Shown piece after piece: positions 1-34,533 of a DNA stretch of 34,533 nt. The stretch's first letter is position 1. Every line of letters begins with the position of its first letter. The stretch comes from a bacterium. Lineage in GTDB: Bacteria > Zhuqueibacterota > Zhuqueibacteria > Zhuqueibacterales > Zhuqueibacteraceae. Under the pieces are notes generated by a model, which did not search any database, was not told where the DNA came from, and worked only from the letters and a program-made list of their open reading frames with translations. The stretch spans positions 1 through 34,533 of the forward strand of contig JBIOXB010000094.1 of assembly GCA_044869275.1 (NCBI GenBank), given 5' to 3'. The position numbers and the translations under genes were made by a program.

Positions 1-2
1 TG

Positions 3-126
3 ATTGAACGGTTAAGGCAGCGATGGGAGCTCGGCGAAAAACTTCTGACGCAATTAATTGACGATCTAATGAGTGTCGCCGCAGGCCTGTTTTTACAGCC
101 TCAAATCACGAAGTCAGAAAGTTGAG
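3..126 (+). mobile_element. Right end of a probable insertion sequence (transposase C-terminus with its stop inside the terminal repeat), inserted in the PmoA-like gene
   Basis: An open frame from the window edge reads IERLRQRWELGEKLLTQLIDDLMSVAAGLFLQPQITKSES*, with TGA at 123-125 inside ...TCAGAAAGTTGAG. This is exactly where the opposite-strand gene breaks off prematurely, and the flanking site is TTAT. Only the tail is visible, so no family is assigned. Confidence 0.6.
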
Positions 127-746
127 TTATTATCTTTGAACAAGACGCGTTCGTCCAGCGCGTTGAGCGTCGTGATTCGGTCAATGGCCCGCTCGTTCGG
201 GCCGGCGGAGAATACGAAACGCGTGTCTTCGCGCAGAACGGCGCCGCCCTCCGGTTTGAGCCAATCCATCGTCACCTCGAGTATACCCGCCCGCCTGCCG
301 CTTTCGAGGCGATTGATGGAACGATGCCGAATTGTTCCCATTGCATGCCGGCGCTCCGGTGGAATGGCATTGGAGTTATTCCAAAAATCCAGGCCATTGA
401 CCTCGCCATAATTGAACCAACAGCCGATTTGATGCGGATGATCGGCGCGCTCTCCCGCGCGCGGGTCCAGCGGAAAGCCGCGGGTGACGATCGTGCCCTG
501 GGCCGTGCGCAACGGAAAGAGCACCGGCTTCTTGAGCACAGGAATTGTATCCGCATACAAATAACTCGTAAAGGGCTGGCCGTCGATTAAGATATCCACG
601 CGTTTCTCGGCGTCTTTTCGGATAACCTCGACACCTGAGCGCTGCTGATCTTGTTTCTGCTGCGCGCGACTACGGTGAGGCGTGGGGAGAACAAATGCGG
701 TTATAAGGAGCAGACTGAGAAAGCACTTGCCCTGGAAATTGAACAC
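114..746 (-). pseudogene. PmoA-like/DUF6807 family secreted protein, truncated at its 3' end by the IS
   Basis: Family-typical motifs KPVLFPLRTAQGTIVTRGFP, DHPHQIGCWFNYGEVNGLDFWNNS and RAIDRITTL. Signal peptide after GTG at 746 with a GGAGG RBS (the ORF track extends to 839). It ends abruptly at FKDN-NSTF*, roughly two thirds of the usual length. Confidence 0.7.
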
Positions 747-872
747 AAGTCCTCCTCTGGATCGTGAAAGTAAAAGCGGTGTGACTGGCCATGAGTGATC
801 AGCACGCCTGCGCGGTCGCGAGCGAAAGTTCTGCGCCATTTCGTGCTGTCACCATTATTCCGAGGCGCTGCT

Positions 873-1634
873 TCACTCCAATACTCTGAGCTTGATATTG
901 CGAAAGGAGACGCGGTGGCCATGGTCCTGCAGCAGAATATGCCCCTGCGAGGCCTCGCCAAACTTTTCCCAGACTTTGTACTTGCTCTCGGACACCAGTT
1001 TGCGGAACGCTTCGCTACCGCGTTCATACGCCAACACTTTCCCGCCATTGAGCCAGTGCTCGACATGGCTTCCCTGGGAGATGATGCGCGCTTCATGCCA
1101 TTCTCCCATTGGCTTGACGGTCTTGGGCTCGGCTTTGATGAGATCATAGAGCGAAGCAAGCGTCCGGCTGCCTTCATGATTGCCTGCTTTCGCGTCCGGA
1201 TGCCGCTCGTCATCGAGAATCTGATATTCCAAGCCGATGGCCGAACCGTTGGGCTTTTCCTTTTCCGTAACAAAATATTTGATGCCGCTATTCGCGCCCT
1301 CGGTCAATTTGAATTCCAACTTCAGCTCGAAATTGCCGTATTCCTCCATAGTCACAATGTCTCCGCCATTGCGCGACTCTCCGCCCCCGGAGGCCAGCAC
1401 GACCAGCTCACCATTTTCGATCATCCATCCGCCCTCGGGAAAGGAATCCCGATGCGCGCCGCGCCAGCCGTTGGCGGATTTTCCATCAAAGAGCAAAATC
1501 CATCCTGCGGCCTTCTCCCGTTCGCTCAAAGTATTTGGAACAGCGGAGGGAGCGGCGGTCTTCTTTTCGCTTGCACTCATTGATTTGTTGCACGCGCTCA
1601 TTGATAACAAAAGAGACAGCAAGAATAATTTCAT
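873..1634 (-). CDS. DUF1080 (3-keto-disaccharide hydrolase/hydratase) family lipoprotein
   Basis: Motifs GWILLFDG, GGDIVTMEEYGNFELKLEFK, NSGIKY, EYQILDD, HVEHWLNG and GHILLQDHG. Lipoprotein signal MKLFLLSLLLSMSA-C; AGGAG RBS. Confidence 0.92.
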   Translation of the reverse strand: MKLFLLSLLLSMSACNKSMSASEKKTAAPSAVPNTLSEREKAAGWILLFDGKSANGWRGAHRDSFPEGGWMIENGELVVLASGGGESRNGGDIVTMEEYGNFELKLEFKLTEGANSGIKYFVTEKEKPNGSAIGLEYQILDDERHPDAKAGNHEGSRTLASLYDLIKAEPKTVKPMGEWHEARIISQGSHVEHWLNGGKVLAYERGSEAFRKLVSESKYKVWEKFGEASQGHILLQDHGHRVSFRNIKLRVLE

Positions 1635-1665
1635 AGCTAACTCCTGACACAGTCAAAATCCTTGT

Positions 1666-3285
1666 TCACACGATTTTCCGCTTTACCGCATCCCATTCCA
1701 CACGGCGCTGTTCGCGATAGGCTTTCGTGATCATCTGGCAGGCCACCGCCGATTCGAAGCCTTTTTCAATGCCGCAGCTCGGTGTACCGCCGTTGCGGAT
1801 GCAATCGAGCCATTCCTTTATATGCAGATGCGCCACGTCCACGCGCCGGCCGTCGCGATAGGTATAAACGAGCCCGCGGCTCGCATAATATTTCTGGCTG
1901 GCCGTGGTGACGGCATCGAGATTGCCTGCGCCAGGGCGATAAGTGATCAGGGGCAGCGCCGGCTCAATAATCCCGGCGAGAATGCTATCCTTGTAACGCG
2001 TGGAGTCGGCATCCACAGTCACGGTCAGGCTGCTGCCCACCTCCATCGCAGCATCGTGGCCCATGAAAACGCGCCCGCGCGAGCGGCTGTTCGCCAGTGA
2101 AGCGCTGTAAATAAACGTAAGATCGCGGCCGGGAAACTCGAGCACGGCTTGAAAGACGTCGGGGATCTCCCGGCCGTCCTTGAAGAAATAAATTCCTCCC
2201 GAGGCCACCGCATATTGGGGAATGCCGAGATTGAGAATTTGATTGGCGGCATCGTATTCATGCGAGAATAATTGATTGGCGAGTCCGGTGCCATAATCCC
2301 ACCACTTTGTCCAGTTGTAGTAACGCTCGGCACTGAACGGCACTTTGGGGCTGGAGCCAAGCCATCCCTGCCAATCAATGGTTGCGGCGCTGCCCGGCTT
2401 GGGATTTCCTTTGCCGTCGAGATGGCGAATCCATGCGCCGTTGGGCGTGTTCCGATTGGTCGTGGTTTCGATCAGAGTGATTTTTCCGAGAAGGTTTCGA
2501 GCGACGACCTCTTTGGCTTTTTCATAACAGGCATTTTGCGGATATTGGTGGCCCAATTGAAAAACCACACCGCTCTTCTTCACCGCTTCCACCACCCGAT
2601 CGATCTCCTCCTCCGTGCGCGTCATGCCCTTCTCGCAATAAACATGCTTGCCGGCTTCAGCCGCCGCAATGGTCATGGGCGCATGCTGATGGTCGGGCGT
2701 CGCGATGATGACCGCGTCGATATCGTTGCTGTGAAGCATTTCACGATAATCGCGATAGCGCTTGGCGTAGGGCAAGCGCCCCGCGCTTTCTTGAGGGCGC
2801 ACGTCATGGTTGGCCGCGGCCAGCGCTCTTTCGGCTCGCAAGTCAAACACATCGCAAACGCCGGTGATGACCACGTTCAAATCGTCCTGTTGCAGCCAGT
2901 CCTCCAGTCTCTGGTCCAGCTTGTTTGTTTGCGCTGCATTCTTCACTTCTGCGATCCAATCCGGATGCGCAAATCCTGCCGAGCGGAGCAAATCTTCGCC
3001 TCGGCTGCCATAGCCGATGATGCCCAGACGAATGAGATCGCCGGCGGGCTTCATCGCCGTTCTGGGAAGGACGGCCGGAGAGGCTTGGTTGAGACCAAGT
3101 TCAGCGAGAATTTCGTTTTTCTGGTGATAATCGCGGGAGCGCTTTTTCATCAGCTCATAAAAAAAGGCGCCGAACACCGGCAGCGTGGCCAAGCCCTTGA
3201 GAAACTCGCGGCGGCCCACTGGGCCGTTTGGGCTGCTTCCTGGCCGCGTCCCGTTCTGTGGTGAAAAGTTATGTTCATTTTCCAT
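1666..3285 (-). CDS. Gfo/Idh/MocA family NAD(P)-dependent oxidoreductase with a twin-arginine-like N-terminus
   Basis: Rossmann motif LGIIGYGSRG, DAVIIATPDHQH, GKHVYCEKG and GRREFLKG. The start is probably ATG 3285 after GAGGG (the track gives 3324). Confidence 0.92.
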   Translation of the reverse strand: MENEHNFSPQNGTRPGSSPNGPVGRREFLKGLATLPVFGAFFYELMKKRSRDYHQKNEILAELGLNQASPAVLPRTAMKPAGDLIRLGIIGYGSRGEDLLRSAGFAHPDWIAEVKNAAQTNKLDQRLEDWLQQDDLNVVITGVCDVFDLRAERALAAANHDVRPQESAGRLPYAKRYRDYREMLHSNDIDAVIIATPDHQHAPMTIAAAEAGKHVYCEKGMTRTEEEIDRVVEAVKKSGVVFQLGHQYPQNACYEKAKEVVARNLLGKITLIETTTNRNTPNGAWIRHLDGKGNPKPGSAATIDWQGWLGSSPKVPFSAERYYNWTKWWDYGTGLANQLFSHEYDAANQILNLGIPQYAVASGGIYFFKDGREIPDVFQAVLEFPGRDLTFIYSASLANSRSRGRVFMGHDAAMEVGSSLTVTVDADSTRYKDSILAGIIEPALPLITYRPGAGNLDAVTTASQKYYASRGLVYTYRDGRRVDVAHLHIKEWLDCIRNGGTPSCGIEKGFESAVACQMITKAYREQRRVEWDAVKRKIV

Positions 3286-3485
3286 AGCCATCCCTCGCAT
3301 GGACCCGCTCTGTTCAGCGGGCAAAATTCTTGTTTGAAAAAAAAATGTATCTGACGAACTACGATTGGTGCGATGCGCCGTTCAAGGTCAGAATAGAACC
3401 TGAAAGTTGTTCGCACCTCTTAAGCTCTTTTCAACATAGCGACACAGAGTTTCATAGCGTGCCAGAGCCGTAACCAAAATGCTTA

Positions 3486-3548
3486 CACACGGATCAAAAA
3501 ACCACACGGAAATTTTTAAACTATCTGCGTGGTTTTTTAATCCGCGTG
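3486..3548. repeat. Imperfect 25-bp inverted repeat with an internal CACACGGA direct repeat
   Basis: CACACGGATCAAAAAACCACACGGA (3486-3510) pairs with TCTGCGTGGTTTTTTAATCCGCGTG (3524-3548) at 21/25 positions. Confidence 0.75.
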
Positions 3549-3663
3549 GAATAGATCTCTGCTCAATTGCAAAGATCTCACCTAAAGGACTTCAGTTGTC
3601 AACCTGTTTGAAAAGTGGTGTAATCTGCTACAGGCCCATGGGTTCTTGCTACCGCCTTTGTTT

Positions 3664-4203
3664 TCATGCTTGCAGCGAACGCGCTTTCTTTCTGAAGATG
3701 AAAAGATCCAAACCAGCTAGTTTTCCCGTGGGAAACAATGCCAGCACGAGCAATGCGGCCAGTATAATCAAATTCTTGTTGACCACCAAATAGCTTCCTT
3801 CCGTGGGCATGGTATAGCTGAGGCCGACAAAAGGCGGCGCCGCAACGTAATAGAGCAGCAACAGAACGATGCCGGAAATCGTCGCCACCTGCGTAAAGCA
3901 GCCGGCGATCAAGCCGGCGCCGATCGCGATCAAGCCCCATTGATTCAGCACATCAACAATTCTCAACACAGCCGGATTCGCGACGATGGAGATGAACAGG
4001 CCGGAAAACACCCATTTGGACTCCAGCAGATAATTGGCTGATGACCAGTAGGGATTCAAGATTTTGGAGAGGCCTTCATACAAAAAGTGCCAGCCGATCA
4101 AGACGCGCAACAAAACCAGCGAAACGAATTGTGCATTGGAGCAGGCCTGCGCTCGCGGCAGGCGGACCGTCTCTCGTGCGGCAATCTTGGTCTCGGAGTT
4201 CAT
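3664..4203 (-). CDS. DoxX family membrane protein
   Basis: Motifs LRVLIGWHFLYEGLSKI, WSSANYL and EGSYLVVNKNLI, with about four hydrophobic helices. ATG 4203 has an AGGGAG RBS (track start 4242). Confidence 0.88.
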   Translation of the reverse strand: MNSETKIAARETVRLPRAQACSNAQFVSLVLLRVLIGWHFLYEGLSKILNPYWSSANYLLESKWVFSGLFISIVANPAVLRIVDVLNQWGLIAIGAGLIAGCFTQVATISGIVLLLLYYVAAPPFVGLSYTMPTEGSYLVVNKNLIILAALLVLALFPTGKLAGLDLFIFRKKARSLQA

Positions 4204-4222
4204 GAGTATTGCTCCCTTAAAT

Positions 4223-5086
4223 TTATCCCGCCAGCCCGGCAAGCACCCCGCGCATGTAGGCGAACGACTGTTTCATGCCGGGCAGCGGATTATGCTCGTC
4301 GATTTCGTATTCCAAATTCACGTAACCCGCATATTTCATCTTCTGTAACTGTACAAAAATCTGCGGAATCGGCATGGCGCCCTCGCCCACGATGCACTGG
4401 CTTTCTTTGACCAGCAAGTCTTTGAGATCCTTGATGTGCATGTCGAGCACGCGATCTCCGGCCTCGGCCAGGGCTTGCACAATGTCCGCGCCGGTGCGCG
4501 TGGTATGCCCGACATCGACGCAAAGTCCGACGCGGGGATCCATGTTCTGGATGAGCGATAAGGCGTCTTTGGGCGCGGGAAAGTATTTGTCCTCGGGACC
4601 GTGATTGTGAATCGCGACTTTGATATCGTATTGCTTGACGAATTTTTCGATACGAGGCAGGATTTCCGGCGTGGGAGCAATGACGAGCAACGGCATGCCA
4701 CTCAGCTTGGCATACTCAAAAAACTTGCGCACATGCTCATCCGTGTCTGTGATGATGTTGTTATTGCCGCCGCCAACGATCTGCAATCCGGCTGCTGCAA
4801 ATTCTTCCCGGGCGGCGGCTAATTCTGCGGGTGTGCTTTCATATGGCAGGTGGAATGATTTGAGGTTAATATACGGCGTGCGCAGCTCCTGCACCATCTT
4901 GATGGCCTGCGCGCGGCTGAAGGCGCGAAGGGAGTAACTCGCCACGCCGAGCTTGATCTCCCAAGTGGAGCTCTGGTTTGAGGCCACGCGCCTGGTGCTG
5001 GCCAAATCAGGAGCGACAACAGCACCGGCAGCGCCCAGCGCGGCCATGCCCAAAAAATCCCGGCGCGACTGCAATTCATGAGACAT
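4223..5086 (-). CDS. Sugar phosphate isomerase/epimerase (AP_endonuc_2 TIM-barrel) family protein, Tat-exported
   Basis: Tat signal SRRDFLG; motifs KLGVASYSLR, AIHNHGPED, CVDVGH, MHIKD and LEYE; GAGGAGG RBS. Confidence 0.9.
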   Translation of the reverse strand: MSHELQSRRDFLGMAALGAAGAVVAPDLASTRRVASNQSSTWEIKLGVASYSLRAFSRAQAIKMVQELRTPYINLKSFHLPYESTPAELAAAREEFAAAGLQIVGGGNNNIITDTDEHVRKFFEYAKLSGMPLLVIAPTPEILPRIEKFVKQYDIKVAIHNHGPEDKYFPAPKDALSLIQNMDPRVGLCVDVGHTTRTGADIVQALAEAGDRVLDMHIKDLKDLLVKESQCIVGEGAMPIPQIFVQLQKMKYAGYVNLEYEIDEHNPLPGMKQSFAYMRGVLAGLAG

Positions 5087-5243
5087 CGCTTCCTCCTCAT
5101 TGATTGCGTGCCAAAAACGGAAATTGCAGTATCAACTTTCTTTGCTATTCCAGAGAATTTTTTTCAGCATAACCCCAGTGGCCAGTGGACAAAAACCCAG
5201 ACTTCTCAACGATTTCTTGCACGATGTTATTATTAGGCTCTGA

Positions 5244-5399
5244 TAGCTTGACAATGTTAACTTAGCTTACCTTCCTCATTTCATGACATCCCGGAGGGAT
5301 CTTTTTCTGCACTTGGCACAGTGCTTATGCTGAAAAAGATCCCGAAGCTTCGGGATGACAAGAAGTGGGTGAGATACTCAACTTAACATTGTCAAGTTA
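5244..5399. mobile_element. MITE-like element A, copy 1 (~150 bp)
   Basis: Perfect 14-bp TIR CTTGACAATGTTAA (5247-5260) / TTAACATTGTCAAG (5383-5396). Internal hairpin ACATCCCGGAGGGATC...GATCCCGAAGCTTCGGGATGAC. An inverted homologous copy lies at 18209-18363. Confidence 0.85.
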
Positions 5400-5504
5400 A
5401 AACATAGAACTAAAATCCGCCCAATCCGTGTCATCCGTGGTCAAAAAAAACTTTTGAAAAATCTCTGACTCCTCGGGAAGGCAGGACACGGTGCTCAGAT
5501 GAGG

Positions 5505-7643
5505 TCACGTCCCTCTTAAGTCCTCCGCCCCTATCGGCAGGTGCCGAATCCGTTTTCCTGTGATCGCAAAAATCGCATTGGCTACCGCCGGAGCAATGGG
5601 TGGAAGACCAGGCTCGCCGATCCCGCCGGGAGCTTCGTTGCTCTGTATCAAATGTATCTCCACCTGCGGCATGTCCTCCATGCGCGGCATTTGATAATCC
5701 CAAAAGTCCTTTTGCACCACGCCGCCTTTTTCGATGGTGATCGCATTCTTGAGGGCCGCGCTCAGGCCATAGACAATCGCGCCTTCGATCTGTGCCTCGA
5801 TGGTATCGGGATTGACTTGCATGCCGCAATCAACCGCAGCCACCACGCGATGCACTTTCACCCCGGCGTCTTTGTCAATCGAAACTTCCGCGACCTCAGC
5901 GACAAAAGTCTTGAATGAAAGCGAGCAGGCGATGCCGAGGGCATGACCTTTCGGCAGGCGCCTGCCCCAATCCGCCTTGGTCGCAGCAAGCTCCACAACT
6001 TTTTTCATGCGCGGGGATTTATCCAACATCTGCATGCGAAATTGATAAGGATCGGCTTTCGCCAGCGCCGCAAGCTCGTCTATAAAGCTCTCCACCGCAA
6101 AGACATTTTGCGAAGCATACACCGAGCGCCACCATCCCAACGGAACCGCGACGGGCGCCCACACGTAATCGACGAACACATTGGGAATGCGATACGGCAT
6201 TTCAACCGCACACTCCACCGCGCCGCGGTCGAGGCCGTTCTTGGGGCCCTCAGGCTTCGCTTGCGCCGAGATCGAAGGCGCCACCACGCGATGTTGCCAT
6301 GCCGTTAATTCTCCGGCGTCGTTCACCGTTCCTTTGAGTACGTGATGGCTCACCGGGCGATACCAACCGTGCTGCATGTCGTCATCGCGCGTCCATGTCA
6401 CTTTCACCGGCGCATTTATCGCTTTCGAGAGGCTCGCGGCTTCGACCACAAAATCAGATTCCAGTCTGCGCCCGAAAGCGCCGCCCATGAGCGTGATGTG
6501 TACGGTGATGTTTTCAGGTGCAATGCCGAGCGCCGCCGCCACGTCCCGCGGCACATTTTGCGGCGATTGCGTGGGCGCCCAGATTTCGCAGTGCCCGTCA
6601 TGGAAATGCGCGAGGCAATTCATCGGCTCCATTGCAGCTTGCGCGGCGAAAGGCACGTCGTAAACCGTTTCAATTTTTTTCGTCGCTGCCGCGAATACCA
6701 CACCGGCATCCCCTTCTTTTTCCGCCACGGCGCCTTCAGATTTAGATTTCTCGACCAGCATCTGGCGGATGCCGTTACTGTTCAGATTAGCGTTCGCGCC
6801 TTCTTCCCAAGTGATGTCGAGCGCCTCGCGGCCTTTGAGCGCATGCCAGGTGGAATCGGCTACGACAGCGATACCGCTCTCGATCGCAACCACATCTTTG
6901 ACTCCGGGCATGGCCTTCGCTTTCGCCGCCTCGAATTGCGCGGCTTTGCCTCCAAAAACCGGGCAGCGTGCCACGACCGCATAAAACATGTTCGGCACTT
7001 GCATGTCGATGCCATAGTTCGCGCTGCCATCCACTTTTTCGGGCGTGTCGAGTCGCGGCAGGCGCTTGCCGATAATTTTGAAATTTGCGGGGTCCTTCAA
7101 AGGCGCATCTTCCGGCACGGGCAATTGCGCAGCCGTTGTCACAAGCTGGCCATAACGCAATTTTTTGCCGGTGGGCATGTGCATGATCGTGCCGTTTTCT
7201 GCGCGGCACGTCCCTCGCTCATCTCCCCAAGTTTGTGCAGCAGCAGTGATCAGCATTTCACGGGCAATGGCGCCGGCCTTGCGCAGCTTCTCCATGTTGG
7301 TGCGAATACTGGCGCTGCCTCCAGTGCCCATGCGGCCGTATTTTGGATCAAAATCAGGCTGCAGGTACTGCACGGTCGACCAATCAGCTTCCAGTTCTTC
7401 TGCGATGATCATCGGAATCGAAGTGCGCACGCCCTGTCCCATTTCCGATCGGAAAACGGCGATGGTGATGCGATCATCGGGATCGATGCGCAGCCAGGCG
7501 TTGGGTGAAAATGAGCCGGCCTCGGCGGCAGAAGCTTCGTTCTTGTGCTGCGAGGGAAGATGAAAGCCGAGGACAAGTCCTGCGCCGGCGGTGGAGACGA
7601 CTTTAATGAAGTCGCGGCGTGAAAGAGTCGAAGTATTTTGCAT
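5505..7643 (-). CDS. iorB: Xanthine dehydrogenase family molybdopterin-binding subunit (isoquinoline 1-oxidoreductase beta-like), Tat signal
   Basis: LSRRDFIK signal; motifs SEMGQG, TGGSAS, MEPMNC, GGAFGRR, GWWRSV and GGIGEPGLPPIAPAVANAIF. The start is ATG 7643 or TTG 7661. Confidence 0.92.
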   Translation of the reverse strand: MQNTSTLSRRDFIKVVSTAGAGLVLGFHLPSQHKNEASAAEAGSFSPNAWLRIDPDDRITIAVFRSEMGQGVRTSIPMIIAEELEADWSTVQYLQPDFDPKYGRMGTGGSASIRTNMEKLRKAGAIAREMLITAAAQTWGDERGTCRAENGTIMHMPTGKKLRYGQLVTTAAQLPVPEDAPLKDPANFKIIGKRLPRLDTPEKVDGSANYGIDMQVPNMFYAVVARCPVFGGKAAQFEAAKAKAMPGVKDVVAIESGIAVVADSTWHALKGREALDITWEEGANANLNSNGIRQMLVEKSKSEGAVAEKEGDAGVVFAAATKKIETVYDVPFAAQAAMEPMNCLAHFHDGHCEIWAPTQSPQNVPRDVAAALGIAPENITVHITLMGGAFGRRLESDFVVEAASLSKAINAPVKVTWTRDDDMQHGWYRPVSHHVLKGTVNDAGELTAWQHRVVAPSISAQAKPEGPKNGLDRGAVECAVEMPYRIPNVFVDYVWAPVAVPLGWWRSVYASQNVFAVESFIDELAALAKADPYQFRMQMLDKSPRMKKVVELAATKADWGRRLPKGHALGIACSLSFKTFVAEVAEVSIDKDAGVKVHRVVAAVDCGMQVNPDTIEAQIEGAIVYGLSAALKNAITIEKGGVVQKDFWDYQMPRMEDMPQVEIHLIQSNEAPGGIGEPGLPPIAPAVANAIFAITGKRIRHLPIGAEDLRGT

Positions 7644-7655
7644 GTTTTCATCCTT

Positions 7656-7851
7656 ATTCAAAGCCTCTCTCCAATTATTTTTCCTTGATTCTTTCTACTC
7701 CTGAAGGCAAAACACCTGAAAGCTAAGGCAAAATCATTTAATTGCAAAATGATTCAAAGCCTCCCTCTAATTATTTTGCCATCAAATCATTTTGCCTTGA
7801 TTCTTTTTGTTTCTGAACGCAAAACGATTAAGCGCTAAGGTAAAATCGTTT
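7656..7851. repeat. Tandem ~85-100 bp imperfect direct repeat with ATTTTGCC/GGCAAAAT motifs at the 3' flank of the GxxExxY gene
   Basis: ATTCAAAGCCTC...CCTTGATTCTTT...CTGAA.GCAAAAC...GCTAAGG(C/T)AAAATC occurs at 7656-7739 and 7752-7851. The second copy overlaps the GxxExxY stop codon. Confidence 0.8.
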
Positions 7852-8653
7852 TGAATACGATTTTAGCATGGTTAAAATTGATCCATTGAAACGCTCTTAA
7901 TGATGCGAATCGAACAAACTGGCGAAGATGCTTCTCATAAAATGTCTCGCCCTTCGTAATCGATGATATCTTGAAAGCAACCTCTCTGTTAATCATGTGA
8001 CTTTTTTGTGTGCCAAGAAAGTTTGAACCATGTCTGATTTCAATTTTCTTGATAACGTTTTCTTCTCCGCCGCGAAAATGGTAAATGGCTTCGTAAAACA
8101 AGCTGTTGCCAAGAAAAGCGCCCCATTCTCTCACAAGATTTGTCATCAGTTGTTTAAGCCACACACCGTCTTCATCATGATCTTGCCAATCAGAATCGTC
8201 AATGCTGAAAGCGTAGCGTTCCTCCGGGGTTATTTTAGTTGAAACAAAGCGATGTTCCACGGAAGAAGGTTGCATGTTGATAAGTTTTCCGCGTTGCATG
8301 CCAAGCAGAAAAAGATAATTGAGCGCTTGCTTGCGATGCTCTCCACTCAACGCTTGTGCGGATTTCATCTCATAGATCACTGCATTATCAACCAAGACAT
8401 CGACATAATAAGACTTACTGAAATCCTTGTGGGAAACCCGGATGGGAACTTCCGTGGAAACTTTTTCAAAGCCCGCTCTTTGACAACGATCGGCCAGCTC
8501 ATTTTGATAGATCGATTCATTCCAAAATCTGCCCATTTCTCTATGAATCGAAAAGGCCAGTCCCATCACTTTGTAGTCTAGCGAGTGAAAAGCCTCATCT
8601 GAAATCGTCTTAATTTCGACACCATGAGTTATTGGCATGGCTCTCCCCCTCAA
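7835..8653 (-). CDS. GxxExxY family (PD-(D/E)XK-like) protein, long form
   Basis: Motifs AFSIHREMGRFWNESIYQNELA, EVPIRV, YYVDVLVDNAVIYEMKS and HRKQALNYL...GKLINM. Visibly AT-richer than its neighbours. The start may be ATG 8638 after GAGGGGGAG. Confidence 0.88.
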   Translation of the reverse strand: MRGRAMPITHGVEIKTISDEAFHSLDYKVMGLAFSIHREMGRFWNESIYQNELADRCQRAGFEKVSTEVPIRVSHKDFSKSYYVDVLVDNAVIYEMKSAQALSGEHRKQALNYLFLLGMQRGKLINMQPSSVEHRFVSTKITPEERYAFSIDDSDWQDHDEDGVWLKQLMTNLVREWGAFLGNSLFYEAIYHFRGGEENVIKKIEIRHGSNFLGTQKSHMINREVAFKISSITKGETFYEKHLRQFVRFASLRAFQWINFNHAKIVFKTILP

Positions 8654-8740
8654 TCTTCTCCGCTATCAAATGAATTCCAAAACAACGGCTGGGATGGCAT
8701 TGTTTTGAAGTCGTTTTGCCCTCAAATTATTTTGCCATGA

Positions 8741-9226
8741 TTATTTTGCACTGGCCGCGCGATGAATGGCGCGGCGGATGCGATTGTAAGTGCCGCAGCG
8801 GCAGAGATTGTTGCTCATCGCCATGTCAATGTCGGCATCTGTGGGTTTGGGCTTGCGCGCGAGCAGCGCCGCCGCTGCCATGATTTGTCCAGACTGGCAA
8901 TAGCCGCACTGCGGCACGTCTTCGGCGATCCAGGCTTTTTGTAAAGCATGGCTGCGATTCGCCGCAAGCCCTTCGATGGTCGTGATCGTCTTGCCTTGGC
9001 AGTCGCCGACGTGCATTTGGCACGAAATCATCGCTTCGCCGTCGAGAAGAACGGTGCAGGCGCCGCACTGGCCCAGGCCACAGCCGAATTTCGTGCCGGT
9101 AAGGGCGAGCGTGTCCCGCAAGACCCACAGCAGCGGCGTGTCGGGCTCGACCTCGACCGTGCGCTTTTGTTGGTTGATGGTTAGTGTGATAGAAGCCATC
9201 GCAAGATTCACGGGATGAGAATTCAT
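8741..9226 (-). CDS. iorA: (2Fe-2S)-binding small subunit of the molybdo-oxidoreductase (isoquinoline 1-oxidoreductase alpha-like)
   Basis: Motifs [36 protein letters not shown] and NLCRCGTY. Alternative start at 9199. Confidence 0.95.
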
Positions 9227-9457
9227 ACTGTCACCTTGAATTTAGATTCTCCCAATCATGCCATGCCGCTGTTGCGGTCTCTTGGCAAGATTGAGCACCG
9301 TGCTTGTGCGTCACAAGATTCAGACCGTGTGAAAACGCGAAAACGTGTCACCCTGAGCGTAATCGAAGGGTGCTAAGCTCAATAATCAGGCTTCGACTTC
9401 GCTCAGCCTGACTTCGAATCAGACGTTTTCACACAGTCTGATTCTTTCTGCCTGACA
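9224..9457. mobile_element. Degenerate MITE-like element B copy, interrupted by nested element C
   Basis: It begins ACTGTCACCTTGAAT like 15019-15160 and carries the core GCACCGTGCTTGTGC...CACAAGATTC. It resumes as TTTCTGCCTGACA after the insert. The second TIR was not found. Confidence 0.7.
9322..9439. mobile_element. MITE-like element C (118 bp) with target-site duplication
   Basis: TIR AGACCGTGTGAAAACG / CGTTTTCACACAGTCT (15/16), with GATTC duplicated at 9317-9321 and 9440-9444. Internal REP-like palindrome GTCACCCTGAGCG...CGCTCAGCCTGAC. Confidence 0.85.
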
Positions 9458-9482
9458 CCATGATCAACACCATTGGCCCAGA

Positions 9483-10168
9483 CTACGGATAATACAATGT
9501 TACGCGCTGCGCCGAGAAATCAATTGGCAATTGCTGCAAAATCTCCGTGTACTTTTTCTCGCGATATACTTTTTCAGCCTGCTTGAGCAATGGCACCAGG
9601 CTTTCGTATGTCGTTTCCAGTGGGGAGATTTGCTCATGCGGCCACTTTCTGCCTTGATAATAAGGAAGCAAAAAATCAAGCGCAGCTTTGAGGCTTATGC
9701 CATCCTTCCCCTCGTAGTGCCACAAATCCACGCCCACATGCTGCCCCAAGATCGCCAAATAAAACAAAGCCGTCAAGTTAAAAAGACTGTAACCGAGCGA
9801 TTTCGTGCGCTCCGGGTTTCCGGATTCACCTCGCCGTCTTTTCTGATATAAGGGAGGCCGTCGGGCTTTGCCGGATCCGGCCACCAGTAAGTGCCAAGGT
9901 TATAGAAGTCATGCTTATCACCGCTGGGCGGTGTCATGGTCTTGTGCATGACGGAAAAAGGACCGGCGTGCAGGGCCTTTTCCGCATCCTCGATCAAAGC
10001 CCGGTATGCGTATTGGAAGCGTTCTTGACCTGCGTTTATATAATTCTTCACTATCGCCAGGCTGGAGGCGTCGAGCAAAAAAGTTCGCGGTTGAGAGAAC
10101 ACCACCTCTCCGCCGGCAAAATCGAGCAGAAAGATGCAGAAAACGAAACGTGAGGTTTGAGGTCGCAT
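9483..10168 (-). pseudogene. Alginate lyase family (PF05426-type) gene with a large internal deletion and frameshift
   Basis: The N-terminal part (PPSGDKHDFYNLGTYWWPD...DGLPYIRKDGEVNPE) joins directly, out of frame near 9812, to the C-terminal part (ERTKSLGYSLFNL...GVDLWHY...ALDFLLPY). The central catalytic NNH-type region is absent. Confidence 0.85.
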
Positions 10169-10172
10169 GGCG

Positions 10173-12656
10173 TTAATCGATGATCAAATAACTGCCCTGC
10201 AAATCGTGCGTGCGCGCTTCGATCACGGCCCGGCCCGCTCCCGCCGGTAGAAACTCGATCGCGGCTTTGCCGTTGGCGAATTCGATTACACGGCTGCGTG
10301 TAGGCGTGCCGTAATCTTGGAGCAATTGCCCGGCGCCGCTATGAGCGAAATAAACGCGCGCGTTGTAATCGAGGCAAAGCCGGCCCTGGGCATCAACCGC
10401 CCGGGCTGCAATCAGCAGCTTGCCATTCGCGAGCTGTTGAGAGGTCAGCTTCAGCTCCACCGGCGTACCGTTTTTCTCGAGGGAATAATTTGTCACCATT
10501 GCATCGCGCGCAACTTCTTTGCCGCCGGCATAGCCAATCGCCAATAATTCGTTTCGCCCTTCCCTAAAAAGCAAATCCCAATACTGGCCGCAGGCGGGAA
10601 AGTCTTTGGTATTGCGCCGCTTGCTGCCGAGATTGTCACCGTTCAAGCATAAAGCAACCTCTTCGCAATTGCTATAAACGCACACCCGGCGAGCTTGTCC
10701 AGGCCGGCCTCTCCTTTCCGTCCAGGAATGCGATTCGATGTAGCAAAACTTCGGCGCGGTGGTCCATCGGCCTTTGAAAACATAATAGGCATCTTTGGGA
10801 TTGCCGGCGCGATCGACCAGGCCCTTTTGGTTCACGTACGGAATGGGATTCTCGGGCCGCAGCGGCGTGGCGAAATCTTTGAACGCCCATTGCGCATTGC
10901 CGGCAAACCAATCGAGCTGCTCCGCAACCGTTAAATGCCAATCGAACAAATCGACGATGTAGCTTTCACTCCAGTCCCCTACTTTCGAAACCTGTTTGAC
11001 GTGGAGCATATTGGGCTCCTCCGTCCATTCATCCTCGTTGACCAAACCCTCGCCGGTGACGGGGTTTTCCGTATGCCTTCCCACGTGGCTATCGCCGCCA
11101 TATTCGGTGTGCAAAAACCGTTTATACTTTTTGCGCGCTTCGGCGAGAGATTCGGCATAGTTCTTATAAACGCCGGCGTACCATCCTGCCCAAATCGAGG
11201 GGGAGAAAAGATCCGTAATATCCGCGCCCTCGTAAAATTTGCGCATCGCCGTCAAGCGGCTGGAATCCAGTTCATGCGCGAGTGCGTTCAACGCCATGAC
11301 AAATTGCTTGAGCGAATCCGGATGATCGCCGCCGGGAAAATCGGGCAACCAGTACAGCTCATTTCCCACGGACCATAGAATAATGCTGGGATGATTCATG
11401 TTTTGCGCGATTTGCTCCGCGAGCAATCCCCGCGTGTTGGCTTTCCATTCCTCACCACCCATGCCGCCGCGGCACCACGGCAGCTCATCCCACACCAGCA
11501 AGCCGAGCTCGTCGCAAGCGCGATACACCTCCGGGTCTTGCGGATAGTGCGCCAGCCGCAGGAAATTCGCGCCCATTTCTTTGATCATTTGCATATCGCG
11601 TCGATGCAAGCTGTCCGGCATGGCCATGCCGTAGCCGGCGTAATCTTCATGCCGGTGGGTGCCGCGCAAGAGCAGGCGTTGGCCGTTCAAATAAAACGGC
11701 CCGTGTTCTTTGAATTCGAACCAGCGATAGCCAAAACGCTCGGAGACTTCGTCGCGATAACGCCCGCTGCGGGCTGTGAGCTTAAGGGTATAAAGATTCG
11801 GCTGATGCGGTGACCAGAGCTGCGGCGCACGTATCGTGGGCATACGGATCGTCATAGCGGAGGAACCAGGCCCAACATTTTCTTCGAGCGACCGGCGCGC
11901 CACGACTTTGCCTTCGGGGGCTTGAATCGCAATATCGAACGAAACCTTCTGGGCCTGTTGATAAACATTTTCAACATTAAATGCAATTTCAGTTTCAGCC
12001 TGGCCGGCATTCACTGAAGGGGTTTTGAGGTGAACGCGATCCACAAAAATCGGCGGCAACACCTGCAGCCAGACATCCCGCGTGATTCCACCAAAAATGA
12101 CGAAATCAGACTTTTGTGAGGGAATGAGGTTCCGGTCAATGGCATTGTCGGCGCAAACCAAGATCTCATTACTGGAGTTCTGTTTGATATGAGGGCTGAT
12201 ATCAATCGTGAACCCGACATAGCCACCGGCATGCGACCCGGCTTTTGCGCCGTTGACATAAACCTCGCTTGAAATATTCACGCCTTCAAAATAAATCCGG
12301 AAAACCGTATGCGCGTCAGTTGGCGGAAGGTGCAAGGACTTGCGGTACCAACCCGCCGCGCGCCGGTAGCCGGGAACGTTATCCGTGGCATCAAATTGAT
12401 TCCAGGTGTGAGGCAAATCAACTTTTTGCCAGGCGAGGTTATTTTTTGCGAGCTCGCCCAGGGACTTGACGTTTTCTTCGAGATATTCCCAATCATTGTT
12501 GAGCAAATAAACCTGGCGTGTGTGGACCTCCTCAACCTGTCCCGCGTATGGCTTGCGGGCACGCCAGAAGGGTGCGCGATTATCGTCTGCCGCGGCAAGG
12601 GTGTGCAACAAAAAAAACACGACTACTTTGACAGGATTCGCAAATCCCTGCAGCAT
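10173..12656 (-). CDS. Glycoside hydrolase family 2 (beta-galactosidase/glucuronidase-like)
   Basis: Motifs LPHTWN, GWYRK, FEGV, FGGITRDV, RGTHRHED, RLAHYPQ, WSVGNE and TEYG. A signal-like segment follows ATG 12656. The track extension to 12914 runs through palindromic repeats. Confidence 0.92.
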   Translation of the reverse strand: MLQGFANPVKVVVFFLLHTLAAADDNRAPFWRARKPYAGQVEEVHTRQVYLLNNDWEYLEENVKSLGELAKNNLAWQKVDLPHTWNQFDATDNVPGYRRAAGWYRKSLHLPPTDAHTVFRIYFEGVNISSEVYVNGAKAGSHAGGYVGFTIDISPHIKQNSSNEILVCADNAIDRNLIPSQKSDFVIFGGITRDVWLQVLPPIFVDRVHLKTPSVNAGQAETEIAFNVENVYQQAQKVSFDIAIQAPEGKVVARRSLEENVGPGSSAMTIRMPTIRAPQLWSPHQPNLYTLKLTARSGRYRDEVSERFGYRWFEFKEHGPFYLNGQRLLLRGTHRHEDYAGYGMAMPDSLHRRDMQMIKEMGANFLRLAHYPQDPEVYRACDELGLLVWDELPWCRGGMGGEEWKANTRGLLAEQIAQNMNHPSIILWSVGNELYWLPDFPGGDHPDSLKQFVMALNALAHELDSSRLTAMRKFYEGADITDLFSPSIWAGWYAGVYKNYAESLAEARKKYKRFLHTEYGGDSHVGRHTENPVTGEGLVNEDEWTEEPNMLHVKQVSKVGDWSESYIVDLFDWHLTVAEQLDWFAGNAQWAFKDFATPLRPENPIPYVNQKGLVDRAGNPKDAYYVFKGRWTTAPKFCYIESHSWTERRGRPGQARRVCVYSNCEEVALCLNGDNLGSKRRNTKDFPACGQYWDLLFREGRNELLAIGYAGGKEVARDAMVTNYSLEKNGTPVELKLTSQQLANGKLLIAARAVDAQGRLCLDYNARVYFAHSGAGQLLQDYGTPTRSRVIEFANGKAAIEFLPAGAGRAVIEARTHDLQGSYLIID

Positions 12657-12666
12657 TCGGGAATGA

Positions 12667-12909
12667 TCATTCAGAAGGAATCGCCATGCTCGATTAGACA
12701 TCCGATCGCGATAAAACCTTATCATTCCTGCGAAGGCGGGAATCCATGTTTGTCGTACTTCCTGGATTCCCGCTTGCGCGGAAATGACGGTATGCTGTGA
12801 TCTTCTATGAATTTGTAAACTGTATTTTCTTAGTGATCTTGTTAAATAGTGGCGCCAAAGCCTATGTTGACTTTGCACCCCGTCCTCAAAAGGATTCTTC
12901 CAGAATGAC
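12667..12909. repeat. Composite palindromic element: split D-like hairpin with an inner REP-like palindrome (12721-12788)
   Basis: Outer arms TCATTCAGAAGGAATC (12667-12682) and GGATTCTTCCAGAATGAC (12892-12909). The segment 12840-12909 resembles the inside of 27466-27627. Inner palindrome TCATTCCTGCGAAGGCGGGAATCCA...TGGATTCCCGCTTGCGCGGAAATGAC. Confidence 0.7.
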
Positions 12910-12971
12910 ATCACCGTATGAAAGGAATATAGGTGCGTTCAACCCACAGCAATTTTGCCGTTTATTTGATT

Positions 12972-14912
12972 TTATCTGGCCAGCAATGCCACGAATCCTC
13001 CACCCCCAACCAGCTCGACGAAAAACGAGTCGTTGCTCTGAACCGTCGTGCTATCCACGAGCACGCCGGGTTTGGGGCCGAAGGTTTGGCGTTTGCGCAC
13101 GAGCGACACGATCGCGGCACCGGCCTTTTCATCTCGCACCAGCGTGGCCTGGTGTTCGCCTTCTTTGAGAAAAGAGAGATCGATGGTGAGACCTCTGGCC
13201 GCAGGCCCATTCATTACCGCGACAAACCATTTCTCGCCGGTTCTTCTCGCAAAAGCGGCGAGCTCGCCGATTTCACTCCTCGGCAAGGCAATGGTTTCGT
13301 CCCAAACGGCTGGAATTTGTTTGATCAACTCGACGGCCTTGTGATTCAGAATATTCTGCGGATGCTCGGCATAAATGAGCAGTGGCGAAGTGAAAATGAT
13401 GGCACAGGCGATTTGATGGGATTCGGAAGTGTCGGTGCGGCGATCGCCGAAGTGCATGGGCGTGTAATCAGCGTGTCCCGCCAGCATGCGCGTGAACGGC
13501 AGGGTGGTATTGTGCGCGGCCCACGGTCCGCGGAACTCATAGCCGCGTATGCCTTCGCGCGTCAATTCATTGGGCCAGGTGCGCGCCTCGCCCGCGGGTT
13601 TGTTCGCGCCGTGAAAGTCCAAAACCAGGTGGCGTTCTGCCGCTTCCTTCAGGCAGGCTTGATACAAATCGATGATCTCTTTCGCCTCGTGATCAAAAAA
13701 ATCTATCTTCGCACCGGCCACGCCGAGCTGGTGCAGATGCTCAAAAAACTCGCGGCGCTTTTGCGGGTCGCGCAGCTCGCGGGAATGCTTCCAGAATATG
13801 ACGCTGACATTGCGCGCCCGGGAATAATCTACAAGCTCTTTCTGCTCGCGCTCTGGCCAGCTTTGCCAATGGCCTTCGACCACGTGGTATTCAAAGCCCA
13901 ACTCGCCGGCCAGCCGAGAGAATTCCTTCATCGCCTGCAGAGTTCTTCCGCCATTGTTCAAATAACCCCAAACCGCGCGCCCGGGTTTGAGCCAGGGTGC
14001 CGCAAATCCCTCTGGAAATAGATTCTTATCCGGTGGAGGCGCGAGATTGTGAACGATATCGGAATTCACCAACGCGTTCAAATCCGCACCGAGCATCACC
14101 ACCCGCCACGGCGTCTCGATTACGCCATGGATTGCGGCCGGCGCTGTCAGTCGCTGTGCATCCTCTTCTTTATATCTGAGGATGTACGGATAAGCTGCCG
14201 GCACCTCGTGCCCCAAACGAATTTGAAAACCGCGCCGCCCGTCCGCCTGAAGTCCCATACCGCTGTAATTGATGAGGGCTGATTCGGTGATCGCAGCGTA
14301 GCCGCCGCGATTGGGCAGCTCGAAGGTCACCGGAGGCGCCGCCCATTCGCCAGTCTTTGCGTCAGCGATATTTTTCCTGGTATGAATTCCTTCGTAGTGC
14401 ATGTAAAAATCATGATACCAGGCCGTGCTTCCCTCCGGCAAAACAAATGAAGTGGCCTCGCCCTGCACCAGGCGATTCATGCCGCCCGGCACAACATATC
14501 GAAACGCGATGCCATCATTGAACGCGCGCGCCTCCAGCACGTATGCGGTCTTGCTTTGCCGGTGCGTGAGGGAAAACTTTGCCCCGTGGCAACGATTTAC
14601 AGCGGAGGCGTGCACGCCGCGCCAGGGGAAGGTTTCGTTGATCTCATACCTCTCGGCGTTTCCAAGGTCAATGCCCAGGCCGAGATCCAAACCATCCACC
14701 GTGATTCCAAGAGGAGATTTATCGATGACGCGCACCCCTCTGAAAGTCACTTCATATCCCAACCTGTCCTGCGCGAGTAACAAGACTCTCAGTTGCACAT
14801 TGCCATCCGGGCTGGCGAGGGCAAGATCTGCTGACCTCAATGCCGTCGTACAGAGCACACAACCCAGGCTGCAAATCCACTGCACAGTGATGTTGGTGAT
14901 GGTCTTTTGCAC
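12972..14912 (-). CDS. Glycoside hydrolase family 97
   Basis: Motifs SPDG, RAFNDGIAFRY, TPWRVV, WLKPGR, GVAGAKIDF, DFHGANKPAGEARTWPN, TREGIRG, PFTRMLAGHADYTP and PAVWDET. Confidence 0.93.
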   Translation of the reverse strand: MQKTITNITVQWICSLGCVLCTTALRSADLALASPDGNVQLRVLLLAQDRLGYEVTFRGVRVIDKSPLGITVDGLDLGLGIDLGNAERYEINETFPWRGVHASAVNRCHGAKFSLTHRQSKTAYVLEARAFNDGIAFRYVVPGGMNRLVQGEATSFVLPEGSTAWYHDFYMHYEGIHTRKNIADAKTGEWAAPPVTFELPNRGGYAAITESALINYSGMGLQADGRRGFQIRLGHEVPAAYPYILRYKEEDAQRLTAPAAIHGVIETPWRVVMLGADLNALVNSDIVHNLAPPPDKNLFPEGFAAPWLKPGRAVWGYLNNGGRTLQAMKEFSRLAGELGFEYHVVEGHWQSWPEREQKELVDYSRARNVSVIFWKHSRELRDPQKRREFFEHLHQLGVAGAKIDFFDHEAKEIIDLYQACLKEAAERHLVLDFHGANKPAGEARTWPNELTREGIRGYEFRGPWAAHNTTLPFTRMLAGHADYTPMHFGDRRTDTSESHQIACAIIFTSPLLIYAEHPQNILNHKAVELIKQIPAVWDETIALPRSEIGELAAFARRTGEKWFVAVMNGPAARGLTIDLSFLKEGEHQATLVRDEKAGAAIVSLVRKRQTFGPKPGVLVDSTTVQSNDSFFVELVGGGGFVALLAR

Positions 14913-15018
14913 GCCGTTATCCTATCTTTTTAGGGATCGCTTCGTCGCTGCGTTGTTTGCGATGAGGTTTTGCAGCAGCTAGTTAGAGACTTACAACGGC
15001 CGGTCGCACCTCAACTAC

Positions 15019-15160
15019 TACACTGTCACCTTGAATACTGTACCCTTGTCATGTCATTCTGAAAGAATCTTGGTTGAATCAAGCACTGTGATTATGCTGC
15101 ACAAGATTCTTTCTGAATGACAATTCAGGAAGTGGGTACGAAAATTAAGGTGACAGAGTA
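15019..15160. mobile_element. MITE-like element B (142 bp) with 4-bp TSD CTAC
   Basis: TIR TACACTGTCACCTT / AAGGTGACAGAGTA (13/14). CTAC lies at 15015-15018 and 15161-15164, and the latter includes the GH88 stop codon. Inner hairpin TGTCATTCTGAAAGAATCTTG...CAAGATTCTTTCTGAATGACA. Confidence 0.85.
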
Positions 15161-16375
15161 CTACCTCCTGCTCTCCGCCATTTTTTCGATCGTTTGCTTG
15201 CGCAAATTTGCTTCCAAAAAATAATAGTCCGCGTAAATGAGAGGCACATCGACTTCCGTATTCGCGCGTTTGTTGCCGACGGCGTGCATCAATAGGAGAG
15301 CGCCGTTTTCTCCGAGCTTGGCCAGATACTTTTCAGAAGACAGGCTCGCGAGAATTTTGTCAGCGATGGATTTGTATTGCGCCCCTTCAGACCCGAGATG
15401 CATGCTCAACTCATAAAGGGCCGAGCACATGATGGCAGCCGCGGAAGCATCACGCGGTTGTGTCTCTAAATCCGGCGCATCAAAATCCCAATACGGCACC
15501 AAGTCGGCGGGCAGGTTTTGGTGATTCACAATAAAATTGGCCACGCGCGTGGCCTGAGCCAAAAAACGCGGGTCGCGGGTTTCGCGATAAACCATGGTGA
15601 AGCCGTAAAGGGCCCACGCCTGCCCTCGCGCCCAGGTCGATTCGTGCGCGTAGCCTTGATGCGTGTGGCGATCCAGAACCGCGCCGGTGGCGGAATCATA
15701 ATTCAAGACATGCCAAGTGCTGTAATCGCTTCTGAAATGATTTTTCATCGTGGTCTCGGCGTGCTTGAGCGCAATGTCATGAAACCTGAAATCACCGCTC
15801 ACCCGGGTGGCCCAAAACAGCAGCTCGAGATTCATCATATTATCGATGATCACCGGGTACTGCCAGAGGTGTTCATGATGGTCCCAGGACCGGATGCATC
15901 CTACGGTGGGATTGAAGCGCGTGATCAACATCCTGGCGCTTTGCAGCAAAATGTCCTTGTATTCCGCCTCCCCGGTCAAGCGATACCCGTTGCCGAAGCT
16001 GCAAAACATCTTGAAGCCCATGTCATGAGTCGTGCCGTTCGACTTTTCCGGTTCGACATTACGCGTAAATTTCTGCGCGGCGGTTTTCCACTTCTCTTCG
16101 CCCGTGTATTCGTAGATGAACCACAGGCAGCCGGGGAAAAAGCCGCTGGTCCAGTCTTTGGATGGCACGAGCTGCAGTGTGCCATCTGCGTTTATGGTGC
16201 GGGGGTTGTTTTGCGAATCGCCGAGATGCTGCAGCGCCAGCGCAAGCTGCTTTTGCGCGAACGTCAGGTTTTGTTGCGGAAGCTCCGGGCCGCCGGCGCG
16301 GATTCGTGACAGGAAAACCATCGCCAGCGCGAATATGGGAAAGGCCAGAAGGAAGAGGAGTCGAGGGGTTCGCAT
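15161..16375 (-). CDS. Glycoside hydrolase family 88 (unsaturated glucuronyl hydrolase)
   Basis: Motifs DWTSGFFPGCLW, THDMGF, IRSWD, VIIDNMMNLELL, WARGQAWALYG, RDASAAAI and YADYYFLEA; signal peptide. Confidence 0.95.
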   Translation of the reverse strand: MRTPRLLFLLAFPIFALAMVFLSRIRAGGPELPQQNLTFAQKQLALALQHLGDSQNNPRTINADGTLQLVPSKDWTSGFFPGCLWFIYEYTGEEKWKTAAQKFTRNVEPEKSNGTTHDMGFKMFCSFGNGYRLTGEAEYKDILLQSARMLITRFNPTVGCIRSWDHHEHLWQYPVIIDNMMNLELLFWATRVSGDFRFHDIALKHAETTMKNHFRSDYSTWHVLNYDSATGAVLDRHTHQGYAHESTWARGQAWALYGFTMVYRETRDPRFLAQATRVANFIVNHQNLPADLVPYWDFDAPDLETQPRDASAAAIMCSALYELSMHLGSEGAQYKSIADKILASLSSEKYLAKLGENGALLLMHAVGNKRANTEVDVPLIYADYYFLEANLRKQTIEKMAESRR

Positions 16376-16422
16376 TATGAGTTTGGCTTTGGTGTTATTT
16401 TCGGTCCGAGTAAATGGCTGAG

Positions 16423-16514
16423 GCGTAATACTTAATCCGTAATGCGTAAAATTCAGTCCTTGAGTTTTCCGAATTACCTACTATATGTTACGCATTACGC
16501 ATTGCGCTTTACGG
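16423..16514. repeat. Inverted arrays of heptamer repeats (GCGTAAT x4 / ATTACGC x4, degenerate)
   Basis: GCGTAAT ACTTAAT CCGTAAT GCGTAAA at 16423-16450 and GTTACGC ATTACGC ATTGCGC TTTACGG at 16487-16514. Confidence 0.75.
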
Positions 16515-16529
16515 TTCAAGCCTCGGGAC

Positions 16530-18056
16530 TCACTTCAACAACATCACCTGCAAGCTTTCTTTGAAATCACCGGCCGCAATGGCGCAGACGTAAATGCCGC
16601 TGGCCGCCGCTCTGCCAGTGCTATCTTTGCCATTCCAGGTAACGACATGCCGGCTTGGCTCATAACGCGCATTTGCCAGCTCAGCCACGGCATGCCCGAG
16701 AAGGTCGAACACGGTAATCTTCACCTGTGCCGGCCGCGGCACCTCGAATGCGATATGGCACGAAGGATTGAAGGGATTCGGATAAGCAGCATGGAGCCGA
16801 AATTCAGTCGGAGAGCTCGAAGGCTGTTGCACCACGGTCGTAGGGTCTTCAAAGCGGTAAATCGAACCCTGATATCCCACGGCGTAAACTTCACCGGCTT
16901 CGTCCTCGCCAAACGAGGAAACATTCTGCGCGCAAGTAAGGGTTAAAACATTGCGGGCGATGCCATTGCTGTATTCCAGCGCCCAAACCCTGCGCAAATC
17001 AAAATCGCCGTAGAGGTAAATGCCTTTGAGGCTTTGATTTTTTTCTCCGCGATAGACATAGCCGCCGGTGATGCTCTCGCCGGCGTCGCGATGATACTCA
17101 AAGATGGGGTCCGTCAGGAACGGCCACAGGGAAGTGTCGCAAGGAACTTCCTCGAAACAATACGTTCCTTCCTTGATGCTCCAGCCGTAGTTCTTGCCAC
17201 TTTCAATAATATCGATTTCTTCAACGTTCTTGTCACCGACGTCCCCGAGCCACAGCGTGCCTGTTAAACGATCAAAACTGAACCGCCAGGGATTGCGGAA
17301 GCCGTAGGAAAAAGTCTCTTCGGTCCAATTCTTATCGTTGCCCACGAACGGATTGTCCGGCGGAATCGCATATTCCAAACTGCCCTGCTTTTGGTTTACA
17401 TCGATTCGGAGCACGTCCGAAAACCATTTGGTCAGATCCTGTCCATGGTGCAATGGATCGCCGTGGAAGACGCTGTCGCTGGCGGACTCGGAGTGGCCGT
17501 CGCCAAACGCGATGTACAAATAGCCGTCCTGGCCAAAGGCGATATGACCGCCGTTGTGATTGCGTTGCGGCTGCTGCAAGCGCAGCAAGATTCTTTCCGA
17601 GGTGAGATCGGCTTGGTTGGGGTTGGCGGAAACCAGCATTTCCGACACGATGGAAACCAGGTTTCTGTCGCAATATGAAACGTAGAACTTTTTGTTCTCG
17701 GCAAACTGCGGGTGAAAGACCAGCGACAACAGACCGGTTTCTCCCACCCCGCTGAGCCGCGCGGAAATATCCAAAAACTTGTCTGCCCTCGTTGCTTGTG
17801 GATTGTTTTCGAAAACATAAACCGCGCCGCGCTTTTCGACGACAAAAATCCGGTTGCTGCCGTCTCCGGCATGGGTTAAGAAAAGAGCTTCGTTGAAGCG
17901 CAAACTCGGGAAAGCGTTTTGCAATTGTATGCTCGCGAGCTCGTTGCCGGTGGACGCAAGCTTGGACGCGGTTTTGGGAATGCGCTCTTGCAAGCCGTAG
18001 GGGTTTTGCGCCAATGCGAAGGCAGCAAAAAAAAGAAGAGCGATTGTGGTTTTCAT
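16530..18056 (-). CDS. PQQ-dependent sugar dehydrogenase (GSDH beta-propeller) with a C-terminal FlgD-Ig/T9SS-like sorting domain
   Basis: Motifs GETGLLSLVFHP, NHNGGHIAFGQDGYLY, YGFRNPWRFSFD, NYGW, SITGGYVYRG and SSFGED; C-terminal YPNPFNP...WNGKD...ASGIY. Signal peptide from ATG 18056 (track start 18107). Confidence 0.9.
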   Translation of the reverse strand: MKTTIALLFFAAFALAQNPYGLQERIPKTASKLASTGNELASIQLQNAFPSLRFNEALFLTHAGDGSNRIFVVEKRGAVYVFENNPQATRADKFLDISARLSGVGETGLLSLVFHPQFAENKKFYVSYCDRNLVSIVSEMLVSANPNQADLTSERILLRLQQPQRNHNGGHIAFGQDGYLYIAFGDGHSESASDSVFHGDPLHHGQDLTKWFSDVLRIDVNQKQGSLEYAIPPDNPFVGNDKNWTEETFSYGFRNPWRFSFDRLTGTLWLGDVGDKNVEEIDIIESGKNYGWSIKEGTYCFEEVPCDTSLWPFLTDPIFEYHRDAGESITGGYVYRGEKNQSLKGIYLYGDFDLRRVWALEYSNGIARNVLTLTCAQNVSSFGEDEAGEVYAVGYQGSIYRFEDPTTVVQQPSSSPTEFRLHAAYPNPFNPSCHIAFEVPRPAQVKITVFDLLGHAVAELANARYEPSRHVVTWNGKDSTGRAAASGIYVCAIAAGDFKESLQVMLLK

Positions 18057-18208
18057 GTTCATCATCGAGGAATTGAGTTGTTCGTCATTTCGTTGTGAAG
18101 ATTTCACTCATTTATCTGTCTTGGCTTTGCTCAATTCAACACGACATTGTCAAATTATCTGTTGCTCTCGATCAATGAGTTGATCATAAAGACTTTCAGA
18201 TTCTATTC

Positions 18209-18363
18209 TAATTTGACAATGTTAAGTTGAGTGTCTCACCCGCTGTTTGTCATCCCGAAGCTTCGGGATCTTTTTCAGCATAAGCACAGTGCCAAGTGCA
18301 GAAAAGGATCCCTCCAGGATGACATGAATCGGGGAGGTCGGCCAAGTTAACATTTTCAAGCTA
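18209..18363. mobile_element. MITE-like element A, copy 2 (inverted relative to 5244-5399)
   Basis: Ends TTTGACAATGTTAA...TTAACATTTTCAAG. The interior GTCATCCCGAAGCTTCGGGATCTTTTTCAGCATAAGCAC matches the reverse complement of copy 1. Confidence 0.85.
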
Positions 18364-18382
18364 CTGATGATGAGCTCAACCC

Positions 18383-21049
18383 CTAACTCTCCGCCAGGAT
18401 TTTGCGCTTGAATTGCGCCGGGAAGCCGCCCGGCAAGACCAAAACAATATTTTCGCCTCTGCCGGTTTTGAACTGCAGCAACGATCCTTTCAGATCTTGT
18501 TCTTTCAAGCCGTTGCGATATAAAGCCACCTCGCGCTCCGGCCAGGGATTGCGCACCCGGCATTCGCCGCCGAGCTGCGCATTGATTTCAACGAACTCGA
18601 TGATGCCTTTTTGCTGCGATGCGGTCACGAGAAAACCACCGCGCGCCAGAAGCGTGAAAGCCGCATCCCAATCTTTGGGCCAGGCGGGGAACACACGAAT
18701 CACTGCATCTTTTCCGGGGCCGGGGGGAACGCTTTGGCACAGCGCTTCGTGCAGCGCATAAGCGGCATTGCCGAGGCGTTGCGCGTCGATGCCGTTGACG
18801 CCTTCGCGCAAAGCCATGCGATTGTCCAAAACACCGGCGCGGCCCGTGCCCTCGAAATCGACAAAGTCACCTTCGGGCCATGGGCAGCGGATTTGATTGA
18901 TGATCGCATGCCGCACGTCTTCAGCGCGGCCCATTTTGGCCGCCAGCACCGCGGAACCCGAGAGCACGGAAATGCGCGTGCTGTCATTCATGCCGGCGGG
19001 AAAAGATCTCTCGTAGGTAGCGAGAGCGGTTTGAAACAACTCCGGGTTCTCCTCCCTGGTTTCGAGTGTGCTGAGATCGAAATACATTGCCGGCGTGTGA
19101 TCTTCACGAACACGCCCATGCAACACCGGATGCAACCCACCGATCCAAAATTTTGGCTCGCCGGGCGCGTTGTGCACGGGCGCATCAGGATGATCGCTGC
19201 GCGGCAAGGGCGCGAGGTTATCCAAAAATTCCTGCCACACCGGGAGCATGCCGACATCTGACTGTAAAATTTCCGCAGCTTTGATCAGTACCGGCAAAAT
19301 CCCATGCATGGCCGCCATCGAGCCCATGGCGTCGCGCACGCCGCGAATGCCTTCGCTGTGATTGATCAGATGAATGTGATATTTGCCGTCCGATTCTTTT
19401 TTGAGATTGGGAAAATTGCGATAGAACTCCGCCACGCCTTTGAGCATGGGATAGGCGCGATCACGCAGCCACGTTTTATCGAGCGTGCATTCGTAACGCT
19501 TCCAATACAAGTAAGCGATTTGCGACGCGCTTTCGAACATGTGCAGGACATTACCAAAGGGCCCGTTGCCTTTGTCGGTGAAAATCCACTGGCCGTCGAC
19601 CCATTTTCCCACGCCTTTCCAATTCCAAATAGAAGTATGCGGATGCTGCGTTTCGGCGTACTCGCGAAACCGTTGCGAGCGCGTCTCCCAAGGCTTACGC
19701 ACGAGATAAAGCTCGCGCATTTCTGAGGCAATGTCTTCGGGCAACGTCTCTGGTCCGTCAAACCAAACTGTCTCCGGAATGTAGATACCCTTGCTGCCCC
19801 ACACTTGGCGTGCGGCGGTACTGCACGCAGCATACATGCCGCTGTACGTGTCGAACAACGGCTCCATCAACTCCAAACGATGGGCAGCAAAAAAACCGCG
19901 ATAATACAAACCGGTATTGTACCACCAGTATTGCTGGCCCCACGCGCTGGCGTCGCCAAGCGTGCTGAAAACCATGCCGCTGAAATCCAGCGCATATTTG
20001 CCGCGCGAGCTCGAAGCCATGAGATACAAAAAGTAGGCGTAATGCCGTTCGATCTCATCGGCGATGCCGTCGGCGCTGTGCAGATGCACGAATGCCCGCG
20101 ACCAGTAATCGTGCCACCAATTTTTGTTTTCTTTTAGCAATACCTCAAAGCCTTTGCCCTTCGCCGCTTCAAGCTGCTTGAGGGCCGTCGCAGTCACATC
20201 TTCCTTTGGATCAAAACTCGCCGCACTCGCGACCAAAACCGTGAAAGCGCCTTGGCCGGGTTTGATCGCCAAACGAATTTCCGTTTCCGCCGGTTGTCCC
20301 AAGCCGGGTGTGCGCCATTTTTGTGATGAAACGATGGGGATTCTTCCTCCCGTCGCATCGGACAAGCGCGGCATGGCTTCCCTGCCAACCACACTGACGA
20401 CCACGGCAGAGCTGCAATAGTATTCGCCCTCTCTGAATTCCTGCTTCAAAGCAATCTTACCATCGTGCTGGTGCAAAGTGGAAATGGCACTGTGGTTTTT
20501 GGTATAAACTTCCGGCGGCCGCAGCATGCGCAATTTCGCATTGATCGTGGCCGGCTGGGCCCGCTGGTCGTTGATTTGAAACGCCATCACGTCCTGTTCG
20601 TGCCAGGCCAGAACCTGCGCGGAGATATTTTGACCCTGCACGGTCAACAAACCATCATAAATGGATAGGTGTTGCTTGGTGTTTTCCTTCGGAAAAACGT
20701 CGGCACCGAAATCCACAAAGTCGAGGTCGAAAAATCCGCATCCATGTGCATAATCCAAATCACGCCGATTGAAGCTGTGCGTGTTACGGTTGTTGGCGAA
20801 AACATCGACGCGGTTGATCTGCAGCTTTAGCGCGGTGGGCGAGGTCCAAACGAGGCTGCCCATGCGGCCATTGCCGAGGGGCATGCCGGCTTCGCTGCGG
20901 GCAACTGTCTGTTCGTATATCAAATCTGCGCGCGATACCAAGTTGCGATAGTTGACTTCCAGCAGGGAAGTGTGAGATGGTTCTTGTGAAAAGGAATTGT
21001 CAAAGAGCAGGGCAATCACCAGAAATGATGCTAATCTCGAAGGCCGCAA
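18383..21049 (-). CDS. GH95-like (alpha/alpha)6 glycoside hydrolase (DUF5703-type N-terminus)
   Basis: GH95-type N-terminal motif GMPLGNGRMG, plus WWHDYWSR, YLMASSSRG, RAYPMLKGVAEFY and IRVFPAWPKDWDAAFTLLARGGFLVTA. The likely start is TTG 21049, which has a GGAGG RBS and gives signal peptide MRPSRLASFLVIALL (the track gives 21169). Confidence 0.75.
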   Translation of the reverse strand: MRPSRLASFLVIALLFDNSFSQEPSHTSLLEVNYRNLVSRADLIYEQTVARSEAGMPLGNGRMGSLVWTSPTALKLQINRVDVFANNRNTHSFNRRDLDYAHGCGFFDLDFVDFGADVFPKENTKQHLSIYDGLLTVQGQNISAQVLAWHEQDVMAFQINDQRAQPATINAKLRMLRPPEVYTKNHSAISTLHQHDGKIALKQEFREGEYYCSSAVVVSVVGREAMPRLSDATGGRIPIVSSQKWRTPGLGQPAETEIRLAIKPGQGAFTVLVASAASFDPKEDVTATALKQLEAAKGKGFEVLLKENKNWWHDYWSRAFVHLHSADGIADEIERHYAYFLYLMASSSRGKYALDFSGMVFSTLGDASAWGQQYWWYNTGLYYRGFFAAHRLELMEPLFDTYSGMYAACSTAARQVWGSKGIYIPETVWFDGPETLPEDIASEMRELYLVRKPWETRSQRFREYAETQHPHTSIWNWKGVGKWVDGQWIFTDKGNGPFGNVLHMFESASQIAYLYWKRYECTLDKTWLRDRAYPMLKGVAEFYRNFPNLKKESDGKYHIHLINHSEGIRGVRDAMGSMAAMHGILPVLIKAAEILQSDVGMLPVWQEFLDNLAPLPRSDHPDAPVHNAPGEPKFWIGGLHPVLHGRVREDHTPAMYFDLSTLETREENPELFQTALATYERSFPAGMNDSTRISVLSGSAVLAAKMGRAEDVRHAIINQIRCPWPEGDFVDFEGTGRAGVLDNRMALREGVNGIDAQRLGNAAYALHEALCQSVPPGPGKDAVIRVFPAWPKDWDAAFTLLARGGFLVTASQQKGIIEFVEINAQLGGECRVRNPWPEREVALYRNGLKEQDLKGSLLQFKTGRGENIVLVLPGGFPAQFKRKILAES

Positions 21050-21062
21050 CGCCGAACCGCGC

Positions 21063-21106
21063 CTCCAACGGATAAAAATCCGTTGGTGTTCATCTATCCG
21101 TTGGAG
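21063..21106. repeat. Short CCAACGGAT/ATCCGTTGG palindromic repeat
   Basis: CTCCAACGGATA (21063-21074) is followed by ATCCGTTGG at 21078 and at 21096, 18 nt apart. Confidence 0.7.
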
Positions 21107-21107
21107 T

Positions 21108-21747
21108 TTATTTTTGTTTTTTGAGCGCATTGCCCACTGCCGACAATTGGTCGATGAATGTTTGCGCAATCAAACCATTCGCTTGAATCGGCACCTCCCA
21201 CGTGATCACGCCGCCTTCTTTCGTCACGTTGTGTGTGTATTTGAGCACCTGTTCTTCAGAATATCTCGGCGACCCCCTGCCCCAATGCTCGCCCAGAAAA
21301 CTCAGCACAAGATTGGTACATGATATTCGGCCAATAACAACCATCGAACCACCAGCCCGCGACATTTTCGCCCCAACGCTCCGACCACTCGCGAATGATC
21401 TGCTCCCACTTGCTTTGAAATTCTTTATTGGGATAGGGACCATTCTGCCACTGCAGAGCTGCCTTGGCGATCTTGTCGCCATTGGGCGCGCCGGAGGGCA
21501 GATAGACCATCAGCTTGATTCCTCGCTTGTGCAGCGCCGCGTACAAGTCCGCCACCAAATCCCGGCGCGAGCATTTGCTCGGCTGGATGCCGGTGAGACG
21601 ATCGTACGAGGCATTCGGCGCGAGATAGTAGCCCGAGTTTTGCCCAATGGTGATAACGTAATAGCCCGCTCCGACCGAATCGATCTGGCGTGCCAATCCT
21701 TCCACCTCGAAGTTGTCAATGAGCCGGTTCCACGCTGCAGCGCTCAT
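21108..21747 (-). pseudogene. Alpha-L-fucosidase-like (GH29-like TIM barrel) gene remnant, lacking its N-terminus and an internal segment
   Basis: GAGYYVITIGQNSGYYLAPN, RRDLVADLYAALHKRGIKLMVY and GWWFDG lie in one frame. After a junction near 21315, the C-terminus LSFLGEHWG...GGVITWEVP...QLSAVG lies in another frame. Confidence 0.75.
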
Positions 21748-22501
21748 AGAAGTAACCGGCGGGACTTTGAAAGGCCGTGATGCTTTCTTCGAGGCGCTGA
21801 CGCAGTCGCGCTTCCAGCTCGGGGTCGGGTCGCAATGCCAGATAGGCCAGTGCGCCCGCCCAGACGTTGCTGTATTGGTTGGAGTAGTCCACACCGTGTC
21901 GCCACATCTCGGGGTCATTCAGCACAATCATGATTGCTTTCCGCTGCGCCAGCCAGACCCGTTCACTCAACCCGGCATCGATCGGCGGCCCGCGATGCAG
22001 CAACCGCAGCGTTTCGCCCATGAACTTCGTGGCGAATGCCGTCGCCGCCAGGTTCCATTCCCGCGGACCATACTCGCTGAACTTGCCCTCCGGACTTTGC
22101 ATTCGGCACCAATAGTCGAGAGCCGCCTCAAGTCTTTGCCGGAGTGCGGAATCACCATGGTAAGGATTCCAGGGACGTTGCGTGCAGTAGAAAAAAGCCA
22201 GACTCAAGCAGTTTTCCATCACGCGGGCGTTGTAGGTCTGATGATTGACCTGGCCGCGCCACACCGACAAGTCAAAAAAACCGCGAAACTCTCCCTCTTC
22301 CAAAACACTGTTGGCGACGCGATGAAAATGGGCGAGATAGTATGGCAGCTCCAGTTCGGCATCGCCGAAATCACTGGGCTTGAGTTGCCCCAAGTCCACC
22401 GGTGCCACTTGGGGGAGCGGTTGCGCCCTCCCGCTGCTCGCCAAACCCAACCACAACGCTAAACTGGCACCAGCCAGAAATATCGTCCATGGCTTAATCA
22501 T
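21716..22501 (-). pseudogene. Secreted helical (alpha/alpha)-type hypothetical protein, truncated by fusion to the GH29-like remnant
   Basis: Signal peptide MIKPWTIFLAG...GRA. Protein-like sequence (ARVMEN, ALDYWCRMQSPEG, YSNQY, QSPAGYFYE) stops at the 21743-21748 junction. Confidence 0.65.
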
Positions 22502-22689
22502 GGACCGCAGTTCGCATTTCCGTGTGGTGCGGCTGGTTTGCATGTCCGCTCTAAGCGATATATTAGCGTTCATTCGCGGTTTGAGAAATGGGAAAGTTAG
22601 TCAATTCTCAATCCTAATTTGAAAGCTGTTTCAAAAGGAGCTCCAGTTTAAGTCCAATGGCGCATCCGCGGCTCGCCTGAAAATCCAGT

Positions 22690-24825
22690 CTAGTTTTCTA
22701 AACGCAGTCCAGCCTGACCAGCAACGAAGTGGAAGTTGAAGGTCCGGCCGTTTTTGGAAAAAGAGAGATTGACATTGTCTTGACTGCTGCGCGTCAACGT
22801 CGCCGAGGCAGCAATTTGTTCCGCCTCCTGTTTGTCCTGCACCGGCAGGATGATCGTGGCGATGAGGTTCTGCTCGCCGGCAGCTTTGCAAACCACGCCA
22901 AAATACGGAATCCAATTGAACTCGGCGGAAGCGTTCACCGGGAGATAAGCATGGCGGTCATCACGAATGGTGAAGGCATTGCCAACAATGGGGATTAAGG
23001 CCATCATGCCCGGCTCTGCGCCGGCTCGATTTTCTGCATTCGAGGCTTCACCACTGCGTGGGGTATCGCGCTTCACATTGCCGCCATGCAACAAAACAAA
23101 GCGTTCGTTTGATTCGACGCCGCACTCGGAATGAAATCTCGCCTCAATTTCTGCGCCTTTGGCGCAAGCCACTTCGTCCAACACGATCGTCATTTCAGGC
23201 TTTTCCAAAATGACGTGGCGCCGCCAGTTCTTCAACTCCTTCCGGGGATACGCCATACTGGGATCCATCAATACGTAGTCCCGCTGCGGGCCGGTGCGAA
23301 ACTCCAGCACTTTGCCGCCGACGTCATAATGATATGGCTGCTTGTAGAGCTTGCCGGATATTTGCTTTTCACCGTTCACAAAAATCACGTTGTGGCCGGC
23401 GCTGGAGGCGTGCGGATAGTCCCAGCGCGCTTCATCAAAGTACTTTTCATCATAAAAGGCGCGGCCGGTTTCAGAGATAAAGGCCAGCCCCTTCCAAAAA
23501 ATCACAAACTGGCCGATGTCGAGATGCCCGTGATGCGGGTCGTCGTTTTTCCCGGCTTTGCCGGCGACCATCACTTTTGACGGGTCCGTAAAGTCACTGC
23601 GCATCACCCAAAAATCGATGGTGCGAAAATGCAGCGATTTCTTTTTCGGTTCGGGGGCATTTTCCCGCGGGCGCGGCCAGATGATATCGAGATACTCGCG
23701 CCCCTCTTCCAGCACGTTGTTGCGATACCAGATCGTCCTCGCGTCTCCGGTTTCCGCGGCCAACAAGTTGAGCAGAAACGTGGGGCCGAGGCGAGCACCA
23801 CGCGAGTCCGCAAAATTAACAGAACTGCCGGGAGGAACGAAGAGATATAATGGAAAGGTTGCAGGATTGGCGCGCAGGCGCTGATTCTGAAACAGATCGA
23901 ATTTGCCCTTGCTCAGACGCTGCAACGACTTGCCGAACTGCAGAGAGGTCCGCAGGCCGTACGACCAATAACCTCCCCCCTCCTGCCAGCCGCCGTCGAG
24001 GCCAAGCTCGTTCAGCATGTTGTTGATGCGATTGTAGGACTCGGCAACCACATCCGTGAGTTGGGGATTTTCCGTGAGCAGCGCCAGACCCGCCATCCCG
24101 ACACCGGAATTGCAGACGCCGCACCAATTGCAGCGATAAGCCGTCGCCCACCAATGAAATTCATAATCTCCTCGTACGGGCGCGATAACTTTTTCGATGA
24201 GAGCGCCACGTATGCGGTCACGCTGTCTCTGATTCAGAACCGGATAGAGCCAGTCATACACATATGCCATTTCGCGGCCGGCTTCGCCGTTGTTGTGGTC
24301 GAAGCTGAAACAAACTTGATCGTCGGGCACGTTCCATGGCATGACGCGGCTGTAAATGATGGGGAATTCATGCGGCCGCAGCGTCCAGGTGGGCAGATCG
24401 CAAAACGCATCGGCGAATTCAAATGCCTTGCCCGCGTATTTGTGCTCGCCCGTCATCTGGTACAGGAATGCCAACGTCAAGGCGTTTTCGAGATTGGATT
24501 GATAATAGTGCTCGTATTTTCCATCGCGATCGAACTCGGTCCAATCCGCACGCGTATTCTTGCCCTGACTGGGAATCGAAAAATCCACTGGTTGGTGAAG
24601 TAGGCGGTTTCCCTCTGCCAGCAGGCGTTTCATAATATCGCGAGATTCACCCGCCGCTTCGAGGCGTTGCCGGATAGCCGCCTTTTCGTTTTCAGAGAAG
24701 AGCAGATATGGGTGTTGCAGCGCTTTCGAGTCGATTGCCTTATCAATGTCGCCTTTGGATATCTGAGCGAACGATGCGGCAGTCAGAAGCATCAGAAGAC
24801 TCGCAAGGCATCCAATAGTATTCAT
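22690..24825 (-). CDS. Heparinase II/III-like (oligo)saccharide lyase with an N-terminal helical domain
   Basis: Motifs HPYLLF, AYVYDWLY, NWCGVCNSG, DGGWQEGGGYWSYG, NFAD, HGHLDIGQF and AGHNVIFVNG; signal peptide. Confidence 0.88.
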   Translation of the reverse strand: MNTIGCLASLLMLLTAASFAQISKGDIDKAIDSKALQHPYLLFSENEKAAIRQRLEAAGESRDIMKRLLAEGNRLLHQPVDFSIPSQGKNTRADWTEFDRDGKYEHYYQSNLENALTLAFLYQMTGEHKYAGKAFEFADAFCDLPTWTLRPHEFPIIYSRVMPWNVPDDQVCFSFDHNNGEAGREMAYVYDWLYPVLNQRQRDRIRGALIEKVIAPVRGDYEFHWWATAYRCNWCGVCNSGVGMAGLALLTENPQLTDVVAESYNRINNMLNELGLDGGWQEGGGYWSYGLRTSLQFGKSLQRLSKGKFDLFQNQRLRANPATFPLYLFVPPGSSVNFADSRGARLGPTFLLNLLAAETGDARTIWYRNNVLEEGREYLDIIWPRPRENAPEPKKKSLHFRTIDFWVMRSDFTDPSKVMVAGKAGKNDDPHHGHLDIGQFVIFWKGLAFISETGRAFYDEKYFDEARWDYPHASSAGHNVIFVNGEKQISGKLYKQPYHYDVGGKVLEFRTGPQRDYVLMDPSMAYPRKELKNWRRHVILEKPEMTIVLDEVACAKGAEIEARFHSECGVESNERFVLLHGGNVKRDTPRSGEASNAENRAGAEPGMMALIPIVGNAFTIRDDRHAYLPVNASAEFNWIPYFGVVCKAAGEQNLIATIILPVQDKQEAEQIAASATLTRSSQDNVNLSFSKNGRTFNFHFVAGQAGLRLEN

Positions 24826-25049
24826 GACGTGCCTGTAAGCTCGATCACCGGTTATTATGCTCCAGCTTTCCGAATTTCACTTGCACCGGACGGTTGTATT
24901 CCTGTCAACCTCATTGAAAGGCAAGACTATTATGGGCAAAACCATTAACCTCAGATGAAGCCTTTAGGAGTTTTGCCTGAAATGGTTTTGCCTATTGGGA
25001 ATATTTGAGATTTTGAAACCAGAAAATCTTTGCAAACAGACCAAGTTTT

Positions 25050-25118
25050 TCCCAACGGATAGAAACAACGCAACTGATAAAAGCTTTTCATCCGTTGCGT
25101 TGTTTCGATCCGTTGGGA
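25050..25118. repeat. Near-perfect 29-bp inverted repeat
   Basis: TCCCAACGGATAGAAACAACGCAACTGAT / ATCCGTTGCGTTGTTTCGATCCGTTGGGA (27/29) around the loop AAAAGCTTTTC. Confidence 0.85.
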
Positions 25119-25199
25119 TTATTTTTGCCGTATTCACTAGTCGGTTTGAGTCCCGACTTCATTCGGGAATCGCTAGATAATTACCTGGATTGAAACTCA

Positions 25200-25544
25200 T
25201 CACTTGTCAGCCACAAACTCTTGACGATACGGCGCAAATACATCAATGAGCGCACCGCTTTCCAAAGCAACGACACCATGCACTTTGTCGGGGGGGACAA
25301 AAAAGCTGTCCCCGGATTTGAGAATTTCCTTCTTTCCATCAATCTCTACCTCGAATGAGCCTTCTTCAACATATGTCACCTGGCGATGCGGATGGTGGTG
25401 AGGCGACCCGATTGCCCCCTTTTCAAAAACTACCCGGGTCATCATAAGTTGGGGGTCATAGCAGAGGATTTGCCGCTGTAGACCTTCTCCCACCGATTCC
25501 CAGGCGGTTTCACCGCCTTTCAGAAAAGTCTGGAGTTTCTTCAT
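25200..25544 (-). CDS. kdgF: Cupin domain protein, KdgF-like (4,5-unsaturated uronate linearisation)
   Basis: Motifs GEGLQRQILCYD, FEKGAIGSPHHHPHRQVTYV, GDSFFVPP...HG and LIDVFAPYRQEF; lyase/GH88 context. Start ATG 25544 (track 25622). Confidence 0.85.
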   Translation of the reverse strand: MKKLQTFLKGGETAWESVGEGLQRQILCYDPQLMMTRVVFEKGAIGSPHHHPHRQVTYVEEGSFEVEIDGKKEILKSGDSFFVPPDKVHGVVALESGALIDVFAPYRQEFVADK

Positions 25545-25694
25545 ACAGTCATTTCCCATTTGGGGAAGACAAGTCCATGTGAATAATCGAGCAGGCAGTT
25601 TTTGCCTGCCTGCCCGATCCAATATACCAGCGCTTTCGACGATGCCGTGCCATTCGACACTCTGTCCGATCAGGTCAAATGGCCTCTATCTAAT

Positions 25695-25730
25695 TCGTAA
25701 AGCTTAAAACGTAAGTATTACGCATTACGC
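25695..25730. repeat. Short inverted heptamer arrays (CGTAA / ATTACGC)
   Basis: TCGTAAA GCTTAAA ACGTAAG followed by ATTACGC ATTACGC; same family as 16423-16514. Confidence 0.6.
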
Positions 25731-25739
25731 CAAATGACC

Positions 25740-27326
25740 TTATTTTAGCAACGTCATCTTCCGCATCATGCTTTGCGCTCCGGCCTGCAGTCGATAGAAG
25801 TAAATGCCGCTGGGCACCAATGCACCGAGGTCGTTCCTTCCGTCCCAAGACACACTGTGGCTCCCGATGGGCTGGTGTGCTTGCACGAGCGTGCGCACTT
25901 TTTGTCCCAATGTATTGTAAATTTCCAATGAGACCCTGGCCGCCTTGGGGAGACTGTAGGCTATTTGGGTTTGGGGATTGAAAGGGTTGGGGTGGTTTTG
26001 TGATAACTCAAACGTACTAGGCACTCCGGCAACCGCGTCTTCAACACTCGTGGGCATGCCGGCGGCTATCCATGCCGCTTTTCTATCTGGATACCAGTTG
26101 AGATCGCCCAAGGGAAAGCCGCCGGCGGCGGCGGTGTAGGATCGAGCAGTCGTGCCATAACTCATGTTAACACCAACGGCGAGCTCGTCCGTACGAAAGA
26201 TAAAAGCACTATGCGAATATCCTTTTGAACCGCCGACGTAAATTTGCAGCTCGGGCAATAGACTGTCGATCGTGACGTCTTGGACAAAGTTCAACTCTTC
26301 CGAAAAGACCGCCCTCGCCGGATCGATCCTTGCTGCAAACGCCGCGTCAAACCAGGGCGCGATCGCCACGGAATCCCCGGCATTGAGGTTGAAATCACCA
26401 AGGACGGCGTCGATTCTGGGATCTCTCCACACATTATTGCTCCTCATGATCAGCACTTCATTGGAAGTATCCGCCCCGGCCATCGTGAAGGTGCACATCG
26501 TGCTTTGAGGATCAGTATATTCAAGTTCAACCTTCCGAACCCCGGCGGGCGTGGTGCCAAGGATTGAAGGATTGATGACTATATTACTGATAAAATACAA
26601 TTCCCTCACATTGCGGAACTGGAAGCTGGGACGATAGCCGGTACCATTCATGAAGGTATTATGATCGATGAAGGCATAATCGAGGCTGGCATCCAGGAAC
26701 ATATGACGAATCCATCGGTCGGCGCAGTTCAGAAGGGTGTTATTCTGCAATATGAGCGTATCCACACTTGCATCTCGGAAATCGATGAAGCGGCCATTGT
26801 CAACCCGGTTGGAGCGGCCATTGCCGGTTTCGATGCAGTTCCTCACAATCAGAGTGGCACCATCTCTTCCGACCTCCAAGGTTCGCCCGCCAAATCCCAC
26901 AAAAGAGCAACCGTCGATCACAATCCTCAGATTATCAGCAGACAATTGAAACACCTGACCGATACGCTGCGCCCGGTCTTGCGCTGAGCGAATGCCGGTG
27001 AAAGCGAGATTCTCGAGTCTAATATTCGCAAAAACGCCAAGGACGGTGCCGGCGTAAGTGCCGGCAGCATCAGGTGCCACAGCAATGAGCGGCCGGTCGC
27101 CTGCACCCTCCGCGGCCCTGATGGTTATCGGGACACTCACATTCATCGTGCCTTGATTGGGATACCCTGTTCCTCTTTGCAGAACCAAAACGTCGCCGGC
27201 GTTGGAGGTGTTAATCGCATCTGCCAAAGTGTTCAGTCCCGGGGCAACGTTTTTTATCTGTTGCGCATGACCGAAATGACTTGCCCACACCAGCGCGACT
27301 GCGATCAAAGTAATAGCTCTTTTCAT
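25740..27326 (-). CDS. Secreted right-handed beta-helix (pectin-lyase-fold-like) protein with a C-terminal FlgD-Ig/T9SS-like sorting domain
   Basis: Signal peptide from ATG 27326 with a GGAGA RBS. LADAINTSNAGDVLVLQRG, repeated beta-helix-like I.DGCSF/VRNC/QNNT/DHNTF strands, and GFPLGDLNWYP. C-terminal LSQNHPNPFNP...WDGRND...SGIYFYRL...RKMTLLK. Confidence 0.8.
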   Translation of the reverse strand: MKRAITLIAVALVWASHFGHAQQIKNVAPGLNTLADAINTSNAGDVLVLQRGTGYPNQGTMNVSVPITIRAAEGAGDRPLIAVAPDAAGTYAGTVLGVFANIRLENLAFTGIRSAQDRAQRIGQVFQLSADNLRIVIDGCSFVGFGGRTLEVGRDGATLIVRNCIETGNGRSNRVDNGRFIDFRDASVDTLILQNNTLLNCADRWIRHMFLDASLDYAFIDHNTFMNGTGYRPSFQFRNVRELYFISNIVINPSILGTTPAGVRKVELEYTDPQSTMCTFTMAGADTSNEVLIMRSNNVWRDPRIDAVLGDFNLNAGDSVAIAPWFDAAFAARIDPARAVFSEELNFVQDVTIDSLLPELQIYVGGSKGYSHSAFIFRTDELAVGVNMSYGTTARSYTAAAGGFPLGDLNWYPDRKAAWIAAGMPTSVEDAVAGVPSTFELSQNHPNPFNPQTQIAYSLPKAARVSLEIYNTLGQKVRTLVQAHQPIGSHSVSWDGRNDLGALVPSGIYFYRLQAGAQSMMRKMTLLK

Positions 27327-27402
27327 GGTTATCTCCGCGAAGTTGAGTGACAAACGCATCAGGGCTTTCGGTTTTTCTCAACATCAAGCAAACCAACGCT
27401 AC

Positions 27403-27433
27403 TCACGTCACTGGCATGACCCTATCACCTCCT
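27403..27433 (-). promoter_or_regulatory. Stand-alone 10-nt Shine-Dalgarno (AGGAGGTGAT) followed by mini-ORF MPVT*
   Basis: AGGAGGTGAT at 27433-27424, ATG at 27417 and TGA at 27405-27403. The real downstream gene starts about 80 nt later with its own RBS. Confidence 0.5.
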
Positions 27434-27465
27434 GCCTTTGTTTGCACAGAGTTTCACGTGACTAT

Positions 27466-27627
27466 TACTACAACGTTAAGTCGGCCGCGCCTCCTTTTTG
27501 TCATTCAGGAGGAAACTTTTTGAGCGCTTGGTACAGCGTCAAAATAGGCTTTAGTCCCAGTGCGTAAAAAGATTCCTCCTGACAGAGCTGAGTTTTCGGA
27601 CGAATCTTTGAACTTAACGTCGTAGTA
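27466..27627. mobile_element. MITE-like element D (162 bp) with 4-bp TSD CTAT
   Basis: TIR TACTACAACGTTAAGT / ACTTAACGTCGTAGTA (15/16), with CTAT at 27462-27465 and 27628-27631. Inner hairpin TGTCATTCAGGAGGAA...GATTCCTCCTGACA. Confidence 0.85.
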
Positions 27628-27734
27628 CTATTCAACTCACTGCCTGGGCGCTTTTGCTTTTTCTCGAGTGAAAAAAATGCATTGAAAAGTCAACTCCCCG
27701 CCGGGAAGATTTACAGCACCGGGGCAGATGTCGC

Positions 27735-30701
27735 TTACAATCTGAATTGTAATCCCAGATCAGCCGTTCTGCCGTAGCCTTCCAGCCGGGTTGGCCGGTC
27801 GTTTCTGAAAACATAACGCCGATCACGCGTGTTCGACAGATTGGAAACAGTAAAATAGGCGTCCCACCGGCTGAAAAAGCGTTGCCGCAGCGACAAATCC
27901 CAACGGGTAAAGGAATCGTCGTAACCATCCTGTTCTTCGAGCACACCGATATCACGCAAGCTTTCGGATTGATGGAACATTGACACTCTGGCGGAGAATC
28001 CGCCGATATCATAGCCCAACGAGAGGTTTGCGAGATGATCGGCTTGACCAGGCACGTGTATTTCACGATAAACCGGAACACGCTCCGTCCTGAAAAATGG
28101 CGGCACGGGGAGAGAAACGGTTCTGGTTTGAAAATCGCGTACACCGATTTTTGAGCTCAGGCGAGCATAGTTGAATCCCAGCACGACGCCCTTAAAAAAG
28201 CCCGGCACCGGCCAACGCCGCAGGTTGGTTTGAATGTCAAACTCGAGGCCTTGCACTTCTCCAGTCTCCGGAAGATTAATCGGCATATTAAGGGTCTGAG
28301 TGATCAGCAAGCCGGTGTGGCCGTATTGTGTATTCACTCCGCCCAAATCCAGGCCGAGCGAATCCACGAGTATATCCACCCTTTCCTGGTCCGCCACATA
28401 AACCCTGTAATTGATATTCACGCCCTCGAGCGATTTGTAGAAGGCTCCCACCGTAAACAGACCCCAGAATGAGTCGTAGAAAGATGCGTACGCATCGTAA
28501 CTCCAGGCACGGGTTGGTTTGAGATCGGAATTACCAAGATAGATGTTGCTTTCAGGGTTGGTGGTCAAGTTTTGAAAGGGCATCAGGTCATTGTAATCGG
28601 GCCGCGAAATGGTTCTCGTGAACGACAGACGAAGGTCAAACCAGTTTTTGGGCTTGATTTTGAGATGCACCATCGGCATCCAGTCATGATAGTTCACAAT
28701 GGCGGTCGTATCGTAAACAAAGAAGTCGGAACCTTTGCGAGGCACGGGGGGAGGACTGCTGTACGTGGTAATCAAAGTGTTGGCGAGATAGTCATTATCC
28801 ACGCCCTCATATCGAACGCCGGGTACAAATGTCAACAGCTGTTTATAGTTTAACTTAGCCATCACGTAGCCGGCAATAAGGTTTTCGTTGATGTCATAAT
28901 CGTTATTGCCGGACCAGGCTTCATTGATGACATATAACTCGCTTCCTCCATAGGTATCATAAAATGTTCGATTGGCCCCGGCATCCAGCACCGTGCCCAA
29001 ATCGGCCTCACCATCGAGGAAATCATGTGGTTGGTAAGAGGGATCGAGAAAATTGTTGGAATTCATGCTTTTCCATGGGTCGGAAAGATAGGCCCAGAGT
29101 TGGCCCCGTGTCCTCTTGCGGCTTCGATCCAGATGCTTGTACTTGCCGCCGAATTTTATCAAACCCGCCAGGTCATTGTTCAAAGTGAAGTCGTAACCGA
29201 GGTCCAATCCGCCGATATAGTTCCGCTCTTCCACGTCGTCGGTAACTGGGTTGGCGGTGTTGATGGGCAATTGCACCGCTCCCGGGACTTGATTGAAAAA
29301 AGCGATAGCACTGGTATCACGTGTGACCTCACGTGGAGTGGGCACCGGTATCGGGCCGGTAAAATTGAGCTGATGATTGAACGGAATCTCCGAGCGTGAA
29401 TAAGAGTGTGCGGCCACCCAGTCGAGATTAAATCCAAACAAGCGATTCTCGCCGCGCAGGGTATTCATGATTTGCTCAAGACTGCGATCCGTCACGGCAG
29501 TCCGCAGCGCCCCACTGCCGCTCGCTCCCACTTCTTGTATGCGCGACTGAATATTCCGTGTCGTCTTGCTGTAAAAATTCGTCAAAATCAGATTCCCTTC
29601 ATCGAAGTCATAATCAAGAATCAGGCTGCCACCCGAACGCTTTCTGGTTTCAAGCCGGTCTTCCACCTCCGAGCTCGTTACGATGACGGGCAAATTACCA
29701 GTCACCGGATCTTGCCTTTGTGGATCAATATTATAACTTCCCGCGAACAAGTCCGCGCTGCGGTTTCGCTTTTCGGTGTTGGCAGAAAACTGCAGTCCAA
29801 ACCTGTCATTGGCGAAACGCTGGCTGATCCGGCCAAAGAAATCGTATTGATTAAAATCGTCCTCCAAGCCATTGTAGGAGCCATAGCCTCGAATTAATCT
29901 TTCCGTGTTGGCCCCGGCTTGGGCAGTGCGGAGATTGACCGTACCGGCGATGGCATCGCCATCCATATCGGCCGTGGGCGCCTTGAACAGCTCTATGCCT
30001 TTGAGATTTTCTTGCGAAATGGCGCTCAGGTTCGTCGCTCTGGTTTCGTAGTTGTCCGACGCCGGTGCAGCCCCCGGGTCGCCTGCGTCACTCAATTCCG
30101 AGGTGGCGGCCATGTCGATGCCATCAACCGTAACTTTGGTAAACCTTGGCGACAGTCCACGCACGGCAACTTGGGAGCCCTCGCCCCCGTCTCGTTGCAG
30201 GGAGACTCCCGGTAGCCGAGCGATCGATTCCGCCGTATTGGCATCGGGTAGTTCCAGTATTTTCTCTGAGGAGACTACGTTTACCAACGCATCTGCTGAC
30301 AACTGGGTGTTGATCGCCGCCAATTGTCCCTCGCGCTGAGCCTGGACGACAATCTCCGTCCCTTCAATGATAGTGCTGATCAATCCCACGTCAAGACTGA
30401 CGCGGCCATCTGCACCCACCGTCACCGGCTCTTCTTTGGTGGTGTAACCGATATAGGTCACCCGCAGTTTGTAGCTCCCGGCAGGAACGGAGTTGATGAC
30501 ATAACGGCCGTTCAAATCCGTAGAAGAGCCGATGGCCGTGCCGATCAAAATCAAATTCGCACCTGGCAAGGGATCGCCGGTCTGGGCATCTTTGACGACT
30601 CCCATAATGTCGCCCGGAGCCGCCAGTAGCGTTGCCGCGGATCCGAACGAACAAATAATCAGTGCCACAAATAAAATGGCCTTGAAGCAGTGCAGATTCA
30701 T
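27735..30701 (-). CDS. TonB-dependent receptor with an N-terminal carboxypeptidase-regulatory-like domain
   Basis: N-domain GVVKDAQTGDPLPGAN...TYIGY; plug ELPDANTAESIARLPGVS...VRGL...IELFKAPTADMDGDAIAGTVNL. Barrel motifs GVRYE, SRPDY, LGNSDLKP and C-terminal GRTADLGLQFRL. AAGGAGG RBS. Confidence 0.95.
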   Translation of the reverse strand: MNLHCFKAILFVALIICSFGSAATLLAAPGDIMGVVKDAQTGDPLPGANLILIGTAIGSSTDLNGRYVINSVPAGSYKLRVTYIGYTTKEEPVTVGADGRVSLDVGLISTIIEGTEIVVQAQREGQLAAINTQLSADALVNVVSSEKILELPDANTAESIARLPGVSLQRDGGEGSQVAVRGLSPRFTKVTVDGIDMAATSELSDAGDPGAAPASDNYETRATNLSAISQENLKGIELFKAPTADMDGDAIAGTVNLRTAQAGANTERLIRGYGSYNGLEDDFNQYDFFGRISQRFANDRFGLQFSANTEKRNRSADLFAGSYNIDPQRQDPVTGNLPVIVTSSEVEDRLETRKRSGGSLILDYDFDEGNLILTNFYSKTTRNIQSRIQEVGASGSGALRTAVTDRSLEQIMNTLRGENRLFGFNLDWVAAHSYSRSEIPFNHQLNFTGPIPVPTPREVTRDTSAIAFFNQVPGAVQLPINTANPVTDDVEERNYIGGLDLGYDFTLNNDLAGLIKFGGKYKHLDRSRKRTRGQLWAYLSDPWKSMNSNNFLDPSYQPHDFLDGEADLGTVLDAGANRTFYDTYGGSELYVINEAWSGNNDYDINENLIAGYVMAKLNYKQLLTFVPGVRYEGVDNDYLANTLITTYSSPPPVPRKGSDFFVYDTTAIVNYHDWMPMVHLKIKPKNWFDLRLSFTRTISRPDYNDLMPFQNLTTNPESNIYLGNSDLKPTRAWSYDAYASFYDSFWGLFTVGAFYKSLEGVNINYRVYVADQERVDILVDSLGLDLGGVNTQYGHTGLLITQTLNMPINLPETGEVQGLEFDIQTNLRRWPVPGFFKGVVLGFNYARLSSKIGVRDFQTRTVSLPVPPFFRTERVPVYREIHVPGQADHLANLSLGYDIGGFSARVSMFHQSESLRDIGVLEEQDGYDDSFTRWDLSLRQRFFSRWDAYFTVSNLSNTRDRRYVFRNDRPTRLEGYGRTADLGLQFRL

Positions 30702-31028
30702 CTGGCCCTCCTTACAAAAGGTTTGAATTTGGGTCTCGGCTGCAGAGGCGTTGCGTCAGAATAAATCGAATCAATGCAAAAATGCGTGGATGGCAAATGT
30801 GAGAATGGCCGGCAGATCTCTTGGCCAAAAAAAGCGCGGCGAGAGATTATTGGCCGTCGTCGAAATCAAGCGAGAAGGGTGTTACAACTATTCAAATCAT
30901 GCATGCGTTCATCAGGCCTATGGCGGATGAACAAGATGAATATGATGTACTCTGGGAAACAGGCAGGATTAAAGCGCCGTAATTGGAAGCGCATACAAAT
31001 TGCGCCCATAGATAATTAATACAGCGAA

Positions 31029-31063
31029 GCAATACCAGCAATTGCCCGCAAATAACCGCAATC
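31029..31063. promoter_or_regulatory. Four helically phased GCAA(T/A) direct repeats; candidate operator in the divergent promoter region
   Basis: GCAATA at 31029, GCAATT at 31038, GCAAAT at 31048 and GCAATC at 31058 (spacings 9, 10, 10). Confidence 0.45.
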
Positions 31064-31226
31064 AACATGTTTCCATCAAACTTAAATACTGAATTATTAA
31101 TGGCAAGGGCAGCGTTGCTGCTATTTTCTGCGTGGACAATTTTCCTATTGCGTTTTACGGTGTCCATTTTTACATATGAACCAATTCTTGCCTTAAGTTT
31201 CGCAAATCGAATCCGGGTTTGAGGCG

Positions 31227-32471
31227 ATGAACAACCACACCGGAATCAACGCGAGCACGAAACAGAGAATTCTCGACGAGATTTTAGAGAGCGAGGATTT
31301 CCGCCAGGCCCAGAAATACCAGGACCTGTTGCGCTATTTGGTGCGCGCGGCGATCAGCGGCGAGACCGTCAAGGAATCGACGATTGCGGTGGAATGCTTC
31401 AGCAAAGACGCGGCTTTCGATCCGGCCATGGATTCCAGCGTGCGCGCCTCCGTCAGCAATCTCAGAAAAAAATTAGATCATTATTATCTCACCAAAGGCA
31501 AGGACCATGACATCAGGCTCACCATCCCGAAAGGACACTACACCGTTGAATTCCTTCATACTCACGAACCGGGGGGAATCAAACCCACCCTGGCGCGCAA
31601 ACGGCTCCCTTGGCTTTATGTACCGCTGGTATTGGCGGTACTGGCTGGTCTGGCCTTTTTCCTCTGGCGCGGTGTTACGCGCTCCGAATCTTCTTTCAAC
31701 ATCATCCCCAAAAACGACCCGGTGTGGAGCGCGCTGTTCGCCAACAATTTAAAAACCTTGATCGTCTTGGGAGATTATTACTTTTTTTCCATGCCGGTCG
31801 ATTCCGGGAGGCTGAACTACATCCGCGATATCGCCATCAATTCGGACGAAGACTTGGAAGCGTTTATCGCGGGCCATCCCATACTGCAAAAGAAAATCGC
31901 CAAGACCTATCATACTTACCTGGAAGAGCACATTCCCTGGTGCTTGTCTTACATCCTGCCTTCGTTCGTGAGCCACGACAAAACCGTCGAGCTGAAGCTG
32001 GCTTCCGAAGTGCAACTGGAAGATTTGCAGAAGCACAACATCATTTATCTTGGTCCCTACAAAACCCTGCAAATCCTGAAAACCGTCACGCGCAATCTCA
32101 ATTTCAAGTATTCTCCACAAAAAGGCGGGAGCACGCTCACGTACTTTTTGCAGGATTCCAACAAGACTTTTACTTATTCCTGGCTGACGAACCCGGAAAC
32201 CAAGGCGCGCAATGACTATGCGCTGGTGCTGAAAGTATTCGGCTACAGCGGCAATGTCTTTCTCTTCTTCATCTCCGAGCACGATTTCGGCAACATCTCG
32301 ACGGTGAAATATTTTACCCATCCGGAGCATCTCAAGGAATTCGGTGGCCTCGTCTCCACCGGCCATTTCGAGGCGCTGTTCGAAGCCAAGGGCATCATCC
32401 GCACGGACTTCAGCATGCAGTTGCTGCATATCAACAAACTGCATTCGGATTTTGAGATTGATCTGCCGTGA
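31227..32471 (+). CDS. Membrane-anchored one-component regulator: N-terminal winged-helix-like domain, single TM helix, extracytoplasmic domain
   Basis: ILESEDF...LLRYLV...KESTIAVECFSKDAAFDPAMDSSVRASVSNLRKKLDHYY...IPKGHY resembles the OmpR/trans_reg_C-like VRxxVSxLRKKL helix. TM segment WLYVPLVLAVLAGLAFFLW. Divergent from the TBDR. Confidence 0.75.
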   Translation: MNNHTGINASTKQRILDEILESEDFRQAQKYQDLLRYLVRAAISGETVKESTIAVECFSKDAAFDPAMDSSVRASVSNLRKKLDHYYLTKGKDHDIRLTIPKGHYTVEFLHTHEPGGIKPTLARKRLPWLYVPLVLAVLAGLAFFLWRGVTRSESSFNIIPKNDPVWSALFANNLKTLIVLGDYYFFSMPVDSGRLNYIRDIAINSDEDLEAFIAGHPILQKKIAKTYHTYLEEHIPWCLSYILPSFVSHDKTVELKLASEVQLEDLQKHNIIYLGPYKTLQILKTVTRNLNFKYSPQKGGSTLTYFLQDSNKTFTYSWLTNPETKARNDYALVLKVFGYSGNVFLFFISEHDFGNISTVKYFTHPEHLKEFGGLVSTGHFEALFEAKGIIRTDFSMQLLHINKLHSDFEIDLP

Positions 32472-32495
32472 GGGCAGGATGATGGAGCAGATTCC

Positions 32496-32517
32496 GCCGG
32501 ATGATGAATCATCCGGC
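32496..32517. repeat. REP-like short palindrome
   Basis: GCCGGATGA-TGAA-TCATCCGGC followed by TAC, just after the regulator stop codon. Confidence 0.6.
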
Positions 32518-32544
32518 TACGAGGTGAAAGCGCCATAAATGCCG

Positions 32545-32644
32545 CACCCTGAGCTTGTCGAAGGGAGCTTGTCGAAGGGTGCTAAGTTCAAAAATCGGCT
32601 TCGACAAGCTCAGCCGGCGTTGAAACCAAGCGTTTTCATACAGT
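32545..32644. repeat. Partial homologue of element C with an internal 14-bp tandem duplication
   Basis: CACCCT(GAGCTTGTCGAAGG)x2 GTGCTAAG...GGCTTCGACAAGCTCAGCC...CGTTTTCATACAGT parallels 9349-9437. The left TIR is missing. Confidence 0.75.
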
Positions 32645-32772
32645 AAAATCTCATTTCCGGAGGGCACGTTCTCAGAAATCATTCATCTGGAGCGAGCCCA
32701 GAAGCCGGACGTCGTGGAGCAGCTTGCTCTCCGCTTCGAAAGCCTAGTGCATTGTAACCTTAATTTTTGAAG

Positions 32773-32825
32773 GTCACCCTGAGCGAAGTCGAAGGGCGGT
32801 ATGGTTCGACTCCGCTCACCATGAC
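32773..32825. repeat. REP-like palindrome (element C core without TIRs)
   Basis: GTCACCCTGAGCGAAGTCGAAGGG...TTCGACTCCGCTCACCATGAC. Confidence 0.75.
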
Positions 32826-33207
32826 TAAAAAACTATGGTAACAGCGTACTCGGCGCAGACCACCCGCTGAAGACCGTTCCGGCACCACCGGTGGGACAAG
32901 CCGCGTAACTCTTTGGCGCGCCGTGCTAGGGAGCAACAGCCACGGGCGTTGCCTGAAAGGCAAGGCAACCGCCCGCGGCAGACGTGCTGGCGCCTTATTC
33001 GGCCTGCCACCGTCGTCGACCAGGCTGGATAAGATCATAAAATACAAGGATCGATGTCTGGAACCGCAATATCCAGCCGTGTAGAGGCTGATGAAAGCTT
33101 TAAACTCCATTACACGGTCGGGTAATCGCCCACGAAAGCTTTCGCACGCCATTACACGGCTGGAAGCTGATCTCTATAAACCCACTTCGTGCTTTGGGGT
33201 ACTCGTA

Positions 33208-33242
33208 TTGGTCGGTGGTCAGTTGTCCGTGGTTCGTGGTCT
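33208..33242. repeat. Degenerate heptamer tandem array downstream of the four-helix-bundle gene
   Basis: TTGGTCG GTGGTCA GTTGTCC GTGGTTC GTGGTCT. Confidence 0.65.
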
Positions 33243-33262
33243 GGGAAATGGAAGACCATGAT

Positions 33263-33490
33263 TCATTTCTGACTTGATTTATTTCCATTGCTCGTTTTCT
33301 TCTCTTGGACGTCGCCAATGGAACGCAAATAGGCGTTTAAGCTGGGTGCCAACTCATCGACAATTGGCTTGAGGCTATTTACCTGTTCGCGTGTCAAAAG
33401 TTGCCGCCTGTAAGCACGCCGCAGAAAGTGCTTGGTTTCAATGCACAAGATTTCCAGGTCGCGATGACTTTGTGGTTTGCTCCTATTCAT
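33263..33490 (-). pseudogene. Four-helix-bundle protein (23S rRNA IVS/bAvd-like family) with an in-frame internal deletion
   Basis: The N-terminal SHRDLEI motif is fused directly to the C-terminal ETKHFLRRAYRRQLL...ELAPSLNAYLRSI. The conserved central SIxANIAEG segment is missing. Confidence 0.75.
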
Positions 33491-33502
33491 GGCTTGCCCC
33501 TT

Positions 33503-33572
33503 TTGGTTGTTTGTCGTTGGTTGTTGGTCGTTAGTCGTTGCTCGTACCGCCTACTTACCGACCAACGACCAA
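33503..33572. repeat. Heptamer tandem array (TTGGTCG-like x6) plus inverted CGACCAA x2 upstream of the four-helix-bundle gene
   Basis: TTGGTTG TTTGTCG TTGGTTG TTGGTCG TTAGTCG TTGCTCG (33503-33544) and CGACCAA CGACCAA (33559-33572). Confidence 0.8.
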
Positions 33573-33587
33573 CCTCACTGCCTCAAC

Positions 33588-34214
33588 TCACGCACGTCCC
33601 TTGCGCTTCTTCAACCATTCCTCGCAATCGCGATGAATATGCACGCCGATTTCACTTTTACCCTGTTTGCGGTAAAGCGGCGACTCGACGGCTTTCTCAA
33701 TCTGGTCGACGATAAATTCCAGGCCGGCGATTTCTTCATCGAGATTCATGACATCGTTCTCGGCCATGAGGATGAGATGGTCGATACCGCTGTGATACAT
33801 CATGACTTGCAAGCGGATGCCTTCATTGGGCGCTGCGGCCATGGCATGTTCGAGAAACTCCTTCTCGACTTCGAGCTGTTGTTTGTGGACTTCCGCGGCG
33901 TCGCGCTGGGCCATTTTGTCGAACAGTTCTTTTTCGTACTCTTGCCAGAGCTCGACACGAACATAATCCTTCTGCTCGCGCTCATTGCTGGGCGAGAGCA
34001 CGCCAAAAGTGCATTCGTCGATGGCACAATCGATCCAATCCACCTCTTTGGCCCGCGGCGACTCACGAAACTGCTCCAACGCCTGCAGCGCCTCGGGATG
34101 ATCGACATGCGCCAGGGTCATGGCGATCTTTTGCAGCTCATCTGTGGAAGTTTGCGAATCATTGAGCTTGGTGATCCACAACTTGAGCTCAGCCGGAGTG
34201 CAGTCTGAATGCAT
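33588..34214 (-). CDS. Hypothetical acidic helical/coiled-coil protein
   Basis: 208-aa ORF with a strong AAGGAGG RBS, host-like codon usage, a HEAT-like start (AMTLAHVDHPEALQALEQF) and a coiled-coil middle. No family recognised. Confidence 0.8.
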   Translation of the reverse strand: MHSDCTPAELKLWITKLNDSQTSTDELQKIAMTLAHVDHPEALQALEQFRESPRAKEVDWIDCAIDECTFGVLSPSNEREQKDYVRVELWQEYEKELFDKMAQRDAAEVHKQQLEVEKEFLEHAMAAAPNEGIRLQVMMYHSGIDHLILMAENDVMNLDEEIAGLEFIVDQIEKAVESPLYRKQGKSEIGVHIHRDCEEWLKKRKGRA

Positions 34215-34237
34215 AACATTTCCTCCTTGTTTTCCGG

Positions 34238-34302
34238 AAAGTCGGACTTGCGCCTCGGGAGGTTTGGTGTCCTCTCAGTTTTCGTTGCGCAAGTCCGACT
34301 TT
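34238..34302. repeat. Perfect 16-bp inverted repeat with a 33-nt spacer
   Basis: AAAGTCGGACTTGCGC (34238-34253) / GCGCAAGTCCGACTTT (34287-34302), directly upstream of the RBS of the hypothetical gene. Confidence 0.85.
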
Positions 34303-34490
34303 GCCCCATTTTCACTCAAAACATAAACATGTAGTGAAAACCTTTTCATTTTTTGCTGTAAATTCAAAACTTAGCACCAGCAAGTGTCGAACTCGGGCTA
34401 ACGTTCAACCACCATCTTGCCATTCCCAAATACGCCACCTTTACCCACATGCACGACTTCACTCAGCCCTAGCAAATTCATGAAATCTCC

Positions 34491-34514
34491 GCCTGCGATT
34501 GAATTCGCAGGCTA
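34491..34514. repeat. REP-like short palindrome
   Basis: GCCTGCGA-TTGAAT-TCGCAGGC followed by TA; same layout as 32496-32517. Confidence 0.6.
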
Positions 34515-34533
34515 AAAGTCGGAAGGCGGCTTG

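Follow-up and report, generated by a model that had tools for sequence, protein, structure and literature searches.

The locus analysed here is best explained, with a probability of roughly 0.55, as a copy of a widespread cassette in which a gene for a two-domain PD-(D/E)XK protein lies between inverted repeat arms, and which probably represents a selfish mobile element encoding a protein that binds its own arms and cuts there. This reading is carried by the architecture of the locus, the recurrence of the cassette at unrelated gene junctions, the co-variation of arm with arm and of arm with protein, the abundance of gene-less arm pairs and the selection on the catalytic residues. Since the comparisons described below yielded neither a duplicated target nor a clean empty site, and no joint left by excision, we infer self-mobility, together with binding and cutting by the protein, from these patterns. 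A sequence-only reading of the same DNA had proposed a minimal mobile unit. This proposal holds insofar as the gene occurs with its repeats at many unrelated junctions and gene-less repeat copies are scattered, whereas its picture of direct repeats and an empty site had to be abandoned.

Architecture of the locus

The features are compiled in Table 1. The window is the whole stretch of DNA that was analysed (34,533 nucleotides); G000 designates the source assembly of 6.67 Mb, G001, G007, G016 and G021 are related genomes, and L-numbers denote individual loci. The nuclease gene and both host genes lie on the minus strand, and along the coding strand the order is as follows: host stop codon within a repeat unit, two more units, the gene, a worn inverted arm, a palindrome, a duplicate and the start of the next host gene. 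The gene had been described as separating iorA from iorB. An intact GxxExxY gene between the genes of a [2Fe-2S] and a molybdopterin subunit was indeed found, but for the names iorA and iorB no subunit-specific model passed its cut-off. The start of the iorB-like gene was set at the ATG at 7641-7643 by comparison with G001 and G016. The AT-richness noted before was reproduced, with a GC content of approximately 0.40-0.42 for the nuclease gene compared to 0.53 for the window, and a GC3 of 0.43 compared to 0.72 and 0.65 for the neighbours.

Table 1. Coordinates of the cassette, its host genes and a gene-less copy within the window
Feature	Position	Strand	Basis
Tandem PD-(D/E)XK protein gene, 267 aa, ATG start, intact	7835..8638	-	Pfam/NCBIfam scans, predicted model
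Left (upstream) arm: three (G)GCAAAA(T/C)nA units aimed at the gene, ~15-16 nt apart	8711..8750	-	
First right arm, worn: one inverted unit past the stop (7819-7829) and unit-like last codons	7819..7851	+	
Full palindrome of the gene-less type: forward dyad 7769-7798, inverted dyad 7725-7754, 14-nt loop	7725..7798	.	
Worn tandem duplicate of 7752-7851 minus one 16-nt unit	7656..7739	.	
Upstream host gene, [2Fe-2S] subunit, iorA-like	8741..9226	-	
Downstream host gene, Tat-signal molybdopterin subunit, iorB-like	5505..7643 (alternative end 7661)	-	
Converging arms of the same dyad family without a gene, in a different intergenic region of the window	24918..24994	.	

The outermost unit of the left arm, a GCAAAATAA unit, encloses the TAA stop codon (8741-8743) of the iorA-like gene. 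At the other end, the final codons of the nuclease gene form a full inverted unit in the relatives L130 and L131 and are only unit-like here. The inverted motif version noticed earlier near 7727-7753 is real, and the two arms of this palindrome (7725-7754 and 7769-7798) are 87% complementary. Its outer arm is 81% complementary to the left arm across 26 nt and is likely the effective right end of the element. The 23-nt motif described at 7774-7796 and 8714-8736 was recovered as well, with exactly two copies in the whole assembly. In the present copy the gene is intact and the arms are worn, with no sign of recent movement.

Three further observations concern other parts of the window. Another palindromic intergenic repeat, unrelated to the dyad family, lies at 9315-9440, where many contigs pile up. 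An alginate-lyase-family gene at 9483-10168 (-) is split over two frames, which cover profile positions 1-52 and 218-273 of 275, and looks like an internally deleted remnant. A frame of 208 aa at 33588-34214 (-) gave no Pfam match.

A predicted active and a degenerate PD-(D/E)XK half

The protein clearly exceeded the cut-offs of both curated family profiles, with 80.3 bits for TIGR04256 (GxxExxY, cut-off 35) and 81.5 for PF13366 (PDDEXK_3, cut-off 22), and both matches are confined to the N-half (residues ~20-130). The GxxExxY motif reads G-R-F-W-N-E-S-I-Y, and the domain includes E41, E63, D80, E90, K92, Q104 and Y108. Over 95 aligned rows, D80, E90 and K92 (94/95 each), Q104 (94/95) and Y108 (93/95) are conserved. 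Q104 and Y108 form a QxxxY motif of the RecB-like kind. Among the conserved columns of the alignment, the four-cysteine set of an Fe-S cluster was absent. PDDEXK_3 was the only domain in the Pfam scan, in which Y1_Tnp was not found, and the Pfam and NCBIfam scans revealed neither a GIY-YIG domain nor a DDE, Y or S transposase domain.

The structure was modelled from an alignment of 52 homologues, out of 120 listed from 254 found. The predicted model reached a pLDDT of 95.7 and comprises an equal order of helices and strands in both halves. Accordingly, the C-half (approximately residues 145-267) has the same predicted fold, with H214 and F222/K223 among the counterparts of the catalytic positions, while the D..ExK motif is absent. 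Cas4 SSO0001 was the best Foldseek match of the whole model (E 2.4e-4) and remained so when the C-half was modelled by itself (E 5.7e-3, prob 0.98). With VIA-align, many restriction-fold proteins reached Z values of only 7-8, so that the class of fold is clear and the substrate is not fixed by it. At the sequence level, the C-half matched a profile of 25 other GxxExxY domains with an E of 0.008 over 98 in-register columns, and the profile comparison with its own N-half was not significant (E 0.14-0.2). The C-half is probably a duplicated copy of the fold whose sequence signal has become faint.

Compared to the nearest homologue, dN and dS amounted to 0.114/1.63 and 0.152/0.81 for the two halves. 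More generally, dN lay far below dS in both halves of intact pairs with an estimable dS, where several pairs were saturated and one included a frameshifted copy. Judged from these codon comparisons, both halves are under purifying selection. We read the protein as a predicted active domain fused to a catalytically dead one.

Recurrence of the cassette at unrelated junctions

Homologue scans returned 70 loci from species genomes and 80 from metagenomes, in total 150, of which 123 are full length and 94 remained after dereplication (<80% identity). The records include KSB1, Calditrichaceae, Planctomycetota, Verrucomicrobiota and delta-proteobacteria; on viral contigs, none of 218 candidate stretches was confirmed as a homologue. 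The arm unit has the form CARRAYNAT (CARRAY-type) and is paired at a distance of 15-16 nt to give a dyad. Among the 94 homologues, 72 of 89 upstream flanks contain the dyad aimed at the gene (shuffles 0.7), and 69 of 88 downstream flanks contain it inverted (shuffles 0.6), compared to 16 and 15 of 1094 distant tiles for the upstream and downstream orientation, the pattern having been written after part of the flanks had been viewed.

Where both flanks were available, inward-pointing arms were found in 54 of 82 homologues, the strict-pattern dyad was absent in 10 and direct copies alone occurred in none. A forward dyad lies downstream in 15 of the 82, each time with an extra palindrome, as here. 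The two 23-nt copies had been taken as direct repeats bracketing the gene; 7774-7796 turned out to be one arm of the downstream palindrome.

The neighbouring frames of 97 loci, picked mechanically as ORFs, fall into 62 clusters upstream (78 frames) and 60 clusters downstream (76 frames). Cassettes are co-oriented with both neighbours in 49 of 63 cases, and in G000 the two neighbours of 7 of these 49 lie side by side with no dyad between them; another row, in which a gap of 1.3 kb separates the pair, was left out. The arm starts within 20 nt of the upstream stop codon in 24 of 45 cases. Some insertion sites are shared, old and fixed, for example in records of the Prosthecobacter group. The data support that the gene and its repeats act as a unit at many unrelated operon junctions. 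Neither fixed synteny nor a lack of the motif around homologues was found, an outcome that favours the sequence-only reading. Two more homologous cassettes, L055 and L161, lie between small- and large-subunit genes of molybdoenzyme operons, as judged by eye from matching G000 sequences.

Co-variation and specificity of the arms

At variable positions, the left and right arms agree to 0.71 within and to 0.38 between elements (53 elements, 0/2000 permutations), and the repeat period is equal in both arms of 50 of the 53. The mismatches between the arms on the transcribed strand were 43 G-U-compatible and 44 incompatible. From this co-variation without an RNA-type G-U bias, the arms look as if they are read as DNA.

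A different explanation would be that the arms act as RNA and, by pairing, exclude the gene as a loop from the operon transcript, like ORF-bearing rRNA intervening sequences, so that mobility or tolerance would be RNA-based. The frequent co-orientation with both neighbours, the short distance to the upstream stop codon and a 3' region that folds better than shuffles (z -2.55) would fit such a role. However, besides the absent G-U bias, unit sequence and period are fixed across phyla, which is more than pairing alone requires, and Rfam returned three weak matches far below the gathering scores, with no family near threshold. Pairing as RNA is therefore considered improbable.

The identity of the arms climbs from 0.44 to 0.71 with the identity of the proteins (46 elements at different sites, rho 0.37, 0/2000), a trend that shows co-inheritance, not co-evolution. 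The present dyad was found around none of 13 other GxxExxY genes (17 loci, 3 unmapped and 1 mis-mapped) and around none of 15 in a second set (5 unparsed); these genes bear arms of their own. At the DNA level, the FKTI codons comprise 42 TTC and 23 TTT compared to a background of 612 and 788, and the ACN codons are nearly even.

G000 itself holds 16 GxxExxY matches, many of them broken (C235, C113, C211, C19, C203, C154, C139, C23, C60, C53). Among those listed, own inverted repeat arms were seen, and C139 shows a duplicated gene tail together with an arm.

Gene-less dyads across genomes

Outside this locus, the looser motif is found as well. In G000 it gave 44 dyads in 36 clusters compared to 1-4 in three shuffles, and a stricter pattern gave 47 dyads in 34 clusters with a control of 1. 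Four of these 34 clusters lie inside long frames and 30 do not. In a survey of 41 genomes, 33 gene-less dyads were counted in G000 and up to 241 in relatives. The dyad is present in 18 of 18 family relatives (2-241 copies), the reversed control amounting to 0-2 over all 41 genomes. A full-length gene was found in 10 of the 41, and those 10 carry 25-241 dyads. No full-length gene was found in G007 (99% complete), which has 198 dyads, nor in eight other family members with at least 14 dyads, several of these genomes being incomplete.

The dialect of the resident gene, a T before CA, was counted by eye in 40 of 48 listed dyads of G021 compared to 6 of 100 listed in G007. The palindromes of G021 are bare arm pairs with differing short spacers. 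Among 40 dyad loci of G001, 10 have a two-sided counterpart in G000, and the dyad is kept in none of these 10. A base-exact empty site was likewise found in none of the 10 comparable pairs, in which the exact ends are unreadable because most spacers have been refilled with other repeats.

If the repeats were operators of an ordinary autoregulated gene, the scattered copies would constitute its regulon. Paired upstream units do resemble a binding site, and the mostly intergenic position of the gene-less copies would suit regulation, but the arms are equally frequent downstream, where they are inverted, the sites are not kept between congeners, and internally deleted gene remnants retain both arms. 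A regulon is thus very improbable.

The iorA-iorB junction in relatives

An orthologous small subunit (84-87% identity) was present only in G001 and G016, so that 3 of 29 genomes of the order have an iorA orthologue. As would be expected of filled and empty alleles, which the sequence-only reading had envisaged, the nuclease gene is missing from both orthologous junctions, whose spacers comprise 179 nt in G001 and 186 nt in G016; the spacers of paralogous pairs (63-72% identity) comprise 10-33 nt. The G016 spacer contains a right-arm dyad in another dialect and the upstream gene of G001 ends in a left-arm-like unit, both of which are possible single-arm relics. In addition, the spacers hold other palindromes, of CGCAAAG type in G016 (L002:1954-2139) and of GATTGAC type in G001 (L003:1322-1500). 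The junction has the appearance of a hotspot at which one repeat has replaced another in series, and its history comprises either an ancestral cassette that decayed twice or repeated hits.

The stretch 7656-7739 had been regarded as an empty copy of the insertion site. The duplication as such is real: 68 of 84 aligned letters agree with 7752-7851, with one 16-nt gap that equals one repeat period. Comparable duplications of arm modules are, however, common in the family (15 of 76 3' flanks and 19 of 83 5' flanks, compared to 1 of 309 control tiles), the one at L028 takes in the tail of the gene too, and the duplicate is absent from both gene-less orthologous junctions. Its likeness to the gene end can be explained by the last codons, which are an inverted unit in close relatives. 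The stretch is an arm-module duplication and not an empty target site.

For 48 elements, the longest shared word at the two ends averaged 4.7 compared to 4.3 in shuffles (shuffle maximum 4.9), i.e. no target-site duplication stood out from the shuffles among copies that are old and have undefined exact ends. In four runs, one of which (X1) may be the source, no excision or empty joint was found at the element ends, including 7796-8714, in the contigs, which drop rare variants. Two joints of one run (7452-8785 and 7505-8763), supported by 21-22 letters, were discounted. In a second sample from the same study, contigs match the left arm and a portion of the 3' region without a single difference.

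These results bear on the idea of a direct-repeat cassette that enters and leaves an att-like site, with 7656-7739 as the empty copy. Both direct copies of 23 nt are genuine, as is the duplicate, but arms pointing inward instead of direct copies alone, the common duplications on both sides, the gene-less junctions that do not resemble the duplicate and the missing joint 7796-8714 largely refute it.

Domain number and repeat period

All groups were analysed by the same procedure, in which the repeat period was taken as the shortest dominant period, and the period was found to differ with the number of domains. One-domain GxxExxY genes showed 7-10 nt in 18 of 26 cases, 16-22 nt (roughly double) in 6 and no period in 2. 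Other two-domain genes showed 15-21 nt in 11 of 11, both of these sets stemming from one class of related genomes and not being independent samples, and the present two-domain subfamily showed 14-16 nt in 80 of 83. The arm span, estimated by eye, is approximately 27 nt in all three groups.

These periods invite a generalisation that is offered tentatively: GxxExxY cassettes could be autonomous elements driven by a lone restriction-fold nuclease, without a strand-transfer enzyme. Their ends would follow a simple code, in which a one-domain protein reads three units about 9 nt apart and a fused two-domain protein (here active plus dead) reads two units 15-18 nt apart, with a similar footprint of about 27 nt, and they could be the source of much of the intergenic palindrome load of these genomes.

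A second dyad family is represented in the window by a gene-less palindrome at 25051-25117, directly behind 24918-24994, with CCAACGGAT-type units 18 nt apart. Units of this type make up the arms in the other two-domain GxxExxY subfamily.

Possible mechanism and the outer motif

If the cassette is a selfish mobile element, the protein would read the arm units as DNA, the one active domain would cut, and the dead domain would widen the footprint, in agreement with a repeat period that is roughly twice as long. Since PD-(D/E)XK enzymes are, to our knowledge, hydrolases and not strand-joining enzymes, joining to a new site would be left to the repair or recombination machinery of the host and might take place at arm copies already present. 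Copies in sense orientation just behind a stop codon would be read from the host operon transcript. Loss of the gene would leave short palindromes, and slippage between units would yield duplications such as 7656-7739 and so amplify the arms.

The clearest multi-copy case is a genome bin that contains six deletion copies (L084, L085, L087, L088, L095, L096) with the same breakpoint after codon 51 and unrelated flanks. Most of them end in an outer 12-nt inverted motif, GTAACTATTCAG, and another mover may have copied them. Exact copies of this motif number 88 in G001, where many lie at the ends of contigs, and 34 in G016, and the motif brackets several unrelated inner repeat types (C137:19315-19444, C149:14511-14631, C197:57677-57809, C151:1154-1384 and C223:177694-177919 in G000; L267, L285, L286). 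Among full genes, it accompanies the left flank in only 3 of 86 cases and the right flank in 4 of 83, and it is absent at the present locus, so that it does not explain the family. It was also not found around 12 listed palindromes of G021. An autonomous partner was not found; two long outer-motif pairs held ordinary-looking genes and, by eye, no transposase-like frame.

These data are relevant for a further explanation, in which the protein recognises the arms without moving them. It would be a resident, SsnA-like site-specific nuclease with a role for the host or in self-maintenance, and the arms would be spread by an enzyme in trans or by host recombination. The outer motif, which brackets this dyad, at least two other repeat types and most same-breakpoint copies, is in favour of such a spread, as are the dyad-rich genome G007 in which no gene was found and the purifying selection at old, fixed sites; SsnA itself cuts near its own repeat and affects transformation of the host (PMC11893778). 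On the other hand, the outer motif is scarce at full genes, no transposase-like frame was recognised by eye within its two long pairs, the dyad was found near none of the six Y1 transposase genes of G000, and the arms follow the protein across unrelated sites. A resident nuclease is therefore considered rather unlikely, and the mobile cassette is retained as the preferred reading.

Comparison with known systems

In its family entry, PDDEXK_3 is recorded as a family of unknown function with multiple transfers (PMC3424549). Among the listed papers that contain the term GxxExxY, in one of which it stands in an annotation remark, no association with repeats was found, and searches of openly accessible full texts yielded no description of repeat-flanked GxxExxY genes. 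The N-half of the present protein passes both curated cut-offs, and the protein of 267 aa differs by its second, catalytically degenerate copy of the fold. A large family of unknown function gains a testable function and a candidate cognate DNA substrate. In addition, the intergenic palindromes that occur by the hundreds in single genomes of poorly known phyla can be given a candidate source. How the protein is seated on DNA is predicted by the way in which the period depends on the number of domains. If it is true that the protein moves the cassette, this would be transposition by a hydrolase alone.

TnsA and XisH work with partner recombinases, and I-Ssp6803I sits in an intron. Together with YhgA/Rpn, they are listed as PD-(D/E)XK precedents in transposition, excision control and homing, with a 17-bp target for the homing endonuclease I-Ssp6803I; their entries, as far as they concern these families, do not describe inverted dyad arms such as those of the present cassette (PMC3424549). 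The Cas4 protein SSO0001 and RecB-like nucleases share the QxxxY motif, whereas the present protein lacks the conserved four-cysteine Fe-S set. Compared to classical IS and MITE elements, terminal inverted repeats are present and a DDE, Y or S transposase is absent. ORF-bearing intervening sequences sit in rRNA genes, whereas the present cassette and its homologues lie between protein genes. Homing endonuclease elements occupy one fixed site with intact empty alleles, in contrast to the approximately 60 neighbour pairs of this family.

The REPtrons and TIRtrons are described as genes (RAYT, TIRYT) bracketed by inverted repeats, with dispersed gene-less dimers and an own repeat for each enzyme subfamily (PMC3733652). 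Here, as in REPtrons, TIRtrons and REPINs, the inverted repeats on either side of the gene also occur as a dispersed family of gene-less copies. However, RAYT and TIRYT belong to the HUH tyrosine transposases, which can break DNA and join it again, and the present protein contains no Y1_Tnp domain.

SsnA, a GIY-YIG enzyme of 94 aa, cuts ssDNA beside a single hairpin, and a mobile-element origin is proposed for the Ssn nucleases with their SRM repeats (PMC11893778). It was by this line of reasoning, from a nuclease gene to the repeat flanking it, that the site-specific ssDNA nucleases of the Ssn group were found. The NTS-ssnA-NTS arrangement, as described there, is alike in that a small nuclease gene lies between its own repeats, with many gene-less copies and co-varying pairs of protein and repeat (PMC11893778). 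In contrast to Ssn, the present fold is PD-(D/E)XK, and the arm is a phased direct dyad that is inverted only relative to the other arm. Because the enzyme fold differs, the cassette is a member of neither NTS-ssnA-NTS nor the REPtrons and TIRtrons. It belongs to an apparently unpublished nuclease-plus-repeat family, to which the present analysis adds a subfamily with one predicted active and one dead domain, the arm sequence that goes with this subfamily, and the relation of the repeat period to the number of domains.
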